From: a virus
Taxonomy: Duplodnaviria > Heunggongvirae > Uroviricota > Caudoviricetes
IMG/VR virus record: IMGVR_UViG_2778261009_000009
Direction: 5' to 3' (one strand)
Length of the DNA: 35,253 nucleotides
The position numbers and the translations under genes are program-made. Numbering within the stretch: the first letter of the stretch is position 1; each line of letters begins with the position of its first letter. The notes below the pieces were generated by a model. That model was given only the letters and a program-made list of their open reading frames with translations, had not been told where the DNA came from and did no database searches. This document shows positions 1 through 35,253 of this stretch, one piece after another.

Positions 1-1
1 A

Positions 2-568
2 TTAGCCTCTTATCTTGAATTCTGCTATAACTTTGCCGATGAATACAAGGTCATTAATGTTCATATCAACAATGATATTCCCATAGTTAATCTTAACTTT
101 ATTATCAGGAATTCTAATAACTTGTTTTATAGAATGCTTTCCATCAATGGAGATTAACCAATCACCATCAACTACATCTGTGAAATCCCTCTCAATAAAA
201 TAAGAGTTATTCCCGTTTGATATCACAGATGGTGATGATAAACCATCAGGAATGAACACTTTGTCAAACATTAGTGTTCCTGCATCCAATAGCACTCCAT
301 CAATCAATTTTATTTTTTGAATATTGATGATGTCAGAAGTTAAATATTCATGTTTAGGAGGTAAGCCTGTTACCAGCCACTTTATGTTTACTCCTGTTTC
401 GAGCGCGCACTGAATAACCCAATCAGAAGGGAATGAATCTCTCATGTAGCGTGTAGCAAGACTGCTTTTTGATATGCCTAGTTGTTCACATAACGCCTGT
501 CTTGTAGTGAACCCATAGGCTTCAACCATCCTTTCGATAGCTTTCTTTCCACCTTGACTAAAATCCAT
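2..568 (-). CDS. cI: 186-type CI immunity repressor (N-terminal HTH, no LexA-like Ser/Lys peptidase motif); ATG at 568 preferred over GTG at 673
   Basis: HTH-like segment GFTTRQALCEQLGISKSSLATRYM; AGGTGA Shine-Dalgarno 4 nt before ATG at 568; longer ORF would contain the divergent promoter. Confidence 0.65.
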   Translation of the reverse strand: MDFSQGGKKAIERMVEAYGFTTRQALCEQLGISKSSLATRYMRDSFPSDWVIQCALETGVNIKWLVTGLPPKHEYLTSDIINIQKIKLIDGVLLDAGTLMFDKVFIPDGLSSPSVISNGNNSYFIERDFTDVVDGDWLISIDGKHSIKQVIRIPDNKVKINYGNIIVDMNINDLVFIGKVIAEFKIRG

Positions 569-569
569 C

Positions 570-645
570 GATTTCACCTTGTGAACTTTATGGTTGACGA
601 TTTCAATTTGTGATCTTATAGTCGCATTGATTTCAAAATGTGACT
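570..645. promoter_or_regulatory. Three direct copies of a 17-bp element GATTTCA-N4-TGTGA (570-586, 599-615, 629-645; spacing 29-30 bp), putative repressor operators overlapping the early promoter
   Basis: Read directly: gatttcaccttgtgaac / gatttcaatttgtgatc / gatttcaaaatgtgact; each has partial dyad TCA(C/A)-N3-GTGA. Confidence 0.45.
594..622 (+). promoter_or_regulatory. Sigma70-type early rightward promoter (pR-like): TTGACG (594-599), 17-bp spacer, TATAGT (617-622)
   Basis: Near-consensus -35/-10 hexamers with 17-bp spacing about 70 bp upstream of apl-like ORF. Confidence 0.5.
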
Positions 646-694
646 TACAACTACTCGTCAATGTTAAACACACTTAAACAGGAGATGTTGCCTT

Positions 695-916
695 ATGACT
701 CAGCACATTTCAATCACATTAGCTGTCCCATCCATTTCGGTTGAAAAGTACAGTGAACTCACAGGGTTATCTGTAGACACTATCAACAGTATGCTCGCAG
801 ATGGACGCCTTAAGCGGCATCGTCTTCGCAAGGATAAAAAACGTGAAAAGGTAATGATCAACATTGCAGCCATGACAGTGGATGCGCTTGCCGATTCCAA
901 TGTCGTAATCAATTGA
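695..916 (+). CDS. Apl/Cox-like small HTH early regulator/excisionase
   Basis: 73-aa ORF first in rightward operon, divergent from cI; AGGAG 10 nt upstream; HTH-like KYSELTGLSVDTINSMLADGRL. Confidence 0.55.
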   Translation: MTQHISITLAVPSISVEKYSELTGLSVDTINSMLADGRLKRHRLRKDKKREKVMINIAAMTVDALADSNVVIN

Positions 917-948
917 TTCGATTTTGAAATAAAGGGAAGGGGCTGACT

Positions 949-1458
949 ATGTTTGATTATCAAGTTTCCAAACATCCACATTTTGACGAAGCCTGTCGTG
1001 CATTCGCACTGCGCCACAACCTGGTGCGACTGGCAGAACGTGCAGGCATGAATGTACAGATTCTGCGGAACAAGCTGAACCCAGCTCAACCTCATTTATT
1101 AACCGCACCAGAAATCTGGTTGCTTACCGATCTGACTGAAGATTCAACGCTGGTAGATGGCTTTCTGGCACAGATTCACTGCCTGCCATGTGTACCGATT
1201 AATGAGGTGGCAAAAGAGAAACTGCCGCATTATGTCATGAGTGCAACCGCAGAGATCGGGCGTGTTGCTGCAGGTGCGGTATCTGGCGATGTAAAAACCA
1301 GTGCAGGTCGTCGTGATGCTATCAGCAGCATTAACTCTGTAACACGACTGATGGCGCTGGCCGCTGTTTCATTGCAGGCCCGTTTACAGGCTAATCCTGC
1401 GATGGCGAGTGCAGTTGATACCGTGACTGGCCTCGGTGCTTCATTCGGTTTGCTGTGA
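949..1458 (+). CDS. cII: CII-like lysogeny establishment regulator (169 aa, same length as phage 186 CII)
   Basis: Position after apl; strong RBS GGGAAGGGG; recognised from memory as the P2/186 CII family, not database-checked. Confidence 0.65.
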
Positions 1459-1465
1459 GGTGCTT

Positions 1466-1666
1466 ATGCTGACGAAAGAACCATCATTTGCATCGCTGCT
1501 GGTAAAACAAAGTCCGGCAATGCACTACGGTCACGGCTGGATCATGGGTGAGGATGGTAAACGCTGGCATCCGTGCCGTTCACAAGATGAATTGCTGGCA
1601 GAACTATCTACGAAAAAACGGGGGAACAAATGGCTATTGAAGGCGCTGCGGCGACTGTTCCATTAA
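1466..1666 (+). CDS. hypothetical early protein (66 aa)
   Basis: ATG at 1466 preceded by GAGGTG; overlaps cII stop; long form from 1436 rejected. Confidence 0.4.
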   Translation: MLTKEPSFASLLVKQSPAMHYGHGWIMGEDGKRWHPCRSQDELLAELSTKKRGNKWLLKALRRLFH

Positions 1667-1971
1667 GACCCGGTGAACGCCTGAATGGACTTAATCATAT
1701 TGCGGAGTTAAGGGCGAAAGTTTTTGGTTTGAATATTGAGTCAGAGCTTGAGCGGTTTATTAAAGATATGCGTGATCCTCGGGATATCAATAATGAACAA
1801 AATAAACGGGCACTGGCTGCCATATTCTTTATGGCAAAAATTCCAGCTGAACGTCATAGCATCAGCATTAATGAGCTGACCACTGACGAAAAGCGGGAGT
1901 TGATTAAAGCAATGAATCATTTTCGTGCAGTGGTGAGCTTATTTCCCAGACGGCTAACCATGCCGAATTAA
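1630..1971 (+). CDS. hypothetical early protein (113 aa)
   Basis: ORF with GGGGGA RBS; same-strand operon context. Confidence 0.45.
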   Translation: MAIEGAAATVPLRPGERLNGLNHIAELRAKVFGLNIESELERFIKDMRDPRDINNEQNKRALAAIFFMAKIPAERHSISINELTTDEKRELIKAMNHFRAVVSLFPRRLTMPN

Positions 1972-2038
1972 CCAACTAATGAAATTAATGGCGTAAACCC
2001 GCCGGGCATCCCTTTATCTAAATTCAGGAGAATTGCTT

Positions 2039-2272
2039 ATGCGTAATATTGAAACCCTCACGACCAAAACCGGACCGGATGATGCAGGTCTTAATCTTTT
2101 ACTGACAGAGGCTCGTCTGGAAGAACGCCGGGCAAGGGCTGAAGCAATGGCTGCTCGCCTCGATAGCCTGGCGTGTCATATCACCTCCCGCCAGCTAAAC
2201 CACGTCGAAGCGGCAGAACTGCTGCGTGTGACTGCTGAAGCAATCCAGAACGAAGCGCAGGAGATCCACTGA
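2039..2272 (+). CDS. hypothetical early protein (77 aa)
   Basis: ATG at 2039 with AGGAG at 2024-2028; stop overlaps next start. Confidence 0.5.
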   Translation: MRNIETLTTKTGPDDAGLNLLLTEARLEERRARAEAMAARLDSLACHITSRQLNHVEAAELLRVTAEAIQNEAQEIH

Positions 2273-2499
2273 TGGCTGATGCAATGGATCTCGTACAGCA
2301 GCGCGTTGAAGAAGAACGCCAACGCCATATCCGTGCTGCCCGTGCCAAAACGCCGGGCGTGTCCCGCGTGCTTTGCGTTGAGTGTGAAGCGCCAATTCCG
2401 CCAGCACGCCGCCGTGCCATTCCGGGTGTGCAGCTTTGCATTACCTGTCAGGAAATCGCAGAGCTGAAAGGCAAACATTACAACGGAGGTGCTGTATGA
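2272..2499 (+). CDS. TraR/DksA-family C4 zinc-finger protein
   Basis: CVECEAPIPPARRRAIPGVQLCITCQ four-Cys motif; 75 aa; start overlaps previous stop. Confidence 0.7.
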   Translation: MADAMDLVQQRVEEERQRHIRAARAKTPGVSRVLCVECEAPIPPARRRAIPGVQLCITCQEIAELKGKHYNGGAV

Positions 2500-3350
2500 G
2501 CACCATCCTGAAATGGGCAGGAAATAAAACCGCCATAATGTCCGAACTGAAAAAGCATCTTCCTGCTGGCCCGCGACTGGTTGAACCTTTCGCGGGTTCC
2601 TGTGCAGTGATGATGGAGACGGATTACCCCAGCTATCTTGTTGCGGATATTAATCCTGATTTAATCAACCTCTATAAAAAGGTTGCTGCTGATTGTGAGG
2701 CGTTTATATCTCGTGCCAGAGCTTTATTTGAGGAAGCAAACAGGGAGGTGGCTTATTACAACATAAGGCAGGAGTTTAATTACTCCACTGAAATTACTGA
2801 TTTCATGAAAGCGGTATATTTCCTGTATCTCAATCGTCACGGTTACCGTGGTTTATGTCGCTATAACAAGAGCGGGCATTTCAACATTCCCTACGGTAAT
2901 TATAAAAATCCGTATTTCCCTGAAAAAGAAATTCGCGCATTTGCAGAGAAAGCCCAGCGGGCAACGTTTATCTGCGCCAGCTTTGATGAAACGCTGGCGA
3001 TGTTGAAGGTGGGGGATGTGGTGTATTGCGATCCGCCTTATGACGGTACGTTTTCCGGCTATCACACTGATGGTTTCACTGAAGATGATCAGTATCACCT
3101 GGCATCCATTCTTGAACATCGGTCATCAGAAGGACATCCGGTCATTGTTTCTAACAGTAACACGTCTTTGACCCGGTCCCTTTATCGTAATTTCACTCAC
3201 CACTACATCAGGGCGAAACGCAGCATCGGCGTTGCAGCGGGGGAGGGAAAATTTGCAACAGAGATGATTGCCACTAAATCTGCTAATTGGTTTAGTGCCG
3301 ATTTTAGTAGGGGACGTGACTCTACTGTTATTTTCGGGGTGCAAGTGTGA
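2496..3350 (+). CDS. dam: Dam-type N6-adenine DNA methyltransferase
   Basis: N-terminal KWAGNK...EPFAGS and catalytic DPPY motif (CDPPYDG); GGAGG RBS; ATG at 2496 overlaps previous stop. Confidence 0.85.
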
Positions 3351-4177
3351 AAGAAATGCACCACGGAATTCATCATTTCCATGGGACGCCTGTCTGGGGA
3401 AGTGCTGGCGACGTTCATCGTATTGCGGTGAGCGGAGCTGGCGCTTTCGTCTCCTATGTACGACCAGATCAGATTGCGGCGTCCATTCAGCACGCTCAGG
3501 TCGTCGGCATTGATAACGGCGCATTTTCTGCATGGGTGCGTGGGCTAAAAATTAACTGGAGTGATTTTTATAAATGGCTCCTGAACTATTACCACCATCC
3601 TAAGGTCGCTTTTTTTGTCATTCCTGATGTTGTGGACGGAGGTGAACGTGACAATGATGCCCTGATAAACGAAGTTCCGAAAATGTTCTACGGGAAGGCA
3701 ACTCCCGTCTGGCATCTGCACGAGTCAATCGATCGGCTTATCGAGCTATGTCGTGAATGGCCTCGTGTCTGCTTTGGATCGTCTGGTGAATATGCGGCTA
3801 TCAGAACTGCGCACTGGCATCGTCGTATGCAGGACGCTTTTGAAGCAATTTATTGCCGACACAATTTCAAAACAGCTGTTCATGGTTTGCGCATGCTTGA
3901 CGGTCGTGTGTTGGGAAATTACCCACTGGCGACTGCCGACAGTACAAATCTTGCCTGCAATGTCCCCAAATTTAATAGCAAATATCCTGAGCTGACGCGG
4001 GCTATTCAGGAGGCTGAGTATTCGCGCAATCTGACGGAAAAGGAGCTGAAAGCTGTCATTCTGAAAAACCGTTGCGCAATTTTAAAAGGTGCAATTGAAG
4101 CTGTTCGCCCACCTTCAGTTTCTGATTGGCTGTCGAATGGTTTGCAGCCTTCACAGCTCGAACTGGAGATTGCGTAA
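3347..4177 (+). CDS. TGT-fold (tRNA-guanine transglycosylase-like, possibly DpdA-like) protein; hypothesis
   Basis: 276-aa ORF with motifs resembling TGT catalytic-Asp segments (VVGIDNGAF ~ LTDSGGFQ; FFVIPDVV ~ MIFDEC; GLRMLDGR ~ GIDMFDC); no CxCxxC zinc motif; start overlaps dam stop. Confidence 0.45.
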
Positions 4178-6518
4178 TGAACTACAGCTATTCCTGGAAT
4201 GCTGAGAAAAAAGCAATCAATCCTTACGTAGAGACGGAAGAGCAATCTTCAGTTTCTGCGCTTTCAAACCTGATCGCTCTGTACGCTGCCGATAACGAGC
4301 AGGAACAGCTGCGCCGCGAGGCACTGAGTGATCAGGTCTGGGAGCGTTATTTCTTTAATGAATCCCGTGATCCTGTCCAGCGCGAAATGGAGCAGGATAA
4401 GCTCATTAGTCGGGCAAAGCTGGCGCATGAGCAGCAGCGTTTTAATCCAGATATGGTCATTCTGGCGGACGTTAATGCCCAGCCTTCCCATATCAGCAAG
4501 CCACTGATGCAACGTATTGAATACTTCAGCAGCCTGGGCAGGCCAAAGGCTTATTCCCGCTATTTGCGTGAGACGATTAAGCCATGTCTGGAACGGCTGG
4601 AGCATGTACGCGACTGTCAGCTATCCACTTCTTTTCGCTTTATGGCAAGCCATGAAGGGCTGGACGGCCTGCTGATCCTGCCTGAAATGAGTCAGGATCA
4701 GGTGAAACGCCTGTCCACCCTGGTAGCTGCGCATATGAGCATGTGCCTTGATGCAGCTTGTGGCGATTTGTATGTCACCGATGACGTTAAGCCAGAAGAA
4801 ATCCGCAAGACATGGGAAAAGGTGGCAGCGGAAACCCTGCGTCTGGATGTTATCCCGCCTGCGTTTGAGCAACTCCGCCGGAAAAGAAACCGCCGTAAAC
4901 CCGTGCCCTATGAACTCATTCCGGGTTCGCTGGCGCGTATGTTGTGCGCTGACTGGTGGTACCGGAAATTATGGAAGATGCGTTGCGAATGGCGGGAAGA
5001 GCAGTTGCGTGCTGTCTGCCTGGTCAGCAAAAAGCATCTCCCTATGTCAGCTATGAAGCCGTGATGCATAAACGTGAGCAGCGCCGTAAGTCGCTGGAGT
5101 TTTTTCGTTCTCATGAACTGGTGAACGAAGACGGCGACACGCTGGACATGGAGGATGTGGTAAACGCCAGCAGCAGCAACCCTGCGCATCGCCGCAATGA
5201 GATGATGGCCTGTGTTAAAGGCCTGGAGCTTATCGCGGAAATGCGCGGTGACTGCGCCGTTTTCTACACCATCACCTGTCCGTCACGTTTCCATTCCACG
5301 CTAAATAATGGCAGGCCCAACCCAACTTGGACAAATGCGACGGTAAGACAAAGCAGTGATTATCTGGTCGGCATGTTTGCTGCATTTCGTAAGGCGATGC
5401 ACAAAGCCGGATTGCGGTGGTATGGCGTGCGGGTGGCTGAGCCGCATCATGACGGTACAGTTCACTGGCACCTGTTGTGTTTTATGCGCAAAAAAGACCG
5501 CCGCGCCATCACTGCATTACTGCGTAAGTTTGCCATCCGTGAAGACCGCGAGGAACTGGGCAATAACACTGGGCCGCGCTTTAAGTCTGAGTTGATTAAC
5601 CCGCGCAAAGGTACGCCAACAAGCTACATCGCGAAATACATCAGTAAGAACATTGACGGGCGTGGTCTGGCTGGCGAGATCAGCAAGGAAACGGGGAAAT
5701 CCCTGCGTGATAATGCTGAATACGTTAATGCCTGGGCGTCTCTGCATCGTGTTCAGCAATTCCGCTTCTTTGGCATTCCGGGGCGTCAGGCTTACCGTGA
5801 ACTGCGATTGCTGGCTGGTCAGGCGGCAAGGCAACAGGGGGACAAAAAAGCAGGTGCGCCGGTACTGGATAACCCGCGCCTTGATGCCATCCTGGCTGCT
5901 GCTGATGCTGGTTGTTTTGCCACCTACATCATGAAGCAGGGCGGCGTACTGGTTCCCCGCAAATATCACCTCATCAGAACCGCTTATGAAATCAACGAAG
6001 AGCCGACCGCCTATGGCGATCACGGCATTCGTATTTATGGCATCTGGTCACCTATTGCAGAGGGCAAGATCTGCACTCATGCCGTGAAGTGGAAAATGGT
6101 TCGTAAGGCCGTTGATGTTCAGGAGGCGGCAGCCGACCAGGGCGCTTGCGCCCCTTGGACTCGTGGCAATAACTGTCCCCCTGTTGAAAATTTGAACCAA
6201 TCAGGGGGCGATTTACCAGAAGCCAGTGGGCCGGAGTCGCTGCCGGATCTTCATAATCTGAGCGCGAAGGAACGACGGGAGCTGACGGCGCGGCTGAGAT
6301 TGGTAAAACCTAAGCGGCGGAAAGGGTACAAACAGCAGATTAGCAATCATCAGCGCCAGCAGCTTGATGCTGAACTGAGGTCTAGGGGGTTCGATGCGAG
6401 TGATACCGAGGTGGATCTGCTTTTGCGTGGTGGCAGTATCCCGTCCGGGGCCGGGCTGCGTTTGTTCTATCGAAACCAGCGCCTGCAGGAAGATGATAAA
6501 TGGCGGCAGTGGTACTAA
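4177..6518 (+). CDS. A: Replication initiation protein A (HUH rolling-circle endonuclease), interrupted by a frame change near 5029-5034 (ORFs 4177..5064 and 4956..6518)
   Basis: [16 protein letters not shown] motif and [12 protein letters not shown] tyrosine motif in the downstream frame; both frames resemble P2 A across the junction as recalled from memory. Confidence 0.8.
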
Positions 6519-6550
6519 TGTGAGAGTATTTTATATTCATATTCAAAAAT

Positions 6551-6582
6551 GCCAGCCTAACAAATCAGGCTGACATTTTTTT
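6551..6582. terminator. Bidirectional rho-independent terminator between gene A and convergent cargo operon
   Basis: Stem cagcct/aggctg (6553-6558/6567-6572), T7 run 6576-6582 on plus, A5 run 6545-6549 giving T-run on minus. Confidence 0.5.
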
Positions 6583-6589
6583 ACTTACT

Positions 6590-7048
6590 CTATTTAGTTT
6601 TTTCAATCATAGTGCTTTCGGCTTTTGAATATACACTATTAATAGTGGTGATTTTTGTAGTTAATGCTATACAAACTAGACTCAGAAGTAAGACACCAAT
6701 TGATATTGTATTGTTGCTGAGTATTATATGTAGACAAATAGAATAAATTGCAACAATGACTATTGCTACGAAAACAAAGATTGCCATTAAATTATGTGCT
6801 TTGATGTAGTCCTCAGGGGTTAATATGTAGCTTATGTTTATGATTATAAATAAAATTAAAAATGCTCCCCCAATCCATTTGGGTAGGGCTGTTTCTTTTT
6901 TTGATACTGCAGGTGTGGTTCTTGGGATCGATTCTACGAAGGATTTAAGATTTCCCATGTCAGTATTGTTTAATGCTGCACTTTCTGCTTCGAATTTTGA
7001 AACAGTGCCATCAGGAAGGGTTGTAGTCCAGCTTATTTTTCCTGTCAT
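6590..7048 (-). CDS. cargo membrane protein (152 aa; about 55-aa soluble N-terminus then about 3 TM helices), unknown function
   Basis: AT-rich ORF; start ATG overlaps upstream stop (ATGA); AGGGA RBS; hydrophobic segments FLILFIIINISYIL, MAIFVFVAIVIVAIYSI, IGVLLLSLVCIAL. Confidence 0.6.
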   Translation of the reverse strand: MTGKISWTTTLPDGTVSKFEAESAALNNTDMGNLKSFVESIPRTTPAVSKKETALPKWIGGAFLILFIIINISYILTPEDYIKAHNLMAIFVFVAIVIVAIYSICLHIILSNNTISIGVLLLSLVCIALTTKITTINSVYSKAESTMIEKTK

Positions 7049-7419
7049 ACAACATCCCTTATTCTGAATATTCTATTAAAATCAATATCAACAGCAGAGT
7101 TCGACCACTCACTCTTTTGATTATCTTTAATTAGAATTGCTTTGTTCTCGTCAAAGATTATATTTGTACCACTAAACTCAATATGAGATAGGTCTCCTCT
7201 AAATATTTTTTGCTCAACGCTTTTGAATGCATCTTTTAATGATGCACACTCTTTTCTGAATAATGGTTTGGGGCTGTAAGTCCCTAAGTTTATAACTATT
7301 ACGCCACTACCATCTTTAGCAGGGTGAATGGAGAAAGATAGCGCTAATCCGTGATAGTGGGATTGTATTTTCTTCATTAATTTACGAACGTAATCATCAT
7401 ACCGCTTTCTATATATCAT
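7045..7419 (-). CDS. cargo soluble protein (124 aa), unknown function, first gene of two-gene operon
   Basis: AT-rich ORF translationally coupled to 6590..7048; candidate promoter TCGACA-18-TAATAT upstream on minus strand. Confidence 0.55.
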   Translation of the reverse strand: MIYRKRYDDYVRKLMKKIQSHYHGLALSFSIHPAKDGSGVIVINLGTYSPKPLFRKECASLKDAFKSVEQKIFRGDLSHIEFSGTNIIFDENKAILIKDNQKSEWSNSAVDIDFNRIFRIRDVV

Positions 7420-7583
7420 TTTTTTCTTAATGGTTAGTTGTTTTTCGTATATTACAATACTAATAAATATATTGTCGATTCAAATAAAACGTTGTAGCCA
7501 AGCGGAAGAATTTTAGTTTACGGATGGTTGTTTTTTGATCTCCATAGCCGAAGGCAATCTGAACTATAGTGATCATAAAAGTG

Positions 7584-7627
7584 TTTACATTCATGGAACT
7601 ACGCATATACTGTATATGTGTACAGTG
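7584..7627 (+). promoter_or_regulatory. SOS-regulated promoter: -35 TTTACA (7584-7589), -10 TATACT (7606-7611), LexA box TACTGTATATGTGTACAGTG (7608-7627)
   Basis: Perfect CTGT-N8-ACAG palindrome (7610-7625) overlapping the -10 and start site, about 30 bp upstream of a strong RBS. Confidence 0.7.
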
Positions 7628-7657
7628 CTTTCTGTGTGTTTGGTGATAGGAGGGAAG

Positions 7658-7846
7658 ATGCAAGACTATTTTTTGGAGTCGTTGAAGCTCCAGCGCATTG
7701 ATTTTTTTGTCAAGCTTGTGGCGGCTAGTGAGTGTGATGATGAAGAGAAGCGACTGGCTATCCAGTGGGTTTCTGAGTTAACGGATGAGCTGATGGCAAA
7801 GATTCGTGCTCATGAATACAACCGCTCAATGGATCTTCCCAGTTAA
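7658..7846 (+). CDS. SOS-controlled small protein (62 aa), candidate Tum/DinI-like antirepressor
   Basis: ATG at 7658 with TAGGAGGGA RBS immediately downstream of LexA box; acidic small protein; weak resemblance to DinI C-terminus. Confidence 0.55.
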   Translation: MQDYFLESLKLQRIDFFVKLVAASECDDEEKRLAIQWVSELTDELMAKIRAHEYNRSMDLPS

Positions 7847-7924
7847 CAGCAGGAACGTTGCTGGCGTGAGAACTAGCTTCTTACGTCAGCAAGGTTAAAC
7901 AACGAGTACAACGAGGCGTTAGCC

Positions 7925-8191
7925 ATGGGTAAATCCAACAGCAAATTCCAGACCGTTTATGAGGGGCAGGCGCTTGAACGTGACGAACTTGGCGGATGGG
8001 TTTTGTTTCAGCGTCGTGTAGAGTATGGCGGCAAGTACTGGATGGGAATAACCATGGATGATGTGTTTTTGTTTGGCTCCGATCATCCTGTATCAGGTAG
8101 TGAGGCGATGGTCTTCATCATTGATTATGAGGGCGAGCAGCTCAGACGGTCTTTACCCGTTGGATACACCCCACAAATGCCGCTTTTCTGA
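7925..8191 (+). CDS. SOS-operon second gene (88 aa), unknown function
   Basis: ORF with GAGG RBS, same strand, followed by strong terminator. Confidence 0.5.
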   Translation: MGKSNSKFQTVYEGQALERDELGGWVLFQRRVEYGGKYWMGITMDDVFLFGSDHPVSGSEAMVFIIDYEGEQLRRSLPVGYTPQMPLF

Positions 8192-8258
8192 CAACCGGCT
8201 GGGTGCATGTCTATGCTGCATGAGATCGCATGATCGTTTGAGGATCGTTTTCGCTGAG

Positions 8259-8286
8259 GCCCGCCAGAACTGGCGGGCTTTTGCTT
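8259..8286 (+). terminator. rho-independent terminator of the SOS operon
   Basis: 8-bp GC stem gcccgcca/tggcgggc, loop gaac, followed by TTTTGCTT. Confidence 0.75.
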
Positions 8287-8327
8287 ATGTCATGCAGGTG
8301 CATGAAAATCGCTCCATAAAGCGGGCA

Positions 8328-8346
8328 GGCGTGGCGGGGATACGAG
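8328..8346. other. candidate cos site (cohesive-end sequence) GGCGTGGCGGGGATACGAG
   Basis: First 13 nt match the P2/186-family 19-nt cohesive end as I recall it (GGCG(A/T)GGCGGGGAAAGCA...); lies in non-coding DNA between right-end genes and the Q side. Confidence 0.35.
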
Positions 8347-8433
8347 CGCGCGCAATAGGGTTATGTACAATAAATTTTTGACGATCTTCGAGTGTTATTA
8401 GCTTGAGGCTGTCAGGGAAAATGAATACAATAA

Positions 8434-8465
8434 GAAGCGCCTAGCAGAATGTTACTAGGCGCTTC
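8434..8465 (-). terminator. perfect 11-bp inverted repeat hairpin (gaagcgcctag ... ctaggcgcttc), possible terminator of the minus-strand cargo operon
   Basis: Read directly; followed on minus strand by T-rich stretch; no T-run on plus. Confidence 0.35.
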
Positions 8466-8498
8466 GAATATATAACCTGTATGACTTTCTTAACCTAC

Positions 8499-8606
8499 TT
8501 ATCTTTTTGATTTCTTCTTCGTATCATCGTGATCGAATACTTGGCGTGTAGGCGGCTTGCTGGGTGGTGGCGGCGGCGGTAAATTAGATTTCTCATTTTT
8601 GCTCAT
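8499..8606 (-). CDS. polyproline mini-ORF 3 (35 aa): MSKNEKSNLPPPPPPSKPPTRQVFDHDDTKKKSKR
   Basis: Hand-translated; own AGGA RBS; start lies inside the end of mini-ORF 2; paralogous to two upstream mini-ORFs. Confidence 0.35.
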   Translation of the reverse strand: MSKNEKSNLPPPPPPSKPPTRQVFDHDDTKKKSKR

Positions 8607-8724
8607 CTTTATTTTTCCTATTTTTTGGATCATTGCCATAGCTTTCTCTAACTAACCGAGTGATTGGCGGTTTAGGTGGTGGTGGTGGTGCTTCATTTTT
8701 TTTAGGATTTTTGTGTTCGGTCAT
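8593..8724 (-). CDS. polyproline mini-ORF 2 (43 aa): MTEHKNPKKNEAPPPPPKPPITRLVRESYGNDPKNRKNKDEQK
   Basis: In-frame portion of track ORF 8593..8778 starting at ATG 8724 with AAGGA RBS; overlaps neighbours in other frames. Confidence 0.4.
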   Translation of the reverse strand: MTEHKNPKKNEAPPPPPKPPITRLVRESYGNDPKNRKNKDEQK

Positions 8725-8839
8725 TTTTATCGTCCTTTCTGTCTCTTCGTAGTTGCCTTGCTTTTGAATCATCTTCAATAACGATCCTTCTTGCGGGTGG
8801 AGTAGGCCGAGGAGGTGGTGGCGGTAACGGTTTGGTCAT
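8702..8839 (-). CDS. polyproline mini-ORF 1 (45 aa): MTKPLPPPPPRPTPPARRIVIEDDSKARQLRRDRKDDKNDRTQKS
   Basis: Hand-translated; ATG overlaps stop of upstream membrane-protein gene (TAATG); AGGAGA RBS 5 nt upstream. Confidence 0.4.
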   Translation of the reverse strand: MTKPLPPPPPRPTPPARRIVIEDDSKARQLRRDRKDDKNDRTQKS

Positions 8840-9489
8840 TAAGTTCTCCTGACATTTTCAATAGGTATTATCAAATAGTTAGGGTCGTTATTTTTCCGCG
8901 GTGATGCTGCATCTAAATCAGCTAAAAGAAATATGACTACTGCTGCGATAATTGGAATCCATGACCAGACAAGATACTTTGTTGACTCAAATAGTTTACT
9001 GGAACGTTCCTCATTGATATTACTGTTCCAGCTAGCACATTCTCTGATTTCTTGATGAATAAACTCCCAAAGTTTATTATCAGGGTTATAACTTTCATCG
9101 TATGTAAGTCCATTGTCATCGCAATATTTTTTATATTTCACTTCGTAACTAATCAGATCTATGTGATAATCATGCAATGCTTTAGGTGCAGGGCAATACT
9201 TAAATTCATTTCCCCATATGACTTGTTTCAACAGAATTGATGATACAAGAACTAAACCAAATGAAATTGCGGTACATAAAAATACTAGGCAAGCTAGCCT
9301 TGGGTGGGATTCATAAGATGTATTTTTGGCGAGATAAGTGAGTATAGTTGCGGTAATGACAACTAATCCGAATTCGGCTTGAGCGCGAGTATGTATCTTG
9401 TCTTTATTCTCAATTTCTGAGAAATAAAGTTTTTCGTAAAATTCTAATGCTTTATCCTTTTTCATTTTTAGATTCAGTGTGATGTCCAT
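8839..9489 (-). CDS. cargo membrane protein (216 aa; two N-proximal TM helices, soluble Cys-containing middle domain, C-terminal TM helix), unknown function
   Basis: AT-rich ORF between portal terminator and mini-ORFs; hydrophobic segments FGLVVITATILTYL, LACLVFLCTAISFGLVLVSSILL, VWSWIPIIAAVVIFLL. Confidence 0.6.
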   Translation of the reverse strand: MDITLNLKMKKDKALEFYEKLYFSEIENKDKIHTRAQAEFGLVVITATILTYLAKNTSYESHPRLACLVFLCTAISFGLVLVSSILLKQVIWGNEFKYCPAPKALHDYHIDLISYEVKYKKYCDDNGLTYDESYNPDNKLWEFIHQEIRECASWNSNINEERSSKLFESTKYLVWSWIPIIAAVVIFLLADLDAASPRKNNDPNYLIIPIENVRRT

Positions 9490-9510
9490 GTATCAAACAT
9501 ATCACGATAA

Positions 9511-9540
9511 CAAAAAAAGAAAAGCCGCAATTCTGCGGCT
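9511..9540 (-). terminator. rho-independent terminator downstream of portal gene Q
   Basis: Stem agccgca/tgcggct (9523-9529/9534-9540) followed on minus strand by T-tract (plus A-run 9511-9522). Confidence 0.6.
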
Positions 9541-9549
9541 GTTGGGAAG

Positions 9550-10587
9550 CTAATCTAGCGATAATTCGTAATTTGTGAACCCTATCGCGTTTTTATCCAG
9601 CCATTTATTAAGCTCCTCAAAGCGTCTCTGAAGCGGAATAAGTTCATTACGAACGAATACGCGGCTGGCCTTCTCCACATCCCCAAATCCCCCAACATTA
9701 TTAGGCATAATCCCCATCATTTGCGGTGGCACACGATGCGCCGCCATCATGTCATCCCGGCTCACGTTCTTGATGTTTAGAAACTCATCCTTCGCCGCGA
9801 CTTCTGACAGAGGAATGATCTGAAGCCCATCCTTTTTGCCGTTAGGCGAGTACATAAACAGGTTGCGGAAGTTACCCGGTCCTTTGGCGCTTTTCATCGC
9901 ATTGCGGAGGTTGTTCACATCCTCCTGGTTCTGCGCGGCATCGGTCATGTACATGATGAAGCCTGCATGACTACCGTTAATGTAATACTTCCGGCGGAAC
10001 AGCGTGGCGGACTCGTTGAGCAAAGCGGATGGGATGGCAGAAAGATAGCCGGGCAGGCCGTAGATCTCCTGATTAATATCCGGTTCCATCAGATGAAAAA
10101 TGCTGCCTTTCGAGAACTGATACGGCTGGGTTGTCATACCGTATTGCACAAACCAGTAGGTATCCAGGTCTAACCCGCGTCGGGTATATTTTGCCAGAGC
10201 AGGCTCAAGGGCGATAACTTCACCGAAGCGGTTCGTGCGTTTCTCCAAGTAGGCGTTACCAAATACCAGATAGTCCTGCACAAAACGTGAAAAAGCCTGC
10301 TGGCTGAGCAGCGGGTGAGGGATGTAGGTACTGGTCAGTATGTTGCATTTCACCGCAATTGGTGAACTGTGATGCACGGCAGCGCGGAAGGTGCGCGCCA
10401 GTCCGTCAAAGCTCACTGGCGGCTCATACCAGCGATCTGTCTGTACGCATTCCACATAGTCCAGCAGTTCTCGGCGGTCCAGAACAGGAACGGGATCGCC
10501 GAAGCTGAATGCTTCGGCTGTAGTTTGACTTTTAAGCTGGATCTGTTTTGTCGCCGAAGCGCGGTTCTTCTTACTCTTTCCCATCAA
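9550..10587 (-). CDS. Q: portal protein (capsid portal, gpQ-like)
   Basis: 345-aa ORF colinear with P2 Q; start overlaps terminase stop (ATGATG with TGA). Confidence 0.85.
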   Translation of the reverse strand: MMGKSKKNRASATKQIQLKSQTTAEAFSFGDPVPVLDRRELLDYVECVQTDRWYEPPVSFDGLARTFRAAVHHSSPIAVKCNILTSTYIPHPLLSQQAFSRFVQDYLVFGNAYLEKRTNRFGEVIALEPALAKYTRRGLDLDTYWFVQYGMTTQPYQFSKGSIFHLMEPDINQEIYGLPGYLSAIPSALLNESATLFRRKYYINGSHAGFIMYMTDAAQNQEDVNNLRNAMKSAKGPGNFRNLFMYSPNGKKDGLQIIPLSEVAAKDEFLNIKNVSRDDMMAAHRVPPQMMGIMPNNVGGFGDVEKASRVFVRNELIPLQRRFEELNKWLDKNAIGFTNYELSLD

Positions 10588-12350
10588 AAAATCTCCACAA
10601 TATTGCTGGTATTGGCGGACTCGCCCTGCAGCGGTTCGTTAAACAGTGCGTGCATTGTTGCCCAGGCCAGATCGGCGTGACTGGCTTCTTCGCTGCGGCT
10701 GGCTTCATAGGTCGGGCGGTTGCCGCTGGCGGTGGTGGCGCGACGGATTGCCATGAATGACTGCGCTATGTCGGTGTGTCCGGCGTCAAACTCCAGACGG
10801 CGGTGGCTGATAATGTCGTAGGCCTTGAGTACCAGGGCGTTTTTAACATTGGGGTTGTAGACAAACTCCCGGACGGCAGGAAAGAACGCTTTTACGTTCT
10901 CGTAAACCCCGTGGCCGACCCCAGTTGAGTCGATGCCGATATAGGTCACGTTGTACTGTTCGGTCAGTTTTTTGATTGCGTCAGCCTGGGCGCGGAAGTC
11001 CATCCCGCGCCACTGGTGACGCTCAAGAATGCGGAACTTACCGCCCGGCACGGCTGGCGGTGCCACCACCACGCATCCGGCACTGTCGCCGTTCTGCGTA
11101 CCTTTTGCCGGGTCATAACCGATCCATACTTCGCGCCAGCCAAACGGGCGAAGGGCCAGTGCATGAAAGTCGGTCCAGACTTCCCAACTGTCCACCATGC
11201 ACGCCTGCAGCTCGCTGAGCGGAAACACGGACGCGAGATCGTCCACAAACTCGCACATCAGCAGGTTCTGGTATTCGTCCGGGCTGTACTCCATGCGCAA
11301 CTGGTCAAGGTCGAACAGGTTGCAGCCGCCGCGCACCGCATCTTCCACGGTGACTATCTGGCGGTATTGCCCGTCTGCGCACAGCAGGCCGGGGGCCAGA
11401 TTGCTGTGGGACAGGTCGATGTCCACCTTGTCAGCTTTGTTGCGTCCACGGTTGAACAGCGCACCGGACCAGAACGGATAAGCACTGTGGGTCAGGCTGG
11501 ATGGCGTGGAAAAATAGGTTTGTCGCCATTTCTTGTGAATAGCCATCCCGGAAGCCACTTTGCGCAGCTCCTGGAATTTCGGTATCCAGAAATATTCATC
11601 CAGATACAGGTTGCCGTGATAACTCTGGGCCGTGCGGGCATTGGTGCCGAGGAAGTAAAGCGTGGCCCCATTAGGAAGCACCATCGGATCGCCTTTTAGC
11701 TCCACCTCGACTTCTTTGGCGAAGTCGATGATGTATTGTTTAAAGACGTGGGCCTGAGCCTTACTGGCAGAAAGGAAAATCTGGTTACGTCCGGTCAGCA
11801 GGGCGTCAATCAGGGCTTCACGGGCAAAATAGAAGGTCGCGCCGATCTGGCGTGACTTCAGCAGGTTGCGGATGCGGTTGGTTTTTCCGGCTTCCCACCA
11901 GTGGCGCTGGTAGTTGAACATGGAGGAATGGAAGATTTCTTCCAGCTTCTCAATCTGTTCATCGTTGAAGACATTCTTTTCCGGCTGACGGCGCGGGCCC
12001 TTGTTGCGGTTGGCGACGTTAGGATTTAAGTCGGCTTCGTTGCCGCCATTGTTAAACTTGCCGATCCGCGCGTGGCGCTCCGACTGGCGCGCCAGCAGGT
12101 CAATCTCTTTGAAATCTTTCCCTTCTTTGTGCTCCTTCATAATGAGCTGGCAGTAGCGTGCGGCGGTGGTGAGCTGCATCTGATCCAGCGGCCCATAGTC
12201 ACCCCACTTGTCGCGTTTTTTCCAGCTGTGAACGGTTGCAACTTTCTCGCCCAGCATTTCAGCAATGCGGGCGACGCGGTATCCCTGAAAGTACAGCAGC
12301 ATGGCCTGCCGACGGGGATCGAGATCTGCGGGTGTCAGTGTGGTGTTCAT
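10584..12350 (-). CDS. P: terminase large (ATPase) subunit, gpP-like
   Basis: 588-aa ORF divergent from capsid operon, position and size as P2 P. Confidence 0.85.
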   Translation of the reverse strand: MNTTLTPADLDPRRQAMLLYFQGYRVARIAEMLGEKVATVHSWKKRDKWGDYGPLDQMQLTTAARYCQLIMKEHKEGKDFKEIDLLARQSERHARIGKFNNGGNEADLNPNVANRNKGPRRQPEKNVFNDEQIEKLEEIFHSSMFNYQRHWWEAGKTNRIRNLLKSRQIGATFYFAREALIDALLTGRNQIFLSASKAQAHVFKQYIIDFAKEVEVELKGDPMVLPNGATLYFLGTNARTAQSYHGNLYLDEYFWIPKFQELRKVASGMAIHKKWRQTYFSTPSSLTHSAYPFWSGALFNRGRNKADKVDIDLSHSNLAPGLLCADGQYRQIVTVEDAVRGGCNLFDLDQLRMEYSPDEYQNLLMCEFVDDLASVFPLSELQACMVDSWEVWTDFHALALRPFGWREVWIGYDPAKGTQNGDSAGCVVVAPPAVPGGKFRILERHQWRGMDFRAQADAIKKLTEQYNVTYIGIDSTGVGHGVYENVKAFFPAVREFVYNPNVKNALVLKAYDIISHRRLEFDAGHTDIAQSFMAIRRATTASGNRPTYEASRSEEASHADLAWATMHALFNEPLQGESANTSNIVEIF

Positions 12351-12395
12351 GGCACAAACCTACAGCCTTGAATGAAGGCTTTCCCCGCCTGCGGT

Positions 12396-12413
12396 TTGTG
12401 TGGTTGTCGGTAC
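12396..12413 (+). promoter_or_regulatory. late promoter activator site TGT-N12-ACA (Ogr/Delta-type) upstream of capsid operon
   Basis: tgt gtggttgtcggt aca read directly; about 95 bp upstream of O start. Confidence 0.5.
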
Positions 12414-12492
12414 AAATACCGCGCATTGTTTCACTGCCCCTATCACCGCAACCATAAGGCTCCAGTAAGTTTTTTCTAACGGAGCACGGCTC

Positions 12493-13326
12493 ATGACAGT
12501 GAAAGCAAAGCGTTTTCGCATCGGGGTGGAAGGTGCCACCACCGACGGACGCGAAATCCAGCGTGAATGGCTGGAACAGATGGCAGCCAGCTATAACCCG
12601 GCGGTGTATACCGCGCTGATTAACCTTGAGCACATCAAGTCTTATCTGCCGGACAGCACCTTTAACCGCTACGGCAAGGTGACGGCGCTGTTTGCTGAAG
12701 AAATCACGGAAGGTCCGCTGGCAGGCAAGATGGCGCTGTATGCTGACGTTGAGCCAACGGAGTCCCTGGTGGAACTGGTGAAAAAAGGCCAGAAATTATT
12801 CACCTCTATGGAAGTCAGCCCGAAGTTCGCTGATACGGGCAAAGCCTACCTGGTCGGCCTGGCTGCCACTGATGACCCTGCCAGTCTGGGCACTGAAATG
12901 CTGACATTCAGCGCCAGTGCAGCCCATAACCCGCTGGCAAACCGCAAGCAGAATCCCGCCAATCTCTTTACCGCCGCAGAGGAAACGGTGATCGAACTGG
13001 AAGAAGTCCAGGACGACAAACCGTCCCTGTTTGCCCGCGTCACGGCGCTGTTTACCAAAAAAGAGCAGTCCGATGACGCCCGGTTCTCTGATGTGCATAA
13101 GGCCGTGGAGCTGGTCGCCACTGAGCAGCAGAACCTGAGCGCACGCACCGAAAAATCCCTGTCTGAGCAGGAAGAACGCCTGTCTGAGCTGGAGACTGCC
13201 CTGCAGGCACAGCAAACCGCCTTTAACGAACTGGTGGACAAGCTGAGTCATGAAGACAGCCGCCAGGACTACCGCCAGCGTGCAACAGGCGGTAACGCCC
13301 CCGCTGACACTCTGACCAATTGCTGA
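12493..13326 (+). CDS. O: capsid scaffolding protein, gpO-like
   Basis: 277-aa ORF, first gene of rightward late operon, acidic/Gln-rich C-terminal region. Confidence 0.85.
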   Translation: MTVKAKRFRIGVEGATTDGREIQREWLEQMAASYNPAVYTALINLEHIKSYLPDSTFNRYGKVTALFAEEITEGPLAGKMALYADVEPTESLVELVKKGQKLFTSMEVSPKFADTGKAYLVGLAATDDPASLGTEMLTFSASAAHNPLANRKQNPANLFTAAEETVIELEEVQDDKPSLFARVTALFTKKEQSDDARFSDVHKAVELVATEQQNLSARTEKSLSEQEERLSELETALQAQQTAFNELVDKLSHEDSRQDYRQRATGGNAPADTLTNC

Positions 13327-13342
13327 TGGAGCACAAAACCCG

Positions 13343-14401
13343 ATGAAGAAGAATACCCGCTTTGCTTTTAACGCTTACCTGCAGCAGCTGGCGCGTCTGA
13401 ACGGTGTGGCAGTTGAAGAACTGTCCAGCAAATTCACTGTGGAGCCGTCTGTGCAGCAGACGCTGGAAGACCAGATCCAGCAGTCCGCCGCTTTCCTGAC
13501 GCTGATTAACGTCACGCCAGTGACTGAGCAGTCCGGTCAGTTGCTGGGGCTGGGTGTTGGCAGCACCATTGCCGGAACCACTGATACCACAGCTAAAGAG
13601 CGTGAGCCTGTCGATCCGACGCTGATGGTCGATGTGGAATATAAATGCGAGCAGACTAACTTTGACACGGTGCTGACCTACGCGAAGCTGGACCTGTGGG
13701 CGAAGTTTCAGGATTTCCAGGTGCGTATCCGTGACGCCATCGTGAAACGTCAGGCACTGGACCGCATCATGATCGGCTTTAACGGCGTGAAGCGTGCGAA
13801 AACCTCCAACCGTAGCGAAAACCCGCTGCTGCAGGATGTGAACAAAGGCTGGCTGCAGAAAATCCGTGAGGATGCACCGGATCACGTCATGGGCAGCACC
13901 ACCACGGGCGGTGAAACCACACCGGGCGCGGTGAAAGTCGGGAAAGGTGGCGAATATGCCAACCTGGACGCCGTGGTGATGGATGCCGTCAATGAGCTTA
14001 TCGACGTGGTCTACCAGGACGATGACGATCTGGTGGTGATTTGCGGTCGTGAGCTGCTATCTGACAAGTATTTCCCGCTGGTCAACAAAGAGCAGGAAAA
14101 CAGTGAAAAACTGGCTGCCGATATGATCATCAGTCAGAAACGCATGGGTGGCCTGCAGGCCGTGCGTGCGCCGTTCTTCCCGCCGAATGCGCTGCTGATC
14201 ACCCGTCTGGATAACCTGTCCATCTATTGGCAGGAGGACACCCGCCGCCGTTCAGTTATCGACAACCCGAAACGTGACCGGATTGAAAACTTTGAATCCG
14301 TTAACGAAGCCTATGTGGTTGAGGACTACCGCTGCGCCGCACTGGTGGAAAACATCCAGATTGGTGATTTCAGCGCCGCCGCAGCAGAAGCCGGAGCGTA
14401 A
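13343..14401 (+). CDS. N: major capsid protein, gpN-like
   Basis: 352-aa ORF following scaffold gene. Confidence 0.85.
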   Translation: MKKNTRFAFNAYLQQLARLNGVAVEELSSKFTVEPSVQQTLEDQIQQSAAFLTLINVTPVTEQSGQLLGLGVGSTIAGTTDTTAKEREPVDPTLMVDVEYKCEQTNFDTVLTYAKLDLWAKFQDFQVRIRDAIVKRQALDRIMIGFNGVKRAKTSNRSENPLLQDVNKGWLQKIREDAPDHVMGSTTTGGETTPGAVKVGKGGEYANLDAVVMDAVNELIDVVYQDDDDLVVICGRELLSDKYFPLVNKEQENSEKLAADMIISQKRMGGLQAVRAPFFPPNALLITRLDNLSIYWQEDTRRRSVIDNPKRDRIENFESVNEAYVVEDYRCAALVENIQIGDFSAAAAEAGA

Positions 14402-14404
14402 CCT

Positions 14405-15055
14405 ATGAGCCTGAGTCCCGCACGGCAGCATCGCCTGCGCGTTCAGGCTGAACAGGCCGCCCGCGAGGGCGGCAGTGTTCGCCACGCGTCGGGCTATGAC
14501 CTGATGTTGCTGCAACTGGCGGAAGATCGCCGCCGTCTCAAGGGCGTTCAGTCCACGGTCAAAAAAGCGGAAATCAAAGTGGAGCTGCTGCCGAAGTACG
14601 CCGCCTGGGCGGAGGGTGTCCTGGCTGCCGGAGGCACTCAACAGGATGACGTGCTGATGTACGTGATGCTGTGGCGCATTGATGCCGGAGATTATGCCGG
14701 GGCGCTGGAGATCGGGCGTCATGCCCTGCGTCATGGCTGGGTGATGCCGCTGGGTAACCGCAACGTGCAGACCGTGATGGCAGAGGAAATGGCAGACGCA
14801 GCGCAGAGCGCAATGCTTGCCGCCACCGGCTTTGATGCCGATCTGTTACTGCAGACACTGGAACTAACAGACGGTCTGGATATGCCGGACCAGTCACGGG
14901 CGCGTCTGCATAAAGCGATTGGCGCTGTCCTGAGTGAAAGCAATCCGGCTTCCGCCCTTAATCATCTCAACCATGCGTTACAGCTCGATCCCCGCTGTGG
15001 CGTGAAAAAAGACAAACAGCAGCTGGAGCGCAGACTGCGCAATGACAGCCGCTGA
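14405..15055 (+). CDS. M: terminase small (endonuclease) subunit, gpM-like
   Basis: 216-aa ORF following capsid gene, P2 order. Confidence 0.8.
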   Translation: MSLSPARQHRLRVQAEQAAREGGSVRHASGYDLMLLQLAEDRRRLKGVQSTVKKAEIKVELLPKYAAWAEGVLAAGGTQQDDVLMYVMLWRIDAGDYAGALEIGRHALRHGWVMPLGNRNVQTVMAEEMADAAQSAMLAATGFDADLLLQTLELTDGLDMPDQSRARLHKAIGAVLSESNPASALNHLNHALQLDPRCGVKKDKQQLERRLRNDSR

Positions 15056-15150
15056 CAGAACGTGCCCCCGCGCACGGGCGGCACGGGGTGGCGAAAGGCT
15101 CTGCCACATCAAAACCCCGTCCACCGCCCTTTATTTCAGGAGAAAGCAGC

Positions 15151-15615
15151 ATGAAGTTTGTTGCGCCAGAACAGGCACCGGAACAGGCGGAAATCATCAG
15201 AAATACGCCGTTCTGGCCTGATGTGGACCTGTCGGAGTTTCGCAGTGTCATGCGCACTGACGGCACGGTGACGCCGCCGCGTTTAAAGCAGGTTGCGCTG
15301 TCGGCAATTTCGGAGGTCAACGCAGAGCTGTATGAGTTTCGCAGACGTCAGCAGATGCTGGGGTATGTGTCGCTGGCTGAGGTTCCGGCGGAACAGCTGG
15401 ACGGCAAAAGTGAGCGCATTCAGCACTATTTCAACGCGGTTTACTGCTGGGCACGCGCCATGCTCAACGAACGATACCAGGACTATGACGCCACGGCATC
15501 CGGTGTGAAGCGAGGCGAGGAACTGGCGGAATCCTGCGGTGATTTGTGGCGTGACGCCCGCTGGGCCATCAGCCGGGTGCAGGATGCGCCGCACTGCACA
15601 GTGGAGCTTATCTGA
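15151..15615 (+). CDS. L: head completion/stabilization protein, gpL-like
   Basis: ATG at 15151 with CAGGAGAAA RBS; 154 aa; longer form from 15088 rejected. Confidence 0.8.
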   Translation: MKFVAPEQAPEQAEIIRNTPFWPDVDLSEFRSVMRTDGTVTPPRLKQVALSAISEVNAELYEFRRRQQMLGYVSLAEVPAEQLDGKSERIQHYFNAVYCWARAMLNERYQDYDATASGVKRGEELAESCGDLWRDARWAISRVQDAPHCTVELI

Positions 15616-15818
15616 TGAAAGTGCGTGCGCATCAGTATGACACGGTGGACGCGCTTTGCTGGCGTCATTACGGGCGCACGCAGGGTGTCACGGAGCAGGT
15701 ACTGAAGGCAAATCCGGGGCTTGCCGAATATGGCCCCTTTTTACCTCACGGGCTGCAGGTGGAGCTGCCGGACATTCCGACCACCACCACCGTGCAGACC
15801 GTCCAGCTATGGGACTGA
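15615..15818 (+). CDS. X: tail protein X (gpX-like, 67 aa)
   Basis: Size and position as P2 X; start overlaps L stop. Confidence 0.8.
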   Translation: MKVRAHQYDTVDALCWRHYGRTQGVTEQVLKANPGLAEYGPFLPHGLQVELPDIPTTTTVQTVQLWD

Positions 15819-15821
15819 ATT

Positions 15822-16037
15822 ATGACGCTTGAGCGAATCAGCGCCTTTATCACGTACTGCATCGCCGTTGTGCTGGCCTGGCTGGGCGATTTGTCCATCA
15901 AGGATGCCTCAACGCTGGGCGGCCTGATGATTGGTGTGCTGATGCTGGCTATCAACTGGTACTACAAACACAAAGCCTACCAGCTTCTGCGCGACGGGCA
16001 GATCTCGCGGGAGGACTATGAATCCATCAATCGTTAA
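15822..16037 (+). CDS. holin (small two-TM membrane protein)
   Basis: 71-aa ORF with two hydrophobic segments and charged C-terminus, directly upstream of endolysin. Confidence 0.7.
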   Translation: MTLERISAFITYCIAVVLAWLGDLSIKDASTLGGLMIGVLMLAINWYYKHKAYQLLRDGQISREDYESINR

Positions 16038-16530
16038 ACGCTGCCTTGTCGGGGCCGTGCTGGCTATTGCTGCCACGCTGCCGGGTTTTCAGCAGCTTCA
16101 CACCTCCGTGGAAGGGCTGAAACTGATTACCGATTACGAAGGTTGTCGTCTGCAGCCGTATCAGTGCAGCGCGGGTGTCTGGACCGACGGCATTGGTAAT
16201 ACGTCGGGCGTCATTCCCGACAAAACCATTACGGAGCGACAGGCAGCAGAAGGGCTGATCTCCAACGTGCTGCGTGTGGAGCGGGCGCTGGAAAGGTGTG
16301 TGAAGCAACAGCCGCCGCAGAAGGTGTATGACGCTGCGGTGTCGTTTGCCTTCAACGTGGGTACGGGCAATGCCTGCAGTTCCACGCTGGTGAAATTGCT
16401 CAATCAGCGGCGCTGGGCGGATGCGTGCCGACAGTTGCCGCGCTGGGTGTATGTAAAAGGTGTGTTTAATCAGGGGCTGGATAACCGCCGTGCGCGGGAG
16501 ATGGCCTGGTGCTTACAGGGAGCAAACTGA
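16018..16530 (+). CDS. endolysin, lysozyme with N-terminal signal-anchor-release-like segment (SAR endolysin, P1 Lyz-like)
   Basis: Gly/Ala-rich hydrophobic N-terminus CLVGAVLAIAATLPGF followed by EGCRLQPYQCSAGVWTDGIGNT lysozyme motif. Confidence 0.8.
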   Translation: MNPSIVKRCLVGAVLAIAATLPGFQQLHTSVEGLKLITDYEGCRLQPYQCSAGVWTDGIGNTSGVIPDKTITERQAAEGLISNVLRVERALERCVKQQPPQKVYDAAVSFAFNVGTGNACSSTLVKLLNQRRWADACRQLPRWVYVKGVFNQGLDNRRAREMAWCLQGAN

Positions 16531-16531
16531 A

Positions 16532-16909
16532 ATGAAAAAGAAAGTAATCAGCGGGCTGTTTCTGATGTTATGGATAGCGCTGTTAATCGCCGCAATGATG
16601 TATCCGCAGGGGATTTTTCCGGTACTGGCAGCATCTGGTGTCTGGGTAGCCTGTCTGCTGACATGGGCAGTAATTCCGGTATCACTGGCTGCGTTAATTA
16701 AGAACGGCCCGCTCTGGCAGGAGTTGAGGGCATCTTTGCTGAAGACAATTACCCGAAAAGAAAACGTATTTATCAGCTGGATGATGCGATTGCTGATTGT
16801 CGTCAGTCTCGCCTGGACGGGGTGGGCTATTACCCTGGTCTTTTATCTACTGACCGTTATTGCCTTCTGGATCACCCGTAATCAGATGGCGCAACAGGTA
16901 GCAGCATGA
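16532..16909 (+). CDS. lysA: LysA-like lysis membrane protein
   Basis: 125-aa multi-TM ORF after endolysin; ATG 16532 with AGGGA RBS. Confidence 0.65.
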   Translation: MKKKVISGLFLMLWIALLIAAMMYPQGIFPVLAASGVWVACLLTWAVIPVSLAALIKNGPLWQELRASLLKTITRKENVFISWMMRLLIVVSLAWTGWAITLVFYLLTVIAFWITRNQMAQQVAA

Positions 16910-17334
16910 ACCGGTTGCTGCTGGTTGTGCTGGCGTTATTACTGGCGGCGCTGGGCTGGCAGACGTGGCGGCTGGCTGATGCCAGCCAGACCATCAGCAC
17001 GCAGGCAGACGAGCTGCAGAGCAAAAGCCAGGCACTGGCAAAGAGCAACAGCCAGCTTATCAGCCTGTCCATTCTGACTGAAACCAATAACCGGGAGCAG
17101 GCGCGGCTCTATGCCGAAGCAGAACAGACCAGCGCGCTGCTGAGACAACGACAACACCGGATCGAGGAACTGAAACGTGAGAACGAGGATTTACGCCGCT
17201 GGGCTGATACTCCTTTGCCTGCTGACATTATCCGGCTGCGGGAACGTCCGACGCTCACCGGAGGTGCAGCTTACCGTCAGTGGTTGTCCGCGAGTGACGC
17301 CGTGTCGGCTGGATCAGGCAGCGCCGCGCACTAA
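16906..17334 (+). CDS. lysB: LysB, Rz-like inner-membrane spanin
   Basis: N-terminal TM anchor then coiled-coil-like Q/E/R-rich region; overlaps embedded lipoprotein gene. Confidence 0.75.
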   Translation: MNRLLLVVLALLLAALGWQTWRLADASQTISTQADELQSKSQALAKSNSQLISLSILTETNNREQARLYAEAEQTSALLRQRQHRIEELKRENEDLRRWADTPLPADIIRLRERPTLTGGAAYRQWLSASDAVSAGSGSAAH

Positions 17335-17467
17335 CGGTGATCTGAACGCGTTGCAGGATGAAACGGAGGCCGCCTGGGCGGTCTGTGCAGACAAAGTGGA
17401 CATGATTATTGCGTGTCAGGAGCGAAACAGTGAACAAACCACAATCCCTGCGCCACGCCCTCAATAA
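17177..17467 (+). CDS. lysC: LysC, Rz1-like outer-membrane lipoprotein spanin (GTG start), overlapping lysB in another frame
   Basis: Signal peptide with lipobox LTLSGC, Pro-rich mature part; starts inside lysB. Confidence 0.7.
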   Translation: MRTRIYAAGLILLCLLTLSGCGNVRRSPEVQLTVSGCPRVTPCRLDQAAPRTNGDLNALQDETEAAWAVCADKVDMIIACQERNSEQTTIPAPRPQ

Positions 17468-17861
17468 AGCGGTGCCTTATGTCCGCAATAACCCGGACAA
17501 ACTGCATCTGTTTGTGGATAACGGTTCGCTGGTTGCCACGGGGGTCAGCTCCATGTCGTGGGAGTACCGTTACACCCTGAACGCGGTGATTGAGGATTTC
17601 AGCGGCGACCAGAATCTGCTGATGGCCCCGGTTTTGCTGTGGCTGAGGGATAACCAGCCCGATGCCATCAATAACCCGGCGTTACGGGAAAAACTATTCA
17701 CCTTTGAGGTGGATATTCTGCGCAACGATGTCTGTGATATCAGCCTTAACCTGCAACTGACGGAGCGTGTGCTGGTCAGCACTGACGGCAGTGTGTCGAA
17801 CGTTGAAGCGGTAGCGGAACCTGATGAACCTGAAGAAATGTGGACGGTGAAACGTGGCTGA
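17430..17861 (+). CDS. R: tail completion protein gpR-like (GTG start at 17430 after CAGGAG; alternative TTG at 17409)
   Basis: Size and position as P2 R. Confidence 0.75.
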   Translation: MNKPQSLRHALNKAVPYVRNNPDKLHLFVDNGSLVATGVSSMSWEYRYTLNAVIEDFSGDQNLLMAPVLLWLRDNQPDAINNPALREKLFTFEVDILRNDVCDISLNLQLTERVLVSTDGSVSNVEAVAEPDEPEEMWTVKRG

Positions 17862-18300
17862 ACTGCAGAAGGTGGACGACTGGCTGAGTGCCTTGCTGGC
17901 GAATCTGGAACCAGCCACGAGAAGTCGCATGATGCGCCAGCTGGCGCAGGAACTGCGCCGGACACAGCAGCAGAACATCAGGATGCAGCGCAATCCAGAT
18001 GGCAGCAGTTATGAACCTCGACGGGTAACAGCACGCAGTAAAAAGGGGCGCATCAAACGTCAGATGTTTGCAAAGCTGCGCACCACAAAATACCTGAAAA
18101 CTGCCGCCAGCGCCGACTCTGCCAGCGTACAGTTTGAAGGTAAGGTGCAGCGTATTGCCCGTGTTCACCATTACGGCCTGCGCGATCGCGTCAGTCGCAA
18201 AGGACCGGAAGTTCGTTACGCAGAGCGTCGGTTGCTGGGTCTTAATGGTGAGTCTTACGTTCTAACTCTTGATATATTGAATAGATTCCTTCTGTCTTGA
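17854..18300 (+). CDS. S: tail completion protein gpS-like (GTG start); last ~19 codons lie in AT-rich inserted DNA
   Basis: Size and position as P2 S; 3' end overlaps convergent moron gene. Confidence 0.75.
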   Translation: MAELQKVDDWLSALLANLEPATRSRMMRQLAQELRRTQQQNIRMQRNPDGSSYEPRRVTARSKKGRIKRQMFAKLRTTKYLKTAASADSASVQFEGKVQRIARVHHYGLRDRVSRKGPEVRYAERRLLGLNGESYVLTLDILNRFLLS

Positions 18301-19048
18301 ATTCACCATATGCCCAATGAATTGCATTTTTTTGTTCAGTCAGAATATATTTCCTAACTTTTTTAGAATAATGAATGGTCAGTATAAAACCCAAAGAAAT
18401 CCATAATAGAATAAATATGGTTGTTGGGGCAAAGGAATAGATAAAGAATTTGTCTTTAACGAAATTCTTGACTTCTTCATCAATGTAAGCATTCCCTTCA
18501 TCAGTGGTTAGTAGTTTACAAAGAATTTCTTTATGTTCGATAGTTAATGATTTGTACTTCTCTGTACTGGCAGAGGATGACTCTTCGCAATCATCCTTTG
18601 ATATTTCCCAATCAGGAGTGGTTAATATTGTAGCTGCAGTCGCCAGTTTTTTTGACATATAAAATGATTCACCGGACTTTATCCAATAAAGCAATGTGCT
18701 ATTTGGTGGGGTTCTAATGGCTTGGATGAAAACTGGACCAAAAATATAAATTGCATACAAAAAAAGAAGTGAAAAGAGAACCGTGATTGATTTTTCAGCC
18801 CATGTGATAGTAGGCAGCCTTTTTAATGATATTCGTATAAGAAAAAAATTTAATATAAACGCAGGTATTCCTGATTTTTTCAAAATTACATCATGAGATT
18901 TTCTATATTTGAATAGTGCTCTTATAACTATCGTCACCAAAGTTATAATAGCTCCAATAATGGAAATCCATGCGGCAAGTGCCGCTGCCGGGGTGTTTAA
19001 AAATTCAGCATTAAATATATTAGAACTTATTGGATTCATAACACTCAT
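18242..19048 (-). CDS. moron-encoded membrane protein (268 aa, about 4 TM helices with central soluble region), unknown function
   Basis: AT-rich minus-strand ORF between S and V; AGGTGG RBS; hydrophobic segments at N-terminus, ~88-110 and ~210-232. Confidence 0.6.
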   Translation of the reverse strand: MSVMNPISSNIFNAEFLNTPAAALAAWISIIGAIITLVTIVIRALFKYRKSHDVILKKSGIPAFILNFFLIRISLKRLPTITWAEKSITVLFSLLFLYAIYIFGPVFIQAIRTPPNSTLLYWIKSGESFYMSKKLATAATILTTPDWEISKDDCEESSSASTEKYKSLTIEHKEILCKLLTTDEGNAYIDEEVKNFVKDKFFIYSFAPTTIFILLWISLGFILTIHYSKKVRKYILTEQKNAIHWAYGEFKTEGIYSIYQELERKTHH

Positions 19049-19087
19049 TTATCCACCTATTGGTTGTTTTTTATCCTTTTATCAATT

Positions 19088-19105
19088 TGTACCATCGATA
19101 CCACA
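19088..19105 (+). promoter_or_regulatory. late promoter activator site TGT-N12-ACA upstream of baseplate operon (V)
   Basis: tgt accatcgatacc aca read directly, about 50 bp upstream of V start. Confidence 0.5.
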
Positions 19106-19151
19106 ATTTGCAAGAAGTTATAAACAAGTTTTCAGCTGTCATCATATATCT

Positions 19152-19730
19152 ATGAACGCACAATTAACCGAAATCATGCGCCTTATCACCAACCTGATCC
19201 GCACAGGGGTAGTCACCGAAGTGGACAGGGAAAACTGGCTTTGCCGGGTGAAAACGGGCGAGCTTGAAACCAACTGGATCAGCTGGCTGACGCTGCGTGC
19301 CGGGAATGCCCGCACATGGTGGCGACCATCGGAAGGTGAGCAGGTGGTGCTGCTTAGTCTGGGCGGCAATCTGGAAACAGCCTTTGCGTTACCCGCCATC
19401 TATTCGAATCAGTTCGCGCCACCGTCGACGTCGGCGGACGTCTGCGTGACAGAACATCCTGATGGTGGCTGGTTTGAATACGAACCCGCCACCGGGCGCT
19501 GGTATGTCAGGGGCATCAAATCAATGGTCATTGAGGCCGCTGACAACATCACCCTGAAAACCAGTGAGTTTGTACTGGAGGCTGACCGCACGCGCATTAA
19601 CAGCGAAGTGGTGATCAATGGTGGCGTTACCCAGGGCGGCGGAGCGATGAGTTCTAACGGGATCGTGGTTGATGCGCATCAGCATACTGGCGTCCTGAAA
19701 GGCGGCGACACAACCGGAGGCCCGGTATGA
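19152..19730 (+). CDS. V: baseplate spike/assembly protein gpV-like
   Basis: 192-aa ORF from internal ATG 19152; upstream extension to 18909 lies in the moron region and is rejected. Confidence 0.8.
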   Translation: MNAQLTEIMRLITNLIRTGVVTEVDRENWLCRVKTGELETNWISWLTLRAGNARTWWRPSEGEQVVLLSLGGNLETAFALPAIYSNQFAPPSTSADVCVTEHPDGGWFEYEPATGRWYVRGIKSMVIEAADNITLKTSEFVLEADRTRINSEVVINGGVTQGGGAMSSNGIVVDAHQHTGVLKGGDTTGGPV

Positions 19731-20086
19731 CGCTTTATAGCGGGATGAACAATACCAGCGGTAAAGCCATTACTGATATTGACCATCTGCGCCAGTCGGT
19801 GCGGGACATTCTGCTGACGCCGCAGGGTAGCCGCATTGCTCGTCGTGAATATGGTTCTCTGCTGTCGGCTTTAATAGATCAGCCACAAAATCCGGCATTA
19901 CGGCTGCAGGTCATGTCGGCTGTGTATGTGGCACTGAGTCGCTGGGAGCCACGGCTGATGCTGGATTCCATCACCATCAACAGCCATTTTGACGGTTCAA
20001 TGGTGGTGGGGCTGACCGGGCGGCGTAATAACGGTGTGCCTGTTTCCCTTTCCGTATCAACAGGAGCAGAGAATGGCAGTGATTGA
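19727..20086 (+). CDS. W: baseplate wedge protein gpW-like (gp25/lysozyme-like fold family)
   Basis: 119-aa ORF; GGAGG RBS; start overlaps V stop. Confidence 0.8.
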   Translation: MTLYSGMNNTSGKAITDIDHLRQSVRDILLTPQGSRIARREYGSLLSALIDQPQNPALRLQVMSAVYVALSRWEPRLMLDSITINSHFDGSMVVGLTGRRNNGVPVSLSVSTGAENGSD

Positions 20087-20981
20087 CCTTTCGCAGTTGC
20101 CTGCGCCGCAGATTGTCGATGTGCCGGACTTTGAGACGCTGCTTGCCGAACGCAAGGCAGAATTTGTGGCGCTTCATCCGAAAGATGAGCAGGAAGCCGT
20201 GATGCGTACGCTGGAACTGGAATCTGAACCCGTCACCAAATTGTTGCAGGAGAACGCTTACCGTGAGTTGCTTCTGCGCCAGCGCATTAACGAAGCCGCG
20301 CAGGCGGTGATGGTGGCTTATGCCATAGGGAGCGATCTGGACCAGCTCGCTGCCAATTACAACGTGAAACGCCTGACGGTGACGTCTGCTGATAATGACG
20401 CTGTGCCGCCCGTCGCGGCTGTGATGGAAAGTGATGAAGCGTTACGCCTGCGTGTGCCTGCAGCCTTTGAAGGGCTTTCAGTTGCGGGGCCAACTGCAGC
20501 TTATGAATTTCATGCCCGAAGCGCCGACGGTCGGGTGGCGGATGCCAGTGCAACCAGCCCGGCACCTGCAGAGGTGGAGCTGACTGTCCTTAGCCGCGAA
20601 GGAGACGGAACAGCAGAAAAAGACCTGCTGGATGTGGTGGAGAAAGCACTGAACAGTGAGAACGTCCGCCCGGTGGCTGACCGTCTGACGGTTCGCAGCG
20701 CAGAAATCATCCCTTACCGCGTGGAAGCCACCATTTTTCTCTATCCGGGACCGGAAGCGGAGCCGGTAATGGCAGCGGCAAAAGCCAGCCTGCAGAAGTA
20801 CATCGCCAGTCAGACGCGGCTTGGTCGGGATATTCGCCGTAGCGCCATCTTTGCCGCGTTGCATGTTGAAGGTGTGCAGCGTGTGGAACTGGCTTCGCCG
20901 CTGGCGGATGTGGTCCTGAACAAAACGCAGGCGGCATCATGCACGCAGTGGAGCGTAACCAACGGGGGAACTGATGAATAG
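20073..20981 (+). CDS. J: baseplate assembly protein gpJ-like
   Basis: 302 aa from ATG 20073 with AGGAG RBS. Confidence 0.8.
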   Translation: MAVIDLSQLPAPQIVDVPDFETLLAERKAEFVALHPKDEQEAVMRTLELESEPVTKLLQENAYRELLLRQRINEAAQAVMVAYAIGSDLDQLAANYNVKRLTVTSADNDAVPPVAAVMESDEALRLRVPAAFEGLSVAGPTAAYEFHARSADGRVADASATSPAPAEVELTVLSREGDGTAEKDLLDVVEKALNSENVRPVADRLTVRSAEIIPYRVEATIFLYPGPEAEPVMAAAKASLQKYIASQTRLGRDIRRSAIFAALHVEGVQRVELASPLADVVLNKTQAASCTQWSVTNGGTDE

Positions 20982-21579
20982 TCTGCTGCCACCGGGTTCA
21001 ACGCCACTAGAGCGCCGACTGGCGCAAGCGTGCAGCGGGATTTCTGATTTGCAGGTGCCGCTGCGTGACTTGTGGAATCCGGCAACCTGTCCAGTCAGTT
21101 TCCTGCCTTATCTCGCCTGGGCGTTCTCTGTGGATCGCTGGGACGAGGGCTGGACAGAAAGCGTCAAGCGCCAGGTGGTGAAGGATGCTTTTTATATTCA
21201 TCAGCATAAAGGGACCACCAGTGCCGTGCGGCGGGTGGTGGAGCCGTTCGGCTTTCTGATCCGCATTATTGAGTGGTGGCAGACCGGAGAGGCACCGGGC
21301 ACGTTTCGCCTGGATATCGGCGTGCAGGACCAGGGCATCACTGAAGATACCTATCTGGAACTTGAGCGACTGATAAGCGATGCCAAACCATGTAGCCGTC
21401 ACATGATCGGCATGTCCATCAATCTGCAGACCAGCGGCCCGCATTGGGTGGGAGCCGCCAGCTATCTTGGCGAAGAAATCACGATCTATCCGTATATCAA
21501 CGAAACAATTATTTCCGGTGGCACCGCGCATGAAGGCGGGGCGGTCCATGTTATTGACACAATGAGAGTGAATCCATGA
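20974..21579 (+). CDS. I: baseplate/tail protein gpI-like
   Basis: 201-aa ORF overlapping J stop. Confidence 0.8.
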   Translation: MNSLLPPGSTPLERRLAQACSGISDLQVPLRDLWNPATCPVSFLPYLAWAFSVDRWDEGWTESVKRQVVKDAFYIHQHKGTTSAVRRVVEPFGFLIRIIEWWQTGEAPGTFRLDIGVQDQGITEDTYLELERLISDAKPCSRHMIGMSINLQTSGPHWVGAASYLGEEITIYPYINETIISGGTAHEGGAVHVIDTMRVNP

Positions 21580-23117
21580 GCACAAAATTTTATACCCTGC
21601 TGACGGATATTGGCGCGGCGAAACTTGCCAGCGCCGCCGCGCTCGGTGTGCCTTTAAAAATTACCCATATGGCGGTCGGCGATGGCGGCGGAACATTGCC
21701 AACGCCGGACGCAAAGCAGACAGCATTGGTAAATGAGAAACGCCGGGCTGCGCTGAATATGCTCTATATCGACCCGCAGAACAGCAGCCAGATTATTGCC
21801 GAACAGGTAATCCCTGAAAACGAGGGCGGTTGGTGGATACGTGAAGTGGGCCTGTTTGATGAGTCAGGGGCATTGATTGCCGTGGGAAACTGCCCGGAAA
21901 GCTATAAGCCGCAACTGGCTGAAGGCAGCGGGCGTACCCAGACCGTGCGCATGGTGCTGATTACCAGCAGCACGGACAATATCACCCTGAAAATCGACCC
22001 TGCTGTAGTGCTGGCAACCCGCAAGTATGTGGATGACAAGGCACTGGAGCTGAAGGTGTACGCGGATGATCAGATGGCAAAACATCTTGCCGCACCGAAC
22101 CCGCATTCACAGTATGCAGCCAAAGAAAGTCCTACGTTTACCGGGACACCCAAAGCGCCAACGCCAGCGGCGGGGAATAACACCACGCAGGTTGCGACCA
22201 CCGCATTTGTTCAGGCGGCACTGACGGCTCTTATTAATGGTGCGCCAGCCACGCTGGACACGCTGAAAGAAATAGCCGTAGCCATTAACAATGATCCGAA
22301 ATTCAGTACCACCATTAACAATGCGCTGGCACTGAAAGCGCCGCTGTCGAGTCCGGCACTCACCGGAACGCCAACAGCCCCTACGGCGGCGCAGTCGGTC
22401 AATAATACACAGATTGCCACTACGGCTTTTGTGAAATCGGCGATTGCAGGAATGGTGGGTTCTGCACCTGCGGCACTGGATACACTGAACGAACTGGCGG
22501 CGGCACTGGGGAATGATCCGAACTTTGCCACGACAATGCTTAATGCGCTGGCAGGTAAACAACCGCTGGACAATACGCTGACTAATTTGAGTGGAAAGGA
22601 TGTAGCTGGTCTTCTCACATACCTTGGTTTGGGAGAAGGCTCTGCATTACCTGTTGGTGTGCCTGTTCCGTGGCCTTCCGCCACTCCGCCGACAGGCTGG
22701 CTGAAATGCAACGGAGCAGCTTTTTCTGCTGAAGAATACCCGGAACTGGCAAAGGCTTATCCGACAAATAAATTGCCTGATTTACGCGGTGAATTTATTC
22801 GTGGCTGGGATGACGGACGTGGAGTGGATAACGGAAGGGGATTATTAACGCTTCAGGACGGTGCGATTGTCAGTCATAACCACTATTGGGGAATCTGGAC
22901 TTCACGAACTAACGACCAGACTCTGGAAAGTTTTACAGGCACCACGATTTTAAAACAAATCACGCCCCTGTCTCCAGCCATTGACTTCGATAATTACCCA
23001 ATTCCCAACCCGGCTATTACAGAGGGTGGTGTTGTTGCGGCAACGACTAAACCTGCAGGTGCGAATGAAACACGCCCACGAAATGTCGCTTTTAACTATA
23101 TTGTGAGGGCTGCATAA
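21576..23117 (+). CDS. H: tail fibre protein gpH-like; constant part 21576-22637 fused to the currently expressed variable C-terminal domain 22638-23117
   Basis: 513-aa ORF with N-terminal fibre anchor, two copies of a ~75-aa fibre repeat, C-terminal receptor-binding-like domain. Confidence 0.85.
   Translation: MSTKFYTLLTDIGAAKLASAAALGVPLKITHMAVGDGGGTLPTPDAKQTALVNEKRRAALNMLYIDPQNSSQIIAEQVIPENEGGWWIREVGLFDESGALIAVGNCPESYKPQLAEGSGRTQTVRMVLITSSTDNITLKIDPAVVLATRKYVDDKALELKVYADDQMAKHLAAPNPHSQYAAKESPTFTGTPKAPTPAAGNNTTQVATTAFVQAALTALINGAPATLDTLKEIAVAINNDPKFSTTINNALALKAPLSSPALTGTPTAPTAAQSVNNTQIATTAFVKSAIAGMVGSAPAALDTLNELAAALGNDPNFATTMLNALAGKQPLDNTLTNLSGKDVAGLLTYLGLGEGSALPVGVPVPWPSATPPTGWLKCNGAAFSAEEYPELAKAYPTNKLPDLRGEFIRGWDDGRGVDNGRGLLTLQDGAIVSHNHYWGIWTSRTNDQTLESFTGTTILKQITPLSPAIDFDNYPIPNPAITEGGVVAATTKPAGANETRPRNVAFNYIVRAA
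22612..22637. other. invertase crossover site (hix/gix-like 26-bp site, left) inside H
   Basis: ttctcacataccttggtttgggagaa; reverse complement shares 14 of 14 bp (ttctcccaaaccaa) with the second site; central AA dinucleotide. Confidence 0.7.
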
Positions 23118-23719
23118 TGAATAACGCAGAATTAAACAGTGAATTAATTGCCACTATAGCAGGAGAAATTACTGTTTATAACTTTGACGTCATGAGTCGG
23201 GAGTATATTTCAGCTTCAACTGAATATCTTGCTGTTGGTGTCGGCATTCCGGCATATTCCTGTTTAGATGCTCCAGGCACCTACAAAGCTGGTTATGCAA
23301 TCTGCCGCTCTGCAGATTTTAACTCATGGGAATATGTACCAGACCATCGCGGTGAAATTGTCTTTAGCACCGAAACAGGAGAATCAAAAGAAATCACAGC
23401 ACCGGGTGATTACCCTGATAATACAACCACTATCGCCCCGTTAACGCCATACGATAAATGGGATGGTGAGAAATGGGTGACGGATACCGAGGCACAGCAT
23501 AGCGCCGTAGTAGATGCAGCAGAAGCACAGCGCCAGTCGCTGATTGATACAGCAATGGCTTCTATCAGTCTGATTCAACTGAAATTACAGGCCGGACGGA
23601 ATCTGACGCAGGCAGAAACCGCCCGACTTAACGCTGCGCTGGATTACATTGACGCGGTGACGGCAACAGATACCAGCACCGCACCGGATGTCATCTGGCC
23701 TGAACTGCCGGAGGCGTAG
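23117..23719 (+). CDS. G: tail fibre assembly protein (Tfa, gpG-like), expressed orientation
   Basis: 200-aa ORF overlapping H stop; conserved C-terminal APDVIWPELP-type motif. Confidence 0.8.
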   Translation: MNNAELNSELIATIAGEITVYNFDVMSREYISASTEYLAVGVGIPAYSCLDAPGTYKAGYAICRSADFNSWEYVPDHRGEIVFSTETGESKEITAPGDYPDNTTTIAPLTPYDKWDGEKWVTDTEAQHSAVVDAAEAQRQSLIDTAMASISLIQLKLQAGRNLTQAETARLNAALDYIDAVTATDTSTAPDVIWPELPEA

Positions 23720-24110
23720 GCCATTCAATATCTGGAGCACTGGAGGGATCAACCAGTTCCAGTGCGTCCAGATAATCCAGCCATAAATTATATTGCGCCA
23801 GTTCCTCACCTTTCAGACGACCAATAGCCGCTTTACCTAGCCATTGTCTGCTGTTCATGTGCTCGTTGGCTTCATTAATAAGTTTTCTTTTTTCCAACTC
23901 CACCAATGCAATAAGGTTTTCTTTTGATAAAGGTGGTTGCTCTGTCAAAACCGGATATCCCTCCTGATTGCTGACTATTTTCATGCCATTATCCTGACCA
24001 TCCAGTAGTAACAGCCATTCATCCGTGGTTATCTCAACAGCATCTGAAGGTGCTTTATTTAAATCGGTAAAAAAACCATTTTCTTTTTGTGAATAGAAGT
24101 ATCTGTCCAT
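23691..24110 (-). CDS. alternative tail fibre assembly protein (Tfa'), silent orientation
   Basis: 139-aa ORF with Tfa-type C-terminus SAPDIEWPTPP; follows alternative fibre segment on minus strand. Confidence 0.7.
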   Translation of the reverse strand: MDRYFYSQKENGFFTDLNKAPSDAVEITTDEWLLLLDGQDNGMKIVSNQEGYPVLTEQPPLSKENLIALVELEKRKLINEANEHMNSRQWLGKAAIGRLKGEELAQYNLWLDYLDALELVDPSSAPDIEWPTPPAVQAR

Positions 24111-24113
24111 TTA

Positions 24114-24487
24114 TCAATCTCCAAAAGCAATCCAGTAAGCAAAAGGATTTATTCCTTGCTCAGTCACAGATGACATCAGGGAAAATTGCGATGGTGAAAC
24201 AGGCAATGCTGCAAAACTAACCATTGTTGACACACCTGACCGTGCATTATCGTACGATGCAACAACACAATAATTGGTATTGCTGAAAGATATCGGCAGG
24301 GTGATATTTACAGGTGAGCCTAATGGTCCTGATGCTGATATTCCCATTTGAATGATGGTTCCATCAGGCAATTTTCTCCAGCGATTAGAACTCGGATTTC
24401 TTTTCCAGGCTGACATATCCGGTATCTGATTTTCTCCTGTACCCACATCCCTTTTCGCCGCTTCTCCCAAACCAACGTTTATTAAAA
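24114..24487 (-). CDS. alternative tail fibre C-terminal variable segment (H'v), no own start; becomes fused to H constant part after inversion
   Basis: Reading frame continues through crossover site encoding GLGE shared with H (…YLGLGE); ends 3 nt before Tfa' start. Confidence 0.65.
24462..24487. other. invertase crossover site (hix/gix-like 26-bp site, right), next to invertase gene
   Basis: ttctcccaaaccaacgtttattaaaa with central AA; inverted relative to site at 22612-22637. Confidence 0.7.
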
Positions 24488-24542
24488 TGCAGAGATAATG
24501 GCTAACTGGCATCATCCATGGTTTTTATTCAGGGGATTGATC

Positions 24543-25109
24543 ATGCTTATTGGCTATGTACGCGTGTCAACAAATGACCAGAACACCGATTTGCAACGTA
24601 ATGCACTGAACTGCGCGGGATGTGAGCGGATTTTTGAGGATAAAATCAGTGGCACTAAGCCCGACAGACCGGGGCTTAAAAAACTGCTCAGGACACTATC
24701 GGCTGGAGACACTCTGGTTGTCTGGAAGCTGGACAGGTTGGGGCGCAGTATGCGGCATCTTGTTACGCTGATAGAAGAGTTGCGTCAGCGTGGCGTGAAT
24801 TTCCGAAGCCTGACTGACAGTATTGATACCAGCACCCCAATGGGCCGTTTCTTTTTTCATGTCATGGGGGCCCTGGCTGAAATGGAACGCGAACTGATAG
24901 TTGAACGTACCATGGCAGGGCTGGCTGCAGCTCGTGCCAAAGGCAGAGTAGGTGGACGCCGTCCTAAGTTGACCACCGAACAGTGGGCACAGATTGGGCG
25001 TTTACTCGAGGCCGGAGAATCAAGACAGCGTATTGCACTGATTTTTGATGTAGGCGTTTCTACCATTTATAGAAAATTTCCGGCAAATAAGAGCAATGAA
25101 TCCCCCTGA
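24543..25109 (+). CDS. serine DNA invertase (Hin/Gin/Cin/Pin family)
   Basis: N-terminal MLIGYVRVSTNDQ catalytic-serine motif, resolvase domain, C-terminal HTH; ATG 24543 with AGGGGA RBS. Confidence 0.85.
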   Translation: MLIGYVRVSTNDQNTDLQRNALNCAGCERIFEDKISGTKPDRPGLKKLLRTLSAGDTLVVWKLDRLGRSMRHLVTLIEELRQRGVNFRSLTDSIDTSTPMGRFFFHVMGALAEMERELIVERTMAGLAAARAKGRVGGRRPKLTTEQWAQIGRLLEAGESRQRIALIFDVGVSTIYRKFPANKSNESP

Positions 25110-25157
25110 ATCAGCATTATTTTGATTATCCCTGCAAGTAGACAAATACCGTCATTT

Positions 25158-25175
25158 TGTGTGAATAACGACACA
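25158..25175 (+). promoter_or_regulatory. late promoter activator site TGT-N12-ACA upstream of tail sheath operon
   Basis: tgt gtgaataacgac aca read directly, about 80 bp upstream of FI start. Confidence 0.5.
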
Positions 25176-25251
25176 ACTGCGCTTAGCTGTTTGTCAGGCA
25201 CAATCACTTCAACATAGGGCGAAGCCTAATCCAATCAGGAGGTTCGCCACT

Positions 25252-26424
25252 ATGGCTCAGGATTACCACCACGGGGTGCGCGTTGTTGAAGTCAACGAAG
25301 GCACCCGATCCATTACCACGGTGAGCACCGCCATCGTGGGCATGGTCTGCACGGGCGATGATGCCGATGCAAAAATGTTTCCTCTTAATAAACCCGTGCT
25401 GATCACTGATGTGCTTACCGCCAGTGGTAAAGCGGGTGAGTCCGGCACACTGGCCCGCTCGCTGGATGCCATCGCTGACCAGGCAAAACCCGTGACCGTT
25501 GTTGTGCGTGTGCCGCAGGGTGAAACGGAAGAAGAAACCACGACCAATATCATCGGCGCAGTGACTGCTGAAGGTAAAAAAACAGGTATGAAAGCCCTGT
25601 TATCTGCCCAGTCACAGCTCGGCGTTAAACCGCGCATTCTCGGCGTGCCAGGCCACGACACCAAGGCGGTAGCTACTGAGTTGCTGAGCGTGGCGCAAAG
25701 CCTGCGTGGGTTTGCTTACCTGTCAGCGTATGGCTGCAAGACAGTGCAGGAGGCGATCACTTACCGCGAAAACTTCAGCCAGCGCGAAGGGATGCTGATC
25801 TGGCCTGACTTTACTGGCTGGGACACGGTGCTGAATGCCGAAGCAACGGCATATGCCACCGCTCGTGCGCTCGGTCTGCGCGCCAAAATTGATGAGCAGA
25901 CTGGATGGCACAAAAGCCTGTCCAACGTGGGCGTGAACGGTGTCACCGGAATTTCTGCTGATGTGTTCTGGGATCTGCAGGACCCGGCAACCGATGCAGG
26001 TCTGCTGAACCAGAACGACGTCACCACGCTTGTGCGTAAAGACGGTTTCCGCTTCTGGGGTTCCCGCTGCCTGAGTGATGACCCGCTCTTTGCCTTCGAA
26101 AACTACACCCGCACGGCGCAGGTGCTGATGGACACGATGGCAGAAGCACACATGTGGGCGGTGGATAAACCGCTTAACCCGTCGCTGGCCCGCGACATTA
26201 TCGAAGGTATCCGCGCCAAAATGCGCAGCCTGGTCAGTCAGGGCTATCTCATTGGTGGTGATTGCTGGCTGGATGAGTCGGTGAACGACAAAGACACGCT
26301 GAAAGCCGGAAAACTCACCATCGACTATGACTACACGCCAGTGCCGCCACTTGAAAATCTGATGCTGCGCCAGCGCATCACCGATCAGTACCTGGTGAAT
26401 TTCGCCAGCCAGGTCAGCGCGTAA
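25252..26424 (+). CDS. FI: tail sheath protein gpFI-like
   Basis: 390-aa ORF, CAGGAGG RBS, P2 order. Confidence 0.85.
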
Positions 26425-26433
26425 GGGGACAAC

Positions 26434-26949
26434 ATGGCTTTACCACGCAAATTAAAACATCTGAACCTGTTTAACGACGGGAACAACTGGCAGGGGATCG
26501 TAGAGTCGCTGACGCTGCCGAAATTCACCCGCAAATATGAGAAGTATCGCGGCGGCGGAATGCCTGGTGCAGTTGATGTGGATCTGGGGCTTGATGACAG
26601 TGCGCTGGACACAGAATTTTCCATTGGTGGTACTGAACTGCTGCTGTTTAAGCAGATGGGCAAAGCCACGGTGGATGGCATCCAGTTGCGCTTTACCGGC
26701 TCTATCCAGCGTGACGATACCGGAGAAGTGCAGGCCGTGGAGCTTGTGGTGCGTGGACGTCACAAAGAAGTGGATTCCGGCGAGTGGAAGACGGGCGAAA
26801 GCAACACCACCAAAGTGACCAGTACCAACAGCTACGCGAAGCTGACCATCAATGGTGAGGTGCTCTATGAAGTGGACCTTATCAACATGGTGGAAATTGT
26901 GGACGGTGTGGACCTGATGGAAGCGCACCGCAACGCCCTCGGCCTCTGA
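26434..26949 (+). CDS. FII: tail tube protein gpFII-like
   Basis: 171-aa ORF after sheath gene. Confidence 0.85.
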   Translation: MALPRKLKHLNLFNDGNNWQGIVESLTLPKFTRKYEKYRGGGMPGAVDVDLGLDDSALDTEFSIGGTELLLFKQMGKATVDGIQLRFTGSIQRDDTGEVQAVELVVRGRHKEVDSGEWKTGESNTTKVTSTNSYAKLTINGEVLYEVDLINMVEIVDGVDLMEAHRNALGL

Positions 26950-27003
26950 ACTATCTGAACGGCGCGGGATACCGCGCCAGAACCCAATTTACAGGACAGC
27001 AAA

Positions 27004-27306
27004 ATGAGCGATAAGCAAACTGAAAAGACCATTCAACTGGACACCCCCATCATGCGCGGTAAAACAGAAATTACCGAAATTGTGCTGCGTAAACCGCAGT
27101 CCGGTGCGCTGCGCGGTACACGCCTGCAGGCCATTATGGATATGGATGTAAACGCGATGATGACCGTGATCCCCCGCATCTCCAGTCCGGCACTGACTGC
27201 GCAGGAAATTGCAGAGATGGACCCGGCAGATCTCACTGCCATGTCGGTTGAGGTTGTCACTTTTTTGTTGAAGAAGTCGGTGCTTGCCGGTTTACCGACA
27301 GCCTGA
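27004..27306 (+). CDS. E: tail assembly chaperone gpE-like
   Basis: 100-aa ORF containing slippery T TTT TTG at 27261-27267. Confidence 0.8.
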   Translation: MSDKQTEKTIQLDTPIMRGKTEITEIVLRKPQSGALRGTRLQAIMDMDVNAMMTVIPRISSPALTAQEIAEMDPADLTAMSVEVVTFLLKKSVLAGLPTA

Positions 27307-27440
27307 CGGTTGACGATCTGGTGGCAGATATCGCCACCATTTTTCACTGGCCGCCATCCGTTACTGACGTTATGCCGCTGACCGAAGTGCTGGAATGGCG
27401 GTATAAAGCGATTCAGAGAAGCGGGGCCAACGATGAGTGA
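27004..27440 (+). CDS. tail assembly chaperone E+E' fusion made by -1 programmed frameshift at 27261-27267
   Basis: -1 frame is open from the slip site to TGA at 27438-27440, overlapping the tape measure start. Confidence 0.6.
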
Positions 27441-30400
27441 TAATAACCTGCGCCTGCAGGTCATTCTTAATGCGGTTGACAAACTCACCCGCCCATTCCG
27501 TGCTGCACAGGCCAGTTCGAAAGAGCTGGCTGGCGCAATCAGAGACTCCCGTGACGCATTAAAGCAACTCAATCAGGCGGGTAACAGCCTGGAAAAATTT
27601 CGCAAGCTGCAGGCCGATAACAAGAAGTTAGGCGACAGGCTGAACTATGCCAGACAGAAGGCTAATTTGCTTAGCTCTGAGCTGGAGGCGATGGAACAAC
27701 CATCACAACGGCACCTTGTGGCTTTAGGTCGGCAAACGCTGGCAGTCCAACGCCTGGAAGAACAACAAAAATATTTGCAGAAGCAAACGGCGCTTGTGCG
27801 TGCAGAACTGTACCGGGCGGGAATTTCTGCGAAAGATGATGCGGGAGCAACTGCCCGTTTAGCCCGTGAAACATCACGTTATTACCAGGAATTGTCGAAA
27901 CAGGAGGCGCGGCTGAAGCGACTGGGTGAAGCTCAGCGCAGGATGAATGCGGCGCGTGCCAGTTATGCCCGTTCGCTGGAGGTGCGCGATCGTATTGCAG
28001 GAGCCGGAACCACTACCACGGCTGCAGGGCTGGCAATGGGGACGCCAGTGATGGCGGCAGTAAAAAGCTATACCAGCATGGAAGATGCCATGAAAGGTGT
28101 GGCAAAGCAGGTCAATGGTCTGCGTGACGATAATGGAAACCGTACTGCACGTTTTTATGAAATGCAGGATGCCATCAAGGCTGCCAGCGAACAGTTGCCG
28201 ATGGAAAACGGTGCGGTGGACTTCGCTGCACTGGTTGAAGGTGGTGCGCGCATGAACGTCGCAAACCCTGACGACAGCTGGGAAGACCAGAAACGTGACC
28301 TGCTGGCCTTCGCCAGTACGGCAGCAAAGGCGGCAACAGCCTTTGAGCTGCCAGCGGATGAACTGTCAGAAAGTCTGGGGAAAATCGCCCAGCTCTACAA
28401 AATACCTACCCGCAATATTGAACAGCTCGGCGATGCGCTGAACTATCTGGATGATAACGCCATGTCGAAAGGGGCGGACATCATTGATGTGATGCAACGT
28501 CTGGGCGGTGTGGCTGACCGTCTGGATTATCGTAAAGCGGCGGCACTGGGTTCCACCTTTCTGACACTGGGCGCTGCGCCGGAGGTTGCAGCCAGTGCAG
28601 CAAACGCGATGGTGCGTGAATTGTCCATTGCCACCATGCAAAGCAAGAGTTTCTTTGAAGGAATGAATCTGCTGAAATTCAATCCTGAAGTGATTGAAAA
28701 GCAGATGACGAAGGATGCGATGGGAACTATCCAGCGCGTGCTGGAGAAGGTGAACGCACTGCCGCAGGACAAGCGTCTGTCTGCCATGACCATGTTGTTT
28801 GGTAAAGAGTTTGGCGATGACGCGGCGAAACTGGCAAACAACCTGCCGGAACTGCAGCGCCAGCTAAAACTGACAGCGGGCAATGATGCGCTCGGTTCCA
28901 TGCAGAAAGAATCCGACATCAACAAAGACTCACTTTCTGCTCAGTGGTTGCTGGTCAAAACCGGAGCGCAGAACACCTTCAGCAGCCTGGGCGAAACGCT
29001 GCGCCAGCCGCTGATTGATATTCTGTACACGGTGAAAAGCGTCACAGGGGCGTTGCGTCGCTGGGTGGAAGCTAACCCGGAACTGACAGGCACACTGATG
29101 AAAGTAGCCGCTGTGGTGGCTGCCGTTACCGTGGGCCTCGGCACCTTAGCGGTGGCGCTGGCTGCAGTGCTGGGGCCGCTGGCAGTGATCCGTCTGGGAT
29201 TCTCTGTGCTGGGTATCAAAATGTTACCTTCCGTTACGGCAGCAGTAACTCGAACCAGCAGCGCGTTGTCCTGGCTGGCTGGCGCACCACTGGCACTGCT
29301 ACGACGCGGGCTTGCTTCATCGGGCAACGCCGCAGGTTTACTTACTGCGCCGTTGTCGTCTTTGCGCCGCACGGCATCACTGACGGGAAATGTCCTGAAA
29401 ACGGTAGCAGGTGCGCCGGTTGCACTTTTGCGGTCTGGATTATCCGGGTTACGTGCGGTTGCTGTGATGTTTATGAATCCACTGGCAGCACTACGCGGTG
29501 GACTGGCTGCCGCAGGCGCGGTGCTGCGTGTGCTGGCATCCGGTCCGCTGGCGATGCTGCGCGTTGCCCTGTATGCCGTATCTGGTCTGTTAGGTGCTCT
29601 GCTCAGTCCGATAGGTCTTGTGGTTACTGCACTGGCGGGCGTGGCGCTGGTTGTCTGGAAATACTGGCAACCCATCACCGCATTTCTCGGTGGCGTGGTG
29701 GAAGGATTCAAAGCGGCGGCAGGTCCCATCAGTGCTGCATTCGAACCGCTTAAGCCCGTGTTTCAGTGGATTGGCGACAAAGTACAGGCGCTGTGGGGCT
29801 GGTTTACTGATCTGCTGACGCCCGTTAAGTCGACCTCTGCCGAACTGCAGAGTGCAGCGGCAATGGGGCGGCGATTCGGGGAGGCACTGGCGGAAGGGCT
29901 GAATATGGTCATGCATCCGCTGGACTCCCTGAAATCCGGCGTTTCCTGGTTGCTGGAGAAACTCGGCATTGTCAGTAAAGAGGCCGCAAAGGCAAAACTA
30001 CCGGAAAGCGTGACGCGTCAGCAACCTGCGACGGTGAATGCAGACGGTAAAGTGATGATGCCATCGGGTGATTTTCCGTCATGGGGATATGGCTTTGCGG
30101 GTATGTATGACAGCGGCGGCTATATCCCGCGTGGGCAGTTTGGCATCGTCGGTGAAAACGGGCCGGAAATTGTTAACGGCCCGGCAAACGTGACCAGCCG
30201 GAGAAATACAGCTGCACTGGCTGCCGTTGTCGCCGGAATGATGGGCGTTGCTGCCGCGCCAGCAGAGCTTCCACCGTTGCATCCTTTGGCGCTTCCCGCG
30301 AAAGGCGGTGAAGCGATGGTGAGTCGTGCAGCTACTGTGCCGCCCATTTACCGGATTGAAGCACCGACGCAGATCATCATCCAGACACAGCCAGGACAAA

Positions 30401-30510
30401 GTGCGCAGGATATTGCGCGGGAGGTGGCCCGCCAGCTTGATGAACGTGAACGCAGGTTGAAGGCAAAAGCCAGGAGTAACTACAGCGATCAGGGGGGATA
30501 CGACGCATGA
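27433..30510 (+). CDS. T: tail tape measure protein gpT-like (1025 aa)
   Basis: Very long Ala/Leu-rich ORF directly after the chaperone frameshift pair. Confidence 0.85.
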   Translation: MSDNNLRLQVILNAVDKLTRPFRAAQASSKELAGAIRDSRDALKQLNQAGNSLEKFRKLQADNKKLGDRLNYARQKANLLSSELEAMEQPSQRHLVALGRQTLAVQRLEEQQKYLQKQTALVRAELYRAGISAKDDAGATARLARETSRYYQELSKQEARLKRLGEAQRRMNAARASYARSLEVRDRIAGAGTTTTAAGLAMGTPVMAAVKSYTSMEDAMKGVAKQVNGLRDDNGNRTARFYEMQDAIKAASEQLPMENGAVDFAALVEGGARMNVANPDDSWEDQKRDLLAFASTAAKAATAFELPADELSESLGKIAQLYKIPTRNIEQLGDALNYLDDNAMSKGADIIDVMQRLGGVADRLDYRKAAALGSTFLTLGAAPEVAASAANAMVRELSIATMQSKSFFEGMNLLKFNPEVIEKQMTKDAMGTIQRVLEKVNALPQDKRLSAMTMLFGKEFGDDAAKLANNLPELQRQLKLTAGNDALGSMQKESDINKDSLSAQWLLVKTGAQNTFSSLGETLRQPLIDILYTVKSVTGALRRWVEANPELTGTLMKVAAVVAAVTVGLGTLAVALAAVLGPLAVIRLGFSVLGIKMLPSVTAAVTRTSSALSWLAGAPLALLRRGLASSGNAAGLLTAPLSSLRRTASLTGNVLKTVAGAPVALLRSGLSGLRAVAVMFMNPLAALRGGLAAAGAVLRVLASGPLAMLRVALYAVSGLLGALLSPIGLVVTALAGVALVVWKYWQPITAFLGGVVEGFKAAAGPISAAFEPLKPVFQWIGDKVQALWGWFTDLLTPVKSTSAELQSAAAMGRRFGEALAEGLNMVMHPLDSLKSGVSWLLEKLGIVSKEAAKAKLPESVTRQQPATVNADGKVMMPSGDFPSWGYGFAGMYDSGGYIPRGQFGIVGENGPEIVNGPANVTSRRNTAALAAVVAGMMGVAAAPAELPPLHPLALPAKGGEAMVSRAATVPPIYRIEAPTQIIIQTQPGQSAQDIAREVARQLDERERRLKAKARSNYSDQGGYDA

Positions 30511-30992
30511 TGATGGTGCTGGGATTGTACGTGTTTATGCTGCGCACCGTGCCATATCAGGAACTGCAGTATCAACGCAGCTGGCGACATGCGGCTAACA
30601 GCCGGGTAAATCGTCGTCCGTCCACGCAGTTTCTGGGACCGGACAACGACATGCTGACGCTTTCCGGTGTTCTTATGCCGGAGATAACAGGCGGCAGGCT
30701 GTCGTTGCTGGCACTTGAGCAGATGGCAGAACAGGGGAAAGCATGGCCCCTGATTGAAGGCAGCGGCACGATTTACGGCATGTATGTGATTGAGGGACTG
30801 AATCAGACTAAAACGGAGTTTTTCCGCGACGGTATGCCGCGCCGGATTGAGTTCACCCTGTCGCTCAAACGGGTGGATGAATCCCTGTCCGATATGTTCG
30901 GTGATCTCAGTGCGCAGCTGAATAATCTGCAGGACACGGCAACATCTGCATTAAGCGATATCAGTAAAACGGTGGGAGGGCTGCTGTCGTGA
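30507..30992 (+). CDS. U: tail protein gpU-like
   Basis: 161-aa ORF overlapping T stop. Confidence 0.8.
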   Translation: MMMVLGLYVFMLRTVPYQELQYQRSWRHAANSRVNRRPSTQFLGPDNDMLTLSGVLMPEITGGRLSLLALEQMAEQGKAWPLIEGSGTIYGMYVIEGLNQTKTEFFRDGMPRRIEFTLSLKRVDESLSDMFGDLSAQLNNLQDTATSALSDISKTVGGLLS

Positions 30993-32089
30993 ATTTCAGC
31001 TCTGAACTGCTTAACAAAGGCAACAAAACTCCCGCATTCAGCATCAGTATTGAGGGCAGGGATATCACTACTGTGCTGGATAACCGCTTGATGAGTCTGA
31101 CGCTGACGGACAATCGGGGATTTGAAGCGGACCAGCTTGATCTGGAGCTGGACGACGCCGACGGAAAAATCGTGCTGCCGCGCCGTGGTGCGGTCATTAC
31201 GCTGGCGCTGGGGTGGAAGGGGCAGCCGCTTTTCCCGAAAGGGGCATTCACGGTGGACGAGATTGAACACACTGGCGCACCGGACCGCCTGACTATCCGG
31301 GCGCGAAGTGCTGATTTTCGTGAAACGCTGAATACCCGCCGTGAAAAATCGTGGCACAAGACCACCGTTGGGGAAGTGGTGAAGGAAATATCTGCGCGGC
31401 ACAAACTGAAGATGGCATTGGGTGAAGACCTGTCGGATAAACCCGTGGAGCATATAGACCAGACCAATGAGAGTGACGGCAGTTTTCTGATGCGGCTGGC
31501 GCGCCAGTACGGTGCTATTGCGTCGGTGAAAAATGGCAATCTGTTATTCATCCGGCAGGGACAGGGTAAAAGCGCCAGCGGTAAACCACTACCGGTTATC
31601 ACTATCACACGTAAGGACGGCGACAGTCACCGCTTTACCCTGGCAGATCGCGGAGCCTACACGGGCGTAATTGCCAGCTGGTTGCATACCCGCGAACCCG
31701 CGAAGAAAGAAAGCACCACGGTGAAGCGTAAGCGCAGGACTAAGAAGCAGAAGAAAGAGCCGGAAGCGAAGCAGGGCGATTACCTAGTGGGTACGGATGA
31801 AAACGTGCTGGTACTTAATCGCACTTATGCCAACCGGAGCAACGCCGAACGAGCGGCGAAAATGCAGTGGGAACGCCTGCAACGCGGCGTTGCGTCATTC
31901 TCGTTACAACTGGCGGAAGGGCGGGCAGATCTCTACACGGAAATGCCAGTGAAAGTCAGTGGCTTTAAACAGCCGATAGATGATGCGGAATGGACCATTA
32001 CGACTCTGACGCATACCGTAAGCCCGGATAATGGTTTTACGACCAGTCTGGAGCTTGAAGTGAGGATTGATGATTTCGAAATGGAATGA
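30989..32089 (+). CDS. D: tail protein gpD-like (GTG start)
   Basis: 366-aa ORF, GGGAGGG RBS, P2 order. Confidence 0.8.
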   Translation: MNFSSELLNKGNKTPAFSISIEGRDITTVLDNRLMSLTLTDNRGFEADQLDLELDDADGKIVLPRRGAVITLALGWKGQPLFPKGAFTVDEIEHTGAPDRLTIRARSADFRETLNTRREKSWHKTTVGEVVKEISARHKLKMALGEDLSDKPVEHIDQTNESDGSFLMRLARQYGAIASVKNGNLLFIRQGQGKSASGKPLPVITITRKDGDSHRFTLADRGAYTGVIASWLHTREPAKKESTTVKRKRRTKKQKKEPEAKQGDYLVGTDENVLVLNRTYANRSNAERAAKMQWERLQRGVASFSLQLAEGRADLYTEMPVKVSGFKQPIDDAEWTITTLTHTVSPDNGFTTSLELEVRIDDFEME

Positions 32090-32179
32090 TTCTTCGCAAT
32101 GGAGAACTTTTAAGTTTGCAAAATGGAATAATGCGGTATCATTATTGTGAATTTAGCAAAAATGGGGAGAACTCGAAAA

Positions 32180-32398
32180 ATGATGATTTGCCCACTGTGT
32201 GGAAGTGCCGCCCATACTCGCAGCAGTTTTCAGGTATCTTCATTGACCAAAGAGCGTTACAACCAGTGCCAGAACATTAACTGCAGCCATACTTTTGTTA
32301 CCCATGAAACTTTTGTTCGTTCGATTGCAACGCCAAAAGAGTCAAATCCGGTTCAGCCGCATCCAATGAAATCAGGACAGGTGGCGCTCTCTCTTTGA
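32180..32398 (+). CDS. ogr: Ogr/Delta-family zinc-finger late transcription activator (72 aa)
   Basis: MMICPLCGSAAHTRSS...CQNINCSHTF four-Cys pattern; same length as P2 Ogr; ATG at 32180. Confidence 0.8.
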   Translation: MMICPLCGSAAHTRSSFQVSSLTKERYNQCQNINCSHTFVTHETFVRSIATPKESNPVQPHPMKSGQVALSL

Positions 32399-32478
32399 CG
32401 CTGCCGCCATTTTGTCGCCATCGTTAAAAAACAGTGCTTCTAACATCATGATTTTAAACAGCTTAAATTTCAGGCAAC

Positions 32479-32521
32479 AAAAAACCCATCAACCTTGAAC
32501 CGAAATGGCGGGGTTGATGGG
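32479..32521 (-). terminator. rho-independent terminator, probably of host ybjL
   Basis: 10-bp stem cccatcaacc/ggttgatggg with 17-nt loop, followed on minus strand by T6 (plus A-run 32479-32484). Confidence 0.5.
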
Positions 32522-32633
32522 CTCCACAAAATGGGGACATCAAAGAAAAGCAGTGGCACTAATTAAGACTGATGCCCTGCGGAAAAGTTCTGCGGTTGTG
32601 CAAAAAAATTTCATTTTCAGGGCAACTTCAGTT

Positions 32634-34319
32634 TTATCCTAATCCTGGCCATACCATGACGATGATTGTCCCTGCCAGCGTCAGCAGGACGTTGGCGATT
32701 GCATAGGTGCCCGCATAGCCCAGCGCCGGGATGTTACTGCGAGCTGTATCACTGATGATCTCCATTGCCGGCGCGCAGGTACGTGCGCCCATCATTGCGC
32801 CGAACAACAGCGCGCGGTTCATTCGCAATACATAAGCACCGAACAAGAAACAGATAACCACGGGCACCAGACTGACAATCAATCCGGCAATCAACATCTG
32901 ACCGCCAATCGCGCCCAGGCCGTTATTAATACCGCTACCGGCGCTCAGACCAACGCCTGCCATAAACACCATCAAGCCGAACTCTTTCACCATGCTTAAT
33001 GCACCCTGCGGAATGTAACCGAAGGTCGGGTGGTTAGCACGCATAAAGCCCAGCATAATTCCGGCGAATAACAACCCGGCAGCGTTCCCCATGCCGAAAC
33101 TGAATGTGCTGAACTGGAAGGTGATCATCCCGATCATCAGCCCAATAACAAAGAAGGCGCAGAATGCCAGCAGGTCAGTGACCTGGCTGTGAATCGAGAT
33201 AAAGCCGATGCGATCGGCGATGGTTTTTACGCGGCGGGCATCGCCGCTGACTTGTAAAACGTCACCTTTGTTAAGCACGACGTTGTCATCTATCGGCATC
33301 TCAATCTGGCTACGAATGACGCGGTTAAGGAAGCAACCGTGATCGGTCAACTTCAGTTGTGCGAGACGTTTACCTACAGCGTTATGGTTTTTAACGACCA
33401 CTTCTTCAGTGACGATACGCATGTCGAGAAGGTCACGATCGAAAACTTCTTTACCGTTACGGAAGCTGGGATCGAGTCGGGCATGGGCGTCGGGATAGCC
33501 TACCAACGCTATTTCATCGCCCATTTGTAGCACGGCATCACCGTCTGGATTTGCCAGAATCCCGTTACGTCGAATACGTTCAATGTAGCAGCCGGTTTGT
33601 CGATAAATACCCAGTTCACGCAGATTTTTGCCGTCGGTCCAGGCCACCAGTTCCGGGCCGACGCGATAGGCGCGGATCACCGGTAAATAAACCTTACGGT
33701 TGGCATCAGTGTCCAGGCCACGTTCGCGGGCGATTTGCTGGGCGCTGGTCTGTAAGTCCTGATGCTGCAATTTCGGCAAGTAACGCGCACCAACAATCAA
33801 ACTCACCAGACCGATTAAATAGGTTAAGGCATACCCGAGGCTCAGATTATCCAGTGCCAGTGAGAGCTGCCTGCTTTCCATGCCGGAATGACGCAGTGTA
33901 TCGCCAGCACCGACCAGAACCGGTGTCGACGTCATAGAGCCTGCTAACATACCGGCCGTCAGGCCAATATCCCAGCCAAACAGCTTACCTAACCCTAAGG
34001 CGATCACCAGCGCACTGCCAACCATCACCAGTGCTAACATTAGGTAATTTTTCCCATCGCGAAAAAAAATGGAAAAAAAGTTCGGTCCGGCTTCGACCCC
34101 GACGCAGAAAATAAACAGCATAAAGCCAAGATTAAGCGCATCGGTGTTAATGCTGAAATGTTGTTGGCCTAATAACAGCGATACGACTAAAACGCCAATG
34201 GAATTACCCAGTTGGATCGAACCAAGTCGTAACTTTCCGAGACATAGCCCAAGCGCGAGGACCACAAATAATAACAGAATGTAATTCCCATTTAACAATT
34301 CGGCGACGTTTATATTCAC
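32634..34319 (-). CDS. ybjL: host putative transporter YbjL (AAE family, 561 aa, GTG start)
   Basis: Multi-TM N- and C-terminal halves flanking soluble RCK_C-like repeats; recognised as E. coli YbjL. Confidence 0.8.
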
Positions 34320-34588
34320 GGAGGCTAACTTCTTGTTTACTAGTAAGCTGTTGAAAGAAATGGTAATTTACGATAATGTTTTTTACCAGAATTCAGGGCG
34401 CAGATTCATTCAGCGCACCTAAACGATAGTAAAGTAACAATATATTTTACTAGTGTAATCACATTAGGTATCAACGGCTATATGAATTGCGTTGGCCTAT
34501 ATTAGCATGGAATGCGAAGCGGCTTTATCTTACTGAACGCCACACTGGCGAAAAATGTGTTCGATAGACGCAGTGTCAGGAGGAACGA

Positions 34589-34966
34589 GTGAAACATAAA
34601 CAACGTTGGGCGGGGGCAATCTGCTGTTTTGTCCTCTTCATTGTGGTGTGCCTTTTTCTGGCGACGCACATGAAAGGCGCTTTTCGGGCTGCCGGGCATC
34701 CTGAAATCGGCTTGCTATTTTTCATTCTTCCTGGAGCAGTCGCCAGCTTCTTTTCACAGCGTAGAGAAGTCCTGAAACCTCTGTTTGGCGCAATGCTGGC
34801 GGCACCCTGTTCGATGCTCATTATGCGGCTGTTTTTTTCACCGACGCGCTCATTCTGGCAAGAGCTGGCATGGTTACTAAGCGCGGTGTTCTGGTGTGCG
34901 CTGGGGGCACTGTGTTTCTTATTTATCAGTAGTTTGTTTAAACCACAGCACAGAAAAAATCAGTAA
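34589..34966 (+). CDS. ybjM: host inner membrane protein YbjM (125 aa, GTG start)
   Basis: CAGGAGG RBS; hydrophobic 125-aa protein adjacent to grxA as in E. coli. Confidence 0.7.
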   Translation: MKHKQRWAGAICCFVLFIVVCLFLATHMKGAFRAAGHPEIGLLFFILPGAVASFFSQRREVLKPLFGAMLAAPCSMLIMRLFFSPTRSFWQELAWLLSAVFWCALGALCFLFISSLFKPQHRKNQ

Positions 34967-34995
34967 AGCCCTCAACGCGAGGGCTTGTCAGACGA

Positions 34996-35253
34996 TCAGG
35001 CGTCCAGATTTTCTTTCACCCATGCAGCAAAATCGGTATAGCCGCCGATATGTTGCTGATCGACAAAAATCTGCGGCACGGTTTCTACGGGTTTACCTGC
35101 CTTTTGTTGTAGATCTTCTTTAGTGATCCCTTCCGCACGAATATCTACATACTGATACTGAAAATCATCGCGTTCATTGCTCAATTTCTCAGCCAGATCT
35201 TTTGCACGCACACAGTAAGGGCAACCCGAACGACCAAAAATAACGGTTTGCAT
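34996..35253 (-). CDS. grxA: glutaredoxin 1
   Basis: 85-aa ORF with CPYC active site (GRSGCPYCVRAK); start codon is the last 3 nt of the window. Confidence 0.9.
   Translation of the reverse strand: MQTVIFGRSGCPYCVRAKDLAEKLSNERDDFQYQYVDIRAEGITKEDLQQKAGKPVETVPQIFVDQQHIGGYTDFAAWVKENLDA

What the first reader, a model, noticed from the sequence alone, without database searches (positions are those of the whole stretch)
22126..22565. Internal duplication in the tail fibre shaft
Two consecutive ~75-aa units in H (SPTFTGTPKAPTPAAGNNTTQVATTAFVQAAL…ALKAPL and SPALTGTPTAPTAAQSVNNTQIATTAFVKSAI…AGKQPL) are clearly paralogous at protein level but diverged at DNA level, consistent with an old duplication of a fibre-repeat module just upstream of the invertible junction.
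Basis: seen in the sequence. Interest (0 to 1): 0.2.

Follow-up and report, generated by a model that had tools for sequence, protein, structure and literature searches.

The report
Tandem shaft module in tail fibre
The P2-type prophage tail-fibre gene contains two old, diverged copies of a 73-residue building block that is very common in phage tail fibres. This is a real but ordinary feature, and its copy number (1, 2 or 3) varies among related prophages.

Summary
Tail-fibre gene H (21576-23117, +) holds two adjacent units, u1 (22128-22346) and u2 (22350-22568). They align without gaps at 43/73 residues (BLASTP E = 9e-28; z = 28.7 against shuffles). Their DNA is only 62% identical, 36% at third codon positions, dS about 1.75, and Tandem Repeats Finder sees no repeat.

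The unit is not special to this gene. A profile of it matches 40,579 protein-cluster representatives, with up to 23 matched stretches per protein and a dominant 74-residue period. It consists of two separable sub-modules, A (SPxxTGxPxAPT…TQIATTAFV) and B (APxxLDTLxELAxAL…), which also occur alone or in other orders. Pfam and NCBIfam have no model for it.

P1-like fibre S carries the same u1-type + u2-type pair. P2 H and lambda Stf carry only the u2 type. So the split is ancient, and it need not have arisen in this gene.

Close relatives have one unit or three. Two of the three 3-unit alleles examined contain chimeric u2/u1 middle units, the signature of in-register unequal crossovers; the third has a 99% copy of u1.

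The pair lies in the constant part of the fibre and ends 43 nt before the left crossover site of a verified invertible segment. It most likely acts as a trimeric shaft spacer. This is ordinary and of low interest.

The parts
21576..23117 (+). Tail-fibre gene H (513 aa) of a P2/186-like prophage, in its current orientation
   Evidence: ORF. Pfam PF12571 matches aa 1-150 (3e-65) and Collar PF07484 matches aa 361-408. PHROG 327 'tail protein' scores 2.9e-216. Neighbouring genes are V, W, J, I upstream and sheath and tube downstream.
21576..22025 (+). N-terminal domain of the fibre (aa 1-150); baseplate attachment is inferred
   Evidence: PF12571 Phage_tail_fib is matched over its full length, 1-150/150. 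The attachment role is inferred from the known position of this domain in P2-type fibres.
22026..22127 (+). Linker between the N-terminal domain and unit 1 (aa 151-184)
   Evidence: No family hit. It is not part of the repeat.
22128..22229 (+). Unit 1, sub-module A (SPTFTGTPKAPTPAAGNNTTQVATTAFVQAALTAL)
   Evidence: Defined by the unit alignment. The A sub-module occurs on its own in arrays in other fibres.
22230..22346 (+). Unit 1, sub-module B (INGAPATLDTLKEIAVAINNDPKFSTTINNALALKAPL); a linker Ser codon follows at 22347-22349
   Evidence: The B half is 90% identical to the B half of unit 1 of P1-like RCS47 S.
22350..22451 (+). Unit 2, sub-module A (SPALTGTPTAPTAAQSVNNTQIATTAFVKSAIAGM)
   Evidence: It matches the A-like motifs of cyanophage A4 gp24 (9k09_A, residues 194-223) and of phiTE long tail fibre (9cuy_g, residues 135-169).
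22452..22568 (+). Unit 2, sub-module B (VGSAPAALDTLNELAAALGNDPNFATTMLNALAGKQPL)
   Evidence: It aligns to Bxb1 gp4 (9d93) residues 196-244 with E = 9e-12. The B half is 90% identical to that of P1-like S unit 2 and 82% to that of P2 H.
22569..22611 (+). Connector (DNTLTNLSGKDVAG…) between the repeat pair and the crossover site
   Evidence: Sequence. The stretch 22542-22639 is 90-97% identical in otherwise unrelated fibre genes of E. coli prophages and P1-like plasmids (H179-H185).
22612..22638 (.). Left inverted-repeat arm (crossover site) of the invertible segment, encoding …LLTYLGLGE
   Evidence: Inverted repeat I1: 27 nt, 81% complementary to 24461-24487. In-silico inversion keeps the reading frame. 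Megablast homology with many phages breaks at query position 1062-1063.
22639..23117 (+). Variable C-terminal receptor-binding part now fused to H (Collar domain and a T4 gp37-like tip)
   Evidence: PF07484. PDB 2xgf (T4 gp37 tip) E = 1.4e-15 and 9cuy_c E = 1.2e-14.
23117..23719 (+). Tail-fibre assembly chaperone for the current orientation
   Evidence: PF02413 Caudo_TAP, 9.4e-33.
23691..24110 (-). Alternative tail-fibre assembly chaperone, used after inversion
   Evidence: PF02413, 6.4e-25.
24114..24487 (-). Alternative variable C-terminal part (Gp53-like_C), including the right inverted-repeat arm at 24461-24487
   Evidence: PF21882, 1.7e-13. Inverted-repeat arm. The fused 469-aa product is 466/469 identical to P0013.
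24498..25109 (+). Serine DNA invertase (Resolvase + HTH_7). The true start is probably the ATG at 24540 (MLIGYVRVS…)
   Evidence: PF00239 1.2e-52 and PF02796 1.8e-15. Relatives encode 188-aa recombinases at the same position.

Best explanation
The finding is a tandem pair (architecture A-B-A-B, 74-residue period) of a very widespread tail-fibre shaft module. It sits in the constant part of a P2-type fibre protein H, between the N-terminal domain and the junction where the invertase swaps receptor-binding tips.

Each 73-residue unit has two parts. The first is a Pro/Thr-rich extended stretch that leads into a helix (sub-module A). The second is a helix-loop-helix with a conserved L-D-T-L-x-E-x-A-x-A core (sub-module B).

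Inferred mechanism: in the homotrimeric fibre each unit adds one fixed-length rigid segment, a short beta-helical turn followed by helical bundles. The number of units would then set how far the receptor-binding tip stands from the baseplate. The units carry no specificity of their own.

The two copies belong to two old types. The u1 type is usually followed by another unit. The u2 type lies close to the global consensus and also serves as the last unit before the connector. P1-like fibre S has the same two types in the same order, so the duplication long predates this gene's present form.

The copies share at most 12 nt of exact in-register identity, which plausibly keeps the pair fairly stable. 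Rare in-register unequal crossovers at short identical patches still gain a unit, and apparently lose one, giving 3-unit and 1-unit alleles.

What is shown: the repeat, its spread, its sub-modularity, the type relationships, the copy-number variants and their chimeric junctions, and the invertible segment. What is inferred: the trimeric structure and the spacer role.
For: - Significance of the repeat.
- DNA divergence.
- Spread: the unit profile matches 40,579 representatives at E <= 1e-3 and 13,466 at <= 1e-10, with up to 23 stretches per protein. The two-unit stretch (aa 185-331) matches 32 PHROG families, most of them tail or tail-fibre families. tblastn finds the module in 767 phage records, including P2, lambda, P1-like phages and actinophages.
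- Sub-modularity: A-only arrays, B-only arrays, AB arrays of 9-11 copies, AAB and ABA architectures. The dominant start-to-start spacing is 74 aa in 46 cases.
- Type relationships: identity matrix. u1-like units are followed by a further unit 23 times and are the last unit 2 times.
- Copy-number variants among close relatives: of 120 clusters, 108 have 2 units, 5 have 3 in tandem, and 7 have 2 plus one in the variable part.
- Junctions of the 3-unit alleles: the middle unit of L001 switches from u2 to u1 within nt 132-140, with only 3 mismatches to its flanking units. L002 switches near nt 75-77. L003 carries a 99.1% copy of u1.
- One-unit alleles: phage pro483 and E. coli C11, with a u1-type body and a u2-type end. 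The breakpoint falls on the 12-nt shared run. In three E. coli genomes the matched region spans 351-353 nt instead of about 575, i.e. one unit (222 nt) shorter.
- Two-unit form: present at >= 80% coverage in 925 of 5426 complete E. coli genomes.
- Structure: AlphaFold2 with a 122-row alignment gives pLDDT 81.6. About 24 residues of the unit are extended, followed by helices at unit positions 25-37, 40-52 and 59-67. L43, T45, L46, E48, A50, A52 and D56 are nearly invariant.
- phiTE long-tail-fibre residues 135-169 carry an A-like motif. [quoted passage not shown]
- Position in the constant part of the fibre.
Against: - No solved structure covers a complete A-B unit. In 80alpha FibU the matching region was not modelled (PMC7048315).
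- I could not check which residues are modelled in Bxb1 gp4 (9d93).
- The phiTE match is weak by sequence (E = 4.1) and by Foldseek (E about 0.6-0.9). Assigning it to the beta-helix and helical bundle relies on combining the residue range with the paper's text.
- The AlphaFold2 model is a monomer with pTM 0.39, so only its secondary structure is usable.
- No experiment links unit number to fibre length or host range.
- The one-unit alleles sit in a diverged H lineage whose N-terminal domain also differs. They may be an older state rather than deletion products.
- The copy-number counts come from a score-ranked top 120 and are not an unbiased census.
Confidence: 0.8

Rival explanations
1. A single ancient tandem duplication happened inside the ancestor of this very gene. 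The two copies then diverged in place.
For: The copies are adjacent, in register and in frame, with saturated synonymous divergence. Fresh duplications of exactly this kind do occur in the same gene: L003 carries a 99.1% identical copy of u1.
Against: u2 is 75-84% identical to units in P2 H, lambda Stf and P1-like S but only 59% to u1. u1 is 79% identical to unit 1 of P1-like S. The split is therefore older than these genes in their present mosaic form. Homology with other fibres breaks at module boundaries. Synonymous sites are saturated for nearly all pairs, so the order of events cannot be dated.
Confidence: 0.15
2. The similarity is compositional or convergent: Ala/Thr/Pro-rich fibre sequence rather than common ancestry.
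For: The units are rich in A, T, P and N. BLAST's low-complexity filter masks the first 14 residues.
Against: The score is 28.7 standard deviations above composition-preserving shuffles. BLASTP with compositional adjustment gives 9e-28. The alignment is ungapped over all 73 positions, with 43 identities spread along its length.
Confidence: 0.01
3. The conserved units serve mainly as DNA homology patches that promote exchange of downstream receptor-binding parts between phages, rather than as structural spacers.
For: The end of u2, the connector and the crossover site (22542-22639) are 90-97% identical at DNA level in otherwise unrelated fibre genes, including those on P1-like plasmids. Homology to other phages ends at the crossover site or a little beyond it. 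Relaxed homologous recombination between phages and prophages is documented (PMC3945230, listed; not read here).
Against: High DNA conservation is confined to the last ~27 nt of u2 and the connector. The bodies of u1 and u2 are conserved as protein but not as DNA (36% third-position identity, dN/dS about 0.19), which indicates selection on the protein. The module is also conserved in actinophage and cyanophage fibres that have no shared DNA.
Confidence: 0.1

Closest known systems
Phage P2 tail-fibre protein H (and P2-like fibres such as pro483 H)
   Same: Same N-terminal PF12571 domain. Same gene position after V-W-J-I and before the fibre assembly gene. Same A-B unit followed by a connector ending in …YLGL.E.
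   Different: P2 H has one unit, of the u2 type (79% to u2). That unit is preceded by a different repeat (…SSATNSTSETLAATPKAVK…) which this H lacks. P2 has no invertase. pro483 H has one unit with a u1-type body and a u2-type end.
Constant part of tail-fibre protein S of P1-like phages (RCS47) with the Cin-type invertible segment
   Same: It has the same tandem pair, u1 type then u2 type, at a 74-aa period (79% and 84% identity; both B halves 90%). The pair lies just upstream of the junction where a serine invertase exchanges C-terminal parts and chaperones.
   Different: The N-terminal 250 residues and the baseplate attachment differ. The S protein is 975 aa. The DNA of the units is only 71-73% identical, with saturated synonymous sites.
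Phage lambda side tail fibre Stf (orf-401/orf-314)
   Same: It has one u2-type unit (75% identity), followed by the same kind of connector and a Collar/gp37-like tip ending in …NIAFNYIVRLA.
   Different: It has a single copy on a siphovirus side fibre with an unrelated N-terminal part. In the lambda reference sequence J02459 the unit begins upstream of, and runs into, the annotated orf-314. From my own knowledge, this is where the known stf frameshift lies.
Pfam PF03406 'Phage tail fibre repeat' (Phage_fiber_2)
   Same: It is a short repeat found in the same class of enterobacterial phage fibres. It is precomputed on some fragments that also carry the A-B unit.
   Different: It is a different repeat. 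Neither H nor the isolated units match it, even at E <= 10.
Fibres with partial structural coverage: phiTE long tail fibre (9cuy), cyanophage A4 gp24 (9k09), mycobacteriophage Bxb1 gp4 (9d93)
   Same: phiTE and A4 fibres contain A-like motifs and Bxb1 gp4 contains a B-like motif. phiTE and A4 fibres are described as trimeric, with beta-helix and alpha-helical stem elements.
   Different: Each carries only one sub-module type. None shows the full A-B unit or the tandem pair. Sequence matches are weak for A (E = 1e-3 to 4).

Membership tests
P2 gpH-type tail fibre (PF12571 N-terminal family) | N-terminal Phage_tail_fib domain matched over its full length | tested here: met
   PF12571, 3.1e-65, positions 1-150 of 150.
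P2 gpH-type tail fibre (PF12571 N-terminal family) | Gene order: baseplate V-W-J-I, then the fibre, then the fibre assembly chaperone, then sheath and tube | tested here: met
   ORFs and Pfam hits. The same order is seen in relatives L001-L003 and L009.
A-B tail-fibre shaft module (as in P2 H, P1 S, lambda Stf; no curated family) | Full-length match to the 73-residue consensus SPxxTGxPxAPT…Q.ATTAFV…P..LDTL.ELA.A.G.D..F..T…KAP | tested here: met
   Both units align without gaps to each other and to units of P2, lambda and RCS47. The consensus comes from 228 units of 150 diverse proteins.
A-B tail-fibre shaft module (as in P2 H, P1 S, lambda Stf; no curated family) | Head-to-tail arrays with a 74-residue period | tested here: met
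   The start-to-start distance in the window is 74 aa. This is the dominant spacing in other proteins, with 46 cases.
A-B tail-fibre shaft module (as in P2 H, P1 S, lambda Stf; no curated family) | Forms an extended homotrimeric shaft segment | not testable with these tools
   Only monomer AlphaFold2 is available (pLDDT 81.6, pTM 0.39). Indirect support comes from the phiTE and A4 trimeric fibres.
Pfam PF03406 Phage_fiber_2 repeat | Match to the PF03406 profile | tested here: not met
   No hit for H or for the isolated units, even at E <= 10.
Din-type (Gin/Cin/Hin-like) invertible tail-fibre segment | Inverted-repeat crossover sites of about 26 bp flanking the segment, one of them inside the fibre gene | tested here: met
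   Arms at 22612-22638 and 24461-24487, 27 nt, 81% complementary.
Din-type (Gin/Cin/Hin-like) invertible tail-fibre segment | Adjacent small serine recombinase with a C-terminal HTH | tested here: met
   PF00239 and PF02796 on ORF 24498-25109.
Din-type (Gin/Cin/Hin-like) invertible tail-fibre segment | Inversion yields an in-frame alternative C-terminus with its own chaperone | tested here: met
   In-silico inversion gives a 469-aa protein, 466/469 identical to P0013. The alternative chaperone is at 23691-24110 (-).
Din-type (Gin/Cin/Hin-like) invertible tail-fibre segment | Inversion actually occurs (both orientations present in a population; enhancer and Fis dependence) | not testable with these tools
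   Both fusion forms exist as database proteins. No read-level or experimental data are available for this locus.

The most novel reading that the evidence does not exclude
The 73-residue A-B unit and its two sub-modules may be one of the commonest building blocks of phage fibres that still lacks a curated family. It appears in more than 40,000 protein clusters, from enterobacterial myophages to actinophage and cyanophage fibres, with no Pfam or NCBIfam model. It follows a simple combinatorial grammar: A arrays, B arrays and A-B arrays at a 74-residue period, with units that tend to be followed by another unit versus units that also close the array. Copy number changes by microhomology-level unequal crossovers. 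On this reading, unit number would be a naturally tunable fibre-length dial, and the saturated synonymous divergence between neighbouring copies would help keep arrays from collapsing by recombination.
Probability: 0.3. Interest if true: 0.4.

Novelty: already known. Interest (0 to 1): 0.15.

Why it matters
For this window it matters little. The repeat is a normal part of a common prophage fibre, and the two-unit form is present in at least 925 of 5426 complete E. coli genomes.

The wider points are practical:
- The module is a good candidate for a curated domain family, because current libraries leave about 150 residues of such fibres unannotated.
- The natural 1-, 2- and 3-unit alleles, with their mapped chimeric junctions, show where units can be added or removed in frame. 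That is useful for engineering the length of P2-, P1- or tailocin-type fibres.
- The result is a reminder that adjacent paralogous units in mosaic phage genes need not have duplicated where they now lie.

Tried and rejected
- Pfam and NCBIfam scans of H and of the isolated units found no meaningful family over aa 151-355. The only hits were noise such as Acyl-CoA_ox_N at E = 0.04.
- Tandem Repeats Finder on the gene reported nothing.
- The repeat finder did not report the pair either, because the DNA is too diverged.
- AlphaFold2 on a single sequence of aa 151-355 gave pLDDT 39.7 and was unusable. It was replaced by a run on a 122-row alignment of one unit.
- Foldseek of that model against the PDB gave only weak hits with E > 0.5. 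I used them as a lead and checked them by sequence.
- 80alpha FibU (6v8i) looked like structural evidence for sub-module B, but the paper states that nothing beyond residue 123 was modelled. I dropped it.
- A search for the paper behind 9d93 (Bxb1) did not find it in the library. PMC13252515 was read and turned out not to be relevant.
- The classic comparative paper on P1/p15B fibre genes (PMC206102) is not held. Statements about the 1990s literature therefore rest on my own knowledge.
- dS-based dating of u1/u2 against the P1, P2 and lambda units failed, because most pairs are saturated or not computable.
- The second homologue search with the unit profile returned only short fragments. It was useless for copy-number counts, but I used the fragments as the alignment for structure prediction.
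- I considered and rejected two ideas: that the minus-strand ORFs overlapping the repeat (22107-22562 and 22211-22711) are genes, since they lie antisense to a well-supported conserved gene; and that the similarity is purely compositional.
Full report
**What is at the coordinates**

The window carries a P2/186-like prophage. Its early region encodes a CI repressor, CII, a Dam methylase and replication protein A. Its late region follows the usual order: V, W, J, I, fibre H, fibre chaperone, invertase, sheath, tube and tape measure.

The finding lies in H (21576-23117, +, 513 aa). Pfam places the P2-type fibre N-terminal domain PF12571 on aa 1-150 and a Collar domain on aa 361-408. It places nothing on aa 151-355, and NCBIfam has nothing either.

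- The units are u1 = aa 185-257 (nt 22128-22346) and u2 = aa 259-331 (nt 22350-22568), joined by one Ser codon. The period is 74 aa.
- The ungapped alignment has 43/73 identities. It scores 222, against 35 +/- 6.5 for shuffles (z = 28.7). BLASTP gives E = 9e-28.
- At DNA level the copies are 61.6% identical, and 36% at third positions. Only 19 of the 43 conserved residues share a codon.
- The longest common exact run is 12 nt. NG86 gives dN 0.34 and dS 1.75.
- Tandem Repeats Finder and the DNA repeat finder both miss the pair.

'Paralogous as protein, diverged as DNA' is therefore correct.

**Position relative to the invertible segment**

A 27-nt inverted repeat (22612-22638 and 24461-24487) flanks 1822 nt. 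That interval holds the current variable tip, two oppositely oriented Caudo_TAP chaperones and an alternative Gp53-like tip on the minus strand. A serine invertase gene lies next to it.

Inverting the segment in silico gives an in-frame 469-aa fibre that is 466/469 identical to database protein P0013. u2 ends 43 nt before the left arm. The pair therefore belongs to the constant part of the fibre, shared by both tips.

**What the unit is**

A profile of the two units, run against 1.84 billion cluster representatives, finds 40,579 proteins at E <= 1e-3 and 13,466 at <= 1e-10. Some have up to 23 matched stretches. The two-unit stretch (aa 185-331) matches 32 PHROG families, most of them tail or tail-fibre families. 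tblastn finds the module in 767 phage records. These include P2, lambda and P1-like phages, jumbo phage Goslar, and many Mycobacterium and Gordonia phages.

I split the profile into positions 1-34 (A) and 35-73 (B). The unit proves to be a composite. The top 150 proteins show A-only arrays, B-only arrays, A-B arrays of 9-11 copies, and AAB and ABA patterns.

Where full units follow one another, the commonest spacing is 74 aa, with 46 cases. The consensus of 228 units is SPALTGTPTAPTAAxGTNxTQIATTAFVxAAIAALVxSAPAALDTLNELAAALGNDPNFATTxTNALAxKAPL. u2 is close to this consensus, and u1 is the more diverged copy.

**How old is the duplication, and where did it happen**

I extracted units from known phages and compared them.

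| Comparison | Identity |
|---|---|
| u2 vs the single unit of P2 H | 79% |
| u2 vs lambda Stf | 75% |
| u2 vs unit 2 of P1-like RCS47 S | 84% |
| u2 vs u1 | 59% |
| u1 vs unit 1 of RCS47 S | 79% (B half 90%) |
| u1 vs the single unit of pro483 H | 88% |

P1-like S thus has the same two types in the same order, just before its own invertible junction. Among diverse representatives, u1-like units are followed by a further unit 23 times and are last in the array twice.

Synonymous sites are saturated for nearly every pair, so relative dating by dS fails. The reading that fits best is two old unit types that move between fibre genes as modules. A duplication private to this gene fits less well.

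**Copy number among relatives**

- Of the 120 best-scoring clusters of close H homologues, 108 have two units, 5 have three in tandem, and 7 have two plus a third diverged unit inside the variable part. This list is ranked by score and is not a census.
- I fetched DNA for three 3-unit alleles.
  - In L001 the middle unit is identical to the third unit up to nt 140 and then follows the first unit. The breakpoint interval is the 8-nt ACACTGAA, with only 3 mismatches overall.
  - In L002 the switch is near nt 75-77, with more mismatches. The event is older, or the donor was more diverged.
  - In L003 the middle unit is a 99.1% copy of the first.
  - L001 and L002 therefore carry chimeric middle units, the signature of in-register unequal crossovers. 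L003 is a near-exact duplication of u1. All three junction types are distinct.
- One-unit alleles exist in phage pro483 and E. coli C11. Their unit has a u1-type body and a u2-type end (…NALSGKQPLD). The best breakpoint falls on the 12-nt run shared by u1 and u2.
- In complete E. coli genomes, 1217 of 5426 match the region and 925 cover at least 80% of the two-unit query. Three sampled hits span 351-353 nt instead of about 575, exactly one unit shorter.

**Structure and likely function**

Single-sequence AlphaFold2 was useless. With a 122-row alignment of unit fragments, the model of aa 255-345 reaches pLDDT 81.6. About 24 residues of the unit are extended, followed by helices at unit positions 25-37, 40-52 and 59-67. 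pTM is 0.39, so only the secondary structure is trustworthy.

The nearly invariant residues L43, T45, L46, E48, A50, A52 and D56 fall on the second helix. Three of them (L43, L46, A50) sit at i, i+3, i+7 spacing, as expected for a bundle core. This last point is an inference.

PDB sequence searches give three leads:
- Sub-module B aligns to Bxb1 gp4 (9d93, E = 9e-12).
- Sub-module A aligns to two motifs in cyanophage A4 fibre gp24 (9k09). That fibre is described as a trimer (PMC12002296).
- Sub-module A also aligns to phiTE long-tail-fibre residues 135-169 (9cuy_g).

The phiTE paper models residues 14-171 of that trimer. [quoted passage not shown] This mapping is an inference.

Putting this together, each unit most likely adds one rigid trimeric segment to the shaft. 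Unit number would then set the reach of the tip. Purifying selection on the protein (dN/dS about 0.19), together with free synonymous drift, fits a structural role.

**Comparison with what is known**

From my own knowledge, similarity between P2 H, P1 S, Mu S, lambda Stf and T4 gp37 was described in the early 1990s by Haggård-Ljungquist and colleagues and by Sandmeier, Iida and Arber. I could not read those papers here.

The present gene is an ordinary member of that mosaic group. It has the P2-type N-terminus, the P1-type double unit and junction, and a lambda/T4-type tip. PF03406, the curated 'phage tail fibre repeat', is a different motif and does not match.

**Verdict**

It should be reworded: this is an old pair of module types that may have been imported as a pair, in a family where unit number still changes. 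Nothing here is surprising to a phage specialist, so interest is low. Two minor points are worth keeping: this very common module has no curated family, and natural alleles mark the in-frame junctions for adding or removing a unit.

Noticed in passing
window 18242-19048 (-): A 268-aa membrane-protein ORF (Pfam DUF6216, 1.6e-11; no PADLOC hit) lies on the opposite strand between tail genes S (17854-18300) and V (about 19150-19730). Relatives L001-L003 and L009 have only about 69 bp there. It looks like inserted cargo (a 'moron'). From my own knowledge, phage P2 carries orf30 at this position.
   Followed up: partly
window 4126-6518 (+): Replication gene A appears split. ORF 4126-5064 carries positions 1-115 of the GPA profile and ORF 4956-6518, in another frame, carries positions 107-321. 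This suggests a frameshift or a sequencing error near 5000-5060. If it is real, the prophage may be defective for replication.
   Followed up: no
window 22542-22639: The last ~27 nt of unit 2, the connector and the left crossover site are 90-97% identical at DNA level to fibre genes of P1-like plasmids and other E. coli prophages that share nothing else with the query (H179-H185). This looks like a shared recombination junction.
   Followed up: partly
proteins P0006-P0012 (aa 361-433), close H alleles: Some alleles carry a third, diverged A-B unit (53-55% identical to u1 and u2) downstream of the crossover site. It lies inside the variable, invertible part of the fibre.
   Followed up: partly
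L007 (lambda J02459), locus 2459-2674: In the lambda reference sequence J02459 the A-B unit begins upstream of the annotated orf-314. orf-314 starts inside sub-module B (MTNALAGKQPK…).
   Followed up: no
window 24498-24542: The invertase ORF as listed starts at 24498, only 11 nt after the right inverted-repeat arm. Relatives encode 188-aa recombinases, so the real start is probably the ATG at 24540 (MLIGYVRVS…).
   Followed up: no
window 32634-34319 (-): A 561-aa Asp-Al_Ex/TrkA_C permease, apparently a host gene, lies here. The right end of the prophage should therefore fall between about 32.1 and 32.6 kb.
   Followed up: no

What the first reader, a model, noticed from the sequence alone, without database searches (positions are those of the whole stretch)
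32399..32633. Prophage right junction between ogr and host ybjL
ogr ends at 32398 and host ybjL (convergent) ends at 32634; the 235-bp interval contains a minus-strand terminator hairpin (32479-32521) likely belonging to ybjL. The attachment core must lie roughly at 32399-32480. No tRNA-like gene is visible here, so this element appears to use a non-tRNA site next to ybjL.
Basis: inference. Interest (0 to 1): 0.35.

Follow-up and report, generated by a model that had tools for sequence, protein, structure and literature searches.

The report
Prophage junction inside rybB sRNA gene
This is the right-hand end of a P2/186-type prophage inserted into the last 14 bases of the small regulatory RNA gene rybB; this landing site is well documented and occupied in about a fifth of complete E. 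coli genomes, so the finding is ordinary.

Summary
The coordinates hold: ogr ends at 32398, ybjL ends at 32634, there is a minus-strand hairpin with a T-tract at 32479-32521, and there is no tRNA. Comparing the window's attR with empty rcdA-rybB-ybjL sites, with attL of closely related lysogens and with the free attP of Klebsiella phage KP12 places the common core at AACAAAAAACCCAT (32476-32489). This is the last 14 nt of rybB. The identity grows to 26 bp (32464-32489) against a second natural E. coli attB allele. So the core overlaps the hairpin and does not lie wholly to its left. Positions 32399-32463 are the phage P arm, with two tandem 186-type integrase arm sites at 32402-32423. The integrase and attL lie beyond the left edge of the window, which starts in cI. 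Integration leaves rybB unchanged (225/225 identical to an empty site). P2-like prophages at rybB are already published (Archer 2011; Hudson 2014; Hochhauser 2023), and 1115 of 5426 complete E. coli genomes carry this junction. Verdict: real, correctly located, partly misread, already known, low interest.

The parts
32180..32398 (+). ogr/B late-gene activator, the last phage gene before attR (the ORF is also open from a GTG at 32147)
   Evidence: Pfam PF04606 Ogr_Delta E 5e-22; phrog_603; RefSeq records annotate an 'ogr/Delta-like zinc finger family protein' under the match
32399..32463 (+). Phage P arm of attP, retained at attR. It is phage DNA, absent from empty sites.
   Evidence: Not present in the empty sites L001/L002. 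Present next to ogr in the free phage KP12 (L005 3000-3064) and in Klebsiella phage 4LV2017.
32402..32423 (+). Two tandem 186-type integrase arm-type sites, 11 bp apart: TGCCGCCATTT and TGTCGCCATCG
   Evidence: 10/11 and 8/11 matches to the 186 consensus YAYCGCCAYTY taken from the 186 record, and a match to tgccGCCActt in PMC3448106. The same tandem pair recurs in the P' arm of relatives (L006 1748-1769, L005 3186-3207, L004 1007-1028). Binding is inferred, not shown.
32441..32453 (-). Weak candidate IHF site AATCATGATGTTA (12/13 to WATCAANNNNTTR), lying in a palindrome at 32441-32456
   Evidence: Read from the sequence; palindrome. There is no exact consensus match in the interval. Its position between the arm sites and the core parallels the IHF footprint in 186. 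Low confidence.
32464..32489 (+). Extended core TAAATTTCAGGCAACAAAAAACCCAT: 26/26 identical to the 'B2-type' E. coli attB allele and 22/26 to the K-12-type allele
   Evidence: The E. whittamii empty site has the same sequence (L039).
32476..32489 (+). Minimal common core AACAAAAAACCCAT, shared by attB, attP, attL and attR. Strand exchange must occur within it in K-12-type hosts. On the minus strand it is the last nucleotides of rybB (AUGGGUUUUUU plus GUU).
   Evidence: Alignment A1; junction table for 9 loci; identity blocks; present only once in the window
32479..32557 (-). rybB, a 79-nt Hfq-dependent, sigma-E-dependent sRNA gene, intact
   Evidence: Rfam RF00110 105.3 bits, E 7e-21, full model. 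Positions 32476-32700 are 225/225 identical to an empty-site strain. Located in the ybjK(rcdA)-ybjL spacer as described in PMC1804206. The 5' end at 32557 comes from my own knowledge of the published RybB sequence.
32483..32523 (-). RybB rho-independent terminator hairpin (12 pairs), followed by U6 at 32484-32479.
   Evidence: Fold; Rfam consensus structure line
32564..32590 (-). rybB sigma-E promoter: GAACTT (-35, 32590-32585), a 16-nt spacer, TCTTA (-10, 32568-32564), then 6 nt to +1
   Evidence: Sequence read-out. Strict sigma-E dependence and conserved motifs are reported in PMC1804206. The match to the motif was judged by eye.
32634..34319 (-). Host gene ybjL (aspartate:alanine antiporter family), whose stop codon lies 76 bp upstream of rybB +1
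   Evidence: Pfam; RefSeq annotation
695..916 (+). Apl/Cox-type excisionase-repressor, the recombination directionality factor expected to act at this att site
   Evidence: phrog_575 'Cox-like excisionase and repressor', E 3.6e-26. It sits between cI (2-673, minus strand, PF07022/PF16452) and cII (949-1458), as in 186.

Best explanation
Positions 32399-32633 hold the attR junction of a 186-type member of the P2 family (Peduoviridae) integrated into the 3' end of the sRNA gene rybB, which lies between rcdA (ybjK) and ybjL. A tyrosine integrase is encoded just beyond the left edge of the window. It recombined phage attP (ogr, P arm, core, P' arm, int) with host attB inside the block AACAAAAAACCCAT. 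On the rybB strand this block is the last 5 nt of the terminator stem, the U-tract and two more bases. The phage carries an identical copy of that block, so rybB is regenerated unchanged at attR, with host promoter, seed region and stem and a shared 3' end. At attL the same block completes a phage-borne hairpin (CCCATTTATATAAATGGG plus T6) that can terminate the leftward int/lysogenic transcript. The architecture copies phage 186, which uses the 3' end of a tRNA-Ile gene: tandem arm-type Int sites in both arms, a probable IHF site, and an Apl/Cox excisionase. What is shown: the identity of rybB, the position of the core, the attP structure, the intact state of rybB and how common the site is. 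What is inferred: protein binding at the arm and IHF sites, the exact cleavage positions, and the terminator function of the attL hairpin.
For: RybB is found at 105 bits over the full model. The empty sites L001/L002 read rcdA-...GATAACAAAAAACCCATCAACC...-rybB-ybjL. attL of three K-12-type lysogens reads rcdA...GAT|AACAAAAAACCCAT|TTAT(A/G)TAAA, and attR of the window reads ...GGC|AACAAAAAACCCAT|CAACC. Free-phage KP12 has ogr, the P arm, AACAAAAAACCCAT, TTATGTAAACGGG and then int, which is exactly the predicted attP. The depositors of Klebsiella phage 4LV2017 annotated attL/attR as (G)CAGGCAACAAAAAACCCAT next to Klebsiella rybB. The identity block is 26 bp with the B2-type attB. The arm-site pairs match the 186 consensus. 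The integrases of rybB-site phages are 86-99.7% identical to each other and 52-56% identical to the Int proteins of 186 and Fels-2. An Apl/Cox homologue is present. 1115 of 5426 complete E. coli genomes have the ogr-rybB-ybjL junction. The site is published: PMC3032704 lists 'rybB ncRNA: Rybb*W/B/Cr (P2)', PMC4048246 describes Kpn38RybB 'precisely within the gene for RybB', and PMC10121019 reports hotspot #29.
Against: The window's own attL and integrase are not in the window, and no record in the collection matches the whole window (best 96% coverage at 97% identity). attL was therefore read from relatives; one of them, 13TMH22, is 100% identical over window 1-1500. A 14-bp match is not significant on its own; its meaning rests on the four-way junction comparison. 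No exact IHF consensus lies in the P arm. The simple terminator scan reported nothing here because the RybB loop exceeds its limit.
Confidence: 0.95

Rival explanations
1. One reading: the phage uses an anonymous, non-RNA intergenic site beside ybjL, the hairpin is only ybjL's terminator, and the core lies wholly to the left of it (32399-32480).
For: There is no tRNA. ybjL is co-oriented with the hairpin and has no other terminator before it, so ybjL read-through may well stop there.
Against: A full-length RybB gene with its own sigma-E promoter occupies 32479-32590 (PMC1804206). The sequence shared by attL, attR, attB and attP runs to 32489, which is inside the hairpin. Positions 32399-32463 are absent from empty sites.
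Confidence: 0.03
2. The functional crossover (overlap) region lies in the left part of the 26-bp extended core (32464-32475), and the 14-bp block is only a flanking core-type binding site.
For: attP matches the B2-type attB over all 26 bp. AATTTCAGGCAAC recurs next to rybB in many genera. Cores in the P2 family are typically more than 20 bp (PMC3448106).
Against: In three lysogens with the K-12-type attB, attL keeps the host version of 32464-32475 (TAAGTTTTAGAT) and attR keeps the phage version. Exchange therefore took place to the right of 32475. Four mismatches inside an overlap region would normally block a tyrosine recombinase (established knowledge of lambda-type integrases).
Confidence: 0.07
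3. The junction belongs to a decayed, immobile prophage remnant, or arose by homologous recombination between prophages and not by Int-mediated insertion.
For: The window's int and attL cannot be inspected. The prophage is a mosaic relative to every database record. Several genera carry short ogr-less inserts at this site.
Against: The window holds an uninterrupted P2-type gene set from cI to ogr, with intact ORFs. The junction is base-for-base the canonical attR seen in 1115 genomes and predicted from the free-phage attP.
Confidence: 0.05

Closest known systems
P2-like prophages at rybB in E. coli: Rybb*W, Rybb*B and Rybb*Cr (Archer et al. 2011, PMC3032704); PhiECO1/2/3 (Nilsson & Haggard-Ljungquist 2011, PMC3448106); defence hotspot #29 'Felsduovirus in rybB' (Hochhauser et al. 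2023, PMC10121019)
   Same: The same host locus and the same phage family with the same gene order. The ogr-rybB-ybjL junction is seen in 1115 of 5426 complete genomes. PhiECO2 is in ATCC 8739 (Crooks), the strain that carries Rybb*Cr.
   Different: Nothing essential differs. The window's prophage is one mosaic variant (best database match 96% coverage at 97% identity). The texts I could search do not state the 14/26-bp core or the two attB alleles.
Klebsiella rybB-site phages: Kpn38RybB island (Hudson et al. 2014, PMC4048246), Klebsiella phage 4LV2017 (Elveevirus, KY271398) and KP12
   Same: The late region is 95-97% identical in DNA. The integrase is at least 98.8% identical to those of E. 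coli lysogens D9 and 2018-11-3CC. The core and the target, rybB, are the same.
   Different: The host genus differs. The Klebsiella attB shares 19 bp with attP (CAGGCAACAAAAAACCCAT), against 14 or 26 bp in E. coli.
Coliphage 186 attP/attB (3' end of tRNA-Ile ileY)
   Same: The order is the same: B/ogr, tandem arm-type Int sites, IHF, the 3' end of an RNA gene as core, Apl sites, int. The arm-site consensus is the same. Both have a cI-apl-cII-fil switch. The Int proteins are 54-56% identical.
   Different: The target is an sRNA terminator, not a tRNA. The core is 14-26 bp, against 36 bp in common for 186. There is no tB-like terminator after ogr.
P2-type phages at cyaR (ryeE), lambdoid and other phages at sdsR/ryeB, and Fels-2/SopEPhi at ssrA
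   Same: All integrate into the 3' end or terminator of a small stable RNA gene and regenerate it (PMC3603311; PMC3032704 table; PMC3333887; PMC3448106).
   Different: The RNA genes and core sequences differ. P2 itself has a P2-type (tgTGGaCa) arm specificity, not the 186-type.

Membership tests
RybB sRNA (Rfam RF00110) | Covariance-model score above the curated gathering threshold over the full model | tested here: met
   105.3 bits against 40, E 7e-21, model positions 1-79 of 79, not truncated
RybB sRNA (Rfam RF00110) | Location in the ybjK(rcdA)-ybjL spacer, co-oriented with ybjL | tested here: met
   ybjL lies 76 bp upstream on the same strand. rcdA is adjacent in empty sites. The location is as described in PMC1804206.
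RybB sRNA (Rfam RF00110) | Sigma-E-type promoter (GGAACTT, about 16 nt, TCnnA) upstream of +1 | tested here: met
   GAACTT, 16 nt, TCTTA, then 6 nt to +1, at 32590-32564. Judged by eye against the published motif. Activity was not tested.
RybB sRNA (Rfam RF00110) | Rho-independent terminator (stem plus U-tract) at the 3' end | tested here: met
   A 12-pair stem followed by U6
P2/186-type prophage att junction (Peduoviridae) | gpD and then ogr/B as the last genes before attR | tested here: met
   PF05954 for 30989-32089 and PF04606 for 32180-32398
P2/186-type prophage att junction (Peduoviridae) | Direct repeat of the core at the other prophage end, next to a tyrosine integrase | tested here: inconclusive
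   Met in relatives: L004, L006, L007 and L009 have rcdA, the core, a P' arm and int, and the int has PF24624 and PF00589. It cannot be tested for the window's own element because the window starts in cI and the core occurs only once in it.
P2/186-type prophage att junction (Peduoviridae) | A free-phage attP equal to the attR left flank, the core and the attL right flank, lying between ogr and int | tested here: met
   KP12, L005 3000-3165
186-type integrase specificity group (Nilsson & Haggard-Ljungquist 2011) | Direct-repeat arm sites matching tgccGCCActt / YAYCGCCAYTY on both sides of the core | tested here: met
   The P arm has 32402-32423 (10/11 and 8/11). The P' arm of relatives has 10/11 and 10/11. 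Background is 94 single sites in 70,506 window positions, so a tandem pair spaced 11 bp apart is unlikely by chance.
186-type integrase specificity group (Nilsson & Haggard-Ljungquist 2011) | A cI-apl-cII lysis-lysogeny switch, as opposed to the P2 C-cox switch | tested here: met
   PF07022/PF16452 for cI; phrog_575 for Apl/Cox, phrog_101 for CII and phrog_816 for Fil
tRNA/tmRNA-gene integration site | A tRNA or tmRNA gene overlapping the att core | tested here: not met
   ARAGORN found 0 genes. Rfam reported only RybB, even at E<=1.

The most novel reading that the evidence does not exclude
Occupancy of the site may not be neutral for RybB. Unlike 186, whose B gene is followed by the tB terminator, this phage has no intrinsic terminator between ogr and the core. 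On induction, ogr or late read-through transcription would therefore run antisense through rybB and into the 3' end of ybjL, and could damp the sigma-E envelope-stress sRNA exactly when the phage is about to lyse the cell. Separately, the K-12-type attB allele has four substitutions packed into the 12 bp next to the crossover block, while the B2-type is shared with E. whittamii. This allele could be a host variant selected to lower integration efficiency.
Probability: 0.1. Interest if true: 0.35.

Novelty: already known. Interest (0 to 1): 0.08.

Why it matters
It matters mainly for annotation. PGAP-style records label only ybjL and ogr here, so the rybB gene and the att core go unmarked and the junction can be misread as an intergenic site. 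Recording that the core is the rybB terminator tail allows exact delimitation of a prophage family that occupies about 20% of complete E. coli genomes and carries variable defence cargo (14 bp are shared with all attB alleles, 26 bp with one). No new biology follows. sRNA 3' ends as phage attachment sites, and rybB specifically, are already established in the literature.

Tried and rejected
(1) I looked for a second copy of the core inside the window and found none, even allowing 2 mismatches, because the window begins in cI. attL therefore had to come from relatives.

(2) I searched for a database record identical to the whole window. None exists; the best has 96% coverage at 97% identity. 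H1, which is 100% identical across attR, has a different early region.

(3) The simple terminator scan found nothing in 32100-32900. This is a limitation of the tool, because the RybB loop exceeds its 8-nt limit; it is not evidence of absence.

(4) An exact IHF consensus is absent from the interval. Only a 12/13 match exists, and I kept it as a weak candidate.

(5) The 30-bp tandem duplication of the core in Nissle 1917 CP007799.1 looked like a prophage-loss scar. It is absent from the other Nissle assembly shown among the top hits, and every other top hit listed matches only in two pieces. I rejected it as a probable assembly artefact.

(6) The apparent two classes of empty-site hits (alignments starting at query 365 or at 377) are not two kinds of site occupancy. 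They reflect megablast extending through the 22/26 partial match.

(7) The variant H7/L008 has an extra 120-aa ORF between ogr and att but the same core, so it is not a different site.

(8) I considered phage-driven conversion as the origin of the B2-type attB allele. This is unlikely, because E. whittamii shares it at an empty site, and K. pneumoniae and Salmonella share CAGGCAAC or CAGACAAC. That pattern points to the B2-type being ancestral.

Full report
**Observation.**
- The ORF that ends at 32398 is an Ogr/Delta zinc-finger protein (PF04606, E 5e-22) with its TGA at 32396-32398.
- The minus-strand ORF 32634-34319 is YbjL (Asp-Al_Ex plus TrkA_C domains; annotated ybjL in matching RefSeq genomes).
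- Between them, the minus strand forms a 12-pair hairpin (32483-32523) followed by six U.
- ARAGORN finds no tRNA or tmRNA anywhere in the window.

**What the hairpin is.** A covariance-model scan of the whole window returns exactly one hit above threshold. It is RybB (RF00110) at 32476-32554 on the minus strand, at 105.3 bits against a gathering score of 40, E 7e-21, with all 79 model positions matched. A permissive scan of 32300-32750 adds nothing else. Taking the published 5' end (my own knowledge of the RybB sequence), the gene is 32557-32479 and 79 nt long. Upstream lie GAACTT, 16 nt, TCTTA and then 6 nt to +1 (32590-32564). This fits the strictly sigma-E-dependent rybB promoter described for the ybjK-ybjL spacer (PMC1804206). 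ybjL read-through may also end there, but that is secondary.

**Locating the core.** Megablast of 32100-32900 against 5,426 complete E. coli genomes gives two classes. 1115 genomes cover the whole query, with ogr next to ybjL. The rest match only from about 32464/32476 rightwards. Empty sites (L001, L002) read rcdA-TAG-TAGATAAGTTTTAGAT-AACAAAAAACCCAT-CAACC...rybB.

The window starts in cI and not in the integrase (PF07022/PF16452), so attL is off-window and the core occurs only once in the window. I took attL from strain 13TMH22, which is 100% identical to window 1-1500, and from three further lysogens. All of them read rcdA...-AACAAAAAACCCAT-TTAT(A/G)TAAA(T/C)GGG..., followed by int.

The block shared by attB, attL and attR is AACAAAAAACCCAT, at window 32476-32489. 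The free-phage attP of Klebsiella phage KP12 has exactly the predicted structure: the ogr stop, the P arm, the same 14 bp, TTATGTAAACGGG, and then int. Klebsiella phage 4LV2017 carries depositor-annotated attL/attR of 19-20 bp, (G)CAGGCAACAAAAAACCCAT, abutting Klebsiella rybB.

**Two attB alleles.** One attL (strain N24) had the phage-type sequence to the left of the block, next to a divergent rcdA end. A synthetic empty site built from it matched many prophage-free genomes at 100%, for example ST131. E. coli therefore has two alleles:

| Allele | Sequence at the site | Perfect identity with attP | Window coordinates |
|---|---|---|---|
| K-12-type | TAAGTTTTAGAT + block | 14 bp | 32476-32489 |
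| B2-type | TAAATTTCAGGC + block | 26 bp | 32464-32489 |

A scan of one genome per species shows the B2-type at the empty site of E. whittamii, and CAGGCAAC or CAGACAAC at the empty sites of K. pneumoniae and Salmonella. The long match is therefore probably ancestral. In the three K-12-type lysogens attL keeps the host version of the 12 bp and attR keeps the phage version, so the exchange lies inside 32476-32489.

**Anatomy and mechanism.** On the rybB strand the 14-bp block reads AUGGG-UUUUUU-GU(U). That is the last five stem nucleotides of the terminator, the U-tract and two further bases. Because attP carries the same block, rybB is regenerated exactly: 32476-32700 is 225/225 identical to an empty-site strain. 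At attL the block completes a phage hairpin, CCCATTTATATAAATGGG plus T6 on the minus strand (-9.3 kcal/mol). This is a plausible terminator for the leftward int transcript, but that role is inferred.

Directly after the ogr stop, 32402-32423 holds two tandem 11-bp repeats, TGCCGCCATTT and TGTCGCCATCG. They match the 186-type arm-site consensus (tgccGCCActt in PMC3448106; YAYCGCCAYTY in the 186 record) at 10/11 and 8/11. An equivalent pair sits in the P' arm of relatives, within the 3' end of int. Phage 186 shows the same layout around its tRNA-Ile core.

The rest of the expected machinery is present:
- A weak IHF-like site at 32441-32453 (12/13).
- An Apl/Cox homologue at 695-916.
- Integrases from rybB-site phages are 86-99.7% identical to each other across E. 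coli and Klebsiella, and 52-56% identical to the Int proteins of 186 and Fels-2.

Protein binding and the exact cleavage positions are inferred.

**Comparison with what is known.** This site is already in the literature.
- Archer et al. 2011 list "rybB ncRNA: Rybb*W, Rybb*B, Rybb*Cr (P2)", alongside P2-type elements at cyaR (PMC3032704).
- Nilsson and Haggard-Ljungquist 2011 group PhiECO1-3, at about 0.91 Mb, as sharing one integration site (PMC3448106).
- Hudson et al. [quoted passage not shown]
- Hochhauser et al. 2023 describe hotspot #29, occupied only by Felsduovirus-type phages integrated in rybB in 109 genomes (PMC10121019).
- sRNA genes as phage targets in general are discussed by Bobay et al. 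2013 (PMC3603311).

The exact core and the allele dimorphism are details I did not find stated in the searchable texts. They are refinements, not new biology.

**Verdict.** The feature is real and was correctly located, but partly misread. It is the attR of a P2/186-type prophage within the 3' end of rybB. The core is 32476-32489 (extendable to 32464), and the hairpin belongs to RybB. Novelty: already known. Interest: low.

The most novel reading that remains open concerns transcription. This phage has no terminator after ogr, in contrast to tB in 186, so convergent transcription during induction could run antisense through rybB. I give this about a 10% chance of being functionally meaningful.

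Noticed in passing
window 23691-25109 (with 21576-23719): An invertible host-range module. Tail fibre H (21576-23117, +) and its assembly gene (23117-23719, +) are followed by an alternative fibre C-terminus (24114-24515, -, PF21882) and an alternative assembly gene (23691-24110, -, PF02413), which face a Gin/Cin/Hin-type serine invertase (24498-25109, +, PF00239, E 1e-52). Equivalent features are annotated in Fels-2 and 186.
   Followed up: partly
window 6590-9489: A block of minus-strand ORFs (152, 124, 67 and 216 aa) lies between replication gene A and the portal gene, in the position of the P2 old/tin cargo hotspot. None has a Pfam or PADLOC hit; two match only unknown-function PHROGs (phrog_18061, phrog_36961). 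They may be uncharacterised accessory or defence cargo.
   Followed up: partly
L004 2767-4500 (strain 13TMH22, just left of window position 1): An AAA ATPase (377 aa) and a DUF4276 protein (198 aa) lie between int and cI. They match the PADLOC candidate defence pair HEC-01A/B (E 2e-154 and 6e-63).
   Followed up: partly
L004 1240-1592 (between attL and int): A 117-aa Gly/Pro-rich ORF on the minus strand is built from about 13 tandem 24-bp repeats and has no Pfam or PHROG family. Next to it, at 1007-1028, is a relic pair of arm sites, which suggests the int module was replaced by recombination.
   Followed up: no
window 32464-32475 compared with L001 2489-2500: E. coli has two natural alleles of the 12 bp directly downstream of rybB. 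They differ at 4 of 12 positions, while the nearby rcdA end differs far less. One allele equals the phage attP sequence. An intermediate form (ATAAATTTTAGATAAC) occurs in L018 and L045.
   Followed up: partly
L017, L019, L020, L022, L024, L026, L029, L036, L037, L041, L044, L050: In 12 of 41 species-representative genomes, 0.5-4 kb of extra DNA separates rcdA from rybB, and no ogr or gpD is detected. In most of these loci the insert ends in a (A)ATTTCAGGCAAC-like sequence next to the core. These may be prophage remnants or other small elements using the same att site.
   Followed up: no
L033 (Actinoallomurus acaciae, 724-bp contig) and L047 (Chryseobacterium sp. 18061): These contigs carry enterobacterial rcdA/rybB/ybjL sequence. 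L033 is 99% identical to E. coli RcdA. This points to contamination of those assemblies. Two genomes labelled 'Enterobacter hormaechei' (L017, L024) encode a YbjL 100% identical to the window's.
   Followed up: no
L010 398-457 (Nissle 1917, CP007799.1): A 30-bp tandem duplication of the att core lies at an otherwise empty site, and the ybjL annotation there is broken. The duplication is absent from the other Nissle 1917 assembly shown among the top hits (CP022686.1) and from the other top hits listed, so it is probably an assembly artefact.
   Followed up: yes
window 32399-32484, + strand: There is no intrinsic terminator between the ogr stop and rybB (fold z +0.7), whereas phage 186 has tB right after its B gene. 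Transcription leaving ogr would therefore meet rybB head-on.
   Followed up: partly
L011 10905-12888 (Klebsiella phage 4LV2017): This close relative carries an RNA-directed DNA polymerase at the cargo position. This echoes the retron Ec86 reported on the E. coli B rybB prophage (PMC3032704).
   Followed up: no
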